Positions 1 through 64,000 of a stretch of DNA of 64,000 nt are shown piece by piece. Numbering within the stretch: the stretch's first letter is position 1; each line of letters begins with the position of its first letter. The notes under the pieces were generated by a model. The model worked only from the letters and a program-made list of their open reading frames with translations, searched no databases and was not told where the DNA came from. The DNA is from a candidate division FCPU426 bacterium (GTDB taxonomy: Bacteria; Oederibacteriota; JAAXVQ01; JAUVAV01): assembly GCA_040756875.1 (NCBI GenBank), contig JBFLYH010000001.1, positions 1,212,878 to 1,276,877 of the forward strand, in the 5' to 3' direction. Made by a program: the position numbers and the translations under genes.

Positions 1-79
1 ACATGGTCACATTGAACAAGGCTTGCGTCGGCCCGTAGTAAAAATCCAGGTTCGTCACTTCAATCGAGATTTCAGGCAT
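1..79 (-). CDS. pstB: Phosphate ABC transporter ATPase PstB, N-terminal fragment (runs off the window)
   Basis: Manual translation from ATG at 79: MPEISIEVTNLDFYYGPTQALFNVTM, a typical ABC ATPase start, directly downstream of pstA. Confidence 0.75.
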   Translation of the reverse strand, partial: MPEISIEVTNLDFYYGPTQALFNVTM

Positions 80-177
80 AGATCCACCTTCTTCTTTGCC
101 GGCAGCAGGCTGCCGGACTGATTGCTGGCTGCGAACCGCCTTGCCGTCTGTGCGCCGCGCGGCGGCCCGAAGAGCGG

Positions 178-1035
178 TTACCATTGGTACTTCTTGCGGA
201 AATACATGCGCAGAATAATGGCGCCAAGGTTAAGGCCCAGAACCAAAGCCAACAGCACCAAGGCTGTGCCATACTGCATGGGACGCACCAGCTCCATTTC
301 CGGATGCTGGGTGGCCAAAATATACAGGTGATACGGCAAGGCCATGCACTGATCCATGATCGAGGCGGGCAATTTGGGCAGAAAAAACGCCGCCACGGTC
401 AGCAAAATCGGCGCGGTTTCTCCCGCCACCCGGCCCAAGCCGAGTATGGAGCCGGTCATCATGCCCGGCACGGCATAGGGCAGTACGTTTTTAAAAATAG
501 TCTGCCATTTGGTGGCACCCAACGCCAGGCTGCCCTCCCGGAACGACTGGGGCACGCTCCGCAGCGCTTCTTCGCTGGCCACAATGATTGTAGGCAAAAT
601 CATGCAGGCCAGGGTCAGATTGCCGGCCAAAATCGAGGTGCCGAAGTTTAGAAAGAGCACGAACAGCCCCAACCCGAACAACCCGAACACGATGGACGGC
701 ACACCGGCCAGGGTGACGATGGCCAGCCGGACCAGGCTGGTGAAGCGGCCTTGCTTGGCATATTCGGACAGATAAATGGCCGCGGCCATGCCCAGGGGCA
801 AAGCCACGGCGATCGTGCCCACAACAAGGTAGAAAGTGCCCACGATGGCCGGAAAAATGCCGCCGGCAGCCCCGGCGCGGGACGGCGCTGCGGTCAGAAA
901 TTTCCAGGAAATAACCGGCAGCCCGTTCCAGACAATGTCCAAAATAATGTAGCCAATCACAGCCACCACGAGGTAATTAACCAGGCGAATGGCCCAAATC
1001 CACACGGTTTCCCACTGCGATGCTTTTAGCACCAC
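178..1035 (-). CDS. pstA: Phosphate ABC transporter permease PstA
   Basis: Multi-TM protein with LAGVPSIVFGLFG, EGSLALGATKWQT and GETAPIL motifs; pst operon context. Confidence 0.95.
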   Translation of the reverse strand: MVLKASQWETVWIWAIRLVNYLVVAVIGYIILDIVWNGLPVISWKFLTAAPSRAGAAGGIFPAIVGTFYLVVGTIAVALPLGMAAAIYLSEYAKQGRFTSLVRLAIVTLAGVPSIVFGLFGLGLFVLFLNFGTSILAGNLTLACMILPTIIVASEEALRSVPQSFREGSLALGATKWQTIFKNVLPYAVPGMMTGSILGLGRVAGETAPILLTVAAFFLPKLPASIMDQCMALPYHLYILATQHPEMELVRPMQYGTALVLLALVLGLNLGAIILRMYFRKKYQW

Positions 1036-1036
1036 G

Positions 1037-1909
1037 TCACCTCTGGTATTTTCTCAGCACGCGCTGAGCTATCAGATTTAGAACAAAGGTGGCGATCAGC
1101 AGCATAATGCCGATCCAAAACAGCGCGCTGTAGTGGACCGAACCAAAGGCCACTTCCCCCATCTCCGCGGCAATGGTGGCGGTCATGGTGCGCACGGATT
1201 CAAAAGGATTAAACGTCAAAATGGGCGCATTGCCGGTCACCATCAGAACGGTCATGGTCTCGCCAATGACCCGTCCCATGCCCAGCATCACCGCGGCTAC
1301 AATTCCGGACAAAGCTGCGGGCACGGTAACCCGCCAAATGGTCTGGAGGCGGTTGGCGCCCAAGGCCAGCGATGCCTGTTTGTAGGCTTTGGGCACACCC
1401 TTCAAGGCGTCCTCGGAAATGGAGATGATCGTCGGAACGGCCATGAGCGCCAGCAACAGGGCTCCGGTCAAAGCCGTGAGGCCGCTGTCGAGATGGAATG
1501 TTTTTTTAACCAGGGGCGACAGCACCACCAGCCCGAAAAACCCCAGCACCACGCTGGGAATGCCGGCCAGCAATTCGATAAAAGGTTTAAAGACTTCCCT
1601 CTCCAGCGGCGTGGCCAGTTCGGCGAGATAAACGGCGCCCAACACGCCGAAGGGAACGGCAAACACGGTGGCCAGCAAGGTCACCAGCAGAGACGCGGCA
1701 AAAAGCGGATAAATGCCGAACCGTTCTTTGACAAAAGACACCGGTTCCCAGCGCGTATCAAACAGCGCGCCCAAGCCGAGCTGCTTGACAAAGGGGACGG
1801 ATTCCTTGAATAAAAACAGAAATATCAACAGCACAATGACGACACTCGCCGAGGCGGCAACTTGCAGCAGGTGTTTGATGATCAGGTCGCCAAGTTGCTT
1901 GGCATGCAT
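1037..1909 (-). CDS. pstC: Phosphate ABC transporter permease PstC
   Basis: ELLAGIPSVVLG, ASLALGA, GRVIGETM and TMTATIA motifs; start set at ATG 1909 behind a GGAG RBS. Confidence 0.95.
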   Translation of the reverse strand: MHAKQLGDLIIKHLLQVAASASVVIVLLIFLFLFKESVPFVKQLGLGALFDTRWEPVSFVKERFGIYPLFAASLLVTLLATVFAVPFGVLGAVYLAELATPLEREVFKPFIELLAGIPSVVLGFFGLVVLSPLVKKTFHLDSGLTALTGALLLALMAVPTIISISEDALKGVPKAYKQASLALGANRLQTIWRVTVPAALSGIVAAVMLGMGRVIGETMTVLMVTGNAPILTFNPFESVRTMTATIAAEMGEVAFGSVHYSALFWIGIMLLIATFVLNLIAQRVLRKYQR

Positions 1910-1949
1910 AGGAGGCTCCAACGGTTCCGAATACGGTCGTTAAAATATT

Positions 1950-1985
1950 TTCGGGAACGGCGGACAGGCACCCGCCGTTCCCGAA
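1950..1985 (-). terminator. 14-bp hairpin between pstS and pstC (mRNA stabiliser or attenuating terminator)
   Basis: TTCGGGAACGGCGG (1950-1963) is the exact reverse complement of CCGCCGTTCCCGAA (1972-1985). Confidence 0.65.
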
Positions 1986-1996
1986 TGATCCCAGTC

Positions 1997-2836
1997 TTAT
2001 TTCGATACAAAACCCATCTCTTCGACAATGGTCTGCCCGGCAGCGCTGAGCATAAAATCCACGAAAGCTTTGACTGCGCCCTGCGGTTCGCCCTTGGCAT
2101 ACACGAATAAACCGCGGGAAATCGGATAAGAATTGTCTTTAACCGTGGGCACGGACGGCAAAATGGCAGGCGAGGAGGCGTCTTTGCTGATTTTCAGCAC
2201 TTTAACCTTGTTCCCCGCTTCCTGCACATAGCCCAGGCCCACATAGCCAATGGCATTCAGGTCCTCTGCGACTCCCTGGACAATGGCAGAGTTGGAGGCC
2301 AGACGCCGCGATTTGACCGAGTAATCTTTCATTTTGAGGACATGTTCCTGAAAGAAGGCAAACGTACCCGAGCTGGAATCGCGGGTATAAAGCAGAACTT
2401 TGCCTTCGCCCCCGCCCACGCCGGCCCATTTGCTGATCTGGCCGGTGTACAGTTGTTTGACTTGCTCCATGGTCAGCGAAGCCAGGGGATTCGAGGGATT
2501 GACGATGACGGCAATGCCGTCCAACGCCACGGTATATTCCTGGACTTTCAAGCCCTGCCCTTCAATGGTGGCTTTTTCCGACGCCTTCATTTCACGCGAG
2601 GCATTGGCCAAGTCGGTGGTGCCGTTGATGAGCGCCGAGATGCCGGTGCCCGAGCCGCCGCCGGTTACCGCCACTTCCATGCCGGGATTGGCCTGCATAA
2701 ACTTCTCAGCCCAGGCGCTGGAAAGGTGCACCAGGGTGTCCGACCCCTTGACCTGAACCGTTTGCACAGCCATTCCGCTTCCAGCGAGGGCGACGCAGGC
2801 GGCCAGAACTCCCGCAACCAACATAGTTTTCTTCAT
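1997..2836 (-). CDS. pstS: Phosphate-binding protein PstS
   Basis: Signal peptide; GSDT, GGGSGTGI, ANASR, RDSSSGT and YPISR motifs. Confidence 0.95.
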   Translation of the reverse strand: MKKTMLVAGVLAACVALAGSGMAVQTVQVKGSDTLVHLSSAWAEKFMQANPGMEVAVTGGGSGTGISALINGTTDLANASREMKASEKATIEGQGLKVQEYTVALDGIAVIVNPSNPLASLTMEQVKQLYTGQISKWAGVGGGEGKVLLYTRDSSSGTFAFFQEHVLKMKDYSVKSRRLASNSAIVQGVAEDLNAIGYVGLGYVQEAGNKVKVLKISKDASSPAILPSVPTVKDNSYPISRGLFVYAKGEPQGAVKAFVDFMLSAAGQTIVEEMGFVSK

Positions 2837-2878
2837 GGTTATTTTCTCCTTTGATTTTATTTATGCTTTTAATACACG

Positions 2879-2923
2879 TGCTTTGTTAGGATTCCGTGAG
2901 CGTTTGTTTAACATTTGGTTCGT
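2879..2923 (-). promoter_or_regulatory. Pho-box-like 11-bp-period repeats upstream of pstS
   Basis: Minus strand acGAACcaaat-gtTAAAcaaac-gcTCACggaat-ccTAACaaagc, cores exactly 11 bp apart. Confidence 0.5.
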
Positions 2924-2935
2924 TTTGCCTGGGTT

Positions 2936-4141
2936 CTAGTAGCTCAGTTCCACATCCACTTGCGTCCGGTGATAACCCGTGCGCGAGAGATCCAAATCAG
3001 CCTTGATCTGGTTGTTGAAGTGGGTGGCCTTCAGTTTGACGCTGTCGGTCAGCATATAGGATGCGGTCGCCACATGGCCCAAGCCATCTGTGCCGCCGCC
3101 GAGAAAGTCGGAATCGCTAAATGCGCCGACCACGGCGTCTTTATCCAGCTTGCGCGCGTAGTAGCCGATATCCCAGCTGCCTTCGGCTTTGGCCTTGTTG
3201 AAAACAAACCCGGCCGTATAGCCGGTATTGCGGGAGGCCACGCTGTCATCGGCGTTTTTCACGGCATTGGCGTAGAGGGCCAGTGGAAAATCCATGACTT
3301 TAAGCGAAAGTTCCAGAAACGCCTCGGCGATTTTGTAATTATACGCATACTTCGTGGAAGCAGCCGCGGTGGTCAGAGTGTAGGTGGAGTAGGGAGGAAT
3401 GGTGTTCCCGTTGGGATCGGTAATGACCGTCCGGGTCGCAGCCGGCATTGCCACTGTGCTGTTGCCAAAGCCGCTGGTGGAGCTCACGAAAGTGGTCTGG
3501 TTTTTTGTGTCCTTATAGTAATAGTAACTGCCGCCAACCGTGTACTTGACATCCATGATTTTTCCGGTGAACCCGATCTGGCCGCCGTACATCATGGGAT
3601 CGAAATTGCTGCTTTGCTCCAGCAGCCAAAAACCGCCGCCTTTGGCGAACAGATTCGCCTCGGGAATGACCTCCACCTTGGCGCTGCCGGCAATGCCTTC
3701 CAGGGTCAGGTCGCCGTCCCAGATCAGCTGGTTTTTCCCGACATTGGTGAACGGATTGTCGATTTTACCCGCCTTGAGGGTGAGATTGTCAAACAACAGC
3801 TTGTATTCGAGCGCCGCCACGTCCAGGCTGAGCGGATCCTTGTTGAACACGTCGCCCAGGGTTTCGTTGGTGGACACGGGATCGGTCATGTCGTTCGTAG
3901 CCAGGCGGGTCTTGACCATCCAATAGTCGTCCAGGGGAGCGTCGAGGGAAAGCCGCACCCGGATGCGCTGCCGGTCGCGCTCCGTCGTCTTGTCTTTTTG
4001 GATGTTTTCAAAACGATAGCGCAAATCACCTTTAATCTGCAGTTTTTCGTACCAGCTGTCGAAGTCCGCGTGGGCCATGCCGGCGGTGAATACGCCTCCC
4101 GCACAGACTGCGAAAATCAAGGTTGCAATATGGTTCTTCAT
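2936..4141 (-). CDS. Putative outer-membrane porin (phosphate-regulon associated)
   Basis: Signal peptide; GDLRYRFE...RDRQRIRVRL start of the putative porin family; amphipathic beta-strands; C-terminal aromatic residue (ELSY); lies between phoR and pstS. Confidence 0.8.
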   Translation of the reverse strand: MKNHIATLIFAVCAGGVFTAGMAHADFDSWYEKLQIKGDLRYRFENIQKDKTTERDRQRIRVRLSLDAPLDDYWMVKTRLATNDMTDPVSTNETLGDVFNKDPLSLDVAALEYKLLFDNLTLKAGKIDNPFTNVGKNQLIWDGDLTLEGIAGSAKVEVIPEANLFAKGGGFWLLEQSSNFDPMMYGGQIGFTGKIMDVKYTVGGSYYYYKDTKNQTTFVSSTSGFGNSTVAMPAATRTVITDPNGNTIPPYSTYTLTTAAASTKYAYNYKIAEAFLELSLKVMDFPLALYANAVKNADDSVASRNTGYTAGFVFNKAKAEGSWDIGYYARKLDKDAVVGAFSDSDFLGGGTDGLGHVATASYMLTDSVKLKATHFNNQIKADLDLSRTGYHRTQVDVELSY

Positions 4142-4373
4142 GCCTTCGGTTCTCCTTTGGTCGGTTATGGTGTGAACATGAGCTGCCAGGCAGCCCAGTC
4201 TTCGGCTCTACCGCCTGCCCAATTTAGCTTTCTCACCTCCCCGCCTCAGAGTGGACCGTCTGCCGGAGTGTTTGGGTGGTTGTGCGCAGCGCGGATGTTC
4301 CCGACATCCGGACATCACAGGTGTTCATCGCAGGTGCGTCGGATGCAACGGTCGCGCGGATACTACGATCCGG

Positions 4374-4404
4374 CCTTTACAAAAGTATGAGGGGGAAGTT
4401 AGAA
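4374..4404 (-). promoter_or_regulatory. Pho-box-like repeats upstream of the porin gene
   Basis: Minus strand tCTAACttccc-cCTCATacttt-tGTAAA; the same CTAAC/CTCAT pair occurs upstream of phoB. Confidence 0.5.
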
Positions 4405-4409
4405 AATGA

Positions 4410-6176
4410 TTAAAGCGCGGCGGGCAGGTGCAGGGTAAACGTGCTGCCCGACCCGGGCAGGCTGCTGACAGTCACCCTGCCGGCGTGCACCTGCAGGATG
4501 TGCTTCACGATGGAAAGACCCAACCCCGTGCCGCCTTCCTTGCGGCTGCGGCCCTTGTCCACGCGGTAGAAGCGTTCAAATATCCGTTCCTGTTCCTCGG
4601 CGGCGATGCCACAGCCTCGGTCGGCGACTGTCAGTTGCAGCTCACGCGACCCGGCTTCCGCCCTGGCCGCAATGCGAATGGTGGTCTTGGGTTCGCTGAA
4701 CTTGATGGCGTTGTCGATTAAATTGACAATTGCCTGTTCCAGCAGATTGGCATTCGCTATAATTTCCAGATCCGGCGGGCACTCACATTCCAGGCGGATT
4801 TTTTTGGCATCCGCCTTGCTTCTGCAGGCGGCCACAGCCCGGTCAGCGATCAGCGCCACCTTTTCCCGGGCCATGCCGATCTCCGTACCCTCCGCCTGCT
4901 CCAGGCGCGACAGGGACAGCAAGTCTTCAATGATCGCATCCAGGCGCTTGGCATGCTGGTCAATGATTTTAAGAAATCGCCGCGCTTCGTCCCGGTCTTC
5001 CAGGGCGCCGTCCAAAAGGGTTTCCACAAAACCCCGCACCAGGGTAATGGGCGTTTTCAGCTCGTGCGACACGTTGGCCACGAAATCGCGCCGGATCTGG
5101 TCGAGCTGGCGGCGGCGCGTAATGTCGTTGAGCACCAGCACGATACCGCGCCGCTCTCCGTGTTCGTCCTTCAGGGGCATGCTGTTGGCTTGAAAATGCC
5201 GCTCCTGCCCCGCGTACCATACCAGTTCGGCCTCCAGCGGCTCGGAGGCGGCTTGTGCCCTGCCGACAAAAGCCAGCAAGTCCGGATGGCGCGCCACTTC
5301 GGACAGGCTGCGTCCCAAGGCGCGTTCTGCCGCCACTTCGAACAAATCGGCCGCAAAGCGGTTGATCTCAAGAATCCTTTCACCGGTATCCAGCGCCAGC
5401 ACGCCCTCCAACAGGCTGCCAAAAACCGCTTCTTGCTGCTGCCGTTGCCGCGTGACCAGCCGGATGCGGTCATCCAACTGGCTGGCCATCTGGTTCAAGC
5501 TCTCGGCCAGGTCTGCCACCTCGGCCGGCGCACGCACCCACAATGGTTGGGAAAAATCTCCGGATGCAAACCGTTTGGCTGCCTCGCCCATTTCCACCAA
5601 AGGCCGGTTCAGCCTCCGCGAAACCCAAAAACTCACGCCAGCCGCGACCAGGGCGAGCAACAGCGCGGCCAACGCCATGCGGAAATACGCAGGCAGCAGC
5701 AACTTTTCCAGATTGGTTTGCGGCACAGCCAGGCGCACCACCACACGGGGCGCGGAAGCCGGACGCGGCGGCAGGGCCAGGTAGAGCATGCGTTTTTGCA
5801 GGGTTTCGCTGAACCGATTCGCGACTCCCACTTGGCCGGCCCTGGCGGTTTGCACTTCAGGACGGTCGTTGTGGTTGACCAGGCGTTCGCCGTCCGCCTG
5901 CGAATCCGCCAGCACTTCCCCGCCGTCCGCAATCAGCGTGATGCGGGCCTCGGCCAAACCGGCGTATTCCTTCGCAAATTCCGAATAACGCTCCGGTTCG
6001 GCGGCTGCCAGCCGTTCTTGCACCCACCGGCCCCGTACGGCCAGTTCGGACTGCAGTTGCTCCCGCATAAACGCACGCCACAAACCCGTGGAGACCGCGA
6101 CTGTGGCAAGAATGGACAGAAGGGCCAGGACCAGGTATGTGGGAATGAGCTGCCAAAGCAGCCGGGAGCGGAACAT
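4410..6176 (-). CDS. phoR: Sensor histidine kinase PhoR (TM-HAMP-PAS-HisKA-HATPase)
   Basis: DFVANVSHELKTP H-box, NLIDNAIKF N-box, FERFYRVDKGRSR, GGTGLGLSIVKH. Confidence 0.93.
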   Translation of the reverse strand: MFRSRLLWQLIPTYLVLALLSILATVAVSTGLWRAFMREQLQSELAVRGRWVQERLAAAEPERYSEFAKEYAGLAEARITLIADGGEVLADSQADGERLVNHNDRPEVQTARAGQVGVANRFSETLQKRMLYLALPPRPASAPRVVVRLAVPQTNLEKLLLPAYFRMALAALLLALVAAGVSFWVSRRLNRPLVEMGEAAKRFASGDFSQPLWVRAPAEVADLAESLNQMASQLDDRIRLVTRQRQQQEAVFGSLLEGVLALDTGERILEINRFAADLFEVAAERALGRSLSEVARHPDLLAFVGRAQAASEPLEAELVWYAGQERHFQANSMPLKDEHGERRGIVLVLNDITRRRQLDQIRRDFVANVSHELKTPITLVRGFVETLLDGALEDRDEARRFLKIIDQHAKRLDAIIEDLLSLSRLEQAEGTEIGMAREKVALIADRAVAACRSKADAKKIRLECECPPDLEIIANANLLEQAIVNLIDNAIKFSEPKTTIRIAARAEAGSRELQLTVADRGCGIAAEEQERIFERFYRVDKGRSRKEGGTGLGLSIVKHILQVHAGRVTVSSLPGSGSTFTLHLPAAL

Positions 6177-6179
6177 AGT

Positions 6180-6869
6180 TTATTCCTGGAAGCGGTAGCC
6201 CACACCGCGCACGGTTTCGATGTACTTGCCGGCAGCCCCGAGTTTCTTCCGCAGGCCCACCACCTGCACATCCACCGACCGGGCGGTCACCGGATAGTCG
6301 TCGCCTTTTACGCCGTCCACGATTTGGTAACGGGTAAAAACCCAGCCGGGCTTGGAGGCCAGAAACTGCAGAAGGCGGAATTCAGTGATGGTAAGTTCCA
6401 GGCGTTTGCCCTTGACCCTCACTTCATGGCGTCCCGCATCGATCGACAAATCGTGGATTTCGAGTTTTCCGGTTTGGGCTTGGGGTTCGCCGGCGCCGGG
6501 GCGCCGCAAAACCGCGCGCAGCCGGGCGACCAGCACTTTGGGGCTGAAGGGTTTGGTGACGTAATCCGCGGCGCCGAGCTCCAGGCCGCTGACAATGTCG
6601 GTCTCCTCGCCTTTGGCGGTCAGCATGACCACCGGGATCTCCGCGGTCCCGGCCTCTTTTTTTAGCCGGCGGCAGGCTTCCAGGCCGTCCATGCCCGGCA
6701 GCATAAGATCCAGTAAAATCAAGACCGGCGGCTTCTGCCGGGCCATTTTCAGCCCTTCTTCGGCCGTGGGCGCAGAAACGATCTGGTAGCCTTCTTTGGC
6801 CAGGTTGTACCGCAGCAGTTCCCTGATGTCCTCGTCGTCTTCGATAACCAATATTCGCTGTTTCGGCAT
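6180..6869 (-). CDS. phoB: OmpR/PhoB-family response regulator PhoB
   Basis: REC domain (LLDLMLPGMDG, KPF) plus winged helix (RSVDVQV..LRKKL, ETVRGVGYRF); adjacent to phoR and pst. Confidence 0.9.
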   Translation of the reverse strand: MPKQRILVIEDDEDIRELLRYNLAKEGYQIVSAPTAEEGLKMARQKPPVLILLDLMLPGMDGLEACRRLKKEAGTAEIPVVMLTAKGEETDIVSGLELGAADYVTKPFSPKVLVARLRAVLRRPGAGEPQAQTGKLEIHDLSIDAGRHEVRVKGKRLELTITEFRLLQFLASKPGWVFTRYQIVDGVKGDDYPVTARSVDVQVVGLRKKLGAAGKYIETVRGVGYRFQE

Positions 6870-6895
6870 GGCGCAACCTCCCGCAATGACGCGCT

Positions 6896-6951
6896 TAGGG
6901 TATCAGAAGATCATGAGGGAATGGTTAGGAATTTATCACACTTCGGTTAAG
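6896..6951 (-). promoter_or_regulatory. Five Pho-box-like 11-bp-period repeats upstream of phoB (possible autoregulation)
   Basis: Minus strand cTTAACcgaag-tGTGATaaatt-cCTAACcattc-cCTCATgatct-tCTGATaccct. Confidence 0.55.
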
Positions 6952-7031
6952 CCGGGGCCAGCACGCTGCGCAGAAACGTATAAGCCTGCCGGCCGATGCC
7001 CGGGCATTTGCTTTCGCGCGGCCAAACCCTT

Positions 7032-7406
7032 TTAGGCATGGGTGGAAAACAGCGATTTCACCTTGTCCAGGAGCTCGTCGGGGTCGAACGGCTTGATGAT
7101 GTAATCGTCGCACCCCAGGGAAAATCCGTGCTGGGCGTCCCCGGGATTGCCGCGGGCGGTCAGAAAGATGATTTTCGTGCCTTTGAACTGGGGACGCCGC
7201 CTGATTTCCGAACAGACTTCGTATCCGTTCATGCCCGGCATCATGATGTCCAGCACCAGCAAATCCGGCTTCCAGGCTTCCGCCTGCTCCACGGCCTCGA
7301 AGCCGCTGGTCACGACCCGCACTTCATAGCCGTCCACTTCCAGGCTCATTTTGATGAGCCGGCCGATGGCCGGATCATCGTCCACCACCAAGATTTTCCA
7401 GTTCAT
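7032..7406 (-). CDS. Single-domain response regulator (receiver only)
   Basis: ILVVDDD, LDIMMP, FLTA and KPF motifs; ATGA overlap with the upstream gene. Confidence 0.92.
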   Translation of the reverse strand: MNWKILVVDDDPAIGRLIKMSLEVDGYEVRVVTSGFEAVEQAEAWKPDLLVLDIMMPGMNGYEVCSEIRRRPQFKGTKIIFLTARGNPGDAQHGFSLGCDDYIIKPFDPDELLDKVKSLFSTHA

Positions 7407-8833
7407 GACGTTTTCCCCTGTTCTGCGTCGGTGTCAGGCGCCTCCGCGGCCTTCAGTGCTTTGTCGATGGCCGCCAGGGCGTCCGGCGGTATGGGTTCTT
7501 CCTGGTTCATGGCCAGCCGCCGCAGGGACCGTTTGGCCGCCGCGGCTACGCGGCGTTCGCGGTCCCGCAAGGCGCGGGCCAGCACTTCCAGGGAGAGCGG
7601 GTGGTAGTATTCGCCCAGCGCCTGGATGATGCTCTCGCGTTGAAACGGATCGGCGGAGGATTCCCATTCGCGGATTACGGCCATGGCCTGCTCCGCGTCA
7701 TGCCGCAACAGCTGGACCGCGGCCAGGGCCCTTTCCTTCAGATTGCCGCTCTGGGTCTGCTCCAGCAAACGGGCCTGGGCCGAGGGTTCGGCCCCCAACT
7801 GCGGCGCCGCGCTTCCCGGCAGCCTGGGCCCCATCCAGGTGCCGCCCACCAAAGCACTGTACCCGCCGCCGGGCAGCCCGGCCATGTCCCGAACCATTTT
7901 CAGCATTTCCTGCTGGTACTTCATGATCACTTCCTCGCGCCGCGAGCGCATGCGTCCGAGGATCAGGAAGAACGCCCACACGATCGCGCCCAGGATCAGG
8001 ATGCCGGCCACGAAGCCGTAAATGACCATGCGCTGCTGGAGCGACACATCGCCCAGCAGGGATTTCATACGGTCGTCCAGGCGCTCCATGAACTGCCTGC
8101 GGTCCTGCTCTGACTGGTAATACAGGTTCTGCAGGCGTTCCATCGGCGCCAGAAACTTGGTGATCTGCCGGGCCTGCTGCTGCTGGAACGACAAGAGCAG
8201 CTCACTCATGGCTTCGATGTTCTTGGCGTATTCGGCCGCGTACGTGGACGCGGCGTCCGCGGATTCCTGGAAAGCCGCCGGCGCGGCATTGGGCGAACCC
8301 AGCCGGGGCGCAGCGGCGGGAGCGGGATTCGAAGCCTGCACCATGGCGGACGCCGCGAGCGCGCCGCCTTGGGCCAGGGTGTGGGCCGCGGCCTCCTGTT
8401 TGAGCATTTCCTCCCGCATGGCCTCGGGCACGAGCACCACCTTGTCCTCCGCGCGTTTGGGAGCAATCTCCTTGGCCGCCAATTCGTACATCTGCTTGAC
8501 CTGGCGGTTGCCCGGATCCATGGCATACGCCTGGGAGAGGTAGGTATACGCCTGGCTGTACTGTTTGGCCAGATACAGCCGGCTCCCGCGCTCAACCAAG
8601 ATCTTCAGCAGGAACACTTTGGTGCGCTGGTTCCCGGGGTCGAGTTTGAGGGACTCGTTCAATTGCTGAATGGCCTGCTGGGAATCGCCCTTGAGGTAAT
8701 TCTGAATAGCCTGGTCGAACAGAAACGCGGCTTTCCCCGGACCCTGGGCTTTGGGGTCGTCGGCCAGCGCCAGCCCCGGCCCGGCCAGCGCCAGCAGCAT
8801 CAGCAACACCCCGGCGGCAGTCAGGCGCCTCAT
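7403..8833 (-). CDS. Membrane protein: signal peptide, TPR, coiled coil, one TM helix, C-terminal HEAT-like repeats
   Basis: TPR-like LKLDPGN and AMDPGN repeats; hydrophobic MVIYGFVAGILILGAIVWAFFLIL; HEAT-like ERALAAVQL, RESIIQALG, RVAAAAKRSL. Confidence 0.7.
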   Translation of the reverse strand: MRRLTAAGVLLMLLALAGPGLALADDPKAQGPGKAAFLFDQAIQNYLKGDSQQAIQQLNESLKLDPGNQRTKVFLLKILVERGSRLYLAKQYSQAYTYLSQAYAMDPGNRQVKQMYELAAKEIAPKRAEDKVVLVPEAMREEMLKQEAAAHTLAQGGALAASAMVQASNPAPAAAPRLGSPNAAPAAFQESADAASTYAAEYAKNIEAMSELLLSFQQQQARQITKFLAPMERLQNLYYQSEQDRRQFMERLDDRMKSLLGDVSLQQRMVIYGFVAGILILGAIVWAFFLILGRMRSRREEVIMKYQQEMLKMVRDMAGLPGGGYSALVGGTWMGPRLPGSAAPQLGAEPSAQARLLEQTQSGNLKERALAAVQLLRHDAEQAMAVIREWESSADPFQRESIIQALGEYYHPLSLEVLARALRDRERRVAAAAKRSLRRLAMNQEEPIPPDALAAIDKALKAAEAPDTDAEQGKTS

Positions 8834-10059
8834 GGCAGGACCTCCCCTGGAACCGCGTTGCCCGGTTCCGGCGGCGGCTGCAGCCCCTGCTCTTCCTGTT
8901 CATCCGGCGTCGAGGGCGCGGGTTCCGGCGCTGCCGCCGGCGGCGTGGACATTTCCAGCAAGTCAATGACGCTTTTCAGCTTGTCGCGCAGTTCGACGGC
9001 TTTTTTGTTTTTCGGGTCAGCGGCCACGGCCGCCTGCGCGGCTGCAAGCGCGGCTGCATATTGGCTCCGGCCGTATAAACCCTCGGCCTCGTCCAAATAC
9101 CTGTGCGCCTCGTTCTCCTGCATCGCCGCCAGGGGCGCGCCGAATCCCAGCGAAGCGCTGATGAGGTGCGTCACGCCGAAGACTTCCATCACTTTAAGGG
9201 CGTAGTCCAGGCTCAGTTCCTGCCAGCGCACCCCGGCTCCGGCCTGGAACCCGTCCGTGTCATAGCCGAACTTGTAGCCGGCCCTCAGGACCACGCTCCG
9301 GGAAAAAGCGTATTCGCACCCCAGGTTGGCCCGCAGGGTGGCGTCCGCCGGATAGACCGCGTCGGCCAGAAGCATTACCGTATGGGCTGCGCCCAAGTCC
9401 ACCTGGTATCCTGCACCGGCCCGCATCACGAGGGGCAGGCTTTCCGAGGTTGATCCGAACGACGAGAGATAACCGAGGTTTTGGCAGCTCAACCCGAACG
9501 TCAGGTTATCATCCGCATGATACAGAGCGCCCAGATCCAGGGCCGCGCCCGAGGCGCTGACGTCGGCCAGCTGGCGGTGCAGGATTTTCAGGCCGGCGCC
9601 ACCGGCCAAGCCCGGGACACCCGCCCACTCGGGCAGATCCTGGGCGTAGGCGAACTGCACGCCCAGGTCGTACGCCGAAACCAGCCCCTCGTCCGCTCCG
9701 CTGGCTGAAAGCGCCTGGATGCCGGGCATGTGCAGCAGCATCAGGCTCGCGCCGAGCGCCGCATTGCCGAGCAGGGGCCGGACGTAGGCCAGGGACTCAT
9801 AGCGCGTATCCGCGATCCATTGCACGTGCATGGCCGAAATCCGGCTGCGGTCCGTGCCCGCCAATCCGGCCGGATTGTAGAACAAGGCATCCAGCTCGCC
9901 GGTCCGCGCGGCCGCGGCCTCGCCGGTGCCCACGCTGGCCGCACCCAACCCGATTTTGAGGAAATCCGCGCCGGTCGTCCCCCGCTCCGAGGCCGCGGCT
10001 GGCAGAAGCCACGCCAGGCTCAGGGCGATCGCCGGCAGAAGGAAGCGCATCGGAGTCAT
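8830..10059 (-). CDS. PorV/PorQ-like (FadL-type) beta-barrel with C-terminal TPR
   Basis: TGADFLKIGLGA...GEA...ALFYNPAGLA signature, LPLVMRAG, LRAGY; start moved to ATG 10059 (ATGA overlap). Confidence 0.82.
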   Translation of the reverse strand: MTPMRFLLPAIALSLAWLLPAAASERGTTGADFLKIGLGAASVGTGEAAAARTGELDALFYNPAGLAGTDRSRISAMHVQWIADTRYESLAYVRPLLGNAALGASLMLLHMPGIQALSASGADEGLVSAYDLGVQFAYAQDLPEWAGVPGLAGGAGLKILHRQLADVSASGAALDLGALYHADDNLTFGLSCQNLGYLSSFGSTSESLPLVMRAGAGYQVDLGAAHTVMLLADAVYPADATLRANLGCEYAFSRSVVLRAGYKFGYDTDGFQAGAGVRWQELSLDYALKVMEVFGVTHLISASLGFGAPLAAMQENEAHRYLDEAEGLYGRSQYAAALAAAQAAVAADPKNKKAVELRDKLKSVIDLLEMSTPPAAAPEPAPSTPDEQEEQGLQPPPEPGNAVPGEVLP

Positions 10060-13000
10060 CGGATCACCACCGCCTTTTTGATTTCCTGGTAGTCCCCGGA
10101 CTTGAAGACCGCCAGGTACACGCCGCTGCCCACGGTCTTGCCGCGGCTGCCCGGCGAGCCGTTGTCGCCGCGCCATTGCACCGCGTGCCTTCCCACGCCC
10201 GGCCGGCCCTCGTACAGCACCGCGACCAGCTCTCCGGCCAGGTTGTACATCTTCAGGCTGACCTCGCTGTTCTCGCGCACGAAGAACTCAAAGGTCGTGT
10301 AAGCATGCTGCCCCAGGCGCAGCGGGTTGGGATAATTCTGCCGCAATTGGTTGAAGGCGCGGTAAACGGTCCAGGCCGCGGTCTGGTCCGCGCTCACCGC
10401 GGTCATCGCCCCTGCGGCCGAATCGCCCGAAAGCGTGGCATTGAGGGTCACCAGGCCCAGGGGCGCGTCCGTGCCCGCGTCCACCTGGAACCCGAGGGTG
10501 ACGCTGCCCTGCGGCCCCACCCAGGCCGGGTTGCCGGCTAGAGGCCGCACGCTGAAGCCGGCCAGCTGGTTGTTGAAGCGCAGGGTGGCGGCCGTGATGG
10601 TCACGGGCATCAGGCTGGTGTTGCGCGCCTCCATACTGACGGGGATCCCGCGCTGCCCCTGGTAGATCTCGCTGGCCGGGCTGGCGACCCGGTCGATGTT
10701 CAAGGCGCCCTGAATCACCTGCAGCAGGCCCGAATCCGCAGCCGCGGCTGTGACCGTGTCCCCGCTGTTGGCGTCCACGCCCTGGACGGAAGTCCGGAAT
10801 TGCAGCGCGCCCACTTCGCCGGCCCGGTAGGTGATCAGGAAATCCTGGCTCCCGCCGCCGGCAATGTCCGCGGACAGGGGTGAATAGGCGGTCACGGTCG
10901 TGGCCGTGGTGGTGCTGGCCGAGGTCAGGACGAGCGGCCCGGGCGTCACGCCGCGCGCCAGGGCCTGGCCGGAATTGACCACGGTCACCGTGATCGCGAA
11001 TTCAGCCAGTCGCTCGGCATTGGCCGGCGTGTTGACAGCCAGGCTCAGTTGGGCCGGCGTCTGGAGGGAGACGGCCGTGGACGTGGCGGACTGCGAAGCG
11101 ATGGCGCCCAGGGTAAAGGAATCGATGCCCAAGGCCTGCGAGGAAAAGGCCAGGGTGCCGGCGGCCGTGGGCAGATAGGTCCAGGTAAAAGACCGCGACT
11201 CGCCGCCCGGAATCAGGGCGTGGGCCGTGGGCGTGGGACCGGACACCCAGGCCGCGGCGCCCGTGCCCGACAGCCCGACGGCTGTGGGCGAAACGCTCAG
11301 GGCGGCCGGGGTGCCGTTGTTGAACACCAGCAGGGTGAACGTCAGCGGCTGCCCCAGGCTGGCGACCGCAGGAGCGATGCCCGCCGTGGCCACGATTTCC
11401 GAGGTGGGCACATGGACGGCCATGACCGCATCCGGGTCCGCCAGGGTGAACGCCTCGGCCGCGATAATGCGGTCGCCTTCGCCCTGGGTGCCCGCGGTCA
11501 CGCTGACCCGGGCCGGCTCGTTGCCGGTTTGCTGCACCGGGCTGTCCAGCGCAAACACGCGGCCGTTGGCGGTCATGTCCTGGGGCGTGAACAGGACGCT
11601 GCTGCCCGTGGCCAGCACGTTGTTGGCGCGCGTGACCACGGCTGCGTACCCGGTTTTTTCCAGCACGCTGTACCAGGGATACACCCGGCTGTCCGCGGCC
11701 ACGGCGCCGCTGCTGGCCGTGGTCGCCTGGACGGTGAACGAAACGCTGAGCGGCGCGTCGATATAGACCGCGGTGCCCAGGCCGGCGCCGGTCAGCACCG
11801 TGACGGCTTTGCCCCCGGCGTCGGTCGCCGTGCTGGAGACGGACAAAGACCCGCCGCCCGAGGTGAAATCGACCTGCTCGCCGGCCAGGCCGTTGCCGTA
11901 CTCGTCCACGACCACGGCCGTGATCGTGACCGGCGACGCGCCGGCCGTCGCGTAGGCCATCAGGTATTTGTCCACGTCCGGCCTGAGGGTGATCAGGGCG
12001 TCCGGCGATCCAACGGCCGTATTGTCGTTGATGGAAACCTGGTCGTATTCCGCATTGGTGCCGAAGGCGAGAAACGCCGCGGCCTGCCGGTTGACGCCCT
12101 GGTCCTGCAGCGGGCCGACGGACACGGTCTTGTCGTTCGCCGTCCGGTCCACGGCCAGGATCTCCTCGATGGGAATGCTGGTGGCCGTGTACGGCATGGT
12201 GTTGAAATATTCATGGACAAAGGCCACGTTCACTTTATGCTCACGGCGGTTGTAGAACGGAACGGCTTTGTAGTAGGCCTGGATGTCCGTTTGGTTGTAG
12301 GTGATCACGTCCACGGGCACGGATTCGAAATCCGAAGTGCTGACCGTAATCTTTTCACCCCAGCCCGAGGCCTGGGTATACAGGGCTTTGACCATGCCGT
12401 TGATGTCGGTTTTGAACCCGCCGGGCGGCGGCGGCTGCAGGGTGCCGTAGGTGCTGGAAAAGGCCACGTTGTATCCGGGCAGGCCGTTGCCGTCCTGGTC
12501 GGTCACCACGCCCACGATGTTGGGCGAACTGCCGTATTCGGCGTAGGCCTGCAGGTACAGCGAGTTCAGGCGCTGGATGGTGATGCGGTCCTCGCAGTCG
12601 TTGGAGGTGCCGAAATTGGCGGTGATCACGTCGCCCACGCTGGGCGTACCGAAAACCAAAAAGGCCGTGCCGACGCGCTGCGGGGTCGAAGACCCGCTCT
12701 GGTCGTAGATATAGCCCTTCTCCAGCAGGCGGTCGTTGGGCGTGTTGTCCAGCACCTGGAGGTTGGCGTTGCCCAGGCCGGCATTCAAGGTCATGACATT
12801 GCGGTCCATGGTGACCACGGCGTGGCGCAGCTGCAGGGTCGTGGGATCGAACCACATGAAGGCTTTGTCCGAGCCGACGTAGTTTTGCCCGGGCGAAGGC
12901 CAGATCACCACCGGCGGCAGGCCCGGTGAAGTGACGGTCACCGTGTTGCCGTAGGCGATCGCGGCCGTGGCCTGGGCCACGGCAAACCCGCCGGCATTGG

Positions 13001-14996
13001 TGACTGCCGGCGCGCTCAGGCTTCCGCCCGTGGTCGCGAAGGTCAAGGCCCGGTTCGACACGCCGTTGCCGTACTGGTCCATGACCACGGCCCAGATTTC
13101 GGGCGTGGTGCCCGTGGTGGCGAAGGCCAGCAGGAACTCGGCCGGGTCCGCGGCCACAGTGAGGTAGCAGTCGTAGCCGGGGTTAGTAAAGGTGGAATTG
13201 AGGCGGAGGATGTCGCCGGCCCCGATGGTGCCGAACCCGGCGTACCCCTGGCAGAATTTGATGGTGGTTTGCGGGCTGAAGTAATAGCTCAGCGAGGCGC
13301 TCACGCCATTGCCGGGCGTCTGGTCAAGCTCATCATAACCCAGCATCTGGGTCTGGGCGAAGGTGTCGGTCATCACGTTGTTTTCCGGCTCCACCAGGGC
13401 GCAGTACACCATGTGCGTGGACGCGTCGTAGAGCCCCAAAACACGGTCCTCGGCCCTCGGCGCCTGCACATCCGAGAGATAGATCGGGATCGCGCCCAGA
13501 CCGGGCGAGGTGACGGTCACCGTGGTGCCGATGGCGCCCGCGGTCACCTGGTTCACGGCCCGGCCCGACCAGCCGGTCACGGTGTTGGCCAGGTCCAGCA
13601 CGCCGCTGCCCTGGAGCGCGAAGCTGACCGGCACGTTGGTCACGGCATTGCCCTCGCCGTCCGTGACCATGGCCCACAGCTTGGGGCTGGTCCCGGGCGC
13701 CGCGCAAGCCATGAGATAGCGCGATTCATTGGCCGGCAGGGTGAGTATGGAATTGGAGTAATACCCCGAGCCGTAGGTTGGGCCGCCCGGATAGCGGTGC
13801 AGGGTGCCGTAGTGGTATATGCGGATCATGTCCCCGGCTTCCGAGCCGCCGGACACCACGAAGCTCGACCCCGGATGCCCGCTGTCCTGTTCGAGGAATT
13901 CCCCGGTATAGGGATAGCGGGCGTCCACGCTCAGTTCCACCACGTCCCGGCGCAGGTCTGCCGTGCTTTGGACCAGCACGTTGCTCTCCTGCTCCAGCAC
14001 CGCGGTGTAGATCCGGCGCGTGGTGCGTTCGAACCAGGAGCACACGAGGCTGGTCGCGCTGAGGGGCACGCTGTCCTGCGTGACGATCGTCACCGGCTGG
14101 GTTTCCGCCAGGTTGGCGCGCACGGTCACCGTATCGCCCAGGGCGCCGCCGGTTTGGTAAAACTGCGCCACGCCCTTGGTGTTGGTGAGCGCGGACCCCG
14201 GGGTCACGCTGCCGGCCGTGGCCGCGGCCGTGATGGTCACGCCCGCGATCCCGCAGCCATTGAGGTCCGTCACCACGGCCGTGATCTCGGGGTCGGCGCC
14301 GCCCGCGGCAAAGGCCGACAGCAGGCGGTTGACGCTCAGGCTGGCGAGGCTCAAACTCGCGTCCGGCGCGCCGGTAATGTCGTCCACATTGACGGTGATG
14401 ACGTTGTTGGTGCTGTACGTGCCCTGATAGACCACGCGGCGGTAGGGCTGGAGGGCGTCCTGCATGAGCACCAGCCCGAAGGTCAGGCGCTTGTTGTCTG
14501 AATCCGAGCTGGCGATGTCGTCGTCATCCACGGACCCGGCGTTGGTCGTGACCATCACCCGGCTGGCCGGATCGACGACCGCCGCGTACACCATGTGGCT
14601 GGCCTCGCCGAACCAGGCTGCCACCGCGTCCGTGGCCGCCACGGCCCGGCCGGCAAAAGCGGTGACCGTGGTGGAAACGCCGGCGCTCGCCTGCCCGCAG
14701 AAAATAGCGACCGTATCGCCGGCCACGCTGCCCGCTATCGCCACGCGCGTGCTGCCGTTCGCGTCCGTCACGGTCGAGGTCAGGCTGGGAAGCCCGGCGC
14801 CCGCGGTCACGCTGATCGAGACCGCCACGCCCTGGCAGCCCAGGCCGTTGGCGTCCGTCACCACGACGGTAACGGCCGGATCCGCGCCGGCCGTGCCAAA
14901 GGCCAGCAGCCGGTAGGGCGCGCCCGAAGCGCCGGCCGTGCCCGCATTCGCCGCCAGCGCGGCCAGTATTATTCCCCATACCATGAGTTGCCGCAT
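10056..14996 (-). CDS. 1646-aa secreted repeat protein (six ~200-aa Ig/invasin-like repeats) with T9SS/FlgD-like C-terminal domain
   Basis: Signal peptide; six repeats starting L.A...G..P....VV.D..G; C-terminus QNYPNP...YNLAGELV...WRG...VGSGVY...KKAVVIR. Confidence 0.75.
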   Translation of the reverse strand: MRQLMVWGIILAALAANAGTAGASGAPYRLLAFGTAGADPAVTVVVTDANGLGCQGVAVSISVTAGAGLPSLTSTVTDANGSTRVAIAGSVAGDTVAIFCGQASAGVSTTVTAFAGRAVAATDAVAAWFGEASHMVYAAVVDPASRVMVTTNAGSVDDDDIASSDSDNKRLTFGLVLMQDALQPYRRVVYQGTYSTNNVITVNVDDITGAPDASLSLASLSVNRLLSAFAAGGADPEITAVVTDLNGCGIAGVTITAAATAGSVTPGSALTNTKGVAQFYQTGGALGDTVTVRANLAETQPVTIVTQDSVPLSATSLVCSWFERTTRRIYTAVLEQESNVLVQSTADLRRDVVELSVDARYPYTGEFLEQDSGHPGSSFVVSGGSEAGDMIRIYHYGTLHRYPGGPTYGSGYYSNSILTLPANESRYLMACAAPGTSPKLWAMVTDGEGNAVTNVPVSFALQGSGVLDLANTVTGWSGRAVNQVTAGAIGTTVTVTSPGLGAIPIYLSDVQAPRAEDRVLGLYDASTHMVYCALVEPENNVMTDTFAQTQMLGYDELDQTPGNGVSASLSYYFSPQTTIKFCQGYAGFGTIGAGDILRLNSTFTNPGYDCYLTVAADPAEFLLAFATTGTTPEIWAVVMDQYGNGVSNRALTFATTGGSLSAPAVTNAGGFAVAQATAAIAYGNTVTVTSPGLPPVVIWPSPGQNYVGSDKAFMWFDPTTLQLRHAVVTMDRNVMTLNAGLGNANLQVLDNTPNDRLLEKGYIYDQSGSSTPQRVGTAFLVFGTPSVGDVITANFGTSNDCEDRITIQRLNSLYLQAYAEYGSSPNIVGVVTDQDGNGLPGYNVAFSSTYGTLQPPPPGGFKTDINGMVKALYTQASGWGEKITVSTSDFESVPVDVITYNQTDIQAYYKAVPFYNRREHKVNVAFVHEYFNTMPYTATSIPIEEILAVDRTANDKTVSVGPLQDQGVNRQAAAFLAFGTNAEYDQVSINDNTAVGSPDALITLRPDVDKYLMAYATAGASPVTITAVVVDEYGNGLAGEQVDFTSGGGSLSVSSTATDAGGKAVTVLTGAGLGTAVYIDAPLSVSFTVQATTASSGAVAADSRVYPWYSVLEKTGYAAVVTRANNVLATGSSVLFTPQDMTANGRVFALDSPVQQTGNEPARVSVTAGTQGEGDRIIAAEAFTLADPDAVMAVHVPTSEIVATAGIAPAVASLGQPLTFTLLVFNNGTPAALSVSPTAVGLSGTGAAAWVSGPTPTAHALIPGGESRSFTWTYLPTAAGTLAFSSQALGIDSFTLGAIASQSATSTAVSLQTPAQLSLAVNTPANAERLAEFAITVTVVNSGQALARGVTPGPLVLTSASTTTATTVTAYSPLSADIAGGGSQDFLITYRAGEVGALQFRTSVQGVDANSGDTVTAAAADSGLLQVIQGALNIDRVASPASEIYQGQRGIPVSMEARNTSLMPVTITAATLRFNNQLAGFSVRPLAGNPAWVGPQGSVTLGFQVDAGTDAPLGLVTLNATLSGDSAAGAMTAVSADQTAAWTVYRAFNQLRQNYPNPLRLGQHAYTTFEFFVRENSEVSLKMYNLAGELVAVLYEGRPGVGRHAVQWRGDNGSPGSRGKTVGSGVYLAVFKSGDYQEIKKAVVIR

Positions 14997-15209
14997 GGAT
15001 CCCCCTCCGCCTTCAACCTTTTTCTATGGAGCCCCCCGGCCGAAGGGCCCGGGGTACCAACTTCGCCCCTTGTTACCCACTCTTGGCGACATCCCTGCAA
15101 CGCTCAAATCGTATTCATCCCCGAGCAAACCTGGGGTTTTCTGCGTTGCAGGGATAACAAAACGCATATTCCTTTATACTCTAAAAACATGCTGCTGTTC
15201 TGTTTTTTT

Positions 15210-16163
15210 TTATACTTCGAACGGATGTTCGCGCTCGAAATCCGGCTGGTAATGGTACGCGCTGTCCAATTGCTGGATCCAGCCGTTTTCCATGCCCAGG
15301 CGGTCCATTTCCTCCAGCACGCGCTCGTACTCCTCCGGCAGCAGCGTGCGTCCGAAATCCGGATGGCCCTGCACCGCCGGAGTGGGCGCATACTGGGACA
15401 TGAGCGACACGTGGACCCGGGGAGACAATTCCTCCGCCAGGAACCGCAGGCACTGCAGGGTGTTCTCGACCTGGCCGGGCAAAACCAGATGCCGGACGAT
15501 CAGGCCCGAACGCACCTGGCCCTGGCCGTCCAGGGCCAGGTCCGCGCCTTTTTGGCGGTACATTTCCAGCAGCGCCCGGCGGGCGACCTCGGGGTAATCC
15601 CCGGCATCCGACCACGCAGCGGCCAGGCTTGGATCCGCATATTTGAAATCCGGCAGATAGACATCCAGGCCGCCTTCCAGCCGGCGCAAAACCTCCATCC
15701 GGTCATAGGCATTGGAGTTGAAAACGAAAACCGGCCGCCGGCCCCGCTGCCGCAGGGTCAGCATGATCGCTTCCATCTGGGGCAGAACATGCGAGGGCGA
15801 GACGAACCCCACTGCCTGCACGCCCTGGTCCAACAGTTTTTCCACCTGCTCGATCACCTGGTCCGGGGCCAGCCCCGGGGCCGGGCCGAGGTTGCGGCTG
15901 ATCTGGTGGTTTTGACAGTATCGGCATTGCAGATTGCAATGCGCGAAAAAAATGTTGCAAATCCCCGTCGGCCCGCTCACGGCCGGCTCCTCGCCCTGAT
16001 GCAGGCAAACCGAAGCCACCGCCCACTCGGCTCCGATCCCGCAGTACCCCAGGCCGCCGTGCAGCCGGTCCGCCCCGCACTGGCGGGGGCAATAGCGGCA
16101 ATTCGCGAGCCCGGGCCAGAGCGGACCCGGCTGAATGGCAAACGGCGTGGTCATGGCTTGCAT
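15210..16163 (-). CDS. Radical SAM protein, PflX-like (putative PFL-activating enzyme family)
   Basis: CRYCPRQC, GEEP, CNLQCRYCQN (CxxxCxxC), YLPDFKY, LIVRHLVLPG, SLMSQY. Confidence 0.85.
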   Translation of the reverse strand: MQAMTTPFAIQPGPLWPGLANCRYCPRQCGADRLHGGLGYCGIGAEWAVASVCLHQGEEPAVSGPTGICNIFFAHCNLQCRYCQNHQISRNLGPAPGLAPDQVIEQVEKLLDQGVQAVGFVSPSHVLPQMEAIMLTLRQRGRRPVFVFNSNAYDRMEVLRRLEGGLDVYLPDFKYADPSLAAAWSDAGDYPEVARRALLEMYRQKGADLALDGQGQVRSGLIVRHLVLPGQVENTLQCLRFLAEELSPRVHVSLMSQYAPTPAVQGHPDFGRTLLPEEYERVLEEMDRLGMENGWIQQLDSAYHYQPDFEREHPFEV

Positions 16164-16176
16164 CCTTGGTGAAGGC

Positions 16177-16563
16177 TTATAATTTCCCGGAATGGTTCAG
16201 CAGGTGGGTGATCCGCACTAACAGGTCGTCCGGATCAAAGGGTTTGGCCAGATAATCGTTGCCGCCGACCGCCAGCCCGCGGGCCACGTCGGCCGGGGTG
16301 GATTTGGCGGTGAGAAAAATGACTTTGATGTGTTCAAGATCAGGCTGCCGCCTGATCGCGGCGCAGACTTCGTAGCCGCTCAGGCCGGGCATCATCACGT
16401 CCAGGACCACCACATCCGCCTGCCACTGCGCCAGCAGTTCCAAAGCCGACTGGCCGTTTCCGACCGTACGCACCTCAAAACCAGAAGACACCAGGCTGAT
16501 TTGCACCAGCCGGGCGATTGCCGGTTCGTCGTCCACCACCAGGATTTTGTGCATCGTGGTCAA
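16177..16563 (-). CDS. Single-domain response regulator (receiver only), paralog of 7032-7406
   Basis: ILVVDDEP, LDVMMP, IFLTA, KPFDP; closely similar to the 7032-7406 protein. Confidence 0.9.
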   Translation of the reverse strand: MTTMHKILVVDDEPAIARLVQISLVSSGFEVRTVGNGQSALELLAQWQADVVVLDVMMPGLSGYEVCAAIRRQPDLEHIKVIFLTAKSTPADVARGLAVGGNDYLAKPFDPDDLLVRITHLLNHSGKL

Positions 16564-16679
16564 ATGAGCGGAATCCCCTTATGCGGATTGGCTTTTCCCC
16601 CGGCCAAACACAGGTCATCAAAACCAACATATCAATTCTCGGCCGTTCAAACAACTGCAAAATGTGCTATATTTAAAAC

Positions 16680-18401
16680 ATGATTCATCCCGGCCGTTCC
16701 TCTCTCTGCGGGCGCTTGCTGCCCGCATTTTTACTGCTGGTCTCCTTTGCCCCGTGCCTGCACGCAGCCTGGTTCGACACCAACTACACGTACAAGCGGC
16801 GCATTACCCTCCAGGCCAGCCAGGTGCCGGACGGCACGTTCGCCGACTTTCCGGTGCTGATTACCGAGGCCAATCTGGACACGGCTTTCTTCTCCCACGT
16901 GCAAAAAAGCACGGCCGACAACCTGGATGTGATTTTCACCGACGGCAACGAAGTCGCGAAACTCGACCGGGAGATCGTGTTGTTCAATGCCGGCGGGCAG
17001 CTGGAAGCCTGGGTGCGCGTGCCCTGGCTGGACGGCACGGCCGACACCGCGCTTTACGTTTATTATGGGTATGCCGGCGCCGACGAACCGAACACCCCCA
17101 CCACCTGGGCTTCCTCCTTCCGCGGCGTCTGGCATTTGCAGCAAACGCCCTCTCTGTCGGTCGCGGACATTCGGGACAGCTCCGTGTACGGGCATCATGG
17201 AACCTCTTGGAACATGGAAACCGGAGACAGCGTTCCCGGCCAGATCGGGCGCAGCCTGAGTTTCGACGGCCTCATGGAATACGTCAACTGCGGCGACAGC
17301 GCCAACCTGCGGATCACGGGCAGCGCAACCCTGTCGGCCTGGATCAACCTGAACGACCCCAACGCCGACCAATACATGCGCATCATATGCAAAAAACCGA
17401 CTTGGGACGCCAGCCAGGGATACAGTTTCGAATGCAATCCCCGCAATCAATACCTTACGGTCCTGGGCAGCGGATCGGACGTGGCGCGCGCCACCAGCGC
17501 CTCCTATTCCACAAACTGGCATTTTGTCACCGGGGTGATCAACGACAAGACCGGGACCCTGTATCTGGACGGCAAGGACATCACCGACGACTCCGGCGTG
17601 GACGCCCTGGTGGCCGGCACGCAGGCCCTGACCATCGCCAAACTCAGCGGCGAAACGGATTATTTCGACGGGCAGCTGGACGAGGTCCGGGTCGCGGCCG
17701 TAGCGCGCGACGCCGACTGGGTGATGGCCGAGTACAACAACCAATCCGACCCCGGGTCCTTTTACACGGTGGCCCCGGAGGAAAACCGCTATACCCCGAC
17801 CATCACGCCCACTTTCACGCGCTCGGCCACAGTCACCCTGACCCTCACGGCCACGGCTTCGCTGACCCCTTCGTATACGCCCACCATTTCCCCCACGCCC
17901 ACGGTCAGCCCCACAAGCACCATCACGCCCACGCGCACGGCGTCAGCCACGGCGTCGGCCTCGCCCACCGTGACCCCCACACCCTCGATCACCCCTTCGC
18001 CCACCCAGTCAAGCACGTCCACCGCCACTCTCACCGCAACCATCTCCCCGACCAGCACCATTTCGCCCACGGCCTCGCCCACTTTCACCCTGACCCCCTC
18101 GCCCACCCTCGATGTGGCGGCCTTGGACCTGGACCGCGTGATCCTCTATCCCAATCCCTACCGCGCGGATTTCAAGCCGCGGCCCGAAGTCACGTTCATC
18201 AACCTGCCGCAGCGCGCCGTGATCCGGATCTACAATGTGAGCGGGAAACTGGTCTGGCAAACGACCAAGGACTCGAACAGCAACCGGCAGACCTGGAACC
18301 TGAACAACGAGCAAGGGAGGCCCGTGGCGTCCGGTGTTTACATCTACAAAATAAAATCCGGCTGGAGGGAGAAGAGCGGCAAACTGGTGTTATTAAGGTG
18401 A
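16680..18401 (+). CDS. Secreted DUF2341-like + LamG-like domain protein with Thr/Pro linker and T9SS-like CTD
   Basis: WF..Y.YKRRITL, DFPVLI, WVRVP, YVYYG; LamG-like FDGQLDEVRV; T/P-rich linker; LYPNPY...YNVSG...VASGVY. Confidence 0.8.
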   Translation: MIHPGRSSLCGRLLPAFLLLVSFAPCLHAAWFDTNYTYKRRITLQASQVPDGTFADFPVLITEANLDTAFFSHVQKSTADNLDVIFTDGNEVAKLDREIVLFNAGGQLEAWVRVPWLDGTADTALYVYYGYAGADEPNTPTTWASSFRGVWHLQQTPSLSVADIRDSSVYGHHGTSWNMETGDSVPGQIGRSLSFDGLMEYVNCGDSANLRITGSATLSAWINLNDPNADQYMRIICKKPTWDASQGYSFECNPRNQYLTVLGSGSDVARATSASYSTNWHFVTGVINDKTGTLYLDGKDITDDSGVDALVAGTQALTIAKLSGETDYFDGQLDEVRVAAVARDADWVMAEYNNQSDPGSFYTVAPEENRYTPTITPTFTRSATVTLTLTATASLTPSYTPTISPTPTVSPTSTITPTRTASATASASPTVTPTPSITPSPTQSSTSTATLTATISPTSTISPTASPTFTLTPSPTLDVAALDLDRVILYPNPYRADFKPRPEVTFINLPQRAVIRIYNVSGKLVWQTTKDSNSNRQTWNLNNEQGRPVASGVYIYKIKSGWREKSGKLVLLR

Positions 18402-18407
18402 GGGCAT

Positions 18408-18540
18408 AGCCCGGGAACGTCTTTTTCAAGCCGCAAAGCGGAAAGGAAAAGTCCACAGCCCTTCGGGCTGCGGGGCGAGACGGTTACGGCCGGGTGCTCC
18501 GCAGTTCCCGTCTGCATCTTGAAAAAGACGTTCCCGGGCT
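18408..18540. repeat. Element bounded by a perfect 23-bp inverted repeat, between convergent genes
   Basis: AGCCCGGGAACGTCTTTTTCAAG (18408-18430) / CTTGAAAAAGACGTTCCCGGGCT (18518-18540); internal hairpin CAGCCC-TTC-GGGCTG; followed by TTCTTTT. Confidence 0.8.
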
Positions 18541-18577
18541 TTCTTTTGCCGCGAAAGGAAAGGGAGGAAGCCGAGAA

Positions 18578-19975
18578 TTACTTATCCAAGTACTCGATAT
18601 ACGCGGAGCCGACGTCGAGGTTGGCCGAAGGCCCGATCACGTAGTAGCGGGCATAATAATAATGTTCGTTGTCTTTGTATAGCGTCAGCGTGGCGTCCTG
18701 CCGGCTGGCGTCGTTCCAGGTCCCGGCCTTGAAATCATACGGCTGGGGCACCACGCGCTGGTCCTGGCTGATGATCTTGCCATCCAGCGTCACCTTCCAC
18801 GCCAGGGTCATGACGATCTGGCCGGCGGCCTGGTTCGGAGCGCCGCTCAGGCTGAACTGGATGTTGGCCTGGTGGTTCACGCGTTCGCCGGCCGCGTTGT
18901 AGAAATAATAATCGAAGGTCTCGTCCACCTTCTGTTCGCCGCGGTACTGGTCCTCCTTGTACACGGTCAGGTGGCGGTCCTGCGAAGGCGTACGGCATTC
19001 CTGAAAACGCGGTTCCAGGTAATTTTTCCCGCGCTTGACCTCGATTTCAGTGAAATACTTGACCTGGTAATTGATGTCGTAATGCAGCACGTGCCGGCCC
19101 GCTTTGATGGGCGTGAGCGAGCGCCGCGTCTCGAGGCTTTTATCCCCTTCCTGCAGGACCTTGGTCTTCCCGTCCAGCATCACGTCTTCGGCGCGCATAT
19201 TCACGAAATACACCTGGGTCTTCTGGATCTGCAGCACGCCGAGCGCGATCCCCGCGCCCACCAGCAGCAGCCCCGCGCTGACGGCCAGGGTCGGCAGGCC
19301 GCCGCGCTGTTTGCGCCCTTTGGCCGGCGGACGCGGCTTGGCGCGCGCCGGATCATAGACTTCGTATATTTCCACGGCCGCGGGGATGCCCTTGAGGAAA
19401 TACCGGCCGTGCTGCTGCCATAGGGCCTGGGGGCCGCCATGGGAAGCCAGCCAGCCTTTGGCGCTGTCGAACACCGAATACGTGAGATACACCTGTCCGC
19501 CGTCGGCCAGGCCCTCCACCCGCGAAGCGCGGTTCACGTGCCGGCCGAACAGGTCCAGGTTGATTTCGTTCTCAACGGCCACCTGGCCCATGTCCAGTCC
19601 GATGCGCACCTCGATGTCCGCCAGCTCCGGATGGCCGGCGTTGAAGCCGCGCAGTGCATCCTGGATCTTCAGGGCCCGGGCCACGGCTGTGGAGGGTTCG
19701 GAAAACACGGCCATAATGGCGTCGCCGATGTGCTTGACCACCAGCCCGCCCCCGTTCTCCTCGATGATCGGCACCAGCACGCGGTCGTGCGCCTCCCGGA
19801 CCAGGGAGGAATACTGCTCTCCGTGCTCCTCGGTCAGGCGGGTGAACCCCTTGATGTCCGTGAACATGATGGTCAAAACAGAGGTGTCTTTGAGCTTGCG
19901 GTAGCGGTTGACTGAATCGAGTTCGTTCGCGGAGATGGACAGCGGGGCGTCCGGCGGGGTCGGCTGGTCGGGCAT
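18578..19975 (-). CDS. Class III adenylate/guanylate cyclase with C-terminal TM helix and extracytoplasmic domain
   Basis: MFTDIKGFT, VVKHIGDAIMA, VRIGL, DLFGRHVNRASRVEG, LKG; TM helix LAVSAGLLLVGAGIALGVL. Confidence 0.88.
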   Translation of the reverse strand: MPDQPTPPDAPLSISANELDSVNRYRKLKDTSVLTIMFTDIKGFTRLTEEHGEQYSSLVREAHDRVLVPIIEENGGGLVVKHIGDAIMAVFSEPSTAVARALKIQDALRGFNAGHPELADIEVRIGLDMGQVAVENEINLDLFGRHVNRASRVEGLADGGQVYLTYSVFDSAKGWLASHGGPQALWQQHGRYFLKGIPAAVEIYEVYDPARAKPRPPAKGRKQRGGLPTLAVSAGLLLVGAGIALGVLQIQKTQVYFVNMRAEDVMLDGKTKVLQEGDKSLETRRSLTPIKAGRHVLHYDINYQVKYFTEIEVKRGKNYLEPRFQECRTPSQDRHLTVYKEDQYRGEQKVDETFDYYFYNAAGERVNHQANIQFSLSGAPNQAAGQIVMTLAWKVTLDGKIISQDQRVVPQPYDFKAGTWNDASRQDATLTLYKDNEHYYYARYYVIGPSANLDVGSAYIEYLDK

Positions 19976-20051
19976 GGGGCGCGTTCCTCCAACGGTCAGG
20001 GTGGGTTGCTCCCGGAATGCTGCAAACTATTTCGACGGCCTCTCCTGGCGC

Positions 20052-20085
20052 CCGCGAAGCTCCGGCCGAAACCGGGGCTTCGCGG
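20052..20085 (-). terminator. GC-rich hairpin downstream of nifJ
   Basis: CCGCGAAGC(T)CCGG...CCGG(G)GCTTCGCGG inverted repeat just after the nifJ stop; no strong U-tract. Confidence 0.45.
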
Positions 20086-20102
20086 ACGGCCGGGGCCGTT
20101 TG

Positions 20103-23100
20103 TTATCCTGCCAATACCGCTTCCTGTCCGGGCTGCGCCTGCTGTTCGGTTCCGGCCGCAGGCTTGGAAAAATCCAGCTTGGACAGGCGGACGTAGGAAT
20201 TGTACCGCCATTTCGCGTTTTCCTCGGCTGCGGCGAACAGTTCGCCGGCCACGTCGGGGAACGATTTCTTCAGCGACGAATAGCGGACTTCGCTGGCCAG
20301 GAAATTCTGGAATTCCGCCCATTTGGGTTCTTTCGAATCCAGCTGGAAGGGATTCTTGCCTTCCTTTTCCAGGCGCGGGTCGAACCGGTACAGGTGCCAG
20401 TACCCGCACTCGACCGCGTTTTTCCCCTGCCGCTGCGATTGCCCCATGTTGCGGATGCCGTGGTTGATACAGGGCGAATAGGCGATGATGAGCGACGGGC
20501 CCGGATAGGCTTCGGCTTCGCGGATGGCCTTCAGGTACTGGTTCTGATTGGCGCCCATGTCCACTTGCGCCACGTAGACGTAACCGTAGCTCATGGCCAT
20601 CATGCCCAGGTCCTTCTTGCGGATGCGCTTGCCGGAAGCCGCGAACTTGGCCACCGCCGCCACCGGCGTGGATTTGGACGCCTGGCCGCCGGTGTTGGAA
20701 TAGACTTCCGTGTCCAGCACCAGGATGTTGACGTCCTCGCCCGTGGCGATCACGTGGTCCAAACCGCCGTAACCGATGTCGTACGCCCAGCCGTCGCCGC
20801 CGAAAATCCAGATGGACTTCTTTACGAGGTACTGGGCCAGCTTGAGGATCTCCGCCGCCGCCGGGCTCTTTTCGCCCTTGAGCGAGGCGATCACCTTGGC
20901 TGAAGCCGCCTTGGATTTTTCCGCGTCGTCCTTGCCGGCCAGCCACTCGTCGAATGCGGCCTGGGTCTCGGGTTTGGCCGAGGGTCTGGCTTCCTGCATC
21001 AGCACTGCGATCCGTTCGCGGAGTTGGCGCACGCCCGTGGCCATGCCGTAGCCGTACTCCGCATTGTCCTCGAAGAGCGAGTTGGCCCAGGCCGGCCCGC
21101 AGCCCTGGGCGTTGGTCGTGTAGGGCGACGAGGGCGAAGAGCCGCCGTAAATCGAGGAACACCCCGTGGCATTGGCGATCAGCATGCGGTCGCCGTAGAG
21201 CTGGGTGACCAGCTTGATGTACGGGGTTTCGCCGCAGCCCGCGCAGGCGCCTGAAAATTCGAACAGCGGCTGGGCGAACTGCGAGTTTTTAAGGCTCGCG
21301 GTTTTGGGTTGCAGGGTGTCTTTGTACGATACGTGCTTGGTAAAATAATTCCAGCGCGCGATCTCCTCTTCCTGCGTGGCCAGGGGTTTCATGACCAATG
21401 CCTTGGTCTTGGCCGGGCAGACGTCCGCGCAATTGCCGCAGCCCGTGCAATCCTGGACGCTGACCTGGATCTTGAACTTCAGGCCCTTGAACGCCGGGCC
21501 GATGGCGTCGAGGGTCTTGGTGTTGGCCGGCAGGCCTTTCACTTCCCCCTCGTTGAGCAGGAAGGGCCGGATGACCGCGTGCGGGCAGACATAGGCGCAC
21601 TGGTTGCACTGGATGCAGTTTTCCGGCAGCCATTCCGGCACGTTCACCGCGATCGAGCGCTTCTCATAGGCCGAGGTTCCGGCCGGCAACGTGCCGTCTT
21701 CGCGCCCTTTGAAGACGCTGACCGGCAGATCGTCGCCTTTCAGCCGGTTGATCGGGTCCACGAACTGGCTGATGAACTCGGGGACGTCCCCGTCCGGGGC
21801 GGGCTTTTCCACCTTGAGGCTTTTCCAGGCGGCTGGGATCTCGACCTTGGTCACGGCCTGGCCGCGGTCAATGGCGTTGTGGTTCATTTTGACCACTTGC
21901 TCGCCCTTCTTGCCGTAGGTTTTTTCCACCATCATCTTCATCTCTTTTTCCGCCAGCTGGTAATCGATCACGTGGGAGATTTTAAAGAAGGCGGCCTGCA
22001 TGATGGTGTTGGTGCGGTTGCCCAGGCCCAGGTCCTCGGCGATCTGCGTGGCGTTGATGATGTAGAAGTTGATCTCGTTGTCCGCCAGGTATTTTTTCAT
22101 GTGGGCCGGCAGGTGCGTTTCCAGTTCCGCCGGCGTCCAGAGCGTGTTGAGCAGGAAGGTCCCGCCCTTTTTCAATCCTTTAAGGACGTCGTACTTGTCC
22201 AGGTAGGACTGGACCGAGCAGGCCACGAAATCCGGCACGCTGACATAGTAGGCGGAACGGATGGGCGTGTCGCCGAAGCGCAGGTGCGAGATGGTCACGC
22301 CGCCTGATTTCTTGGAATCGTAGGCGAAATAGGCCTGGCAGTATTTGTCCGTGGTCTCGCCGATGATCTTGATGGTGTTCTTGTTGGCGCCGACCGTGCC
22401 GTCCGAGCCCAGGCCGAGGAACTTGGCCTGGTACGTGCCCGCGGGCACCACGTTGATCTCCGGCAGGACCGGCAGCGAGGTGAACGAAACGTCGTCCACG
22501 ATGCCCACGGTGAAGCGGTTTTTCGGCTCCTTGGCCTTGAGGTTCTCGAATACGGCCATCATCTGCGCGGGCGTGGTGTCCTTGGAGGAGAGGCCGTAGC
22601 GGCCGCCGACGACCAGGGGCGCGTTGGGCCGGCCGTAGAAAATGTCCTTGATGTCCAGATAGAGCGGTTCGCCGTTGGCGCCGGGCTCCTTGGTGCGGTC
22701 TAGCACGGCGATGCGCTTGGCGCTCGCCGGGACGGCTTGGAGGAAGTACTTGGCCGAAAAGGGGCGGTAGAGGTGGACTGCCACCAGCCCGACTTTTTCC
22801 CCCTTTTTCAGGAGCACGTCGATGACTTCCTTGAGGGTGTCGGTGACCGACCCCATGGCGACGATGACGTTTTCCGCCTGGGGATCGCCGTAATAATCAA
22901 ACGGCTGGTATTTCCGCCCGGTCAGTTTGGATAATTCACCCATGTAGTGGGCGACGATGTCCGGCACCGCGTCGTAGAAGAGGTTGGCCGCTTCGCGCGC
23001 CTGAAAATAGATGTCCGGGTTCTGGGCCGTGCCGCGCGTCACCGGGTGCTCGGGGTTGAGCGCGTTGTCGCGGAACGCCTGGAGCGCCTGGCGGTCCAGG

Positions 23101-23687
23101 AGCTTCTCCACGTCAGCCTCGGAGAGCGCCTCGATCTTCTGGATCTCGGCCGAGGTGCGGAACCCGTCGAAGAAATGCAGGAACGGGATGCGGGATTTGG
23201 CGGCAGCCAGGTGCGCCACGGCGGACAGGTCCATGATCTCCTGGACCGACCCGGTGGCGAACAGGGCGAACCCGGCTTGCCGGGTGGCCATCACGTCGCT
23301 GTGGTCCCCGAAAATGGAGAGCGCCTGCGCTGCCAGCGAGCGGGCGGAGACGTGGAAGACCCCGGGCAGCAATTCCCCCGAGATTTTGTACATGTTGGGG
23401 ATCATGAGCAGGAGGCCCTGCGAGGCGGTGAAAGTCGAGGTCAGGGCGCCGGCCTGCAAAGCGCCGTGCACCGCGCCCGCGGCGCCGGCTTCGCTCTGCA
23501 TTTCCGTGACGCGGACGACCTCGCCGAACAGGTTTTTCCTGCCCTGGGCGGCCCATTCGTCCACGTATTCGGCCATGGTGGACGACGGGGTGATCGGATA
23601 GATGGCGGCCACTTCGCTGAACATATAGGCGATGTGCGCCGCAGCGTAGTTGCCGTCACAGGTAATGAATTTTTTTGCCATGATCAA
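20103..23687 (-). CDS. nifJ: Pyruvate:ferredoxin (flavodoxin) oxidoreductase
   Basis: YPITPS, MQSEAGAAG, CIQCNQC and CTGCGNC Fe-S motifs, GACAGCGE, GGDGWAYDIG, YSNTGGQ. Confidence 0.97.
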   Translation of the reverse strand: MIMAKKFITCDGNYAAAHIAYMFSEVAAIYPITPSSTMAEYVDEWAAQGRKNLFGEVVRVTEMQSEAGAAGAVHGALQAGALTSTFTASQGLLLMIPNMYKISGELLPGVFHVSARSLAAQALSIFGDHSDVMATRQAGFALFATGSVQEIMDLSAVAHLAAAKSRIPFLHFFDGFRTSAEIQKIEALSEADVEKLLDRQALQAFRDNALNPEHPVTRGTAQNPDIYFQAREAANLFYDAVPDIVAHYMGELSKLTGRKYQPFDYYGDPQAENVIVAMGSVTDTLKEVIDVLLKKGEKVGLVAVHLYRPFSAKYFLQAVPASAKRIAVLDRTKEPGANGEPLYLDIKDIFYGRPNAPLVVGGRYGLSSKDTTPAQMMAVFENLKAKEPKNRFTVGIVDDVSFTSLPVLPEINVVPAGTYQAKFLGLGSDGTVGANKNTIKIIGETTDKYCQAYFAYDSKKSGGVTISHLRFGDTPIRSAYYVSVPDFVACSVQSYLDKYDVLKGLKKGGTFLLNTLWTPAELETHLPAHMKKYLADNEINFYIINATQIAEDLGLGNRTNTIMQAAFFKISHVIDYQLAEKEMKMMVEKTYGKKGEQVVKMNHNAIDRGQAVTKVEIPAAWKSLKVEKPAPDGDVPEFISQFVDPINRLKGDDLPVSVFKGREDGTLPAGTSAYEKRSIAVNVPEWLPENCIQCNQCAYVCPHAVIRPFLLNEGEVKGLPANTKTLDAIGPAFKGLKFKIQVSVQDCTGCGNCADVCPAKTKALVMKPLATQEEEIARWNYFTKHVSYKDTLQPKTASLKNSQFAQPLFEFSGACAGCGETPYIKLVTQLYGDRMLIANATGCSSIYGGSSPSSPYTTNAQGCGPAWANSLFEDNAEYGYGMATGVRQLRERIAVLMQEARPSAKPETQAAFDEWLAGKDDAEKSKAASAKVIASLKGEKSPAAAEILKLAQYLVKKSIWIFGGDGWAYDIGYGGLDHVIATGEDVNILVLDTEVYSNTGGQASKSTPVAAVAKFAASGKRIRKKDLGMMAMSYGYVYVAQVDMGANQNQYLKAIREAEAYPGPSLIIAYSPCINHGIRNMGQSQRQGKNAVECGYWHLYRFDPRLEKEGKNPFQLDSKEPKWAEFQNFLASEVRYSSLKKSFPDVAGELFAAAEENAKWRYNSYVRLSKLDFSKPAAGTEQQAQPGQEAVLAG

Positions 23688-23896
23688 GGCTCCCTTCGAG
23701 CTTATTAATATATGATAGATTCAGGGCCAAAACCCATTAAATCCTGGTTGAAATTGGATGCCATTCCAGTGGAATTCTCAGTGGGAAGCTTGGATTTTCA
23801 TGGACCGGCATGGCACAAACGGAAGCCAGTGTATCACAAACCGCCCTCTATTTCACTAAAAATCCCCGCAAGCGAGCAGGTGATTAGCCCGGCTTT

Positions 23897-24304
23897 TTAC
23901 GCAATTCTATTTTCCAGTCCCGCAACCCGCAAGTCAAGTCCTGCCAAATCTTCGGCATCCGCCTTGCGTCTTAGCTCAGCTTTAATCTCAGTCTGACCTT
24001 GATGAAGCAGGACCAGTTGGCCGTTCATCACGGCCTGGTCCTTGCGCATTTCGGCAAATTGCCCGCGCAGTTCGGCTTGGTCTTTGCGCATCTCGGTAAA
24101 CTGCCCTTTAAGTTCGGTCTGGCCAAGATGCAGCACCGCAACTTCATGCTTCAGCGACCGGACGTCACCTTCGACTTGACCGAGCCGTTCATCCACCTTG
24201 TCAAAACGATGGTTCATGACTTCGACAACCTTTTTAATATCAGAACGAAACTCTTCGACCACGGTCTTGAATTCGGTCATGGTAATACTTCCTTCTTCCG
24301 ACAT
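23897..24304 (-). CDS. Small coiled-coil repeat protein (paralog of 59870-60361)
   Basis: GGAGG RBS before ATG 24304; 14-aa repeat QF(T/A)EMRKDQA; termini shared with the 59870-60361 protein. Confidence 0.7.
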   Translation of the reverse strand: MSEEGSITMTEFKTVVEEFRSDIKKVVEVMNHRFDKVDERLGQVEGDVRSLKHEVAVLHLGQTELKGQFTEMRKDQAELRGQFAEMRKDQAVMNGQLVLLHQGQTEIKAELRRKADAEDLAGLDLRVAGLENRIA

Positions 24305-24316
24305 TTTAGCCTCCTC

Positions 24317-24345
24317 ATTGTGGGTCAACCAAGCGGGACTGTCAA
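24317..24345 (-). promoter_or_regulatory. Sigma70-like promoter TTGACA-N17-CACAAT abutting the RBS
   Basis: TTGACA (24345-24340), 17 bp spacer, CACAAT (24322-24317); same layout at 60402-60374 and 60874-60846. Confidence 0.6.
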
Positions 24346-24500
24346 TTCCTTAATCCGCACTCTTTAGACCCAGAGGGGCTACAAACCACGCAGAATATTT
24401 ACGCGCCTCAATCGTAAGCGGAGGGGGAGCCGCCAGGCGCCGGGAACTGTGTCGTTTAAAGGTAGGTGGCAAGGAAAATCAGGACAATTCCAAGGCAGGC

Positions 24501-25100
24501 CTACAGTTCCCTCCTGCCGGAAAGCGCCTGGCCGAGGGTGATGTCGTCCGCGTATTCCAGGTTGCTCCCGGCCGGGAGCCCGGAAGCCAGGCGGGTGACC
24601 TTGACGCCCAGGGGTTTGATGAGCTTGCCCAGGTAAATGGCCGTGGCCTCGCCCTCCACGTCCGGGTTGGTGGCCACCACCACTTCCTTGATGCTTCCCT
24701 CCCGCAGCCGGTTGAGCAGCTCCGCGATCTTCAAATCATCCGGCCCGATCCCGTCCAGGGGCGAGAGCGTGCCCATCAACACGTGGTAGCGGCCTGAGAA
24801 GACCCGCGCCCGTTCCAGGGAAAACACGTCGTTGGGCTCCTCGACCACGCACAACTGGGCGGGATCGCGGCGGGGGTCCTTGCAGATGGGGCAGATTTCC
24901 TCTTCGCACAGGCCGAAGCAGACGCTGCAGTAGCGGATGCGGTCCTTGGCTTCCACCAGGGCGTTGGCCAGGCGCTCCACCGCGGCCCGGTCCTGCCGGA
25001 GCAGATAAAAGGCGAGCCGCTGCGCGGTCTTGGGCCCCACGCCGGGCATGCGCCCCAGCTCATCGATCATGCGGGCCAGGGCGCCCAGGTAGAGGGTCAT
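24501..25100 (-). CDS. recR: Recombination mediator RecR
   Basis: PGVGPKTAQRLAF HhH, C4 zinc finger, Toprim (YHVL.G.LSP, ATNP.VEGEATA). Confidence 0.97.
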   Translation of the reverse strand: MTLYLGALARMIDELGRMPGVGPKTAQRLAFYLLRQDRAAVERLANALVEAKDRIRYCSVCFGLCEEEICPICKDPRRDPAQLCVVEEPNDVFSLERARVFSGRYHVLMGTLSPLDGIGPDDLKIAELLNRLREGSIKEVVVATNPDVEGEATAIYLGKLIKPLGVKVTRLASGLPAGSNLEYADDITLGQALSGRREL

Positions 25101-25402
25101 GCGCCCAGCCCCGAACCCAGGCCGGGAATGGAGCCCAACTGGGAGGCAGCCAGTTGCTGCGCCCGGCTCAGGGCCTGGCTCAGGGCTTCCTTGACCAGGG
25201 TTTCCAGGCGGCGCGCGTCGTTTTGCGCCACCAGGGCCGGGTCGAGGTGGATGTGTTTGACTTCCATGCTGCCTGAAAGCTCGACGCGCACGGCGCCGCC
25301 CGCAGCCTGGCCTTCGGCGGTCAGGTTTTTCAGCGCCGAACGGGCTTTCTTCAATTCAGACTGCATGCTTTGCAGCTGCTTGGCCATGTTCAAGAAATTC
25401 AT
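25097..25402 (-). CDS. ybaB: YbaB/EbfC nucleoid-associated protein
   Basis: Conserved position between dnaX and recR; GQAAGGAVRVELSG motif. Confidence 0.9.
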   Translation of the reverse strand: MNFLNMAKQLQSMQSELKKARSALKNLTAEGQAAGGAVRVELSGSMEVKHIHLDPALVAQNDARRLETLVKEALSQALSRAQQLAASQLGSIPGLGSGLGA

Positions 25403-27093
25403 TTCGTTCCTCCTGCCGGCGGTTTCCGCACCACGTCCACGATCTGTCCCCCGAACATCTCCAGGGTCTTTTGCACCAGCGGTTCCCGCCGGGCGATTTC
25501 CTCGAAATCCTGCTTGGTGGCCGGCGCTTCGGTTTCAGCCTTGGCCGCGGCCTGCGACTTGACGCGCAGGCGCGTGGGCCGGCCGAGCTCGGCTGCCAGC
25601 GCCGCCTCCACCACGCGGCGGGCCTCCTCCTGCTCGAGCCCGGTGGCGTGGTAGGCGGACGCGCAATCCAGCTCCACCCAGCCTTCCTCGGCGTTGGCCA
25701 CCGTCACGTCGCGCAGCAGCGCCTGCACGCGGCGGTTTTGGTTGCCGACCGCCAGCAGCACCGCGGGCCAGGCCTGGCGGACCCGGTCCGGATAGGTCGC
25801 GGGCGGCACGTCCTCAAGCGCGTCAGCCACCAGGGCCGGTTCTCCGGCAGGGGCCTCGGCTTCAGGCTCCGCCGCCGCTGCCGCGGGTTCGGCCTGGGGG
25901 GCCGGCGAAAAGCGGTTGGCCGCGGCGGCCGGCGGTTCGGCGCTGGCCAGGCGCGTTTCCATGGCCTGCAGCTGCGTCCAGACGGTTTCCAGGGAGACTA
26001 CGCGGTCAGCCGCGCACAGCTGCAGCAGGAGCAGTTCGAGCAGCAGGCGGGGATGCTGGGTGTAGCGCAGCTGGTCGTCCGTGGCCGCCGCCACTTTCGC
26101 CACCTGCAGCAGTTCCTCCAGGGGGAACAGCTTGGCCTGCCGGACCAGCTCCTCGGCGCGGTAGCCGGCCAGGCTGGGCAGGTCCTGCGGCGAGGCCGCG
26201 GCGCGCGCCAGCACCAGCCGGCGCCAGTACTCCACCCAGTCCTTCATGAACAGGCGCAGGTCCGCCCCGCCCGAAACCAGTTGTTCGACGATTTCCAGGG
26301 CGCGGTTCGCGTCCCGCTGGGACACGGCGTCCACCAGTCCGGAAAAAACCTCGGCCGCCACCAGCCCCAGCACGGTCACCACGTCCTGGGCCGTGACCTT
26401 CTGCCCGCTGTAGCTCACCACCTGGTCGAACAGGCTCTGCGCGTCGCGCAGGCTGCCGTCCGCGCCCCGGGCCACCACTTCCAGGGCCTCGGGCTCCACG
26501 CTGATGGACTCGGCGGCGGCCATGGTGGACAGCCGGCCGACGATCTCCTTGGTCGGAATGCGGCGGAAGTCGAAACGCTGGCAGCGGCTCACGATCGTGG
26601 CCGGCACCTTGTGGGCCTCGGTCGTGGCCAGGATGAAGAGGGTGTGGGCCGGCGGTTCTTCCAGGGTTTTAAGCAGCGCGTTGAAGGCCGCGTTGCTCAT
26701 CATGTGGACTTCGTCGATGATGATGACCTTGTAGCGGCAGGAGACCGGCGCGTAGCGGACCTTCTCGCGCAGGTCGCGGGCGTCGTCCACCAGGCCGTTG
26801 GAGGCCGCGTCGATTTCGATCACGTCCGTGGAACCGCCGCCGCCGATCTCCTCGCAGCGCACGCAGTGGTTGCACGGCTCCCCGCCCTCCTGGGGCGAAA
26901 GGCAGTTCACGGCCTTGGCCAGGAGCCGGGCCGTGGTGGTTTTTCCGACCCCCCGGGGGCCGGTGAAGAGATAGGCGTGGGAAATGCGGTTCGCGCCGAT
27001 GGCGTTCTTCAGGGTCTGGACCACGTGCGCCTGGCCCACCACGGACTCGAAGGTTTGCGGCCGCCACTTGCGGGCCATGACGATATAGGACAT
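25399..27093 (-). CDS. dnaX: DNA polymerase III subunit gamma/tau
   Basis: MSYIVMARKWRPQTF start, GPRGVGKTT, EIDAASN, DEVHM, NALLKTLEEPP, SRC; start set at ATG 27093. Confidence 0.97.
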   Translation of the reverse strand: MSYIVMARKWRPQTFESVVGQAHVVQTLKNAIGANRISHAYLFTGPRGVGKTTTARLLAKAVNCLSPQEGGEPCNHCVRCEEIGGGGSTDVIEIDAASNGLVDDARDLREKVRYAPVSCRYKVIIIDEVHMMSNAAFNALLKTLEEPPAHTLFILATTEAHKVPATIVSRCQRFDFRRIPTKEIVGRLSTMAAAESISVEPEALEVVARGADGSLRDAQSLFDQVVSYSGQKVTAQDVVTVLGLVAAEVFSGLVDAVSQRDANRALEIVEQLVSGGADLRLFMKDWVEYWRRLVLARAAASPQDLPSLAGYRAEELVRQAKLFPLEELLQVAKVAAATDDQLRYTQHPRLLLELLLLQLCAADRVVSLETVWTQLQAMETRLASAEPPAAAANRFSPAPQAEPAAAAAEPEAEAPAGEPALVADALEDVPPATYPDRVRQAWPAVLLAVGNQNRRVQALLRDVTVANAEEGWVELDCASAYHATGLEQEEARRVVEAALAAELGRPTRLRVKSQAAAKAETEAPATKQDFEEIARREPLVQKTLEMFGGQIVDVVRKPPAGGTK

Positions 27094-27257
27094 GCGTGCT
27101 CCTTGAACGTTGGCGTTGCGACGAGGAAAGCGAGGATGTATGAAACAGGCGGTTATTCTACACTTCACTTCGCGGGGCGTCAAGAGATGCTCCCGCAGCG
27201 GAATTCTTCAAATGAAAAAAATCTCCCCTCCCTCGAGGAGAGGGGGCAAGAATGCCG

Positions 27258-28400
27258 CTATGACACGCCTCCGTCCAGAGCCTCCACGTAGTTGGCCAGG
27301 GTCTTTTGGGCCGTGGCTTCCCAGGTGAAGTGCTTGGCCTGAAGGTATCCGGCCAGGGCCATGCGGTGCGCCTCGTTGGGGTCGGTGAGGATCTGCAGGG
27401 TTTCGGTGCAGATGCTGCGCGGGTCCTCCGGGTTGGCGTAACGCACCGCGTTCGCGGCCAGCTCCGGGATGGACCCCACCTTGGACGTCAGCACCGGCAC
27501 GCCCAGGTGGAACGCCTGCAAGAGCGGCAGGCCGAAGCCTTCGGCGCGGGTGGGATACGCGAACACCGACGCGCCCTGAAACAGCGCGGTCAGCATGCGT
27601 TCCGGAATATAACCCAGGATCCGGAGGCGGTCCTGCAGGCCCAGCTGGCTGGCCAGCGTGGGCACGTGGGAGCGTTCGGCCTTTTCGAAGCCCGCCAGCA
27701 CCAGCATCTGCAGGGCCGAACGCGGCATGCGGGCGAAGGCGCGCACCAGGTTGGCGCTGTTCTTGCGCAGGTCGATGGCGCCGAAGCCCAGCATGTACGG
27801 CTGCTTGATCTTCAGTTCGCCGAGAATTTCGTGGACCTCCCCTTCGGTCAGGGCCGGGTGCAGGTGCGGCTGGGCCAGGGGCACCACGCGGATGTTCTCC
27901 ACGGGCAGGTGCAGTTTGGTGATCAGCTCGGACTGGGAGTGCTCCGAGTCCGTCAGAATGCGCCGGGCCCGCCGGGCGCCGGCCCGCACGGTCAGGCGGT
28001 AGTACCAGTGGGCCCACACTTGGCGTGGATACACCCGGCCCGTGATTTCCCGCAACGGCCTCAGAAAAATGGCGTCGTGGATGGTCACGATGTGCGGCAC
28101 CGCGGAGCGCAGCGCCGAGGCGTTCGCCGTGAAATGCAGCAGCCCGGCCCCGGCGCGCCGCGCCAGGGTGGGCAACACGCTCTGCTCCCACAGCGCCGGA
28201 TTGCCGGCCGTGCCCCACAGGCGCTCCACCGCGTGCAAGCCGGGCCAGGGATCGTCGCCCGCGCGCCGGTCCAGGGCCACTTTGATGCCCACGGGACGCG
28301 ACTGGCCGGCCAGGGCGGCCACCAGGCGGAGCGCGTAGACGCCCATGCCGCGGGGCCGGCCCTGGGCCGGGCGTCCGTCGACCAGCACGAAGGACTTCAT
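27258..28400 (-). CDS. GT4-family glycosyltransferase
   Basis: TIHDAIF, RKNS, EGFGLPLLQA, SIPE motifs; start at ATG 28400 (ATGA overlap). Confidence 0.9.
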   Translation of the reverse strand: MKSFVLVDGRPAQGRPRGMGVYALRLVAALAGQSRPVGIKVALDRRAGDDPWPGLHAVERLWGTAGNPALWEQSVLPTLARRAGAGLLHFTANASALRSAVPHIVTIHDAIFLRPLREITGRVYPRQVWAHWYYRLTVRAGARRARRILTDSEHSQSELITKLHLPVENIRVVPLAQPHLHPALTEGEVHEILGELKIKQPYMLGFGAIDLRKNSANLVRAFARMPRSALQMLVLAGFEKAERSHVPTLASQLGLQDRLRILGYIPERMLTALFQGASVFAYPTRAEGFGLPLLQAFHLGVPVLTSKVGSIPELAANAVRYANPEDPRSICTETLQILTDPNEAHRMALAGYLQAKHFTWEATAQKTLANYVEALDGGVS

Positions 28401-29875
28401 TTGGTCCCTCCCGCGGCCCAGCGGCGGGTGGCGGCCCGGACCCATTTCCACGGGAAGAAGAGCGCTTTCACCACCAGCAGGAGTTCGTGCGCGATTTCGA
28501 AAAGGTTGCGCCGCAGCAGCCGTCCCGGCCACCAGAAGCCGAGGTGGTAGCGCAGGTAGCGGCTGCGGGAGAACCGTTCGGCCTCGGCGAACGCCCGGCG
28601 GCGCTCCTCGGCCGGAAACGCCGGCGTCTCGAAAACCGGCTCGGGGCTCAGGTGGTCGAAGGCCCGGTAATCCGGATTCAAAAATTTACCCTCCCGGCTG
28701 GCGTGGTCCCACAGGCGGGTGCCGGGATACGGCAGCGCCTGGTAGAACGCCGGCAGCTCGATGTCCGATTCGCGGGCGAAGGCGATGGAAGCGCGCACGG
28801 TTTGCAGCGTGTCCCCCGGGTTCCCGATCATGAACATGCCGAGGACCTGGATGCCCGCGTCCCGGCACATCCGCACCGCCCGCGCCATGTCTTCGGGCGT
28901 TTCTTTTTTGCCGATCGCGGACAGCACCCCGGGGCTCACGGATTCGATGCCCAGGGACACGCGGTGGCAGCCCGCGCGCCGCATTTTGCGGAGCAGTTCG
29001 GGCGTCACGGTGTCGGCCCGCAGGCCCTGGACCACCCAGTTGAGGCGCAGTCGCCGCCGCAACAGCTCGTCGCACAGCCCGGAAATGTGGCGGTCGTCGA
29101 AGGCCAGGTTGTCGTCGTTGAAATGGACGAGCTTGCGCCCCCACTGGCGGACGAGCCAGGCCAGTTCCTCGACCACGTGGTCAGGCCCGCGCCGTATCCA
29201 TTGCCTGCCCCAGATGGTGCGGATGGAGCAAAATGCGCAATCCATGGGGCAGCCGCGGCTGGTCAGCAGGGCGTGCTGACGGTACCGCCGCATGGGAAAC
29301 AAGTGCCAGGCCGGAAACGGCAGGCCGTCGAGTTCCTGGATCCGCGGCGCCGCGGGATTGGCCCGCACCCGGCTGCCGTCGCGGAACACCAGGCCCGGAA
29401 CCTGGGCCAGCACCTCGGGCTTCGCCTCGCCGCTGCGCTTGAGCACTTCCACGAAATCCGCGACCGCGGCCTCGCCCTCGCCCCGGAAAGCGAAATCCAC
29501 GGCCGGGTCCGCCAGGCTGCCTTCGGGATCCACGGCCACGTGCGGGCCGCCGAGCACCACCGGCGCGCCGGGAAAGCGCTGCTTGACCAGGCGCGCGGCT
29601 GACAGGGCTTCGCGGAAGGTGAAGCTGGTCGCGGTCACGCCCACCATCTGATAGGGATGGGAAAAAAACCGCCTGACTTCGTGCTGGGTGGCCACGCCCG
29701 CGTCCAGGACCGACACCTGGTTGCCGTGGTGTTCCAGGCTCGCGGCGATATAAGCCAGGCCCAGGGACGGCAGCAGGCGCCGGCCCGGACGTTTGCGCGT
29801 CTGGGCGGCGGTCAAGCCCTCCGGATTGATCAGGGCCACCTGCCAGGCCGCAGAACCAAATGGTTCCGAACTCAC
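28397..29875 (-). CDS. B12-binding radical SAM enzyme (class B methyltransferase-like)
   Basis: PSLGLAYIAA, VLGGPH, RGEGE, TSRGCPMDCAFC, SLGIES, PYPGT; GTG start at 29875 (GTGA overlap). Confidence 0.9.
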   Translation of the reverse strand: MSSEPFGSAAWQVALINPEGLTAAQTRKRPGRRLLPSLGLAYIAASLEHHGNQVSVLDAGVATQHEVRRFFSHPYQMVGVTATSFTFREALSAARLVKQRFPGAPVVLGGPHVAVDPEGSLADPAVDFAFRGEGEAAVADFVEVLKRSGEAKPEVLAQVPGLVFRDGSRVRANPAAPRIQELDGLPFPAWHLFPMRRYRQHALLTSRGCPMDCAFCSIRTIWGRQWIRRGPDHVVEELAWLVRQWGRKLVHFNDDNLAFDDRHISGLCDELLRRRLRLNWVVQGLRADTVTPELLRKMRRAGCHRVSLGIESVSPGVLSAIGKKETPEDMARAVRMCRDAGIQVLGMFMIGNPGDTLQTVRASIAFARESDIELPAFYQALPYPGTRLWDHASREGKFLNPDYRAFDHLSPEPVFETPAFPAEERRRAFAEAERFSRSRYLRYHLGFWWPGRLLRRNLFEIAHELLLVVKALFFPWKWVRAATRRWAAGGTK

Positions 29876-31038
29876 AAATTCCCCTCCCGCACGGAATGAA
29901 ACAACTCGAGGTAGCGCCGCCCGATGGCCTTCCAATCAAACTGGGCGGACGCCTCAAGGGCCCCGCGGCCCAGCCCGGCCCGCAGGCCCGGATCGTCCAT
30001 CAGCCGCTCCACAGCCTGCGCCAGCGACGCCGTGTCAAGATTAACCATTAGCATATTGCGTTCATTTTGAAAAGGGCCTTGCGCGCTCTCCAGGGCAGCC
30101 GGCGCGGTGGTGACGACCGGCAAGCCCTGGGCCATACAGGCCAGCAGGCTGCCGCGCTTTTGCGAAACCCCGTCCTGGAACGGCAGGACTGCGCAATCGG
30201 CACAGGCCAGGCGCTCCGCCGTTTGCACGGCCGGCGCATAACCCGGCCTCAGCGTGATCGCGGCCAGGCCGCTGGTCGCCAGCATCCTGGCCAGGCGGCG
30301 CTGGTAGGGATCCCGTTCCGAGAGTTCGGACAGCAGCAGGAGCTTAAGCTCCGGGCGTTTGGACCGCAAGGGAGCCAAAGCAGCCAGCAGGCAGTCCAGA
30401 CCCTTGGGCGGATTGGCGAAGCCGAAAAACGCCACGGCAAAATCTCCGGGCATCAGCCCCAGCACCCGGCGCCCGGCTTCGCGGTCAAAGCCGGCGCCCG
30501 CAGCCGGCAGGTTCGAACCGATGGGAATGTGGCACAGCCGGCCGCGGCCAGCCGGGTGCAACTTGGCCGCCACCGGCCGGTCGGCCGGGTCCACCAGCAC
30601 GACCCGCCGGGAATGGTGCAAAGCCGGCAGCGCCCGCCAGCGCGTCCAGGCCTTGAAATACCTCAACTCATGCAGGGTCGTGACCAGTGGCAGGCCGGGG
30701 AACCAGCGCCGGAGGCGCGAAGGCAAAACGTTTACGGCCAGGAAACGGCCGTACGCCGCAGTGGGCCACTGGAACAGGGCCAAGTCCGGCCCGAAGGCGG
30801 CCGCGGCCCGGCGCACGGTGTCCAGCATGCCCCAGGACCAGCGCCGGATGACCGGCTTCACTTCCACGCCGTCCGCATCCGCGGGATCGGCCGCGCTGCT
30901 GGTCACCACCTGCACGCGGCAGCCGGCCCGCGCCAGTTCCCGGCACAGGCGGGCCGTGTAATCCCCCACCCCGCAGCGCATGGGCGGCCAGGTGCCCGTG
31001 ATGACCAGCACCTTCAGGGAGGGCGGGTTACCTGGCAT
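29872..31038 (-). CDS. GT4-family glycosyltransferase
   Basis: PPMRCGVGDYT, TTLHE, FFGF...KG, RGSLLACMAQGLPVVTT. Confidence 0.85.
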   Translation of the reverse strand: MPGNPPSLKVLVITGTWPPMRCGVGDYTARLCRELARAGCRVQVVTSSAADPADADGVEVKPVIRRWSWGMLDTVRRAAAAFGPDLALFQWPTAAYGRFLAVNVLPSRLRRWFPGLPLVTTLHELRYFKAWTRWRALPALHHSRRVVLVDPADRPVAAKLHPAGRGRLCHIPIGSNLPAAGAGFDREAGRRVLGLMPGDFAVAFFGFANPPKGLDCLLAALAPLRSKRPELKLLLLSELSERDPYQRRLARMLATSGLAAITLRPGYAPAVQTAERLACADCAVLPFQDGVSQKRGSLLACMAQGLPVVTTAPAALESAQGPFQNERNMLMVNLDTASLAQAVERLMDDPGLRAGLGRGALEASAQFDWKAIGRRYLELFHSVREGNL

Positions 31039-32221
31039 GGGAACTCCGGCCGGCTTCGCTGCGGCTTTCCAGGACCTCGGCATAGATTGCGCGCACTTGG
31101 GAGGCGATCCGGTCCCAGGCATGCGCCGTGGCCCAGGCTTGCGCGGCCCGGCTCAGCTCTTGGCGCTGCTGGTCGCCGGCCAGCAGTCGTTGCAGATTGA
31201 CTGCCAGGTCGTCCGCATCCCCGGCCTTGAACATCGCCACGCTGGCGTGCTCGGCCGCGGTCTCGCGAAAATACTCCAAGTCCGAAGCCAGCACCGGCCG
31301 GCCTTGCGCCAGCACCACGGACAAGGCGTACGAGGAGGTTCCGCCGAGGTAAGGCAGCAGCACCAGGTCGCTGGCCGCAAGCAGGTCTGCCAGGTCCTGA
31401 GGCTCCAGGTACCCGGTCAGGCGGACAGAGCCGCCCGCGGTCTGGGCGGCGCGGGCCACGGATTGCGCATAGGGCTGGTCGGCCTCGGAGAACGGCCGGC
31501 CCGCGATCATGAGCGTGGCCCGGGGGTTGAGCCGGCGCCAGGCTTCCAGGGCCAGCAAATGGCCCTTGGAGGGAATGAGAAACCCGAAAATGGTCACGAT
31601 CGGCCCGGAGATAGACCAACGCTTGCGGGCTGCTTCCGCGTTGCCGGCCAGAGACCGGCTCGGCGCGCCCTGCGGCACCAGGCGCACCTGCGTAGCGTCC
31701 AACCCGAGGTCCAGCAGCGCCTGCGCGTGGCCGCGGGTATGGACCAGCACGCGGCGGGCCGTACGGAACTGGCCGCCCTGCACAAAGCGGCTCCAGCCCG
31801 CAGCTTGATACGCCGCCTCCCGGGTCCCGCGCAGCAAGCGCTTCCACCACGGCCCGCCAGAAAAGGGCCGCAGCCGGGTGTGCGCCGTCACCACATAGGG
31901 CACGCGCAGGGACCTGGCCAGGAGCGGCCAGTAATTGTTCCAGGGATCGCGGCCGCCGAAATACACATATTCATGCTGCACGTGCGCCACGTCGCAATCC
32001 GAGCAAGCGGCTGCCAAACCGCGGTAATAGCCCGGCCGGAACACCCCGTGCTTGAGGGGAACCACCTTCACGTCCACCGCAGGCGCGAGGGCCTCCGCCA
32101 GGGCGCGCGAAAAATCAGCGATGCCGCAGGGTTCGTCCCAGGAAGTAAGCATGGCCACGCGCAGGGGCCGGGAGGTTGAAGCGGCGCCGGCGTCGCGGGA
32201 TGACGAGTGCGGGAGAGGCAT
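31028..32221 (-). CDS. GT4-family glycosyltransferase
   Basis: CGIADFS, HVQHEY, FGFL...KG, LLPY..SSYAL..GRPVLASD. Confidence 0.85.
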   Translation of the reverse strand: MPLPHSSSRDAGAASTSRPLRVAMLTSWDEPCGIADFSRALAEALAPAVDVKVVPLKHGVFRPGYYRGLAAACSDCDVAHVQHEYVYFGGRDPWNNYWPLLARSLRVPYVVTAHTRLRPFSGGPWWKRLLRGTREAAYQAAGWSRFVQGGQFRTARRVLVHTRGHAQALLDLGLDATQVRLVPQGAPSRSLAGNAEAARKRWSISGPIVTIFGFLIPSKGHLLALEAWRRLNPRATLMIAGRPFSEADQPYAQSVARAAQTAGGSVRLTGYLEPQDLADLLAASDLVLLPYLGGTSSYALSVVLAQGRPVLASDLEYFRETAAEHASVAMFKAGDADDLAVNLQRLLAGDQQRQELSRAAQAWATAHAWDRIASQVRAIYAEVLESRSEAGRSSHAR

Positions 32222-32309
32222 GCAAAGGTCCTGATTCAGGAAGTAGGAACTATGGGATTATTGTACGGCTTTTTCGCATTTTTGTCAGCAGGGGCTTTGA
32301 AATGCGCCG

Positions 32310-32462
32310 TTAGCGCCGAAGCAGAATAATCCCGGCTGTCCCGCAGCCCGTGATCACCGCCAGATCGATCACAAGCCATAAATGAGGATTGTTGATCAGC
32401 AGCCCGGCCACGACCAGGCCCGCCAGCGCCAGCAGCAAAATTCCCAAAAAACGGTTGTTCAT
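32310..32462 (-). CDS. Small two-TM membrane protein
   Basis: MNNRFLGILLLALAGLVVAG...; 50 aa, hydrophobic, directly downstream of the ferredoxin. Confidence 0.5.
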   Translation of the reverse strand: MNNRFLGILLLALAGLVVAGLLINNPHLWLVIDLAVITGCGTAGIILLRR

Positions 32463-32479
32463 CGCGGCCCCCTGCTTCC

Positions 32480-32680
32480 TTATTTGTTGATGTGGATAGC
32501 TGCGGTCGGGCACACGCGCTCGCACCCGGCCAGGCGGTCGCACAGCTGGTCGTCGGTCACCCGGCATTTTCCCGTTTCCGGATCCAGATACAGGATCTTT
32601 TTCGGGCACAAGTCCACGCATTTCCCGCAGCCCGTGCAGGCATCCTCATCGATTTGCACTACCACTGTCTGTTGAGTCAT
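32480..32680 (-). CDS. Bacterial-type dicluster ferredoxin
   Basis: CTGCGKCVDLCP and CDRLAGCERVCP. Confidence 0.88.
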   Translation of the reverse strand: MTQQTVVVQIDEDACTGCGKCVDLCPKKILYLDPETGKCRVTDDQLCDRLAGCERVCPTAAIHINK

Positions 32681-32872
32681 TGCCGGTCATCCCCTTCTCC
32701 ATATCAACGGCCATCTCAACCCCGGACGGCGAATCATTTTGGTTGAACCCGCCCTGCCTGTCAACCGGCAAATCCTGTCATTCATGGTTTTATTTTCATA
32801 GAAACAAGTGTAAGATTCCGTCCATCCGAGCATCTAAATGATACCACCCACATCGTCGGGAAAGAGGAGAAC

Positions 32873-34693
32873 ATGAAACGCATACTACTCGTCGGCTTAA
32901 GCCTGAGTCTGCTGGTTCCCTCCGCGGCCCTGGCCTCGGTCCTGTTGCTGCAGGACGGCGTGTGCCTCGATCAAGCCGAGATTATCAGCAATGTGGACTG
33001 GGTCATTACCTTCAGCCGCGAAGGCCAAACCTACCGGATCAACGCCGACCGCATCGTGGAAGTCGCTGACGCCGTGCCTGAAAACTACCGGGTGCTGGCC
33101 CCTGCCGAATTCCCGGACTACGTCACTCCTGCCGGCGAGGCGGCTCCGTTGCCCGAACCCGCGGAATCCGGGTCAGCCGCGTCCGAGCCCCAAACCCCGG
33201 AACTTGCGGCTGACGAGGAAGCTGAAGAAGAACCGCTCTCCCCCACCCCGGAAGCAGGGGACGCCTTCAGAATCCAGGACGTGGGCTGGGTGGATGACAC
33301 GGACTTCCTGTTCAACCTGATGTTCAATGGTTATTACCAGGCCTCTCAGGGGGTAAGCGCGTCTATTCAACCTTACGGGAGCAGTAGCTCTCTTGAAGCC
33401 AGCTTAGTCGAACTGGACGCAGGTTTTGCGGGCCGGGGTTACACCCAGCCGCTCGAATGGGAATTCAACGTGCCCCTGGGCGTTGTCATGGACCCCCGAT
33501 CCATGATTATCTACAAGGATGCAGGACCTTTCATCGCCGGAAACGCAGAGGCTGGCGGAGAGGTGTATTACTACCCGGGCAAACCCTTTATCAGCGTGAT
33601 GGCGGATTATGCCGGGTACTTCCGGGAAGCCTATATCCGCAACCGGATCCAGGCCACGGTCCGCGTTGGCGAAGGCAGGCTGTTCAGGGGCCGGCACGCC
33701 TATCAGGCCCTGCAGATCATCGCGGACCTGGAGTCCGAAGGCAAGCTTCTCAAACCGCTCTCCAGCCAGGACGCGCAGGAGCTCAGCGCCATCATCGCGC
33801 ACGCCCGCAATAAATACCTCTTCGACCAGCGCGCCGAAACCCTGGACGCCGTGGAACAAATCGCGGAATTTCTGAAAAAACGGGGATATATCAGTGATGT
33901 GCGCAGCGTTTTGATCGCAGACGATACGTACCGCTATGTTTCGGACCTTGACCGGGACTTTGGCGCGCGGGGGTACTTCCAGTATCAACGGCTGTACGAC
34001 GACGGCACCCCGCAACTGGGCGAAGGCGGGCAGGAAGAACAAAGCCACCGGGTGGGCGCTGGGTGCGACATGGCTTTTCCCCTCAGCCGGATCTGGCAGT
34101 TGAACGCTTCGCTCGGCCTGGATGCCACGGTGGATTACCTGTCGCGGAAAATAACCCGCGAGACTTACCAATATTATTACTACTCCTACTATTATTATTA
34201 CCCGTACACTTATTCCTACGACAAGTTATCCGAAACCCGCGCCCAAGGGGTCCTTTTCGAGCCTCGCGCCCAGGTTGAGCTCTTCTTCCTCCCGACCACC
34301 CGGGTGCTGTTAAGCCTGTCCAATCAGTTCACCATGACCTATGGAAAATACCATGCCCGGATCGAGCAATGGAAAAATGTCCCTGTCTATTATTATTACA
34401 ACCCCTATTACTCCTATTATTATTATGCCTGGCGGAAATTCAGGGATGACTATGAGTATTATGGCCTGCAATGGCAGGACCAGGTCAGGTTTGCTTTTTC
34501 CTACCAACTCAGCCAGCGGCTGGATTTGGAAATCGCCCTTGATTTCGATTATACCTTCGACCGGGCCGAGGAGGCGTCTGGAATGAGCGTGGACATGAGC
34601 TCAGGCGCCCAAACCCCGTTTACCTCCGCGCCCCAGACGAACTACACCTATTCGGGAAAGGCCACCATCGGGGTCAATTACCGGTTTTTCTGA
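32873..34693 (+). CDS. Secreted or outer-membrane protein with Tyr-run segments (possible beta-barrel)
   Basis: GAGGAG RBS, signal peptide, alternating strand-like pattern, C-terminal IGVNYRFF; two poly-Tyr tracts. Confidence 0.65.
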   Translation: MKRILLVGLSLSLLVPSAALASVLLLQDGVCLDQAEIISNVDWVITFSREGQTYRINADRIVEVADAVPENYRVLAPAEFPDYVTPAGEAAPLPEPAESGSAASEPQTPELAADEEAEEEPLSPTPEAGDAFRIQDVGWVDDTDFLFNLMFNGYYQASQGVSASIQPYGSSSSLEASLVELDAGFAGRGYTQPLEWEFNVPLGVVMDPRSMIIYKDAGPFIAGNAEAGGEVYYYPGKPFISVMADYAGYFREAYIRNRIQATVRVGEGRLFRGRHAYQALQIIADLESEGKLLKPLSSQDAQELSAIIAHARNKYLFDQRAETLDAVEQIAEFLKKRGYISDVRSVLIADDTYRYVSDLDRDFGARGYFQYQRLYDDGTPQLGEGGQEEQSHRVGAGCDMAFPLSRIWQLNASLGLDATVDYLSRKITRETYQYYYYSYYYYYPYTYSYDKLSETRAQGVLFEPRAQVELFFLPTTRVLLSLSNQFTMTYGKYHARIEQWKNVPVYYYYNPYYSYYYYAWRKFRDDYEYYGLQWQDQVRFAFSYQLSQRLDLEIALDFDYTFDRAEEASGMSVDMSSGAQTPFTSAPQTNYTYSGKATIGVNYRFF

Positions 34694-34804
34694 TCAGCTG
34701 CTATTCCAGTGCGTCCCGAGAACCGGCGGGCCGGGCCAGTTGCCGCAAACCGCGCGGAAAATATTTTCCGCGGTCTGGCCACCGCCCCCCCCGATAACGA
34801 TTCC

Positions 34805-35158
34805 CTACCGGTAGAACTCAGCCCCTGCTTCACGGGAGAGCTTCTCGACCCAGATGCCCTTGAGCGTCTTCAGGTCCTCGCCGTAGTCCTGCGGTTCTTC
34901 GGTCTGTTTGTAGGCCAGGTGATCCACGACTTCGAAGCTGAACGCCCCGGGGCCCGCCTCGCGCCAGGCCGCCTGCAGTTCCTCGCAGGGGTGCCGGCCG
35001 CATTCCAGCCTGAACCGAGCGCCGTTCATGGTGCCCTTGAGGTCAGCCGTAGCCTCGATGAAGCGTTTCCCGTCCCTCAGGTTCCGGATCACGAACACGC
35101 CCATGTCCGGCCGGTACTGTTTGAATTGTTCTTTCAGTTCTTTGTGTTTTTTGCTCAC
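34805..35158 (-). CDS. Small GIY-YIG-family protein
   Basis: MGVFVIRN..DGKRFI, H....LQ.AW...G...FSFEVV; GTG start at 35158. Confidence 0.75.
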   Translation of the reverse strand: MSKKHKELKEQFKQYRPDMGVFVIRNLRDGKRFIEATADLKGTMNGARFRLECGRHPCEELQAAWREAGPGAFSFEVVDHLAYKQTEEPQDYGEDLKTLKGIWVEKLSREAGAEFYR

Positions 35159-35165
35159 GTTGCTT

Positions 35166-36128
35166 TCACCACGACCGGCTGGATCCGCCGCCGCCCGATG
35201 AACCTCCGCTGAAACTGGACCCGCCGCCGAAACTGCCCGAGCTCGACCCGCTGCTGAAGCTGCCGAACCCCGACCCGCCGCCGTAATACGTGCGGCCGTT
35301 GACCTGGACATGGCCGCTGGCCAGCGCGGCTTTCAGGAACTTTTTCCCCCGGCTGATGCCCACGATGAACATCAGTACCGCCCAGGCCGGAAGGATGTAA
35401 ACCGGGAAATTCATGACCAGCCCGAAAATGATGCTCATGACCAGGGGAATGCCGCCAAAGCCCGAGCCCCAGAGCACGAAAAACGGTTCGCCGCCCTTGC
35501 CCAGGCCCGAGCCCAGGGCCAGAAAACCGATGGTGATGAAAAGGGCGAAGAACAGCACGATGCCCACTTTCATCTGCCAGGACGGTTCGTCGGACGAAAC
35601 CGTATCCTGGGGATGGAAGGTGCTCTCGGGCGGCAGGGAGTCCTGGTTCATCAGCAGGGTCATGATTTGCGCGCAGCCGTTGAGCGCGCCCTGGCCGTAA
35701 TCCCCGGCTTTAAACGCCGGCAGCACCTGTTCGTCGAGAATCCGCCCGCAACGACCGTCCGTCAGCACGGGTTCGAGCCCGTAGCCGACCTCGATGCGGA
35801 CCTTGCGCTCATTGGGCGCGATCAGCAGCAGTGCGCCGTTGTCTTTGCCTTTTTCACCGATGCCCCACTGGTTGAACAACTGGTTGGCGTAGGTATCCAC
35901 GGCCAGGCCGTCGAGGGAGGCGACTGTCACCACCGCCAGCTCAGCGCCGGTGGCGGTTTTCACGTAATCGAGCAGGCCCGCGATTTGCGCTTCCTTGTCC
36001 GCGGGAATGACGTCGGCAAAATCGCTCACCCGGCCCATGGGCCTGGCCGGCATTTCGGCCCAACCCCAAACCGCCGGCGCCAGCCACAGCAGGGCCGCGG
36101 CCGCGGCGGCACGCATCCAGGTTCTCAT
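35166..36128 (-). CDS. TPM-domain (YgcG-like) membrane protein
   Basis: VSDFADVI, WGIGEKGKDNGALLLIA, RIEVGYGLE, Gly/Ser tail ending GGGGSSRSW. Confidence 0.92.
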   Translation of the reverse strand: MRTWMRAAAAAALLWLAPAVWGWAEMPARPMGRVSDFADVIPADKEAQIAGLLDYVKTATGAELAVVTVASLDGLAVDTYANQLFNQWGIGEKGKDNGALLLIAPNERKVRIEVGYGLEPVLTDGRCGRILDEQVLPAFKAGDYGQGALNGCAQIMTLLMNQDSLPPESTFHPQDTVSSDEPSWQMKVGIVLFFALFITIGFLALGSGLGKGGEPFFVLWGSGFGGIPLVMSIIFGLVMNFPVYILPAWAVLMFIVGISRGKKFLKAALASGHVQVNGRTYYGGGSGFGSFSSGSSSGSFGGGSSFSGGSSGGGGSSRSW

Positions 36129-36135
36129 AAGCGCC

Positions 36136-36795
36136 TCAGGCTGCATCGATGATGCGCACCGCGCCGGAGAGCGCCTCATGCAGGGCCAGAAACATACGCT
36201 TCAGTTCCGGCTTGCCCGGGCGGACATTGGACTCCCGCAGGCGGGTGAGCTCCTGCCAGGCTTGCGGCGGAAGGGCCTTCAGCTTCGGAAAAACCGCCTG
36301 CCCCTGCCGGATCAGGTAGGCCAGGGACTTTCCGGCCTGGCGCAAATACAGTTCCAGGGCTTGCCGGTCGTTCCGGAATCTCAGCCAGTTCGAGCGCAGG
36401 GCCAGGAGCTTGGAGCGGAGTTCGAACTCCAGCTGGAAGCGCAGGTTCTTTTTGTCCGCGCGTCGGCCCCGGAAGGGGTCCTTGCCCAGCAGGCACTGGT
36501 GGCTGGCTTGGATATCCGCGAATTCAAGGGCAAACACGTCCCAGGCGCGCTTCAGTTCGGCCTCGGCCCAAAACACCAGGCTGGCCCTGAGCCCGCGCAG
36601 GTGCTTGCGGGTGGCTTCGTCTATTTCAGCCATCTGTTCGAGGTCCGCCTGCTTAAGCACCACCAGCAGGTTCAAGTCCGAATATTTATCCAGGCTTTCC
36701 TTGCGCGCGGCGCTGCCGTATAAAATCACGGCTGACAAAGCGTTGCCTGCCTGCGTTTGGATCGCCTGTGTCCAGGCTGTCAGAGCTGCTTGCAT
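36136..36795 (-). CDS. Nucleotidyltransferase-domain protein
   Basis: VILYGSAAR...SDLNLLVV (GS..D.N), DVFALEF.DI, LRFQLEFELR; start at ATG 36795. Confidence 0.8.
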   Translation of the reverse strand: MQAALTAWTQAIQTQAGNALSAVILYGSAARKESLDKYSDLNLLVVLKQADLEQMAEIDEATRKHLRGLRASLVFWAEAELKRAWDVFALEFADIQASHQCLLGKDPFRGRRADKKNLRFQLEFELRSKLLALRSNWLRFRNDRQALELYLRQAGKSLAYLIRQGQAVFPKLKALPPQAWQELTRLRESNVRPGKPELKRMFLALHEALSGAVRIIDAA

Positions 36796-36806
36796 ACGCC
36801 CTCCTG

Positions 36807-38426
36807 TCAATGGGTTACGGCAATCCTGATTGTTTTCAATTCCATGCCCGGCGCCTGCACCCGGGCCAAATACACGCCTGAAGCTGCGGACCGGCAATTC
36901 CACACCAGCACACCCCGGCCTGCAGGTAGATCTTCCTTAACCTGGGCGATCAGCTCCGCGTTCAGATTGTAGATTGAAACCGTCGCCTCTCCAGCCTCGG
37001 CCATTTCCACCGTAAAGGAGACCTGTTCCTTGGCCGGAATCGGGTAAGCCTCGACCCGGAGTGACGGAACCGGCGCCAGCGTGGGCGTCGGGGAGATACT
37101 AGCGGTTGGGCTGATCGTCGAAGTCGCCGTGATCGTGGGCGTGGCGGAAAAAGTCGGCGTGCGCGAAGCGGTCAGGGTGATGGTCCGCGTGGCTGACGCG
37201 GTTAGTGACGCGGTGGCCGTAGGCGTGGCTGTGGCGGTCTGGCTCGCGGTCTGGCTCGCGGTCCGGGTGGGTGTGAAAGTGGCGGTCCGGCTCGCAGTGG
37301 GGCTGGCCGTCGCCGTGTGCGTGAAGGTTGTTGTGGCCGTGGGCGTGGCGGTCGGCGGAATCCATTCATATTCATAGACTGTCCCGTCGCCGGAGCCTGC
37401 GTACAGATATGGGGTGCTGGTGTCACGGCCTGTTCCCAAGGCCAAGGAATAGATGTCATTGGCCGAGGGTGAGCCGCAGTTCACTGGCGTGCCCCAACAC
37501 ACTCCATTCCAGGTCATTTCGTAAACCGCGTTGTTGGCCGTGGCCGCGTACAGACGCACTGTGCCGTCATTGCGCCCGTCGCCGAGCGCAAGTGCAAAAA
37601 CCGCACCGATGGAGGACGCGGTGATGGAAGAAGAGACCCAGCTGCCGCTATAGCCAGATTCCCAAATTTGGCCGTTATTGTTGCCGCAATAGACGTAGCG
37701 GGTGGCACTGCCGTTGCGGCCGGCTTCGATTACGATGTCATTGATTTGAGCGCCGGTATTGACGATTTGCGTACGAACATAGGGTGCGCCATTGTAGCGG
37801 AACTCATACAACCTGCCGTCCGCCCCGCCTCCGTAAACATAGTAATTACTGTCCGTGCTGCGCCCCAGGCCCACGGCCACTGCATGGGCACCCAAAGTAC
37901 CCGTGGAACCGACCGTGGTGGGAGCATTCCAAGCCGAACCATTGTAATAATACTCATAAAGGTTGTTGTCTTCACAGGCTACATAACCATAGATAGTGGA
38001 GGTGTTCCTTCCCGGGCCGATATCGGTTTTCTGGCACACGTCGGATCTGGTCAGATTGGTCTCCACGAACGACGCGCCATTGTACCTGAACGAGCAAGCA
38101 CTGTTGTTTTCATTGCCCGTAAACAGGATTTGGCCCGCCCAATTGGTCGGTTGTCCCACGGTCACGCCCAAATAGGCCCATTCTGTTCCCAGTGTATGGC
38201 CGAATTGAACCCGGGTCCAGCCTGACCCGTTCCATGTGTATTCATACATATAAGTGTTGTTGTTGGCGGCGTACAGCCGGGTAATCCCGTCATTACGTCC
38301 GCTGCCCAGCGTGAGATCCATGGCACTGTCGGATTCACTCCAGACCGTGTTTATCTGCCAGGTCGCGAAAGCTGGTGCAGCGGACAATACCAGCAATACC
38401 AGCAGGCTCCCCCATGCGGTTTTCAT
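36807..38426 (-). CDS. Secreted repeat (propeller-like) protein with Thr/Pro linker and T9SS-like CTD
   Basis: About 7 repeats of G.GRN....Y.Y......YE..(W/Y)NG; T/A/P linker; AYPIPA...YNLNAELIA...SGVYLARV. Confidence 0.72.
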   Translation of the reverse strand: MKTAWGSLLVLLVLSAAPAFATWQINTVWSESDSAMDLTLGSGRNDGITRLYAANNNTYMYEYTWNGSGWTRVQFGHTLGTEWAYLGVTVGQPTNWAGQILFTGNENNSACSFRYNGASFVETNLTRSDVCQKTDIGPGRNTSTIYGYVACEDNNLYEYYYNGSAWNAPTTVGSTGTLGAHAVAVGLGRSTDSNYYVYGGGADGRLYEFRYNGAPYVRTQIVNTGAQINDIVIEAGRNGSATRYVYCGNNNGQIWESGYSGSWVSSSITASSIGAVFALALGDGRNDGTVRLYAATANNAVYEMTWNGVCWGTPVNCGSPSANDIYSLALGTGRDTSTPYLYAGSGDGTVYEYEWIPPTATPTATTTFTHTATASPTASRTATFTPTRTASQTASQTATATPTATASLTASATRTITLTASRTPTFSATPTITATSTISPTASISPTPTLAPVPSLRVEAYPIPAKEQVSFTVEMAEAGEATVSIYNLNAELIAQVKEDLPAGRGVLVWNCRSAASGVYLARVQAPGMELKTIRIAVTH

Positions 38427-38453
38427 GGTTCCCCTCCCATGCGATCTGAGACG

Positions 38454-39029
38454 TTATTTTTCAGACTCTGTTTCCGTTTTCGGCAAAACCGGCGCCGCGA
38501 CGATAATTTTCTTCGCTTTCATGGCGTAATACTCGTAGGGCGCGCCGATGGTCAAGCCCCTGGCCTGGGCTGCTTGCATGAGGGCCGGGTAGGTTTTCAT
38601 GGGCGCGATCATGTAGGACATCGGCAGGCGGATGGGAAACTCGGCCACCAGGCAGGCGGATTTTTCGATGGTCTTGAAGCGGTACTTAGTGCCCAAGGCT
38701 TGGGCCTTGACCATCTGCTCGGGCGTCAATACGCAGGCGCAGTCGCTGCGAAGCTGCGCGGCAGGCACCTGCCGGGGGTCGTCGTAATAGAGCCCGATGC
38801 CGTCCTCGGTTTCGATGCCATCGGCCTTCAGGTTTTCGTACAGCCGGCTGAACACCCCGCCGGTTTGGGCATAGGGTCCGACAAACGACTCAAAGACCAC
38901 GGTGTAAGGGCCCATTTCCCGCTCATTCACCGGCACCGGGCTAAAAAGGCCCAGATAACCCAGAAATCCGGCCAGGCCGAGCAAAAGCACCGCCACTGCC
39001 GCGCCGATGATCGCAATGATTTTTTTCAT
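38454..39029 (-). CDS. Membrane-anchored GyrI-like small-molecule-binding protein
   Basis: N-terminal TM helix, GPY, GLYYDDP...LRS, YEYY. Confidence 0.7.
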   Translation of the reverse strand: MKKIIAIIGAAVAVLLLGLAGFLGYLGLFSPVPVNEREMGPYTVVFESFVGPYAQTGGVFSRLYENLKADGIETEDGIGLYYDDPRQVPAAQLRSDCACVLTPEQMVKAQALGTKYRFKTIEKSACLVAEFPIRLPMSYMIAPMKTYPALMQAAQARGLTIGAPYEYYAMKAKKIIVAAPVLPKTETESEK

Positions 39030-39065
39030 GACTTGCCTCCCCGGATCAGATTCGATACGCGCGCT

Positions 39066-39614
39066 TTAATCCCACGTGATTTGAAACCGCCACGCTTGCG
39101 GGTTGCGGTCAGTGATCACGACTTGGGGATTGGGCGAGCCGGTCAGTTCCAGCATGCCGGCAATATAGCCGCCGAGAAAATCAAGCTGGTATTCGGGAAA
39201 TTCGGGAAAATCACGGATGACGAAATCCGCCTGCCCATTGCGGATGTTCTCCACCCCGGCTGTCCCGGTATCAAAGTTGGTCCGCCACAGCACGGCAATG
39301 CGCTTGATGATGTAGGCTTTGGTGGGAATGCGCAGAAAGACTTTGTAGATCCCGCTCATGGCTTCGCGCGCGGCCAGGCGGCCGAATTTCGCGATCCGCT
39401 CCGGGTCTCCGGGAAACAGCATGTCCGCGCCGACCGGGATATCGCCCGGATCGTCCTTGAAATCGATCCAGCTGACTGCCAGCGCGTGTTGAAAGAGTTC
39501 CCTGCCCTGGGGCGACAGCCTTTCGAGAAACCGCCTTTCGAATTCAGGCCCCCGGGCTTTGACGAGTGCGCGGATCACTTCGATGCCGCTGCCCTTGTAT
39601 TTGGCCATCCGCAA
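39066..39614 (-). CDS. Hypothetical protein (DUF2378/TIGR02265-like)
   Basis: KG at the N-terminus, SW, FGR.AA, W...FDTG, GYI.GML...G, terminal ITW; family call by resemblance only. Confidence 0.5.
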   Translation of the reverse strand: MRMAKYKGSGIEVIRALVKARGPEFERRFLERLSPQGRELFQHALAVSWIDFKDDPGDIPVGADMLFPGDPERIAKFGRLAAREAMSGIYKVFLRIPTKAYIIKRIAVLWRTNFDTGTAGVENIRNGQADFVIRDFPEFPEYQLDFLGGYIAGMLELTGSPNPQVVITDRNPQAWRFQITWD

Positions 39615-39771
39615 CTCTCCTAGCGACTAGGCTGGATTCCCGGACAAGCCCGTATTATCGCACCGAGGGTTCCCTGGAATCAATTGCGGATTTGCCCGGG
39701 GTGCGATCCCCGGCGCCACGGTAACGGCGCTGTGATATACTGGTGTTATTCCTCGGGCATGGAAGGATGAC

Positions 39772-42453
39772 ATGACTTTGCAACCCAAGACCCGCCTGCT
39801 CTGGCGCGGATGGTTTCCGGCCATCGCCGGCCTCTGCCTGCTGGGAGTATTGCCCATGCTGGCCGGCGCCGCCGCGTATTACGTGCGGTCGGACGGCGAT
39901 GACGCCAACACCGGCCTCAGCGACCTCCAGGCGTGGAAAACCACGGACAAAGTAAACAGCTTCACCTTCCAAACCGGAGATGACGTCTATTTCCGCTGCA
40001 ACGACGCCTGGGTGATCTATTGGAGCCCGAATCCGGTCCTAACCGTGGACTGGAACGGCAGCGCGGCCGATCCCGCGGTCATCGGCGCCTATTACCTGGA
40101 TGGCGGAACCGAAGTCCGGGGCGTGCAGGGCAACAAACCCGACTTCGACGGCAACAGCCTGTTTCCGACTTCCGGCGAATATGCCACGCTCATGAACGTC
40201 TCCAACCGCCAGTATGTCACGATCGAAAACCTCCGCATCCGGCGCTCCCTGGCCCGCGGGTTGGGGGTTTTCGATTCGGCCAACATGCAAATCCTGAACG
40301 TGGATACGGAGCACACGTTCAACGAAGGCATCGTTTTGTATCAGGTGACCGACAGCCTGGCCCAGGGCTGCGATATTTCCTTCTCCAGCGAACGGCACCT
40401 GACCTATTACGGCGGCAACTCCGCCGGTTTTTCCCTCAACCAGAACAACCTCCGGGTGGTGCTGCGCCAATGCCGCTTGCACGAGAATTACGGCAACGGC
40501 ATCTTCATTTTCACGCGGAACCAGGACTGCATCGTCGAGAACAACGCCGTATATAATTCCGCCTCGGGCTACAACATCATTCTGGCCAACGGCTCCAGCA
40601 ACTGCGATTTGCGCAACAACCTCGTCTACGGCACCACGGTGACCGCTTTCCTGGACTGGCAGAACAAACCCTCCTCCGGCATCGTGGCCGCAGACTGGGG
40701 CTCGACCTACAAGCTGCAAAACAACCGCTATTACAACAACCTGATCGCCGGCTGCGACACCGGCATTTACATCCAATCCGACACCACCTTGCAGGACACC
40801 TTCGTCTACAACAACACGTTCGTCGACAATTTCACCAACCTGTATCTCGAGGGGCCGTTTGCCAATTGCGCGGTGCGAAACAACATCGTCTGGTGCCTCA
40901 CCACCGGCGGCGCGGACCCTTCCCTGCCCATCAGCCTGAACGCTTATTCCGGCCTGGCCCTGGACCACAATTTCTGGTCGGTTACGCCGACCGCCGCCGC
41001 CCAAGGCGCCGGTGACATCATCGGGGCCTCTCCCAAGCTGAAAAAACCTTCGGGTTGGCGGACCCTGGCCTCCGGCGCGGTGATCCCTGACGACTTCAAC
41101 CTGCAGGCCGACTCGCCGGCCATTGACGCGGCCTGGGACGCCGGCCCAGAATACGCCTTCGACGTGTCCGGAACCGCACGCCCCAAAGGTAAAGCCTGGG
41201 ATCTGGGAGCCTGGGAGAACATCGTGCCCGCCCAAATGCTGCAACTCTCGTGGGTGCCCGTACCGGCGGGACTGCTGTACCTGAACACCCTGGCCAACGT
41301 CGTCGGCCAGTTCAACTGCTTGGCCTTCAACTTCGACCTGCTCCAATCCCTGCGCCTGGAAAACCGCGGAACCGCCCTGGCCGGGCGCGACATTTCCCTC
41401 GTCAAGTTTTGGCGCCAGAACGGCGGAGGGGCGTTCAACCCGGCGGCCGCTTCCCCCCTCGGCGCCTTTGCCCCGGTCGGCCCGCAAACCTGGACCTGGT
41501 CCTCCTCCCCGCCGGGAGTCACCCTCAGCGACAGCGACCGCATCTATTTTACGGTGGATATTCCGGGCACGGCCCAGGGCGGGGCGTCCTGCCAATTCGC
41601 CTTGCCGGCCGAAGCTGCGGTTTTTACCTACAGCCGGCCGTTGGAACTGACCGAACTGGCCAATCCATATAGTCAGGGCATTCAAAGCACGGTGCTGCTC
41701 ACCCTGGACGTCCAGTCAACCGCGCCGGTCAACGCCCTTGTCGGCCAGCCGGAGTTGCCGCTGGGCCGGGTCACCCTGACCAATGTCTCGGGAGAAACCA
41801 AAAGCATCTTTGCGCTGCGGATGACCGGCAGCGACAAACAAGGCGTTCCGCTCCCGTTCGACCGGGTTTTCGACCGTCTCTGGTTGCAGAGCGGCAGCGC
41901 AGAAGTGGCTTCATTGTCCGGCGACCTGCTGGCCATCGGTGTTTTTTCTTTCACCCCCGCCCTGGTTTTCTCCAATCAAGACTCGCTGGTCCTGGAATTG
42001 TGCGGGCAAGTCAAAACCGCGCCAACCGCGGCCGGTTTCCGCCTGGAAATCCCCAACAACCAGTCAATCAACGGCGGTCAGATCCTCGCCGAACCGGTCT
42101 CAAGTAAAACCTTCCCCTTGCCCATCGCGGAAGTCAACCTCCGCCAGCCTTCCCTGGCCGCGGTCTTCAGCGCCTTTCCCAACCCGTTTCACCCCGCGCA
42201 AGAGGCGCTGCGCATCGCCTATTACGTTGAACAGCCCGCGCGCGTCCGCCTCTCCATTTGGACAACCGGCCAGGATTTGGTCAGGGAATTGGCGGACGCC
42301 GAGCAGGAGGCTGGCATTTATGAAACACCGTGGGACGGGAGAAACGGCCGCGCGCAACGGGTAAAAAGCGGCGTGTATCTGCTGCGGATCGAAGTGCGTC
42401 CCGCGCACGGCGGCGTGCAGACCGCAATCCGTAAAATCGCCGTGGCGAACTAA
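39772..42453 (+). CDS. Secreted right-handed beta-helix protein with FlgD/T9SS-like CTD
   Basis: YYVRSDGDDANTG, Asn-rich NN..Y repeats, DFNLQADSPAIDA...DLGAWE, FPNPF...WDGRN...SGVY. Confidence 0.8.
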   Translation: MTLQPKTRLLWRGWFPAIAGLCLLGVLPMLAGAAAYYVRSDGDDANTGLSDLQAWKTTDKVNSFTFQTGDDVYFRCNDAWVIYWSPNPVLTVDWNGSAADPAVIGAYYLDGGTEVRGVQGNKPDFDGNSLFPTSGEYATLMNVSNRQYVTIENLRIRRSLARGLGVFDSANMQILNVDTEHTFNEGIVLYQVTDSLAQGCDISFSSERHLTYYGGNSAGFSLNQNNLRVVLRQCRLHENYGNGIFIFTRNQDCIVENNAVYNSASGYNIILANGSSNCDLRNNLVYGTTVTAFLDWQNKPSSGIVAADWGSTYKLQNNRYYNNLIAGCDTGIYIQSDTTLQDTFVYNNTFVDNFTNLYLEGPFANCAVRNNIVWCLTTGGADPSLPISLNAYSGLALDHNFWSVTPTAAAQGAGDIIGASPKLKKPSGWRTLASGAVIPDDFNLQADSPAIDAAWDAGPEYAFDVSGTARPKGKAWDLGAWENIVPAQMLQLSWVPVPAGLLYLNTLANVVGQFNCLAFNFDLLQSLRLENRGTALAGRDISLVKFWRQNGGGAFNPAAASPLGAFAPVGPQTWTWSSSPPGVTLSDSDRIYFTVDIPGTAQGGASCQFALPAEAAVFTYSRPLELTELANPYSQGIQSTVLLTLDVQSTAPVNALVGQPELPLGRVTLTNVSGETKSIFALRMTGSDKQGVPLPFDRVFDRLWLQSGSAEVASLSGDLLAIGVFSFTPALVFSNQDSLVLELCGQVKTAPTAAGFRLEIPNNQSINGGQILAEPVSSKTFPLPIAEVNLRQPSLAAVFSAFPNPFHPAQEALRIAYYVEQPARVRLSIWTTGQDLVRELADAEQEAGIYETPWDGRNGRAQRVKSGVYLLRIEVRPAHGGVQTAIRKIAVAN

Positions 42454-42496
42454 CCCTCCTGATCGCCTGTTCGACCCTAGTCTTACGCTCCCCTTA

Positions 42497-42946
42497 TTAG
42501 TGCCCGTCCGCCGTCCGGGTCGGCGTAGCCGTGGGCGTGGGGACTTTTTCCCGCTTCCCTGTTGGCCAGCCCCACATAGTCAGCGTGGAGCCGGCGGCAG
42601 GCTCAAAAGGAAACCAGGCCGTGCCGGTCGGCCCCAGGGGCCAGCCCCATACTTCCAGCGTGGACCCTGCGGCAGGCTCGAAGGGAGCCCAGGCCGTGCC
42701 GGTCGGTCCCAGCAGCCAGCCCCAGGCCTCCAGCGTGGAACCCGCGGCAGGCTCAAAGGGAACCCAGGCCGTGCCAGTCGGGCCCAACGGCCAGCCCCAG
42801 ACTGTCAACGTTGAACCGGTTGGCGCGGGCAAGCCGGGCGTAGAAACCGGAGGCTGGGGCGGCTGCTTTTGTTCCTGACAGCCCGCGCCGGCCAGAACCA
42901 GCAGCAACCCGACTATCGCCCAAAACCGTGGATAGGATCCGCTCAT
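42497..42946 (-). CDS. Putative lipoprotein built from 25-aa Trp/Pro/Gly tandem repeats
   Basis: LAGAGC lipobox-like signal; GSTL..WGW.LGPTGTAW.PFEPAA three times plus a partial copy. Confidence 0.55.
   Translation of the reverse strand: MSGSYPRFWAIVGLLLVLAGAGCQEQKQPPQPPVSTPGLPAPTGSTLTVWGWPLGPTGTAWVPFEPAAGSTLEAWGWLLGPTGTAWAPFEPAAGSTLEVWGWPLGPTGTAWFPFEPAAGSTLTMWGWPTGKREKVPTPTATPTRTADGH
42564..42820. repeat. 75-bp coding tandem repeat (about 3.4 copies)
   Basis: CAGCGTGGA/CAACGTTGA anchors at 42581, 42656, 42731 and 42806. Confidence 0.85.
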
Positions 42947-42948
42947 GG

Positions 42949-43365
42949 CTACTCGCAGCGCACGCGGACGGTTTCCTGGCCGCCATCCACGTCCACGGTC
43001 AATTCTTCCATCGCGTCGATGATCTCCTGCAGGTTTTCCGGCTTTAGGCTGTCCACGTCGAACTTCATGCCTTGCTCGCTTAATGCCTGGTTGATCTTGT
43101 CCTTGGCCACCACGGGGATCAGCGAAGCCAGCTTGACCCCGGCCCGCAGCATTTGCAGCGGCACCCGAACGTTGACATTGACCGGTTTGCCGTTTTCATC
43201 CTTGCTGCCGTTCACCGTGACCACCAGGTATTTCAGGTTCCGTTTCCCCGTTCCCGACGGCGCCGCGTCGTTCCCGCCCAGCGCGGCCAAAAGGCGTTCC
43301 GCTTCGGGCACGGTCACCTTGCCGTTCGCGAGCATTTCCAAAATTTTCCTGGTTTCTTCGGACAT
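42949..43365 (-). CDS. SHOCT-like domain protein of DUF2089 operons
   Basis: MSEETRKILEMLANGKVTVPEAERLL, VNVRVPL. Confidence 0.8.
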   Translation of the reverse strand: MSEETRKILEMLANGKVTVPEAERLLAALGGNDAAPSGTGKRNLKYLVVTVNGSKDENGKPVNVNVRVPLQMLRAGVKLASLIPVVAKDKINQALSEQGMKFDVDSLKPENLQEIIDAMEELTVDVDGGQETVRVRCE

Positions 43366-43376
43366 GTTCTCGCCTC

Positions 43377-43646
43377 CTAAATAAGTTTGATGGAAATATC
43401 ATTCAAGCCGTCCTGCACTTTGACGGTCAACCCACGCAGCGAGCAAAAAAGTTCATAAACGAGAACGGGCGCGGCCAGGATGGCCCTGCCTGCCGGGAAC
43501 CAGACCAGGAACAAGCCGGCCAGAAGCCAAAAAGGCAACACCAGCAAAACCAGGAGCAGCAACAGGGGCCAGAGCAGGAAAAAAGGCAGCCACCAGCCCC
43601 AGCGCTGCGGATGGAATTTCAGATAGCAGAACGAAGGGGGGATCAT
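43377..43646 (-). CDS. Small membrane protein
   Basis: WLPFFLLWPLL hydrophobic stretch, RGLTVKV; ATGA overlap with the DUF2089 gene. Confidence 0.7.
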   Translation of the reverse strand: MIPPSFCYLKFHPQRWGWWLPFFLLWPLLLLLVLLVLPFWLLAGLFLVWFPAGRAILAAPVLVYELFCSLRGLTVKVQDGLNDISIKLI

Positions 43647-44011
43647 GGCTTCAGCCTTTCCACCGCCTCATCCACCGTGATTTCGCCTTTTTCCAACTGC
43701 GCCAGCACTTCGCCGCGGTCAGACTGGGCGTTGACGTGGACAAAGTCGAATTGCCGGCCCAAACGGTTGAGACGGTTCTTTATGGTTGGATAACTGACGC
43801 CAAACATCTGTTCCATTTGCTTAATGGACCCGTGGGTCTTCACGAAGGTGGCGATGAAAATCTGATCCTCCATGGGTAGCTTGGCCATGGGCGGCAATTC
43901 GAAGCTGCCTTCAATGGCAATCCCCTTTTTAACCAATCTGACACGCTCAATCACCAGCTCTTCCTGCTGGGTTAAAACCGTTAAATCTTGCCAGGTATTT
44001 TTAGCGACCAT
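43643..44011 (-). CDS. DUF2089-family HTH protein
   Basis: IEGSFEL, F..TFVKTHGSIKQMEQMFGVSYPTIKNRL, GEITVDEA; start at ATG 44011 behind GGAGG. Confidence 0.85.
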   Translation of the reverse strand: MVAKNTWQDLTVLTQQEELVIERVRLVKKGIAIEGSFELPPMAKLPMEDQIFIATFVKTHGSIKQMEQMFGVSYPTIKNRLNRLGRQFDFVHVNAQSDRGEVLAQLEKGEITVDEAVERLKP

Positions 44012-44024
44012 GATCGCCTCCAAC

Positions 44025-44148
44025 ATTAATTAATTTAATTAATTTATAGCATATTAATTTACTATGTCAATAGTAATATTAATTTTATTAATTTTTATAT
44101 TTATTATTATTAATTTTGTTAATTAATAATAATAATCTTAATTTTAAA
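44025..44148 (-). promoter_or_regulatory. Extremely AT-rich promoter/operator region of the DUF2089 operon
   Basis: Only 8 G/C in 124 nt; TTGACA (44070-44065), N16, TATAAA (44048-44043) preceded by TG; about 8 ATTAAT palindromes. Confidence 0.65.
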
Positions 44149-44244
44149 GGATTTTATAGATAACGAGACTGTTGCGCACTGGTGAGTGGATCAGAAAAGC
44201 CCCCCCAGGTTTGATCCCAGGGAGGCTTATTCCGGAAAGAGTGG

Positions 44245-44277
44245 AGGTATCCCCCGGACTGAAGTCCGGGGATACCT
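44245..44277. terminator. Strong hairpin downstream of the MCP gene (terminator or REP-like)
   Basis: AGGTATCCC(C)CGGAC-TGAA-GTCCGGGGATACCT, 14 bp with one bulge. Confidence 0.55.
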
Positions 44278-44286
44278 GCGGAGGGA

Positions 44287-45897
44287 TTAGAACTCCGATA
44301 ACTCTTTATCGCGTTCCTTATCCAGTTCCCCGTTCCTGCCACCCCGCGTCCCGTGAGCAGTTTCATAGGAAGTGGCAAAAACAGCCGAAGCTCTGGAACT
44401 CAAACCCGCACGGTTCTGCAACCCGCTCCGGAAACCCGAAACAGGCTGCCCGGTCTCTTCTGCCTGGCTGCCGCCGACGATCTCCTGCAGCTCCCTGACC
44501 ATGTGGTTCAATTCCGTGGCCTGCGAGCTGAGCTCCTCCGAAGCCGAGGCGGATTCTTCCGCATTGGCCGCGTTCGACTGCGCCACCTTGTCGGTTTGCA
44601 TCATGGCATTGCTCAACTGCTCGAGATCGCTGTTCTGCGCCACGCTTCCCTGCGACACATCGGCTGCCAGCTTGTCCGCAGAGGAAGCCACCTGGCTGAT
44701 TTCCTTCAGAAACGTCGACACTTCCTGGCTGATGACCACCCCGTTTTCCGCGTTTTTCACTGCGGCTTCGATCATGCCGTTGGTGTTCTTGGCGGCGGCT
44801 GCGCTCCGTTGCGCCAGGCTGCGCACTTCCTCCGCCACCACGGCGAAGCCCTTGCCCGCCTCGCCCGCCCTGGCCGCTTCCACCGCCGCGTTCAGCGCCA
44901 GCAAATTGGTCTGGAAAGCGATTTCATCGATGGTCTTCACGATCTTGTACGTTTCATCCGAGGATTTTTTAATGTTGTTGATGGCGCCGACCATCTTGGC
45001 CATGGCGTCGCTGCCCTGGGCGGAAACCAGCTTGGCTTTCTCGGCCAGTTTTTTCGTTTCCGCGGCATTGGCGGTGTTCTTCTTGGTGGCGGCCACCAAA
45101 TTGTCGAAATTGTTCTTCACCTCGCCCACAACCGAGGCCTGCTCGCTGGCTCCTTCGGCCAGGGACTGGCTGGAGGAGGAAACCTGCCCGGCTGCCGAAG
45201 AGGTCTGGTCCGCGCCCGCCTTCAGGCCGCCGATGATCCGGTTAATGGGCCGGATAATGGCTTCGGAGATCAGCATGAAAAGGGCAAAGCCGGCGATACC
45301 GGCAAAGAGAGAGACAGCCACAATCCATCCGCGCGTTTGCGAGGAAGCCTGGTGCATTCGTTGGTCGGAAGTTTGTTTGCTGTTCTTGGCCATCTCCACG
45401 ATTTGCCCCAGCAGTTTTCTAACTTGGTCCAGCGCCGGCAGGGTCTGCGAGTGATAGATCTCCAATACGTGCTGGGAACCCCCGCTCTCATGGACCGCCT
45501 TGCCGATTTGAATGGCTGATTCATGCAAGTGATTATGCGGCCCTTCGATCTCCGCGAACGCATTCTTCAACTCCGGCAGCATTTCCACCGCCTGTTTCAT
45601 GCCGTCGCCGTAATACCATTTGCCGAAGGCGCACTGGTGCGGATCGGTCTGCACCGTGATTTCGCCGGTCTGTTGCTCGGCAATGTAATTCGACAGCTTG
45701 TTGGCCCAACCGAGGTGATCAATTTCGCGGCCCATCATTTCCTGAACCAAATATCCAAAAGAATTGGCTTTTGCCGTCTGTCCGATCACGCGGCTCAATC
45801 CCCAGAAACTGATACCCGCCACCACGACCAGCAAGCCCATGAGCGTCAAGAATTGAGTCCCTAATTTTTGTCGCAATGTCAGTTTCACGATATCCAC
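44287..45897 (-). CDS. Methyl-accepting chemotaxis protein with CZB domain
   Basis: TM1; CZB ([21 protein letters not shown]); TM2; [34 protein letters not shown]. Confidence 0.93.
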
Positions 45898-46023
45898 CTC
45901 GAGATAGTATTAGTTCCTCTTTTCTCACTATCGGACTGTCTGGGCTGTTTCTTTAGGCACAGGCATCGGAAATAACTTTTATATTTTACAGGTTTTTCCA
46001 GGTATCGAACCACGTTATTAATA

Positions 46024-46212
46024 TGAAACCTCTGAAAAAGGTTTTTTATCTTCTGGTTTTAACTGGGGTGTTCGAGGTATCAATGAGAAAGCGTTTGCGA
46101 AAAGGACTGTTATTCCTACCTTTTCGCAAGCCGAGGCCGCCCTCCACATGGCGGCCGTCTTTCGAAGTGATACCTCGAATACCCCAGGCACCAGACTTTT
46201 TCAGAGGTTTCA
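46024..46212 (+). ncRNA. Candidate structured ncRNA or MITE-like element (189 nt, nested stems with a Y-shaped apex)
   Basis: Stems: 46024-40/46196-212 (17 bp perfect), 46052-57/46190-95, 46063-82/46168-87 (19 of 20 plus one G-U on + strand), apical hairpins 46095-105/46119-129 and 46135-141/46150-156. Confidence 0.55.
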
Positions 46213-46319
46213 ATATGAAATAAGTATCAATATACTTCCCGGCAAAGCTAAAAAAAGTGACCATGAAGTCGCATGATTTTCATCTGGAACAGTCTTTAAG
46301 ACAGGGATAAAATGGTGTA

Positions 46320-48539
46320 ATGACATCGATGAAGGCCAGCTCCTGCCAGTTGCTGTTTCCAGCACCCGCCTCCCGCTGTTTTCGGGTACTGTTTTTTCTG
46401 CTTATTATTGCCTGCTTTTTTCCTTTTTCCCCGGCCCTGGCCTTGTCTCCCAACCGCGTGCTGGTGGCCTACAACGCCAATTGGACCGGCGACCAGGACA
46501 GCAACGGGGTCCAGGATTCCCGTCAAATCGCCGAATACTACCTGCTCAAGCGCGGCATTCCGGCTGCCAACTGCATCGGTCTGGCCATCAGCGTCAGCAC
46601 CTATTATTATTACACCGGCCAATACCCCAATTTCCAGGCTGACATGGTCCAGCCCCTGCAAGCCAAACTGGCCAGTCTGGGCCCTTCCAACATCGACGCT
46701 ATTGTCCTGATTTACGGCCTGCCCTACACGGTCCAGGACGCTGCGGGCGACAGCGTGAGCGTCGACAATGTGCTGATGGGATTGAACTACTGGAACCCGA
46801 CCACGGACAACATCAACTGGTATTCCAACCCTTACCTTGAGGTCGCGCCGACATTCGGGGCGGACAAAGGCCATTTCGACCATACGACCTATAAATTCCT
46901 CGGCACCGAGATGTATCTGGTCACCCGGCTGGACGGGCCGCGCGGCGTGAGAGGCGGCCTGGAACTGGTGGACCAGGCGCTCTACGGCGACCGGTACATC
47001 GCGGCAACCGCCGGTTATTACCAGGGCAGCGCCTACGTGGACAGCCGTTACGGCCAGGGCGGCGGCTCCACCCGCTTTACTGACGCTTATCTGGCCGGGC
47101 TGACGAGCGTGCAGACCGGCTCCTACGGCACGTACTACGAAGCGGACACCAATATGGCTTTTGCGGAAAACTACGTCTCCGCCTCGGGGCTGAATTTGCG
47201 CTGGGAAAACACGACCGGAAGCTACGAAATCGGCGAAGCGCTGGCCGAGTACCAGGATTCCACGCCTGCGACCGTAGCGGCCCGCGCCTTGCTGTACGGC
47301 GGCTGGTACAATTACGGCCGTTATCTCGATGTCTGGGAATGGCTGCCCGGCGCCGTGGCCTGCGACCTTAACAGCAATTCCCTGAGCGACCTGCGCTCAG
47401 CCGGGGCCAATGCCTTCGGCACGCAGGCCCTGCGCAAAGGCGCCACGGCCGTGTGCGGAGTGACCGGCGAACCTTATCTCACCGGCCATCCCCGCCCCAA
47501 CGTCCTTCTTTATTACATGCTCGCCGGCTATAGCTTCGCCGAAGCTGCGGCATTGTGCACGCCTAGTATTGGCTGGCGCCCCATCAACGTGGGCGACGCT
47601 ATTTACGCGCCCTTTGCGGCCAAAACCCCTGTGGTTGACACCCAGCTGCCCGCTTTGGAAGGCGGCGCGGCCCAGATCAGCTTCTCCGTGACCGGCAATC
47701 CGACGCTCGCCCTGGTCGTGGCCGATTCCCCGGAACCGGACCTGGCCCGGGTGCGCATCGAGTACGGCCTGACCGCGGCCTACGGAATGAGCCAGGATTC
47801 GGACCCTGGCTTCTGGCGGCGCCACGCTTTCACGCTGGAAGGGCTTGCATCCTCCCAAACGTACCATTACCGGTTCAGGCTCGAAGACCCGGCAGGCAAT
47901 GTCGTCTACACTCCGGATGCCACTTTCACCACCGGCATCGTGCTCACGCCCACCTCCACCCGGACCGCGACGCCGACACGCACCCATACGCCCACTGCCA
48001 CGGTCACGCCGTACCTCAGCCCGACCATGACCCCGACCGCCACGGTATTCCTGTCAGCCACCTCCAGTCCCACGGCCACGGTCTCGCGGACCTTCACCGG
48101 AACAGCGACCATCACCCTGACCCGGACCGTCACGCCGACCCGTTCGGCCACGCCCACCATTACACCCACTCCGACGATCACACCCACGGCCACGATCACG
48201 CCCACCCGCACGGCCACGCCCTCTGTCACGCCCACAGCCACGGCCACACCGACCAATCCCCTGGCCTTGATCGACCTGCGCGGACGGCCGGCGCTGGTTT
48301 ATCCCAATCCGGCCAGGGACGAGGTGCGGTTCCTGCTGCACGCGGACAGGGCCGCGGCGGTGAAAATATCGATCTACAATCTCGCGGGCGAACGGGCGGC
48401 TGTCTTGGAGCAAACCATTAGCGGCCGGGGGCAGGTCGTGGTCTGGCCGTGCAGCCATGCGGCTTCGGGGATCTATTTCGCCATTATCGAAGTGGACGGC
48501 CGGCGGCAGGCAGCCTTGAAATTCGCCATTGCTCCCTAG
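46320..48539 (+). CDS. TIGR03790-like protein with FN3-like domain, Thr/Pro linker and T9SS-like CTD
   Basis: VLVAYN...S..IAEYY...RGIP, YLVTRLDG, YGGWY, W.PGAV, G.TGEPYL, GYSFAEA; YPNPA...YNLAGE...SGIY. Confidence 0.78.
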   Translation: MTSMKASSCQLLFPAPASRCFRVLFFLLIIACFFPFSPALALSPNRVLVAYNANWTGDQDSNGVQDSRQIAEYYLLKRGIPAANCIGLAISVSTYYYYTGQYPNFQADMVQPLQAKLASLGPSNIDAIVLIYGLPYTVQDAAGDSVSVDNVLMGLNYWNPTTDNINWYSNPYLEVAPTFGADKGHFDHTTYKFLGTEMYLVTRLDGPRGVRGGLELVDQALYGDRYIAATAGYYQGSAYVDSRYGQGGGSTRFTDAYLAGLTSVQTGSYGTYYEADTNMAFAENYVSASGLNLRWENTTGSYEIGEALAEYQDSTPATVAARALLYGGWYNYGRYLDVWEWLPGAVACDLNSNSLSDLRSAGANAFGTQALRKGATAVCGVTGEPYLTGHPRPNVLLYYMLAGYSFAEAAALCTPSIGWRPINVGDAIYAPFAAKTPVVDTQLPALEGGAAQISFSVTGNPTLALVVADSPEPDLARVRIEYGLTAAYGMSQDSDPGFWRRHAFTLEGLASSQTYHYRFRLEDPAGNVVYTPDATFTTGIVLTPTSTRTATPTRTHTPTATVTPYLSPTMTPTATVFLSATSSPTATVSRTFTGTATITLTRTVTPTRSATPTITPTPTITPTATITPTRTATPSVTPTATATPTNPLALIDLRGRPALVYPNPARDEVRFLLHADRAAAVKISIYNLAGERAAVLEQTISGRGQVVVWPCSHAASGIYFAIIEVDGRRQAALKFAIAP

Positions 48540-48687
48540 CCGGCTTGAAAAGGCTTATTTTTCCGCCCGGAGGAGCCCATTCCCAGCTTGCAGGATAACC
48601 GTTTGCTTTAGGCGTATTCATGGGATAAAGTTAATAAAAGAAGGTTCCTGCCTGTCGCATTCTGCGATGGAAAGCGGCGAATAATAC

Positions 48688-51261
48688 ATGTCACCTGTCA
48701 GACGGTTTTTCTCAAATTGGTCCGTTTTTCTGCTCTGGACGGTCCTGTCGACCGGGTTTACGCTCCAGCCTGCTTTCGCCAATAACCCCGACGACAAACT
48801 GAAACATCCCTGGCGTCCCGAAGAAACCTCGGCGCAGTTTTATGACCACGAGATATTGATAAAATTCAAGGATCCCATGCCCCCCGAAGCGCTGGCGGCT
48901 TTCGGGCGCCAGATGTCCCGCGCGCTGGCCGGTCGCGAAGAGGCTTTGGCCGCGTTCCACGGGCGTTTGCGGACGCGCCCCCTGGGCCGGCCGGTCCTGG
49001 GCTGGCAGCGGGTCAGCCTGCCCGAGGGGCAAGGCGTGAACGAAGCCATCGCGCAACTGCGCACCCACCCCTTGATTGCGAACCTTGAGCCCAATTACCG
49101 CGTCCGGGCGGTCGATGCCATGTCCACCACCTACACGCCCAACGGCGCGTTCAACGACCCGTTTTACACCGACGGACGCTCGCAGTGGTGGATCAACCGC
49201 ACCCAGGGCGACCTGGCTAAAAACGCCGGGTTTGCCTTCAGCCCGGCCGAGGTGGTCGTGGCCACTGTGGATACCGGGGTGGATTTAGATCACGCGGAAT
49301 TCTCCGGCCGCCTAGTGGCCGGTTATAACGTGATCACTCCCACCAGTTCCCCGGATGACGACAATTTCGACTACAGCCGGCCGATTCTGGGCCATGGCAC
49401 GCACGTGGCCGGAACCATGATCGCCGCGGCCGGCAACGGGGCCGGAGTGGCCGGCACGGCCTGGCTCAATGCCATCAAAGTCATGCCCGTCAAAGTCCTG
49501 GATTACAACGGCAACGGAAGCATTCAGGACGCGGCGGACGGGATCACCTGGGCCGTGGACAACGGCGCGCAGGTCATCAACTGCAGCCTGGGAAGCTACG
49601 CCTACTCCTTCGCCCTGCAGGACGCCTGCGATTACGCCTACACCCACGACATTCTGGTGGTGGCCGCCGCCGGCAACAACAACGTCAATCTGCAGGTTTA
49701 TCCGTTTTATCCGGCCTGCATCGCCGGCGTGCTGTGCGTCGGCGCCTCGGACGCCCAGGACGCAGTCACTTATTATTCAAATTACAGCAATCCCGCCGGC
49801 CTGCTGGACTGCGTGGCGCCCGGAGGCGCCCTGATCGAATACGCCACGGGCTGGGATTGGGACTATGGCGTAACGTCCACGGCCAACACCGGCGGCTGGA
49901 CGGCCCTGGACGGCACCTCCTTCGCCGCTCCGCAGGTCAGCGCCCTGGCTGCGCTGCTGCTGGCGCAGGATTCGTCGCGCACGCCCGCGGACCTGAGTTC
50001 GCTGATTTTGACGTATTGCCAGCCCAAAGCCGGGGAACCGGCGGCCTATCACGGTTCCGGCCGGATCAGCGTATACGGATCGCTGAGCGTTTACCGGACG
50101 CCCACGCCCACGGTCACGTCCACCCGGACCGCCACGATGACGATCACACCGACCGCCACGCCCACGCCCTCGCGCACCGCAACTTTCACGTTTACACCCA
50201 CGCCGACAATCACGCCTACATGGACCGCTTCCCGGACCTTCACCCCGACCGCCTCCCCGACGTTCTCCCGCACGCCGACCGCCACGGCCACCCATTCGCC
50301 CACGTTCACAGCTTCTCCGACCGCCTCAAAGACTTTTACGCCCACCGCCACGCCTTCTTTCACGCGCACGGCCACGGTCACTGCCACTGCTTCGCCCACA
50401 GCCACGGTTTCCCCGACCGTCTCCCTTACGTTCACTTCGACGTCCTCTCCCACCTTCAGCCCCACGGCCACGGCCAGTTTGAGTTCGACGGCCACGCCCT
50501 CCGCGACTCCCACGGCTTCCATTACGCCGACACACACCCGCAGCGCCACAGCCACGGCGACTCACACCCGGACGCCGACCCTGACGCCTTCGGCTTCAAG
50601 CACCGCGACGCCCACCATCACCCCCACGCCGACGATCTCCGCCACGGCGACCCATTCGCCCACGGTTTCGCGCACGGCGACCGCCAGCGTCACCTTCACG
50701 CCAACGCCCTCGCGCACCGCCTCGCCGACCACGACGCCCACGGCCACGGTTTCAGCCACGTACACGGCTACGCCGAGCCGCACCCCCACTTTTACCCGCA
50801 CCGCGACCGCTTCGCCCACGGCCAGCATCAGCCCCACGCGGACCGTCACGCCGACCCAGACCGTCACGCCCACCCAGTCGCCCACGGCCACAATTTCACC
50901 GGTGGTCAGCCCGACCCCCACAGCCACGGCCAGCCTGACACCCACGTCAAGCAGCACGCCTGCTCCTGTGATGTTTGCGGATGTAAACGAAGTGATCGCC
51001 TATCCCAATCCCTGGCGGGAGGAAACCGCGGCCGGCAGAAGGCGCGTCGTCTTCACGCACGTGCCAGCCGGAGCGCATATTGAAATCTTCACTCTGTGCG
51101 GAGTTCACGTGCTCAGCTTGGATGCCCCGGATTCCGGCGGAACAACGCAATGGAATCTCTCCAACAGCCAGGGACAGCCCGTGGCTTCGGGCGTGTATAT
51201 CTATATCATCCGGGACAAATCAGGGCGCCAGGCCAGCGGCAAGCTGGCGCTGATCCGGTAA
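48688..51261 (+). CDS. Secreted S8 subtilisin-like protease with very long Thr/Pro linker and T9SS-like CTD
   Basis: Catalytic VDTG, HGTHVAG and GTSFAAP; oxyanion AAAGN; ~290-aa T/P/S/A tract; YPNPW...VASGVY. Confidence 0.92.
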   Translation: MSPVRRFFSNWSVFLLWTVLSTGFTLQPAFANNPDDKLKHPWRPEETSAQFYDHEILIKFKDPMPPEALAAFGRQMSRALAGREEALAAFHGRLRTRPLGRPVLGWQRVSLPEGQGVNEAIAQLRTHPLIANLEPNYRVRAVDAMSTTYTPNGAFNDPFYTDGRSQWWINRTQGDLAKNAGFAFSPAEVVVATVDTGVDLDHAEFSGRLVAGYNVITPTSSPDDDNFDYSRPILGHGTHVAGTMIAAAGNGAGVAGTAWLNAIKVMPVKVLDYNGNGSIQDAADGITWAVDNGAQVINCSLGSYAYSFALQDACDYAYTHDILVVAAAGNNNVNLQVYPFYPACIAGVLCVGASDAQDAVTYYSNYSNPAGLLDCVAPGGALIEYATGWDWDYGVTSTANTGGWTALDGTSFAAPQVSALAALLLAQDSSRTPADLSSLILTYCQPKAGEPAAYHGSGRISVYGSLSVYRTPTPTVTSTRTATMTITPTATPTPSRTATFTFTPTPTITPTWTASRTFTPTASPTFSRTPTATATHSPTFTASPTASKTFTPTATPSFTRTATVTATASPTATVSPTVSLTFTSTSSPTFSPTATASLSSTATPSATPTASITPTHTRSATATATHTRTPTLTPSASSTATPTITPTPTISATATHSPTVSRTATASVTFTPTPSRTASPTTTPTATVSATYTATPSRTPTFTRTATASPTASISPTRTVTPTQTVTPTQSPTATISPVVSPTPTATASLTPTSSSTPAPVMFADVNEVIAYPNPWREETAAGRRRVVFTHVPAGAHIEIFTLCGVHVLSLDAPDSGGTTQWNLSNSQGQPVASGVYIYIIRDKSGRQASGKLALIR

Positions 51262-51275
51262 GGTTGGGAAACCGC

Positions 51276-52142
51276 TCATTTCGCCACCGCGCAGCCGCAA
51301 TTGCCCCCGGTCGAACCGTACGCGCACAGGCTGGAGCACTCGTCGCCGTTCGCGGCGATTTTGGGGCGGCTGTCCACCACCAGCCGCGCGGCGGAGTTGA
51401 AATACACGTAAGGGCAATAGAGGGTGGTCGGCAGGCCCAGGTCCGTGGGCTGCCACGGAGACCCCGGTCCAGAGGTCGGAGGAAGGTTCGTGCCGTCGCT
51501 GCGGGCAATCTCCAAGTAATGGGTTTGGATGTATTCCCAGGAGTCCGCGGGATTCTTGTAAATGAACCCAAAGTGCAGGTGCGGGTAGGAGCCGGGTTTG
51601 ACCGTGGCCACGAGCAGGTCCGCCAGTTTCTGGCCGCGCCTAAGCCTGCTTCCCTCCTTGACCCGGACTGCCTTGACCTGCCTTTCAAATTCCGCGGGAA
51701 TCAGGGTTTGCGGTTCGATGGTGTAAATCGCGAACCAAAACTGGTTCAGTTGCAGTATCACCGTGATCGAGGGGCACCCGGCGCCGGTCGTGCTTTGTAC
51801 GATGCGCGCAACGCGTCCGTTGGCCACGGCGACCAGCGGAACCTTCTGCACGCGCCTGAAAGCCGGCAAATAACGCGGGACAATGTCCGTGCCGCCGTGG
51901 GTTTCCACCCCCGCCGTGTCCCAGGGGAACAAGCCGAAACAGTAAAACCGGTCGACTTGGACGGGATTTTGATAGGGGAACGTCATGCCCGGATCCGGCA
52001 GCGAAATCTTGCCGGCTTGGGCGCTCATGACCCCGGGTTCAGTGGGCATTGCGCTCTGTTCGGAAGAAGTGCAGCCTCCCTGCAGCAGCAGGATTAGTCC
52101 CAATCCAGCCAAGCCAGCCAGCTTTTTCCAGGTCTTGTTCAT
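51276..52142 (-). CDS. Putative lipoprotein, M23-peptidase-like fold
   Basis: LQGGC lipobox-like signal; HGGTD (HxxxD), AVANGRV, V..G..L..GQ, PHLHF; start at ATG 52142. Confidence 0.55.
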   Translation of the reverse strand: MNKTWKKLAGLAGLGLILLLQGGCTSSEQSAMPTEPGVMSAQAGKISLPDPGMTFPYQNPVQVDRFYCFGLFPWDTAGVETHGGTDIVPRYLPAFRRVQKVPLVAVANGRVARIVQSTTGAGCPSITVILQLNQFWFAIYTIEPQTLIPAEFERQVKAVRVKEGSRLRRGQKLADLLVATVKPGSYPHLHFGFIYKNPADSWEYIQTHYLEIARSDGTNLPPTSGPGSPWQPTDLGLPTTLYCPYVYFNSAARLVVDSRPKIAANGDECSSLCAYGSTGGNCGCAVAK

Positions 52143-52394
52143 GCCTCCCACCTCCCAAGCGAAATGGAGCCCCCGGCGACCATCGGAAGTCCCTTTAGGG
52201 ACCGAAAGGCCCGGGGAACTTCTGCTGACCTTGACACACACTCATTTGGCAGGGCAACATCCCCGGAGCAGGATTATCCGCATTCCTCCCCGCACCTGCC
52301 TGAGGTCTCAGGCGGAGGGGATCAACCCTGGTTTTGGGTTTTTACATGACGGTTTTGCGCTTTCTAAATCCGCCGGACGGTCACGGTTCAGCGG

Positions 52395-52754
52395 TTACTT
52401 CGGCCCCCACAGCAGGGCGACAGCGGTTCCCACGGTCAGCAGGGTGGCGATTTGATGTATGGTTCGGAAGGCGGCGAACGCGGGTTTGCCGGAACTCAAG
52501 AAAGCGCCGGTGGCGAATTGGATCGCCACCAGCAGCCCGGCCAGGATAAGCAGAAGCAGGGTCAGCAGGTTCTTTTCCCCGACCCGGAGCCACTGCGCCG
52601 CGGCCATGACCGCGAGAACAGCCATGCCCAGGGCCAGCAATTTATGCAGGGTGATGATCAGAGTGGACAGCGGCCTGCCCGAATGGGAAAGCCAGATGCC
52701 TGAAAGGATGGTGAGCAGGCAAAGTCCCAGTGCTCCGGCGATCTTCCAGGCCAT
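52395..52754 (-). CDS. Four-TM membrane protein
   Basis: SGIWLSHSGRP, LHKLLAL, hydrophobic helices. Confidence 0.65.
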   Translation of the reverse strand: MAWKIAGALGLCLLTILSGIWLSHSGRPLSTLIITLHKLLALGMAVLAVMAAAQWLRVGEKNLLTLLLLILAGLLVAIQFATGAFLSSGKPAFAAFRTIHQIATLLTVGTAVALLWGPK

Positions 52755-52832
52755 CGGTCCCCCCGGTCGGTTGGTCGCCCTTATTGTGGACAATCGGGAA
52801 TAGTCTGTCAACCCGCAAAGGCGGCCGCCGGC

Positions 52833-53336
52833 TTATTTCCTCGGCCAGGGCAGGAGTTCGCTGGTCCGCGCCCGGTAGGCCAGGTATTCGGGCCCGAAAG
52901 CCTCTTCCAGCTTCCTATCCTCGCGGCGGATCAGAAATTTGAACGCTATGAACACGACGAGTACATTGGCCAAAATCAGCCAGGAATGAAGCATCAACCC
53001 CATTCCCGGCAGGATAATCAATATCCACGCTGCGTACATAGGATGCCGGCAGAGGCGGAAGAGCCCGGTTGTGAGCAGGCGTTCCTTAAACCACCCGATA
53101 ATCAGCGCTGCCTGGGCAGCGAGAAAAACCAGGAATCCGGCGGCAAACAGTAACAGCCCGGCGTTCTCATCCACCTTGCGGCTGACAAAAACCATGTTGT
53201 AAAACCGCAAATGATCCAGCGTAATGATGGCGGCCTGCGAGAAATAAAGCGCGCCGATCAACGCCAGCCAGGGCCCGATGCCGAATAAAGTGATTTTCCT
53301 TTTCGCCACCCTTCGCCCTCCCGGATTCGTCCCCAT
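52833..53336 (-). CDS. Isoprenylcysteine carboxylmethyltransferase/PEMT-family membrane protein
   Basis: LLTTGLFRLCRHPMY, RED..L...FG.EY..Y. Confidence 0.85.
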   Translation of the reverse strand: MGTNPGGRRVAKRKITLFGIGPWLALIGALYFSQAAIITLDHLRFYNMVFVSRKVDENAGLLLFAAGFLVFLAAQAALIIGWFKERLLTTGLFRLCRHPMYAAWILIILPGMGLMLHSWLILANVLVVFIAFKFLIRREDRKLEEAFGPEYLAYRARTSELLPWPRK

Positions 53337-53400
53337 CAACTCTGTGCCTCCGGCTTTTGCTTGCCGGAAAGCATTATACACCAGCCACCTACTTAGCCGT

Positions 53401-53925
53401 TCACCGTTCGGCCACGGCTTTCAGATTGGCCAGCCCGGTCTCGAAATCCTTTCCCACCATCTTGTCCATGCTGAAAAACAGCCCCATTACCTTGGCGAAA
53501 TACGGGCTGGGGCCGGTCATCGCCCAGGTGACCTGGGTCGCGCCGCCTTGGGCGTTCAGGGTGAATTCCGCCAGATGGTGAGCCACCATGGGCTGGTCGA
53601 AATCCAGCTTAATGAGGACTTTTTCGCGGGGTACAACTTCAAGAATTTCCATGCGCCCGGCCCCCACTTTTTTTCCTGACCAGGTATACACTGCGCCCAC
53701 GCCTTCCTTCGCCCCTGCATAGGTGCGCTCCATGGCCGGCTCCATCTTTTCGTACGGGGACCAGGCCTGCCATTGGTGGAAATTGGAAATCAGGGGGATG
53801 ATCCGGTCCGGCGCCGCCTGGATGCCGATGCTGCGCTGCACGCGAAAACTGCCGGGACGGGTGGCTGCGTATGTCAGCAACCCCGCAACCAACGCTAAAA
53901 CGACCAACACAATGATCTTTATCAT
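53401..53925 (-). CDS. SRPBCC (polyketide cyclase-like) protein
   Basis: F.VQRS, W..WSPY, GVGA.YTW.G, VTW.M, GKDFETGLANLK. Confidence 0.9.
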   Translation of the reverse strand: MIKIIVLVVLALVAGLLTYAATRPGSFRVQRSIGIQAAPDRIIPLISNFHQWQAWSPYEKMEPAMERTYAGAKEGVGAVYTWSGKKVGAGRMEILEVVPREKVLIKLDFDQPMVAHHLAEFTLNAQGGATQVTWAMTGPSPYFAKVMGLFFSMDKMVGKDFETGLANLKAVAER

Positions 53926-54207
53926 GACTCCCTCCTCTGACCGCCGATAGCGATTTCCTTCTGCGGTCTGGTAATCATTAGACCCTGATTCATTGCCTCC
54001 GCCCCAGTGCAGCCCGGGGTTTCTATGATTTCAAGGGGATTGTTTTCCTAAAAGGCAGCCCAAAGAGCATTGCTGGAACGAACCAGGAACCCAGGCCAAG
54101 CGCCGGCCCGGCAGTTTTCGCGATATCTGGGGATCAGAAGGAGGTAGCGTGCATTCATTTCTTCAAACCCGGGCTTATGCAACCCTTCCGCATGCCAAGG
54201 GCAACCA

Positions 54208-54660
54208 TCATCCGCCGGGTTCCCACACCAGCAGTTCTTCCACGAGGGTTACCGACGTTTTTATCAAATCCACGCAGATTTTCCGGAACAGGTCCTGGTC
54301 CGCGGCTTTTTTATATTCCTCCGGGTTGCCTAGATCCAGGCCCATGAGTTCCGTGCAGTTGATGGAATTGTGCTTGGCCTTGAACCGGCGGTTGAATTCC
54401 CGGACCAGGCGGTAGGTTTTCTCCCTGGCCGGCATATCCTCCGCAGTCGCCCGGCCGTGCTTCAGGCCCAGGACCAGGTAGGCGCCGGTCACCGCGCCGC
54501 AGGTCTGGCCGGTCCGTCCGCATCCCGCCCCAAACCCGGTCGCGAGTTTGAGCGCCAATTCCTCCTTCAAGCCAAAATCCTCCGCAAACGCCGACAGCAC
54601 GGCCTGCGTGCAGGAGAAACCGGACTTGAATTTTTCCAGGGCAAATTGGATTTTTGACAC
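54208..54660 (-). CDS. C-GCAxxG-C-C family redox protein
   Basis: SCTQAV, GFGAG, CGAVTGA, SINCTEL, C-terminal Cys. Confidence 0.88.
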   Translation of the reverse strand: MSKIQFALEKFKSGFSCTQAVLSAFAEDFGLKEELALKLATGFGAGCGRTGQTCGAVTGAYLVLGLKHGRATAEDMPAREKTYRLVREFNRRFKAKHNSINCTELMGLDLGNPEEYKKAADQDLFRKICVDLIKTSVTLVEELLVWEPGG

Positions 54661-54714
54661 AGATGTTTCCTCGCGCTCAAAGGCAGGAAGATTATTTCCA
54701 GGCCGCTTGTCAGC

Positions 54715-55443
54715 CTAGAAACTGACCGTGATCTCCTGGATCTGGTCCAGGGCGGTATCTAGGCTGGACACATCTGGATAGATGTCCGGCTGGTCTTTGA
54801 TGCGTCCGCCGTGCCCCGCCAGGGACATCTTGCAGGCAGACCCCGGCTGCATTTGGCTGATGTCGGCCCGGTAGATCAGGGAAGGCTGGCCGGCCCAATC
54901 GTTGTTTTGGTCGGTGTAGGTTGCGTTGGTGTCGCCGGATTGATTGACTTCCAGATACAGGAACGCCGGTTTGTCCGGCGGCAGGTTGGTTTTCAGCGTG
55001 AAGCTGGACATGGGCGTGGCCGAGGTGACGGCATCCGTGTAGGGATTTTCCTTGCTGGGCAAAGTCCCGTTGACGGTTTTTAACCGCGCGGCCCAAACCG
55101 GGAAACACTCGGCCCAAAAGGCGGCGCCTTTTTCGCTTTTCCCGCCGTGCCGAAAAGTCTTGTAATCAGCCCCGGTGATGTAAAGGGTGCCGAGAAACCG
55201 CCCCTCTTTGTCTTCCGCCCAAATCACGATCTGGGGCAGAACGTTGAACACCACCGGCCCGGCCTGCATGCGCTTGCTCCAGTGCCCGCCTTTGGCAATG
55301 TCCACGCTGATTGGCAGGCCTTCCGCGATCTGTTTGAGCTGGATGGTCTCATGGGCTTCGTTCAGTTTGTTCATGACGCATCCGCCGGAGAGCAGACCCG
55401 AAACGAGGATGGTTGAAAATAGTTTCACGCCTTTTATTTTCAT
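54715..55443 (-). CDS. Hypothetical lipoprotein (DUF2271-like)
   Basis: LSGGC lipobox-like signal; PQIVIWAED..G.F..TLY, DAVTSATP, GQPSLIY; start at ATG 55443 (ATGA overlap). Confidence 0.6.
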   Translation of the reverse strand: MKIKGVKLFSTILVSGLLSGGCVMNKLNEAHETIQLKQIAEGLPISVDIAKGGHWSKRMQAGPVVFNVLPQIVIWAEDKEGRFLGTLYITGADYKTFRHGGKSEKGAAFWAECFPVWAARLKTVNGTLPSKENPYTDAVTSATPMSSFTLKTNLPPDKPAFLYLEVNQSGDTNATYTDQNNDWAGQPSLIYRADISQMQPGSACKMSLAGHGGRIKDQPDIYPDVSSLDTALDQIQEITVSF

Positions 55444-55904
55444 GATTTGCTCCTTCTCAGATCCGCCACCGCGGCTTCGGCGTTGGCTTTGCGGGCCGCG
55501 GCCGCCACTTCCTTGCTGACGATGGTCTGGCCGATGGGCGCGAGCGCCAGGCCGGCCAGTTTCAGATGCGGAAAGCCAAAGGGAATCCCGATGAGCGAAG
55601 TGAAGTTGACGACCGCGGCCATGACATGGCCCAGCGCCAGCCACAGGCCGGCGAAAACAAACCAGATGACATTGCCGGCCACGCCCCAGGGGCCTGTGCC
55701 GATGTCTTCCTGGTTATGCAGTTCCTTGCGGCTGATGGCTTCCTGGCCAAAGGGGAAAAAAGTGAATTGGCCGATTACAAAGCAGGCTTTGCCCCAGGGT
55801 ATGCCCACAATCGTCAGGTAGGCAATCGCGCCGGCGAGCCACCACGCCAGGCCCATCACCGCCCCGCCCAGGATAAACCAGAGAAAATTCCCGATTACGC
55901 GCAT
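55440..55904 (-). CDS. yccF: YccF-family inner-membrane protein
   Basis: GNFLWFILGG, TIVGIPWG, GNVIWF..AGLWLALGH, IGIPFG, LAPIG. Confidence 0.88.
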   Translation of the reverse strand: MRVIGNFLWFILGGAVMGLAWWLAGAIAYLTIVGIPWGKACFVIGQFTFFPFGQEAISRKELHNQEDIGTGPWGVAGNVIWFVFAGLWLALGHVMAAVVNFTSLIGIPFGFPHLKLAGLALAPIGQTIVSKEVAAAARKANAEAAVADLRRSKS

Positions 55905-55969
55905 GAAGCAGGTCCTTTCGAAAGAAATGGAGATGTGATTGCGATCAGATATTTATACCATATTCCGGA

Positions 55970-57250
55970 TCATTTCAACGGCTTTCGTTCGTCCCTTTCC
56001 CGCAGTACTCTTTCAACGGCAGCTAACAATAGATCTAGGTCAAAGGGTTTATCTATCACCATACTGAATGGACCGGCTTTCCCACCTTCAACTCCTCCTT
56101 TAACGGTGGCAGCGATCACTTCAACATCATTCCGGGTCCATCTCGTTCGAATAATCCGCATCAATTCATATCCGTTCAATTGCCGCAACATAACATTACA
56201 CAGAAACAATAAATCCGGCAATTGTTTCTCCATTTCCGCCAACGCCTTTTCGGATGTATGGTATTCGAGTATTTTATATCCTTTAGCTTCCAGAATGATT
56301 TTTACCAATTCGGCAATTTCCGCATTCTCCCAAACGAGGCCTATGGTGTACCGCGAAGGATCAAAAACAGCTCCCGAAGTGGATTTTCCAATTACCAGAG
56401 GTGCAAGATGACTCAACTTTCCTTTTCTTGCTTTTTCAATTGCCATTTTATCGATTAGACTTCTCGTCATGCTTTTCAACTCTTCTACATCGAAAGGTTT
56501 GATTAAAATATCATCGGTTAGGGAATACCAGAATGGTATTTCATCTTTTTTTATCCAGCCTTTGTTTAGAAACAACAGTTTTTTCATTGTTTTATTCGGC
56601 CATTGTTTTTTAACTTCCCCCAGGAAATCAATGGCGCTTGTTTTAAATAAAAACATATTCATAACGAATAGGAGATCAGGGAGCCGCGTCTTCATTTTCG
56701 GAAGTGCCCTGTCTGGATCCCCATAATTCAATACCTCAACATTCATCTCCTCCAAAACAAATGTTACTAAGTCAGCTATTGCAGGTTGGCTGTGGACTAA
56801 CCCCACAGAACAAGCCGGCTTAATCTTTTTGGCCGTTTCTTTTGTTACCACCCATTTTTTAATAATATCCATAACTGTGGCAACAGTTTTTCGCACATCC
56901 CCGGAAGACTTAACAACAAGGTATTTAGAATCGTCCGGTCTGGTTGTTCGAGTCTCACTCACCAAAACAACAGGCGCAGGATTGTTTATGCATTCTCGTA
57001 AAATGGAGGCTAAAAAGTAACCCGCGCTCTCTCCCTGGCCAGTCTCTTTCTGCATATGAGCCGGACAGCGGCTAACATCCATCCGCTTATCCATGATCAG
57101 GCCATCAAGATCTTGGTATACAACAATGGCATTGAATGCTGCTTCCGCATCCATGGTCCGGATAATTTGGGTTCGATGTCTGCCGGACTTAAGTAAGGCG
57201 GCTATTTTTTGGACCGATGGGCTGTTCCCAGCCAAAAGGATCTTTATCAT
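55970..57250 (-). CDS. Triple receiver-like domain protein, AT-rich
   Basis: PDLLF and KPFD motifs occur twice, plus an N-terminal degenerate REC domain; visibly lower GC than its flanks. Confidence 0.65.
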   Translation of the reverse strand: MIKILLAGNSPSVQKIAALLKSGRHRTQIIRTMDAEAAFNAIVVYQDLDGLIMDKRMDVSRCPAHMQKETGQGESAGYFLASILRECINNPAPVVLVSETRTTRPDDSKYLVVKSSGDVRKTVATVMDIIKKWVVTKETAKKIKPACSVGLVHSQPAIADLVTFVLEEMNVEVLNYGDPDRALPKMKTRLPDLLFVMNMFLFKTSAIDFLGEVKKQWPNKTMKKLLFLNKGWIKKDEIPFWYSLTDDILIKPFDVEELKSMTRSLIDKMAIEKARKGKLSHLAPLVIGKSTSGAVFDPSRYTIGLVWENAEIAELVKIILEAKGYKILEYHTSEKALAEMEKQLPDLLFLCNVMLRQLNGYELMRIIRTRWTRNDVEVIAATVKGGVEGGKAGPFSMVIDKPFDLDLLLAAVERVLRERDERKPLK

Positions 57251-57422
57251 TGTAATTCACCCCCAGACAACAGGTCTGAAAGGTCAGGATAATGTATATC
57301 AAGTTCTTTTAAATTAGACGTCGTCCATGATATTTTCATTACCATTTTCCCGCTCTTTTTCTATAATCACCAAGGGAAATATTGATACTTCATTTTCCAT
57401 TTCATCCTCACAAGGAGCCCTT

Positions 57423-57974
57423 ATGCCGCAGTATAAAAGCGTCCCGCTTGATTCCGCCTACCGGCTGATCAATCACGGGCCGGTCCTTTTAATTTCCAGC
57501 CGCTCCCGCCGGGGCAGGTTCGATCTGGCGCCCATTGCCTGGGCCTGTCCGGTGGGCATGGAGCCCTGCCAGGTCCTGCTCGCCATGAGTCCCGGGCATC
57601 AGACCTTCCGGAACATCCAGGCTGAACGCGGGTTCATTGTCTGCGTGCCCGGAAAAGCGCAGGTCAAATGGGTCAGGGAGGCCGGCTCCATTTCCGGCAC
57701 TCAAGCGGACAAGTTCGCCAAATTCAAGATCCCGTCTTTTCCAGGCAAAAAAGTCCGCGCTCAAATCCCGCAGGGCACTGTGGCTTATCTGGAATGCAAC
57801 TGGCAGCGCACGATCCGGCTGAAGGAAGTCGCCCTGGTTATCGGCCGCTGCGTGCATGCCGCTGCCCTGGCTCAGGCGTATCAAGGGCGCCTGCGGGCCG
57901 AAAAGCCGGAGGGCAAAACCCTCCACCACCTGGGCGGTAACGTGTTCATGGTGCCAGGCGACAAGCTGGCGTAA
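57423..57974 (+). CDS. Flavin reductase family protein
   Basis: AYRLINHGP, APIAW, H.T..NI, GS.SG...DKF, LEC, LHHLGG; start at ATG 57423 behind AAGGAG. Confidence 0.88.
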   Translation: MPQYKSVPLDSAYRLINHGPVLLISSRSRRGRFDLAPIAWACPVGMEPCQVLLAMSPGHQTFRNIQAERGFIVCVPGKAQVKWVREAGSISGTQADKFAKFKIPSFPGKKVRAQIPQGTVAYLECNWQRTIRLKEVALVIGRCVHAAALAQAYQGRLRAEKPEGKTLHHLGGNVFMVPGDKLA

Positions 57975-57994
57975 AGCCGGCCCGCTCAGCCTTT

Positions 57995-58789
57995 TCAGCT
58001 TTCAACCATTTTCGACTTGTGCCTTTTTTCCACCATTCGCTTAGCCATGGACTCCGCCAGATTGCCGGCCAGTTTCTTCAGGGGACCCAGGCGGGTGGGA
58101 TAATAATAATCGGACGTAAACCAGCCCTTTTCCGCATAATAGGCATAGTCGCGGTCCTGCGCGGTAAGCTCCAGCTTGACGCTTTGCCGGCCCATCCTGA
58201 AGATCATCACCTGCATGAGATCAGGCACCGGATGGCCGGCTTTCATCAATCTGGCGTAAAACCGCCGGCTCTGCTTCTCCACAGCCTGATCGGCCTTTTG
58301 TTTCTCAAGCACGGTCATCGGTTCGAGAGCCGTGATGCAGGTTCCCTTCACCGTGTTGAACCCCAGCCCCTGGCCGACGAAATCAAGGTAGCTCAGCAGC
58401 TTGTTTCCGCCGTAAATGCCCTGGACCACGATGCTTGTGTAAGCCTTGCCGAAGGCATTCGGACGGTGGAATACGAATCCGAGCCGGTCCAGGAACACCT
58501 TCATCAGGCCGGAAACCTGAAACGAGTAGTTCGGGGTGGCGAAAACGACTCCATCCGAGGCTTTGATCTTTGCAAAGAGCGCGTCCCGGTCGTCTTTCAG
58601 GGGGCAGAACTCCTCCCCTTTTAGAAAGCACACCTTGCAGCCGCGGCAGACACCGAGGTTGTACTCGTTCAAGGGCACGAGCTCGGTCTCAACCCCGCCC
58701 AGAGCCTGAAGGCTGTCCAGGAATTTCCGCGTGGAATGGTAGGTGCCCTTCTTGCGCGCGCAACCGACAAACGCCGTGACCTTCTTCAT
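57995..58789 (-). CDS. Flavodoxin family / NADPH-dependent FMN reductase (iron-sulfur flavoprotein-like)
   Basis: CRGCKVC...CPLKDD, ATPNY, MKVFLDR. Confidence 0.85.
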   Translation of the reverse strand: MKKVTAFVGCARKKGTYHSTRKFLDSLQALGGVETELVPLNEYNLGVCRGCKVCFLKGEEFCPLKDDRDALFAKIKASDGVVFATPNYSFQVSGLMKVFLDRLGFVFHRPNAFGKAYTSIVVQGIYGGNKLLSYLDFVGQGLGFNTVKGTCITALEPMTVLEKQKADQAVEKQSRRFYARLMKAGHPVPDLMQVMIFRMGRQSVKLELTAQDRDYAYYAEKGWFTSDYYYPTRLGPLKKLAGNLAESMAKRMVEKRHKSKMVES

Positions 58790-58843
58790 GGGCTCACCTC
58801 TGTGAACGCCGCCCAGCTTCTGCGGCGATTTTTTCCCTTCCCG

Positions 58844-58951
58844 TCAATTTACCGTGATGAGCACCTGGTTGTCTTTGGGAACGGGCTGTTCCACCTCTTT
58901 CAGTTGCAGCACCTCAGGCGGTCCGTACTTTTCGGCAATCATGGCTTTCAT
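58844..58951 (-). pseudogene. Remnant: first 35 codons of an MDR-family NAD(P)-dependent alcohol dehydrogenase/quinone oxidoreductase
   Basis: Manual translation [35 protein letters not shown]-stop, a classic MDR N-terminus; no continuation before the next gene. Confidence 0.7.
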
Positions 58952-59124
58952 GCGTGCACCCCCATCCGTTTTTTGGACCTCAAGCCGACTATAACGCCAT
59001 CTCCCGGACGAGGCAACGCTAAACGGGCCTAGGCCTAAAAATAGTTGGAGGGGGGGATCATGAGCATGATTGTGGATAGTATGTTATGAAGCAGGAAACG
59101 AATTGCAGTAATTTATTAGGGCAT

Positions 59125-59697
59125 TCAAAATTCAATACCCTGTCTCCGCCTGATCCGCGCAGTATAAAGCTTTTCCGTGAACCCGCCCTGGCTGACAAAA
59201 CGTTCCTCCAAAGCGCGCAACTGTTGCCCCAGTAGGTAGCTGGCCTGGTTGATCAGGCAGATCAAAGTGTTGGCCGCTTGCTCGGCATTAGCTGTTTTCA
59301 AGCAGTACGGGTCCGACCTGTCCGACAGGTCAGACTGTTCTGACCGATATTTTTTCCTGATCGCCAGCGCCTCGGCCGAGTTCTTTTCCCACTGCCGCAA
59401 GCCGCGCTGACGCAGAAAATCCTCGTAATCCAGCAGGAGCTCTTCCAGGCTGGCGCGGGCAACGCCGGTCAGCTTGAGTTCGGTTTTTCTCGAGGTGGCG
59501 GAGGCCATGCTTCCTTCCGCAATGTTCTGCACCCCGCTGCGCGCCGCTTGGACCATTTGGTCGACTGTGCGGGATCGCCGATCCAGGAAACGGTTGCAAA
59601 ACACCACGGTGGAGTCGTAAACCAGTTGCGCGGCTCGGAAGCTGCGGAGCTTGCGGTAACCGCCATGCGGCGGGATAAGGGAGTGCGGGTCAGACAT
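59125..59697 (-). CDS. Four-helix-bundle suffix domain protein
   Basis: GGYRKL, RTVDQMVQAARSG.QNIAEG, ARASLEELLLDYEDFLR, F...GGF.E.L. Confidence 0.85.
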   Translation of the reverse strand: MSDPHSLIPPHGGYRKLRSFRAAQLVYDSTVVFCNRFLDRRSRTVDQMVQAARSGVQNIAEGSMASATSRKTELKLTGVARASLEELLLDYEDFLRQRGLRQWEKNSAEALAIRKKYRSEQSDLSDRSDPYCLKTANAEQAANTLICLINQASYLLGQQLRALEERFVSQGGFTEKLYTARIRRRQGIEF

Positions 59698-59869
59698 GGT
59701 TCGGCCTCCAGCAGGATTACTGGAGGATTAGACCGGGCGGGGGTTAAAAAGCATTCGATTTTTTAAACAGGAGGCTTGAAATCGTCGTGCCTGGTGCCGA
59801 ATCCCCCGGTCGCTTGATTTTCCTAATGGACTTAAACTACCAGACTAACTCCGGCACCATTCAAGAGGT

Positions 59870-60361
59870 TCAAGCGATCTTGTTTTCCAGGTGGGTAACG
59901 CGTTTTTCCAGCTTGGCCAGGTCTTTGCCATCGGCTTTGTGGCTCAAAGCGCGCATGATTTCTTTATGGCCATCTTGCAGGCGGGTTACTTTCCGGGTGA
60001 GCACACCTTGGCCCGCCTCTAAACGAGTGACCTTTACATGAAGCTCATCTTGTCCTTCCTGCAATTTAGAAACCCGCCCTTCCAGGTTTGAAACCTGCCC
60101 CTCCACCTTTGTAACCTTCTCCTCCAGGTTCGAAACCCCCTTCTCCAAGTTCGAAACCCCCTTCTCCAAGTTCGAAACCCGCCCGTTGAGCACGGTTTGG
60201 CCTTCATGCAGAACGCCGACTTCATGCTTCAGGTCGTGGATGTCAGCCTCGACCCTGTCAAACCGGTGATTCACGACCTCAACCACGCGCTTGATATCTG
60301 ACCTAACGTCTTCTATTGCGGTCTTAAATTCACCCAATGAAATCATCCCCTCTTCGGTCAT
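59870..60361 (-). CDS. Coiled-coil heptad-repeat protein (paralog of 23897-24304)
   Basis: AAGGAGG RBS; V(S/T)(N/K/R)LE.G heptads encoded by 21-bp repeats; termini shared with 23897-24304. Confidence 0.72.
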   Translation of the reverse strand: MTEEGMISLGEFKTAIEDVRSDIKRVVEVVNHRFDRVEADIHDLKHEVGVLHEGQTVLNGRVSNLEKGVSNLEKGVSNLEEKVTKVEGQVSNLEGRVSKLQEGQDELHVKVTRLEAGQGVLTRKVTRLQDGHKEIMRALSHKADGKDLAKLEKRVTHLENKIA

Positions 60362-60471
60362 TATTGCCTCCTTATTGTGGGCAAACCAGGTTGCTCTGTC
60401 AACGAACAATTCTCGAAACATTAGACCCACGGAGGCAGTTTTCCATGCGTTCTAAAATAATGTTCCCTATA

Positions 60472-60708
60472 TCATGGCTTGCACACCTTGCACGGCCTGT
60501 AACCATTTTCCCGGGCTTGGGCTTTAGTTTTAAAGACGATTAGGTTCTTCTTTTTAATCTTTTTGGCCCAGCGGCAAGTGGAATAGTGGTATTTGTCCGA
60601 GCGGATGCTGCCGTAATAGGCGGCTAAGGAAGGGAGAGGAGTGAATAGCGTGAACAGCAGGAGTCCAACTGATAAAACAGCCAGTGCCTTTTTCCGCATC
60701 CCCATCAC
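60472..60708 (-). CDS. Small secreted Ada-like metal-binding domain protein (copy 1)
   Basis: Signal peptide plus YYGS..SDKYH...C...I...N...F.T...A...GYRPCKVCKP. Confidence 0.8.
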   Translation of the reverse strand: MMGMRKKALAVLSVGLLLFTLFTPLPSLAAYYGSIRSDKYHYSTCRWAKKIKKKNLIVFKTKAQARENGYRPCKVCKP

Positions 60709-60943
60709 CTACTTCCGGGTATGGTCGAGTGGGAGAGGGAAAGGAGAAAGTCATTTTGACATCCAAACAACGTCCCCACTCAATCAAGTGCGGTCTTAAA
60801 TTCGCTCAATGAAATCATCCCCTCTTCGGTCATCAAAGCCTCCTCATTGTGGGCGAACCGGGTTGCTCTGTCAACGAACAATTCTCGAAACATTAGACCC
60901 ACGGAGGCAGTTTTCCATGCGTTCTAAAATAATGTTCCCTATA

Positions 60944-61180
60944 TCATGGCTTGCACACCTTGCACGGCCTGTAACCATTTTCCCGGGCTTGGGCTTTAGT
61001 TTTAAAGACGATTAGGTTCTTCTTTTTAATCTTTTTGGCCCAGCGGCAAGTGGAATAGTGGTATTTGTCCGAGCGGATGCTGCCGTAATAGGCGGCTAAG
61101 GAAGGGAGAGGAGTGAATAGCGTGAACAGCAGGAGTCCAACTGATAAAACAGCCAGTGCCTTTTTCCGCATCCCCATCAC
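60944..61180 (-). CDS. Small secreted Ada-like metal-binding domain protein (copy 2, identical)
   Basis: Translation identical to 60472-60708. Confidence 0.75.
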   Translation of the reverse strand: MMGMRKKALAVLSVGLLLFTLFTPLPSLAAYYGSIRSDKYHYSTCRWAKKIKKKNLIVFKTKAQARENGYRPCKVCKP

Positions 61181-61282
61181 CTACTTCCGGGTATGGTCGA
61201 GTGGGAGAGGGAAAGGAGAAAGTCATTTTGACATCCAAACAACGTCCCCAATCACAATGTCCCAGTTCATATTTATATAAGC

Positions 61283-61813
61283 CTAAGCGGCTTTGAGTTT
61301 CTTAGCCAGTCCTTGAGCCCAGTCCTTGATCGCCTTCCAATCCCGCGCGTCGCTGGCAGGCGTTTTATACAATGGGCTGACCGGCAGTTTGCCCAGCAGT
61401 GAATCCGGGAAACGCAGCGTAGCTGGATCGTACTTGCCGCCGAACATGACGGTTGATAGCGGCTTTAACCCAGGGAAAGCTTCCAGCGCCTTCTGCATCT
61501 GGGCTAATACACCCGGTTTGGCCAAGTCCTCACTTTTAACCGGCCCTAACGTGAAAATCGCCAAGGGTTTGGAGGCAAGGGCCGCGCCCTGCCGCTCCAG
61601 AAACCGCCCGGCGTCTTTTTGAAGCTTGCCGATGTACAATGGTGCGCCAAGAACCACCGCACTGAATCCATCGAGCTTCTTCACCTTCGCGGCAGACTCA
61701 ACCGAAACCTGCAAACCGTTTTCACGCAGCACGCTGGCCACGGATTCAGCGACCTCCCGGGTTGAACCATAACGAGTGGCATAGGTTACGAGTACATTCG
61801 CCATAGCGGACAC
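61283..61813 (-). CDS. Flavodoxin-domain protein (HemG-like)
   Basis: VTYATRYGSTREVA, AVVLGAPLYIG, FGG, DARDW..I..WA. Confidence 0.85.
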   Translation of the reverse strand: MSAMANVLVTYATRYGSTREVAESVASVLRENGLQVSVESAAKVKKLDGFSAVVLGAPLYIGKLQKDAGRFLERQGAALASKPLAIFTLGPVKSEDLAKPGVLAQMQKALEAFPGLKPLSTVMFGGKYDPATLRFPDSLLGKLPVSPLYKTPASDARDWKAIKDWAQGLAKKLKAA

Positions 61814-61879
61814 CTTCCTTTGTTTTGGATTATTGGAGATATTGTAGTGGCCTGCACCAATCCTCGGAATTCAGACATC

Positions 61880-62476
61880 TTATAAAAGAAGCGTCACGAC
61901 TATTATTGGAGCGATGAATATTGCAATAATATAAAGCCAACTTGAAGACAGGTAAAAGTGGATATTGTAATAAGTAGCTTCAATCCAATTAATATTTAAA
62001 TAATTCCTATACTGAGATTTAAACTTTTGCAAATCTACTTCTTCGTGGTTTTCAGGACATGCATTTAGTTCTTGTTGGTACCTCTTTTCAATATCCACTA
62101 ATTTTTCACTTAACTGTTCAGTATCAATATCACTATATAAATTTACTTCACTTAGTATTGTGTTTATTCTTTTAGCACAATTTTCCAATCTTTCCGCTCT
62201 AACAATGTATTTTTGAGAATTTTCGATTAGGCTAAAAACAAGGATGAATATTGAAAAAACAATAGTGAAAAAATCAGTTATATCTCTATTTAAAGTTGTT
62301 ATGAATCTCGGAAGTATAGATAGTGAAATACAATAGACAGACAAAAGCGCAATTCCAGCTACTGACCAATTACTCTTACTAATTAGCCTTCGGGATGCAT
62401 TAAACCTCGATCCCATAGTTTTCCAATATTTATCCCTATATTCACTTTTTTTCGCCGCTCTCGAATCACCAGTCAT
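61880..62476 (-). CDS. SLATT-domain membrane protein (SLATT_5-like), putative defence effector
   Basis: W.T...RFNASRRL, two N-terminal TM helices, SIFILVFSL, RA..L..C, Y...L....ENH...D, C-terminal TM helix; AT-rich; GAGGTG RBS. Confidence 0.78.
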   Translation of the reverse strand: MTGDSRAAKKSEYRDKYWKTMGSRFNASRRLISKSNWSVAGIALLSVYCISLSILPRFITTLNRDITDFFTIVFSIFILVFSLIENSQKYIVRAERLENCAKRINTILSEVNLYSDIDTEQLSEKLVDIEKRYQQELNACPENHEEVDLQKFKSQYRNYLNINWIEATYYNIHFYLSSSWLYIIAIFIAPIIVVTLLL

Positions 62477-62494
62477 TTCGCACCTCTTTTAGAG

Positions 62495-62625
62495 AGGGTG
62501 GGCTACCTAATTTGACATTGCCATCTCTCTTGACAATTTCCAAGAGGTCAAGACCCTGCTCGGGTATTGATTACATCCCCCTCATTATTTTAATGAGGTC
62601 CTCAAATGAGGAGGTAGCCCACCCT
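62495..62625 (-). ncRNA. Putative RT-associated structured ncRNA between RT and SLATT
   Basis: Perfect 14-bp closing inverted repeat (62495-62508 / 62612-62625) enclosing four hairpins (62600-611, 62580-598, 62553-565, 62527-546); more GC-rich than the flanking CDS. Confidence 0.72.
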
Positions 62626-64000
62626 AGTAGATATTAGCATCATCTTTACTCAACTTCGAGAGTCTTCGCATTTTAACTAAATTAAATACATTTTCTACTT
62701 CTTGGTTCGAATACTTTCTATTATAGTTTAAATAACCAAACCTTTTCAGGTACAATAGCTTTTGACTTACAGTTAATATATTATTGTAATTCATAATATA
62801 TCCATTATTAGGTGAATATTTCGCTTCATAGAAAGATCTCGCCAGACTCTTTAATGTTTGAGGTGGCGTCCCCTCAAACTCATCCAATCTCCGAAAAAAG
62901 CTCCTTATCAGCTTGTCAATCCTGTATAAAAGTCCAACATCATTCATGCTCAGAAAATAGAATATCCACCCATATCTTTTTTTATCCGAAATGGCACCAG
63001 TTATTTTTTCATTAAGCTCTGTAATAAATACTTCATTAGGTGATTCAATAACGAATGAATAATCTTTAATTTTGTTTTTAAATCTGCTAAACATGGAGAC
63101 TATCGAATGCAAATAATTTTCAACAGTTTTTGGTCTCACTGTTATAACAGGCATTCTAAATAAGTACCCTAAATATTCAAATTGGTTTTCACTTTTGCAT
63201 ATCCGTGTCTTGCCAACCCCAGCTATATCAATTTCCAGTTTTAATTTCCGAAGCCCCTCCTCGACTTTGTTAATCAATTCATCCAGATATTCATTTTTTG
63301 TTATTACTAAAATATCATCTACATATCTAAAATAACAACATCTCGTATCATTTTGCATTTCGCGATCAAACTGTAGTAAATATATATTTGCTAGTATATT
63401 AGATATTGCTAAACCCTGTGGCACTCCTTTTGTAATTAATTTGTTTCTTTCCCTCTTATGATAACTCCTATTGACAATTGGCGTTTTCAAACCACCTTCA
63501 ATTAAGCTGAGTAGTTTTTTTGATCGAATTCTATCCTTCAATTTAGTAATTAGAATATCATTGTCTATATTAGGATAATATTCTTTAATGTCCGTCTGAT
63601 AAATCATTGTATTCCGAAGGTCAGTCGCATTCAAATAGCGAGCAATTCTATCAATATAAGTATTAGCTAACGACATTTGATTTGCTTCAGGGAATACTTC
63701 CGCCAATATCTCTTTTAGTTGATTAAGAACTATTCGATCTCGAAGAGTAGGTATAGCAACAACACGTGGTTTTTTATCCCTTCCTTTTAATTTTAAAAGT
63801 TCAAGATATGGGGCAAATTGATATTTTCCATCAACACACTTTCTTTTAATAACTGCGAATTCGTCTTGCAATCGTTTTTTGAATATTTCACCATTAATAT
63901 AATCAATACCTCTGTTCTTATCATGCCAATATTTGTGCTCAAATGCCGCTTTAAGCGTTTTTAATGAATACTTTTTTCTCAACAAGTCATTTAATCTCAT
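62624..64000 (-). CDS. Reverse transcriptase, UG/DRT-type (UG17/DRT10-like)
   Basis: KPRVVAIPTLRDRIV, TDIKEYYPNID, GVPQGLAISNILANIYL, YFRYVDD, FEYLGY, C-terminal ITG....RYGWIFYF..ND...L..ID; ATG is the last codon of the window. Confidence 0.9.
   Translation of the reverse strand: MRLNDLLRKKYSLKTLKAAFEHKYWHDKNRGIDYINGEIFKKRLQDEFAVIKRKCVDGKYQFAPYLELLKLKGRDKKPRVVAIPTLRDRIVLNQLKEILAEVFPEANQMSLANTYIDRIARYLNATDLRNTMIYQTDIKEYYPNIDNDILITKLKDRIRSKKLLSLIEGGLKTPIVNRSYHKRERNKLITKGVPQGLAISNILANIYLLQFDREMQNDTRCCYFRYVDDILVITKNEYLDELINKVEEGLRKLKLEIDIAGVGKTRICKSENQFEYLGYLFRMPVITVRPKTVENYLHSIVSMFSRFKNKIKDYSFVIESPNEVFITELNEKITGAISDKKRYGWIFYFLSMNDVGLLYRIDKLIRSFFRRLDEFEGTPPQTLKSLARSFYEAKYSPNNGYIMNYNNILTVSQKLLYLKRFGYLNYNRKYSNQEVENVFNLVKMRRLSKLSKDDANIY

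What the first reader, a model, noticed from the sequence alone, without database searches (positions are those of the whole stretch)
61880..64000. RT - structured ncRNA - SLATT cassette: candidate DRT10-like antiphage system with an internal ncRNA
Seen in sequence: an AT-rich three-part unit on one strand, made of an intact RT (YVDD), a 131-nt fold-back and a SLATT-like TM protein. The RT has no retron NAxxH or VTG motif and no recognisable maturase or endonuclease domain. Established: SLATT proteins are membrane effectors in defence systems. From my recollection, UG17 RTs (DRT10) pair with SLATT and an ncRNA and make tandem-repeat cDNA. Inference: this is such a system, horizontally acquired. 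The ncRNA sits downstream of the RT and overlaps its stop codon, whereas the DRT ncRNAs I know are usually upstream, so this may be a distinct architecture or subtype.
Basis: partly seen in the sequence, partly recalled or inferred. Interest (0 to 1): 0.9.

Follow-up and report, generated by a model that had tools for sequence, protein, structure and literature searches.

The report
DRT10 reverse-transcriptase phage-defence island
This is an intact copy of the recently described DRT10 anti-phage system (a reverse transcriptase, its template RNA and a membrane effector) in its already known RT-first gene order, so it is a good new example rather than a new kind of system.

Summary
On the minus strand there is an RT (62624-64000; the first ATG lies 27 nt past the window end), a 131-nt fold-back (62495-62625) and a SLATT_5 protein (61880-62476), all within a 2.3-kb insert of 32% GC.

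The RT matches PADLOC RT_UG17 over its full length (E 3.7e-130). It has YVDD and ends in Tyr, the type of C-terminal residue that primes DRT10 RTs. It branches with the UG17-B reference (Methylotenera mobilis) in a clade of RT-then-SLATT loci.

The fold-back is a real conserved RNA. A covariance model finds it beside the RT in 17 loci, and 26 of 28 pairs show compensatory changes. It has five stem-loops and two loops, like the E. coli H120 ncRNA.

The literature describes an RT-SLATT order with a spacer of about 200 bp and the ncRNA upstream of SLATT (UG17-B), and E. coli H120 is a studied member.

My own inferences:
- The likely template is ATGGCA plus a realigning ATG, predicting a 6-nt (TGCCAT)n cDNA.
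- The ncRNA has its own extended -10 promoter, written into the last RT codons.

Verdict: a new, divergent member (45-48% identity) of a known kind.

The parts
62624..64000 (-). UG17 (DRT10) reverse transcriptase gene. The first in-frame ATG lies 27 nt beyond the window end (467 aa); alternative starts give 458 or 453 aa. YVDD is at residues 235-238 and the C-terminal residue is Tyr.
   Evidence: (RT_UG17 E 3.7e-130, profile 4-428 of 429)
62631..62639 (-). Candidate extended -10 promoter (TGCTAATAT) for the ncRNA, lying inside the RT codons for Ala-Asn-Ile.
   Evidence: Position-specific conservation: TAnnnT ends 5-7 nt before the model start in 12 of 17 loci, 11 of them with TG. No TG-extended match occurs at offsets 8-39. 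Inference only; there is no transcript data.
62495..62625 (-). DRT10 ncRNA: a 14-bp closing stem (SL1: 62612-62625 with 62495-62508), four inner hairpins (SL2-SL5), loop 1 (62571-62579) and loop 2 (62509-62526).
   Evidence: (95.4% of cells paired; 26 of 28 pairs with changes on both sides)
62509..62526 (-). Loop 2, the predicted template loop (18 nt): a 2-nt 5' linker, A-B = ATGGCA (62519-62524), A' = ATG (62516-62518), and a 7-nt 3' linker.
   Evidence: for the A-B-A' search. The rulers come from the literature. This is an inference, and the 3-nt match alone is at chance level for this locus.
61880..62476 (-). SLATT_5 membrane effector gene (198 aa). It starts 18 nt after the ncRNA.
   Evidence: SLATT_5 2.1e-42; RTasSLATT 5.8e-40; hydrophobic segments near residues 37-62, 65-88 and 174-198

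Best explanation
The unit is a complete DRT10 (UG17) anti-phage system of the RT-ncRNA-SLATT arrangement (UG17-B-like), carried on a 2.3-kb AT-rich insert.

How it most likely works, transferred from the characterised systems:
1. The ncRNA is transcribed from its own extended -10 promoter, which is embedded in the last RT codons.
2. Two RT molecules bind the pseudo-symmetric five-stem-loop RNA.
3. The C-terminal Tyr primes DNA synthesis.
4. The RT copies a short template in loop 2, between SL5 and the closing stem. It stops 2 nt from SL5, then the cDNA end realigns on the downstream ATG and synthesis repeats.
5. The product is a protein-linked single-stranded tandem repeat, predicted here to be the 6-nt unit TGCCAT.
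6. Accumulation or altered processing of this DNA during infection activates the SLATT membrane protein, which stops the infected cell.

What is shown here: family membership, intact motifs, and conservation and covariation of the RNA.

What is inferred: the promoter, the template register, the cDNA product, SLATT activation and defence itself.
For: - RT family: the best PADLOC model is RT_UG17 at 432.6 bits over the full length; the next model scores 141.5 bits.
- Effector: SLATT_5 and RTasSLATT match.
- Phylogeny: the window RT lies in a 98%-supported clade of 27 rows, made up of 23 RT>SLATT loci, 3 truncated loci and the Methylotenera mobilis UG17-B reference.
- Priming residue: the C-terminus ends DDANIY. 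Of the 82 RT rows in the tree, 27 end in Tyr and 30 in Ser; the rest have other ends or are cut. Published priming residues are Y467 in H120, Y444 in Eco1 and S456 in Eco3.
- ncRNA conservation: model R1 hits 17 loci at E <= 5e-4, every hit directly after the RT. In that alignment 95.4% of cells are paired against 42-46% when partners are slid, 26 of 28 pairs change on both sides, and 0 of 500 shuffles reach the observed values.
- Specificity: there is a single hit in the 3.2-Mb genome.
- Topology: the order SL1, SL2, SL3, loop 1, SL4, SL5, loop 2 matches the order given for the H120 ncRNA.
- Template: A-B-A' repeats with A >= 4 occur in 12 of 17 template loops against 5.9 expected (Poisson-binomial P about 0.002). 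ATG-GCA-ATG begins 2 nt after SL5 and ends 7 nt before SL1, which fits the 2-nt 5' linker of Eco3 and the 7-nt 3' linker of H120.
Against: - There is no expression or product data. No RNA run is listed for this DNA.
- In this locus the A/A' match is only 3 nt, which 68% of shuffled loops also show. A second register, CAA-TGT-CAA, exists.
- The covariation alignment was fitted to the model's structure, which favours pairing.
- Related sequences are not independent.
- The two geometric rulers come from two different subtypes.
- The best identity to any other RT is 45-48%, on a long branch of 0.94, so details may differ.
- The genome is a metagenome-assembled one.
Confidence: 0.88

Rival explanations
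1. The fold-back is only a cis-acting leader, attenuator or terminator between the two genes, not a trans-acting template RNA.
For: It lies 18 nt upstream of the SLATT start and abuts the RT stop codon. No transcript ends are known.
Against: - There is no U-tract, and the scan finds no terminator-like site.
- The multi-hairpin architecture is kept by compensatory changes, together with conserved single-stranded loops.
- The same RNA follows the RT in L008, L011 and L023, where no SLATT lies downstream.
- In characterised DRT10 systems this RNA binds the RT and templates cDNA.
Confidence: 0.04
2. It is another class 2 UG system with a different product, for example DRT9-like homopolymer synthesis, rather than tandem-repeat synthesis.
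For: DRT9 and DRT10 ncRNAs look alike, and class 2 RTs share a domain plan.
Against: - The top model is UG17 by about 290 bits, and no UG28 model is among the 25 shown of 67 matches.
- Loop 2 has no U-run.
- A SLATT_5 partner is the UG17 signature.
Confidence: 0.04
3. It is a retron or a group II intron RT with its RNA.
For: Sources label relatives 'retron-type reverse transcriptase'. PDB sequence matches include group II intron RTs and a chain named 'retron-type reverse transcriptase' at E around 1e-11.
Against: - There is no Rfam match to intron or any other RNA family at E <= 1.
- Pfam finds only RVT_1, with no maturase or endonuclease domain.
- NAxxH and VTG are absent.
- The UG17 model far outscores all other models.
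Confidence: 0.01
4. The locus is an inactive passenger or an assembly chimera in the metagenome-assembled genome.
For: The genome is a MAG from a groundwater metagenome. Only one DNA run holds the stretch, and that run may be its source. The GC contrast with the flanks is sharp.
Against: - Both ORFs are open and full length against their profiles.
- Catalytic and priming residues are intact, and all RNA helices are intact.
- The insert sits inside a long contig with host-like sequence on both sides.
Confidence: 0.04

Closest known systems
DRT10 subtype UG17-B (RT-SLATT arrangement): E. coli H120 system and Methylotenera mobilis JLW8 locus
   Same: - Gene order is RT, ncRNA, SLATT on one strand, with an intergenic spacer of 147 bp here against about 200 bp reported.
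- The RT clusters with the Methylotenera RT (44% identity; tree).
- The partner is a SLATT_5 protein.
- The RT ends in Tyr; H120 primes from Tyr467.
- The ncRNA has SL1-SL5, with loop 1 between SL3 and SL4 and loop 2 between SL5 and SL1.
   Different: - It is only 44-48% identical to the nearest RTs and sits on a long branch.
- The spacer is compact, with the RNA starting at the RT stop codon. Among the 17 model hits, 7 other loci share this.
- The host is an uncultured groundwater bacterium of about 61% GC.
- I could not obtain the H120 sequence, so no direct alignment to it was made.
DRT10 subtype UG17-A (Eco3DRT10; Escherichia sp. E3659)
   Same: It has the same three parts, a YVDD RT with a C-terminal hydroxyl priming residue, and A-B-A' template logic in the loop after SL5. 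The 2-nt 5' linker fits the window's ATG at +3.
   Different: The gene order there is ncRNA-SLATT-RT with overlapping genes. Eco3 primes from Ser. Repeats are 9 nt (Eco3) or 7 nt (E3659), against a predicted 6 nt here. The published covariance models work only within a subtype.
DRT9 (UG28)
   Same: It is a class 2 UG RT that uses protein-primed synthesis from a structured ncRNA of similar shape.
   Different: DRT9 uses a poly-U template and makes poly-dA. It has no obligatory SLATT effector. The window's loop 2 has no U-run.
Telomerase (TERT plus telomerase RNA)
   Same: By analogy drawn in the literature: a short internal template, an alignment segment and a structured 5' boundary element give repeat addition.
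   Different: Telomerase extends chromosome ends rather than a protein primer, and has no membrane effector. Nothing here tests that relationship.

Membership tests
DRT10 / UG17 | RT belongs to the UG17 group of UG/Abi RTs | tested here: met
   PADLOC RT_UG17 scores E 3.7e-130 over profile positions 4-428 of 429, and the next model scores 141.5 bits. The RT lies in a 98%-supported clade with the UG17-B reference RT.
DRT10 / UG17 | Catalytic YxDD motif is intact | tested here: met
   YVDD at residues 235-238 of the 467-aa form.
DRT10 / UG17 | Adjacent same-strand SLATT_5 family membrane protein | tested here: met
   SLATT_5 2.1e-42; RTasSLATT 5.8e-40.
DRT10 / UG17 | Structured ncRNA directly upstream of SLATT, with a closing stem around smaller stem-loops, conserved among relatives | tested here: met
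   z = -5.24. The model hits 17 loci. 26 of 28 pairs show changes on both sides, and 95.4% of cells are paired against 42-46% when partners are slid. The alignment was fitted to the model.
DRT10 / UG17 | C-terminal Ser or Tyr that primes DNA synthesis | tested here: met
   The RT ends DDANIY. Of the 82 RT rows, 27 end in Tyr and 30 in Ser. The priming function itself is not testable here.
DRT10 / UG17 | A-B-A' repeat in the loop between the last stem-loop and the closing stem | tested here: inconclusive
   ATG-GCA-ATG is present at +3, but a 3-nt match occurs in 68% of shuffles of this loop. Across the clade, A >= 4 occurs in 12 of 17 loops against 5.9 expected.
DRT10 / UG17 | RT-dependent, protein-linked tandem-repeat cDNA | not testable with these tools
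   This needs expression and sequencing of the product.
DRT10 / UG17 | Phage defence that needs RT activity, the ncRNA and SLATT | not testable with these tools
   This needs plaque assays.
UG17-B subtype | RT upstream of SLATT, separated by a spacer of about 200 bp that holds the ncRNA | tested here: met
   The spacer is 147 bp. The same order is found in 43 of 81 loci, with spacers of 123-240 bp in 38 loci that were folded.
Retron | Retron-clade RT with the msr/msd RNA upstream and the retron RT motifs | tested here: not met
   NAxxH and VTG are absent. The RNA lies downstream of the RT. There is no Rfam match. UG17 is the best model by far.
Group II intron | Intron RNA domains and a maturase (X) domain | tested here: not met
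   No Rfam hit at E <= 1. Pfam finds RVT_1 only.

The most novel reading that the evidence does not exclude
In this lineage the RT and its RNA may form one inseparable unit, with the effector exchangeable.
- The RNA's extended -10 promoter is written into the codons of the RT's C-terminal priming tail, and the RNA begins at the RT stop codon.
- Relatives that carry SLATT upstream of the RT (L008, L011, L023) still keep the RT-then-RNA junction.
- So do relatives that carry an unrelated membrane protein of about 210 aa instead of SLATT (L043, L046, L052, L053, L056).

The RT-ncRNA pair would then be the conserved telomerase-like core. This copy would make a 6-nt (TGCCAT)n repeat.
Probability: 0.35. 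Interest if true: 0.45.

Novelty: new member of a known kind. Interest (0 to 1): 0.3.

Why it matters
DRT10 is a recent and actively studied system, proposed as a bacterial relative of telomerase. This copy adds a divergent, compact, apparently intact UG17-B-type example from an uncultured groundwater bacterium, with a concrete and testable template prediction.

It does not open a new question by itself. The side observations may be more useful to the field than the locus itself:
- a promoter embedded in the RT's last codons;
- the RNA staying at the RT 3' end when SLATT moves upstream;
- a sister clade with a non-SLATT membrane partner.

Tried and rejected
- Rfam scan of 61500-64000 at E <= 1: no family matched.
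- Single-protein scan of genome contigs: no relative was confirmed. The alignment-based scan worked.
- Public runs: no RNA holder is listed. One DNA run holds the stretch and may be its source, so I did not lay reads.
- PDB by sequence: no DRT10 chain was found. The best hits are Cas6-RT-Cas1, group II intron RTs and DRT2.
- Phage collection by protein: no match.
- Plasmids: 8 records at 26-33% identity, none from E. coli. I could therefore not fetch the H120 locus for a direct alignment.
- Island ends: no flanking direct repeats stood out, and no tRNA search was made.
- Sigma-70 scan: 12 sites against 11.1 expected, so it is uninformative.
- Template loops defined from MFE folds were unreliable. 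I replaced them with loops defined by the model alignment.
- Empty-site test: the neighbouring flavodoxin-like gene is not conserved in relatives (0 of 10 genomes of the same family), so a clean empty site could not be shown. There is only coarse synteny of the flanks in the same-genus genome.
- Supplementary files were not consulted. The supplementary tables and trees cited in the Tang 2025 and Sanchez-Nieto 2026 texts may already list this clade, its ncRNAs or its templates.

Full report
**1. Observation**

The minus strand of 61880-64000 holds three parts.
- A 198-aa ORF at 61880..62476.
- A 147-bp spacer.
- An ORF that runs from 62624 to the window end.

The window lies in a 3.2-Mb, 7-contig genome. 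There the long ORF opens 9 codons before the window end, giving 467 aa. An ATG at the last window base gives 458 aa, and the database gene call is 453 aa. The start is therefore unsettled, but the gene is whole.

Pfam finds RVT_1 (2.8e-22) in the long ORF and SLATT_5 (2.1e-42, nearly the whole profile) in the short one.

The spacer contains a perfect 14-bp inverted repeat. It closes a 131-nt element at 62495..62625, which overlaps two bases of the RT stop codon. The element folds into a closing stem around hairpins with z = -5.24, and 0 of 200 shuffles fold as well.

The unit is 32.5% GC. Its immediate flanks are 50-56% and the rest of the window is 61%. The RNA element itself is 47%.

**2. 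What it is**

PADLOC's RT_UG17 model matches the RT end to end (E 3.7e-130, 432.6 bits; the next model scores 141.5 bits). The short ORF matches the RT-associated SLATT models (5.8e-40).

UG17 with SLATT is the system now called DRT10. I read parts of five papers.
- Mestre 2022 (PMC9226505): passages.
- Tang 2025 (PMC12632851): three result sections and part 1 of 2 of the figure legends.
- Sanchez-Nieto 2026 (10.64898/2026.04.29.721553): outline, two result sections, the discussion and passages.
- Ramirez 2026 (10.64898/2026.06.29.735271): outline, two result sections and passages.
- Chen 2026 (10.64898/2026.10.08.757509): outline and two result sections.

According to these papers, DRT10 is a tripartite system.
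- A structured ncRNA binds two RT molecules.
- A C-terminal Ser or Tyr primes synthesis.
- A short A-B template in the loop after the last stem-loop is copied. The cDNA end then realigns on a downstream A' copy and synthesis repeats, giving long single-stranded tandem repeats.
- SLATT is required for defence.

**3. Subtype and architecture**

Sanchez-Nieto et al. describe two gene orders: SLATT-RT with overlapping genes, and RT-SLATT with about 200 bp between the genes. They define three subtypes and place the ncRNA upstream of SLATT in all of them.
- UG17-A and UG17-C follow the SLATT-RT order.
- The RT-SLATT locus of E. coli H120 is placed in UG17-B, whose RNA-seq example is Methylotenera mobilis JLW8.

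So UG17-B is the RT-SLATT type, and in it the ncRNA lies between the genes, as it does here.

The protein search gave 1212 relatives at E <= 1e-20. The nearest are 45-48% identical, and the M. mobilis RT is 44% identical.

An alignment-based scan returned 80 loci.

| Arrangement | Loci |
|---|---|
| RT then SLATT | 43 |
| SLATT then RT | 25 |
| SLATT on the opposite strand | 1 |
| No SLATT within reach | 6 |
| Contig too short to tell | 6 |

In a FastTree tree of 82 RTs, the window RT lies in a 98%-supported set of 27 rows: 23 RT-then-SLATT loci, 3 truncated loci and the M. mobilis reference. It is sister (support 93) to the betaproteobacterial group that holds that reference, on a long branch of 0.94. 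This is a quick tree without bootstraps, and many rows have unusual composition.

**4. The RNA is real and conserved**

I left out L005 (a near copy of L004 with a miscalled start) and L057 (a 2-nt gap). All 38 gave a long closing stem around three or more hairpins. These are MFE folds only, and three needed their ends fixed by hand.

Nine sequences closest to the window align with conserved single-stranded blocks. RNAalifold finds 28 pairs, 13 of them with compensatory changes.

A covariance model built from that alignment hits 17 loci at E <= 5e-4, every hit directly after the RT. It hits one place in the window's own 3.2-Mb genome (the window sequence was in the seed).

On the 17-row alignment:
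- 95.4% of cells are paired, against 42-46% when partners are slid by 1-3 columns;
- 26 of 28 pairs have changes on both sides;
- 0 of 500 shuffles reach any observed measure.

The alignment was fitted to the model and the rows are related, so these figures lean towards the structure.

The order of elements is closing stem SL1, SL2, SL3, a 9-nt loop 1, SL4, SL5, an 18-nt loop 2, and back to SL1. This is the order Chen et al. give for the H120 ncRNA.

The RNA starts at or inside the RT stop codon in 8 of the 17 hits. That feature is therefore common in the clade.

**5. Mechanistic details inferred for this copy**

(a) Priming residue. The RT ends DDANIY, and M. mobilis ends DDATLY. Of the 82 RT rows, 27 end in Tyr and 30 in Ser. 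H120 primes from its C-terminal Tyr467.

(b) Template. Loop 2 reads AGATGGCAATGTCAAATT. It contains ATG-GCA-ATG starting at +3 and CAA-TGT-CAA starting at +7, both with period 6.
- A 3-nt match is not significant for this loop alone (68% of shuffles show one).
- Across the clade, matches of 4 nt or more occur in 12 of 17 loops against 5.9 expected. P is about 0.002, overstated because some rows are near copies.
- The best matches start at +3 to +5 in 12 of 17 loops.
- In Eco3 the 5' boundary is fixed 2 nt from SL5. In H120 the 3' linker is 7 nt. Applied here, the two rulers bracket exactly ATGGCAATG.

I therefore predict the template ATGGCA and a (TGCCAT)n product, at about 55-60% confidence. 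The trinucleotide A/A' length matches what is reported for the E3659 system.

(c) Promoter. A TAnnnT hexamer ends 5-7 nt before the model start in 12 of 17 loci, 11 of them preceded by TG at the extended -10 position. No TG-extended match occurs at offsets 8-39. In the window this is TGCTAATAT (62631-62639), inside the codons Ala-Asn-Ile. Independent transcription of the ncRNA has been shown for UG17-A. Here it is an inference.

**6. Acquisition**

- The insert is bounded by sharp GC shifts near window 61850 and about 100 nt past the window end.
- Among 15 genomes of the host's order, only the window's genome has a full-length UG17 match. The other four matches (E 1e-35 to 1e-54) cover only part of the profile, and the model also rings in two control genomes. 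They are probably other RT groups, which I did not check.
- The same-genus genome has coarse matches to both flanks about 1.7 kb apart, and no UG17 match.
- Relatives occur on IMG/VR viral contigs (101 of 187 candidates confirmed, best 40% identity) and on 8 plasmids.

Horizontal acquisition is likely. I found no integration signature.

**7. Verdict**

This is an intact, divergent member of DRT10 in the known RT-ncRNA-SLATT (UG17-B-type) arrangement. Its hope for a new architecture does not hold. Function, product and defence remain untested.

Noticed in passing
L008:2375-4509, L011:2359-4493, L023:140-2262: Three related loci (RT 40-42% identical to the window's) have SLATT directly upstream of the RT. 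Even so, the covariance model hits just after the RT, overlapping its stop codon (E 5.5e-09 to 3.4e-11). No SLATT lies downstream in L008 or L011; L023 ends 7 nt after the hit. The order is therefore SLATT-RT-ncRNA. I did not see this order in the passages I read; the phrase 'downstream of the RT' does not occur in two of the papers.
   Followed up: partly
L043:4565-5239, L046:4531-5169, L052:2343-2987, L053:4546-5175, L056:3194-3934: In a 97%-supported clade of UG17-like RTs, five loci lack a detectable SLATT. Each RT is followed, after 57-174 nt, by a conserved membrane protein of about 210 aa. These proteins are 33-60% identical to each other, have no Pfam family at E <= 0.01, and reach only 15% hhalign probability against my SLATT alignment. 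In four of the five loci the spacer folds into a similar closed multi-hairpin RNA; for L056 I folded only a 91-nt stretch, with no signal (z = -0.74). This may be an exchanged or very divergent effector.
   Followed up: partly
window 60312-61083: A 472-bp tandem duplication at 97% identity. It doubles a 78-aa lipoprotein-like ORF ending in CKVCKP (60472-60708 and 60944-61180) and the 5' end of the neighbouring coiled-coil gene.
   Followed up: partly
window 59125-59697 (-): A four-helix-bundle protein with the 'suffix' domain (TIGR02436 plus TIGR04258). Its DNA matches several places in the same-genus genome at 69-80% identity.
   Followed up: no
window 55970-57250 (-): A second low-GC stretch (38-46% GC) encodes a 426-aa protein. 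Its C-terminal part matches response-regulator receiver domains. No defence link was seen.
   Followed up: no
window 59870-60430 (-): A 186-aa coiled-coil protein with repeated VSNLEKG-type units. It has only weak SMC-like or helix-rich matches.
   Followed up: no
window 46320-51261: Two large secreted-type proteins carry T9SS sorting-domain matches, one of them subtilisin-like. Together with a pyruvate:ferredoxin oxidoreductase at 20103-23687, this suggests an anaerobic host that has a type IX secretion system.
   Followed up: no

Follow-up and report, generated by a model that had tools for sequence, protein, structure and literature searches.

A divergent DRT10-type non-coding RNA between a UG17 reverse transcriptase gene and a SLATT gene, with a predicted repeat template

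Overview

We have analyzed an RNA encoded between a reverse transcriptase (RT) gene and a SLATT gene in a 64,000-nucleotide stretch of DNA, which is referred to below as the window. The region (62495..62625, 131 nt as bounded by its closing stem) is, at a probability that we put at roughly 85%, the non-coding RNA of a DRT10 anti-phage system composed of a UG17 RT and a SLATT_5 protein, with the order RT-RNA-SLATT and belonging to the subtype UG17-B. The evidence for it includes the stability of the predicted fold, a match to a covariance model and covariation among homologous RNAs. Coordinates throughout are those of the window, and all of the features described here lie on the minus strand. 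The kind of system is already in print: the combination of UG17 and SLATT was named "DRT10" by Tang et al. 2025 (PMC12632851), and the window is a new and divergent example of it. What the window adds is a DRT10 from a poorly sampled phylum, with an RT that is at most 48% identical to anything found, and a concrete prediction, namely a (TGCCAT)n product primed on Tyr458 of the RT. An earlier inspection of this DNA, the sequence-only reading, had reached the published telomerase-like mechanism of a repeat-making RT from the letters alone; its individual proposals are taken up below where the results bear on them.

The reverse transcriptase and SLATT genes

The RT gene (62624..64000) was assigned to the UG17 (DRT10) group by its match to the PADLOC profile RT_UG17 (3.7e-130), which spans profile positions 4-428 of 429, with the runner-up model at 8.1e-42; the Pfam domain RVT_1 is matched at 2.8e-22. 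The gene encodes 458 amino acids within the window, and an in-frame ATG is found further 5', just past the window end; the frame of 467 amino acids can be seen in locus L001. The protein has the motif YVDD, of which V227, D228 and D229 are invariant and Y226 nearly invariant among 27 homologs. Its C-terminus reads ...DDANIY, with the codon of Tyr458 at 62629-62627 and the TAG stop at 62626-62624. A tyrosine or serine is present among the last three residues in 76 of the 82 RT ORFs, in line with Y444, S456 and Y467, the residues for which priming has been published (PMC12632851; 10.64898/2026.10.08.757509).

On the same strand, after a gap of 147 nt, lies the gene of a SLATT_5 two-transmembrane effector of 198 amino acids (61880..62476; Pfam SLATT_5, 2.1e-42; PADLOC RTasSLATT, 5.8e-40). 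The RT-SLATT module is present in a single copy in the genome. Over its ~2.1 kb the GC content is 31-36%, against 45-63% in the flanks, and for this reason the RT-RNA-SLATT module looks to have been acquired. Within a set of 99 genomes of the same phylum, the UG17 profile is matched at about 1e-130 only in the present genome and in one other (G056); the remaining 22 matches score 4.7e-54 or weaker, are often multi-copy and are taken to be other RT classes.

Among 5.8 billion proteins searched, 476 relatives of the RT were found at E <= 1e-20. The nearest of these are 46-48% identical, and the RT of Methylotenera mobilis is 44% identical. With the RT as a single query, the search for loci in species genomes gave no relative; with an alignment of 27 RTs as the query it gave 80 loci, to which G056 was added from the same-phylum search. 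No match to the RT was found by tblastn in the phage records, and a sequence search of the PDB returned no DRT10 chain, the best match being Cas6-RT-Cas1 at 1.2e-13.

Predicted fold of the RNA

The minimum free energy of a 161-nt stretch containing the RNA is -63.9 kcal/mol, compared with -41.5 +/- 4.1 kcal/mol for 200 dinucleotide shuffles, none of which was as good (z -5.42). The ensemble is made up of a perfect 14-bp closing stem that encloses four hairpins and two single-stranded loops. The closing or basal stem, SL1, is supported by the fold, the ensemble and the covariance model; its 5' strand (62612..62625) overlaps the AG of the RT stop codon, its 3' strand occupies 62495..62508, and its pair probabilities range from 0.46 to 1.0, most being about 1.0. 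SL2 (62600..62611) is a CCUC/GAGG hairpin with four pairs at a probability of at least 0.996; a fifth pair, A with U, has an ensemble probability of 0.0. SL3 (62580..62598) has 8 bp, with pair probabilities of 0.76-1.0. SL4 (62548..62570) is composed of an outer helix, UCAA/UUGA, and an inner helix, ACCC/GGGU, with pair probabilities of 0.75-0.91. SL5 (62527..62546; pair probabilities 0.88-0.91) is a probable 5' template-boundary element, by analogy with the systems described in PMC12632851 and by Chen et al. 2026.

All of the strings and positions listed in the sequence-only reading are present on the minus strand, with one omission: the segment CUUGAC (62552-62547), between its third and fourth hairpins, had been left out. 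The third of those hairpins (62565-62553) is the inner part of SL4, and four of the six omitted bases also belong to SL4, in which UUGA pairs with the UCAA at 62570-62567 (probability 0.75-0.90; helix 4 of the covariance model R1 described below). That UCAA had been counted as part of a free linker 1 (62579-62566), which carries the repeat AAU-C-AAU. Because UCAA pairs with UUGA, the free part of linker 1 comes to about 9 nt and half of AAU-C-AAU is probably paired. An alternative helix, CUUGAC/GUCAAG, was considered and discarded, its ensemble probability being 0.001. The idea that the first two hairpins, SL2 and SL3, could swap register received no support: the swapped helix has a probability of about 0, and in the homologs compared the two sets of arms are unlike, the likeness of the SL2 and SL3 arms being peculiar to the window. 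Three matches to Rfam 15 were obtained, all with E >= 1.3 and far under the gathering scores; the DRT10 RNA appears to be absent from Rfam 15.

Homologous RNAs and covariation

A scan of ORFs yielded 53 loci in which an RT gene is followed by a SLATT gene on the same strand. A closing stem with a score of at least 9 was found in 46 of 52 RT-then-SLATT loci (L035, identical to L034, was dropped), compared with 25% of shuffles. A covariance model, R1, with 142 positions and 42 pairs and with its structure supplied by hand, was run over the window and 81 loci (82 sources). There were 37 matches at E <= 1; 36 of them lie on the RT strand and adjoin an RT or SLATT gene, and one, with E 0.77, is on the reverse strand. 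The RNA of the window is matched over 62498-62622 with 86.3 bits (E 1.3e-20), and this is the sole match in the 64 kb. The homologs are not independent of each other: L064, L071 and L094 are near-identical, and L038, L040, L041 and L051 are alike. Counts of loop and promoter features given below refer to 35 distinct RNAs, the reverse-strand match and one duplicate having been dropped.

In the R1 alignment, whose figures flatter the structure because it was made to fit the model and the RNAs are relatives of one another, 82.3% of the cells are paired; shuffles give 59.6%, and sliding the partners gives no more than 48.2%. With the same reservation, 40 of the 42 pairs have changed on both sides, in RNAs drawn from several phyla, all six helices covary, and the covariation score is 0.533 against 0.200, a value reached by none of 500 shuffles. 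Helix 1 (SL1) has 94.8% of its cells paired and both-side changes in 11 of 11 pairs; such changes occur in all seven pairs of helix 2 (SL2), all seven of helix 3 (SL3) and eight of nine in helix 6 (SL5). The two helices of SL4 (helices 4 and 5) have 66.9% and 79.2% of their cells paired, with both-side changes in three of four and four of four pairs, respectively. Independently of R1, a MAFFT alignment of 15 RNAs analyzed with RNAalifold gave 26 pairs, 22 of which show compensatory change. The proposal that a structured RNA is linked to the RT is supported by conservation and covariation in homologs, both with the covariance model and with RNAalifold.

The region is AT-rich and intergenic, and its hairpins might be imagined to have arisen by chance, or to serve as a terminator or attenuator of the RT gene that yields no RNA product of its own. 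Against this speak the z value of -5.42, the 40 of 42 pairs with compensatory change in RNAs of several phyla and the 22 of 26 such pairs in the RNAalifold check, as well as the result of a search for a T-tract terminator, which found none here. We give this explanation almost no weight.

Loop 2 as the probable template and its predicted product

Tang et al. described an RT-bound RNA of 137 nt that is encoded upstream of SLATT and in which four smaller stem-loops accompany a central stem, and reported that the DRT10 RT makes protein-primed, tandem-repeat single-stranded DNA (PMC12632851). The template loop lies 3' of SL5 and has the arrangement A-B-A', in which A-B is copied and the end of the cDNA then re-pairs with A' (PMC12632851). 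By cryo-EM, the E. coli H120 complex contains two RT protomers and one RNA (Chen et al. 2026, 10.64898/2026.10.08.757509). Each of the two loops, loop 1 following SL3 and loop 2 following SL5, passes through a catalytic pocket; product was observed on loop 2 alone, with Tyr467 as the primer, and the linker flanking loop 2 on the 3' side is 7 nt long (10.64898/2026.10.08.757509).

In the window, loop 2 (62509..62526) is 18 nt long and is identified as the template loop by its A-B-A' sequence, by the enrichment of repeats in the family and by its geometry. A is AUG at 62524-62522, B is GCA at 62521-62519 and A' is AUG at 62518-62516, followed by a 3' flank of 7 nt, UCAAAUU (62515-62509). Across the 35 RNAs, the longest repeat in loop 2 measures 4.03, compared with 3.33 +/- 0.15 in shuffled loops, and none of 2000 shuffles reaches this value; an A of at least 4 nt is found in 24 of the 35, where 12.8 would be expected. 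An exact 3-nt A..A' of the sort seen in the window is unremarkable by itself, since shuffled loops reach it in 28.8 of 35, and 3% of 5000 shuffles do as well as the imperfect 6-nt period of the window loop (six matches, one mismatch). A candidate repeat is present in 33 RNAs; in 22 of these, A begins at position 2-4 of the loop, and in 18 the spacing from A' to the basal stem is 5-7 nt, with a mode of 6. The AUG-GCA-AUG of the window, with A starting at position 2 and 7 nt following A', fits this family geometry. A weak 4-bp hairpin, UGGC/GUCA, is predicted within the loop, 8 of the 18 positions having an unpaired probability of 0.06-0.28, and this hairpin could compete with use of the loop as a template.

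The sequence-only reading had seen short direct repeats in both of its linkers and had suggested that these would allow telomerase-like realignment. The repeat of linker 2 is real, though weak when taken alone, and that of linker 1 is the probably half-paired one noted above. Realignment is a suitable reading of linker 2, which, like the published template loop, occupies the interval from the last hairpin to the 3' strand of the basal stem, and which agrees with the published DRT10 mechanism; for linker 1, with its conserved core and its lack of repeat enrichment, the suggestion is not upheld.

By analogy with the E. coli systems, a mechanism can be proposed for the window, including its 2:1 stoichiometry, its priming and its start site. 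The RNA would probably have an extended -10 promoter of its own, situated within the final codons of the RT gene. Two RT protomers would assemble on one RNA, with SL3 and loop 1 in one protomer and SL5 and loop 2 in the other. The RT would prime on its own C-terminal Tyr458. Copying would begin at about G62516, with 7 nt left to the basal stem, and proceed in the 5' direction through the AUG at 62524-62522, where SL5 would halt the enzyme. The 3' end of the cDNA, CAT, would then melt off and re-pair with the downstream AUG at 62518-62516, and every further round would add TGCCAT. The product would be a long single-stranded (TGCCAT)n joined to protein, and its accumulation during infection is thought to turn on the SLATT membrane effector. 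Both the synthesis of protein-linked, tandem-repeat cDNA and the phage defence are predicted for the window system from this likeness. Because AUG-GCA-AUG fits both the family geometry and the 7-nt linker of the cryo-EM structure, we think the odds somewhat better than even that copying runs from about 62516 through 62524, is halted there by SL5 and realigns on 62518-62516 to give (TGCCAT)n.

The same loop could also be read in another register, with CAA-UGU (62520-62515) as the template and realignment on the CAA at 62514-62512, giving (ACATTG)n, or in mixed registers with imprecise junctions. CAA-UGU-CAA overlaps AUG-GCA-AUG and has the same period; it too is an exact 3-nt repeat with a period of 6 in loop 2, and imprecise repeat addition is published for systems in which a cryptic re-annealing site exists (Eco1DRT10, PMC12632851; E3659, 10.64898/2026.04.29.721553). 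However, its A starts at position 6 and only 3 nt follow its A', both of which fall outside the family modes of 2-4 and 5-7. It also has no structured boundary on its 5' side, so that the RT should presumably continue as far as SL5. We therefore regard a product in the CAA register, or in mixed registers, as unlikely, and retain (TGCCAT)n as the predicted repeat.

Loop 1 and its conserved core

Loop 1 (GGGAUGUAA; 62571..62579) has unpaired probabilities of 0.83-1.0. Its core, UGUAAU, extends into 62570; columns 121-128 are conserved at 0.74-0.97, and the core is kept from cyanobacteria to Bacteroidota. The mean information per column is 0.89 bits in loop 1, compared with 0.46 bits in loop 2. 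The longest direct repeat in loop 1 measures 2.21, against 2.31 when shuffled (P 0.82, 34 homologs), which is no enrichment. Given the conservation of the UGUAAU core and the absence of repeat enrichment, loop 1 is unlikely to be a repeat template.

By analogy with H120, loop 1 probably sits in the catalytic pocket of the second RT protomer; in the H120 structure it occupies that second pocket with few base-specific protein contacts (10.64898/2026.10.08.757509). This placement raises the possibility that loop 1 is copied as well, the second protomer templating on the conserved UGUAAUCAA to give a short fixed product or a second repeat from AAU-C-AAU. The H120 loop 1 crosses the pocket of the second protomer and pairs with the incoming dNTP, and both pockets may be competent (10.64898/2026.10.08.757509); the loop 1 of the window does carry AAU-C-AAU. 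Yet no product was resolved in the loop 1 pocket of H120 (10.64898/2026.10.08.757509), the published repeat products all map to loop 2 (PMC12632851; 10.64898/2026.04.29.721553), and the loop 1 repeats are those found above to be at shuffled levels, with the UCAA of AAU-C-AAU predicted to be paired. Copying of loop 1 therefore seems rather improbable, and templating on loop 2 remains the preferred reading.

The conservation of the core while the template loop drifts led us to consider that loop 1 has a second, sequence-reading function and is not a passive spacer, a proposal that we hold to be speculative and assign a low likelihood. If it were true, loop 1 might, for example, act as a fixed pseudo-template, base-pairing either with the nascent strand or with the incoming nucleotide; it could instead gate the active protomer or template a short defined DNA.

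In H120 the stem-loop equivalent to SL3 docks on the fingers domain of one RT protomer (10.64898/2026.10.08.757509), and the SL3 of the window RNA may be expected to dock on the RT fingers domain likewise. When the window RNA and the cyanobacterial RNAs are viewed by eye, a twofold likeness can be seen between SL3 with loop 1 and SL5 with loop 2. Compared column by column in the 35 RNAs, this symmetry gave values of 0.37 and 0.45 against 0.28-0.41 for controls, from which they are not separated, the choice of columns being imperfect.

Promoter and relation to SLATT translation

A candidate extended -10 element, TGCTAATAT, can be read at 62631..62639, inside the last RT codons, and would start transcription at about 62625-62623, on the first bases of the closing stem. 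An element TGnTAnnnT is found 2-14 nt upstream of the R1 match in 17 of the 35 distinct homologs, compared with 2.0% at random places in the same loci; since the element overlaps the conserved last RT codons in the window, codon conservation is a confound for this count. In the cyanobacterial loci the element is intergenic. A scan for sigma-70 sites with two hexamers gave 11 sites where 9.4 were expected, none of which lies at the 5' end of the RNA, and TGCTAATAT is not among them. A search of sequencing runs returned no RNA run containing the locus; one DNA run, available as contigs, may be that from which the assembly was made.

At the other end of the RNA, the Shine-Dalgarno region of the SLATT gene, AAGAGGUG (62481..62488), starts 6 nt past the closing stem. 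The remark of the sequence-only reading that the closing stem ends just before the SLATT ribosome-binding site is correct: 18 nt separate the stem from the ATG (62476), with GAGG at 62486-62483. This spacing is mostly 13-28 nt in the RT-then-SLATT loci, and no terminator-like site was found between the RNA and SLATT in a scan. Such an arrangement would suit an RNA that acts mainly in cis, as a structured 5' leader controlling the translation or stability of SLATT, with templating secondary or absent. Against this, three loci (L038, L041 and L051) have SLATT_5 upstream of the RT; in these the RNA follows immediately on the RT stop codon, and beyond it lies either an unrelated gene or no gene. 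When the homolog sequences are examined by eye, no shared hairpin over the ribosome-binding site is visible past the closing stem. The E. coli RNA, moreover, is a discrete species of 137-143 nt that is bound by the RT and can be restored in trans (PMC12632851; 10.64898/2026.04.29.721553). We consider a mainly cis-acting role very unlikely. Any coupling of RNA folding to SLATT translation, as had been suggested, cannot be universal or a general requirement, because the three loci just named carry the RNA after the RT without a downstream SLATT.

Comparison with known systems

The E. coli DRT10 systems (Eco1-3DRT10, PMC12632851; E3659, 10.64898/2026.04.29.721553) share with the window the tripartite composition of RT, SLATT and RNA. 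As described there, both have an RNA of ~130-145 nt in which a basal stem encloses four to five stem-loops, a template loop with an A-B-A' arrangement that separates the last stem-loop from the 3' half of the basal stem, and a Tyr or Ser at the C-terminus of the RT, on which the window system is presumed to prime. They differ in that the order is RNA-SLATT-RT in E. coli and RT-RNA-SLATT in the window, where the RNA, unlike that of E. coli, begins at the stop codon of the RT gene; a repeat unit of 6 nt (TGCCAT) is predicted for the window, whereas the published DRT10 units are 9 nt and 7 nt.

Three subtypes of UG17 were distinguished by Sanchez-Nieto et al. 2026 (10.64898/2026.04.29.721553). 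In UG17-B the RT is followed by SLATT at a distance of ~200 bp, with putative promoters ahead of both, and Methylotenera mobilis is its RNA-seq example (10.64898/2026.04.29.721553). The RNA of M. mobilis JLW8, which is a prediction with RNA-seq support, has in common with that of the window an intergenic position in an RT-then-SLATT locus, and the 147-nt gap of the window matches the ~200 bp of the UG17-B description. With this gene order and the 44% RT identity to M. mobilis, the window system has the marks of UG17-B. The host belongs to a different phylum from the UG17-B examples and comes from a groundwater assembly, with the module in a low-GC islet. The RT-SLATT locus of uropathogenic E. 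coli that is linked to sbcB was also put in UG17-B (10.64898/2026.04.29.721553), and Mestre et al. 2022 tie the label H120 to the sbcB story (PMC9226505). Combining the H120 label, the sbcB link and the UG17-B placement across these publications, we read H120 as a member of UG17-B. Compared by description, H120 and the window both have two loops, after SL3 and SL5. Loop 2 is 18 nt in the window and 17 nt in H120 by residue numbers, a 3' flank of 7 nt puts a G in the start position in both (G62516 in the window), and a Tyr is found near the RT C-terminus in H120/UG17-B and in the window.

Some resemblance extends to other RT-associated RNAs. Telomerase RNA likewise has a short template that is recopied, with realignment on short repeats and a helix as the 5' boundary (PMC12632851). 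The window RNA does not belong to the telomerase RNA family, from which it differs in lacking a chromosome-end substrate; telomerase RNA is also unlike it in its priming by DNA and its scaffold, and we do not claim homology of the RNAs. The non-coding RNA of DRT9/UG28 has a scaffold closely like that of DRT10 and its RT is also protein-primed (PMC12632851), but its conserved poly-U template gives poly-dA (PMC12632851). Assignment of the window RNA to DRT9 was rejected, as its loop 2 has no U tract and the best profile of the RT is UG17. Retrons too have a structured RNA, msr-msd, beside the RT that serves as its template in a defence system; they prime on the 2'-OH of a branching G and make a single msDNA, whereas protein Tyr priming and tandem repeats are expected for the window. 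Assignment to the retrons was rejected as well, with UG17 as the best profile of the RT and with retron models absent among its 25 best PADLOC matches.

Three points do not appear in the parts of the published DRT10 descriptions on which we have drawn: that loop 1 is conserved in sequence and loop 2 is not, that spacings of 5-7 nt predominate between A' and the basal stem, and that the RNA stays at the 3' end of the RT gene in some relatives with an upstream SLATT. These are small points and leave the picture of the system unchanged. The published covariance models work only within subtypes (10.64898/2026.04.29.721553); R1, unlike these, also matched a locus with the order SLATT-then-RT (L110), where the match lies upstream of SLATT with E 0.0047.

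Location and candidate promoter of the RNA

The position of the DRT10-type RNA relative to its two partner genes, the UG17 (DRT10) reverse transcriptase (RT) and the SLATT_5 two-transmembrane effector, varies among the relatives collected. Three of these loci have the order SLATT_5 - RT - RNA, with covariance model matches 3' of the RT at L038:3367-3509, L041:3352-3493 and L051:2123-2262, each starting no more than 2 nt from the RT stop codon; the covariance model search gave no match upstream of SLATT in any of the three. Their assemblies are labelled Proteobacteria, Thermodesulfobacteriota and Saccharibacteria. In this clade the RT 3' end and the RNA travel together. As far as its accessible text goes, the published description has the RNA 5' of SLATT whatever the subtype.

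The model, derived from RT-then-SLATT loci, also matched a Paenibacillus locus of SLATT-then-RT order (L110:1233-1361, E value 0.0047) just 5' of SLATT, and the loop of this match carries a GTAA..GTAA repeat with a period of 9. The authors of the published covariance models state that these do not cross between subtypes (Sanchez-Nieto et al. 2026, 10.64898/2026.04.29.721553).

Of 35 homologs, 17 carry an extended -10 element (TGnTAnnnT) immediately 5' of the RNA; the background is 2%. The candidate element in the window (62631-62639, minus strand) falls within the last RT codons, and equivalent sites were found just 5' of the RNA in L032-L037, L039, L042 and L054.

Likeness of two RNA segments in the window and the cyanobacterial RNAs

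Hairpin SL3 with loop 1 (window 62598-62566) and hairpin SL5 with loop 2, the template loop (62548-62509), start and end alike, sharing ACCUC... at one end and GG/AG followed by (G)AUG or UGG at the other. The likeness recurs in the cyanobacterial RNAs L032-L037; a family-wide measure of it gave no confirmation. A likeness of this kind would be in keeping with binding of the RNA by two equivalent RT protomers.

Composition and neighbouring ORFs

The RT-RNA-SLATT module (window 61880-64000) has a GC content of 31-36%, compared with 45-63% in the adjoining 5 kb, which suggests that it was horizontally acquired. Two identical 78-aa ORFs lie nearby on the minus strand, 472 bp apart (60472-60708 and 60944-61180), and are overlapped on the opposite strand by ORFs that are likewise identical; the pair is a recent tandem duplication. 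Their predicted product is a small Cys-rich protein with a signal-like N-terminus. A 186-aa ORF (59870-60430, minus strand) contains repeated heptad-like units, VSNLEKG / VSNLEGR, and its product looks like a coiled-coil protein.
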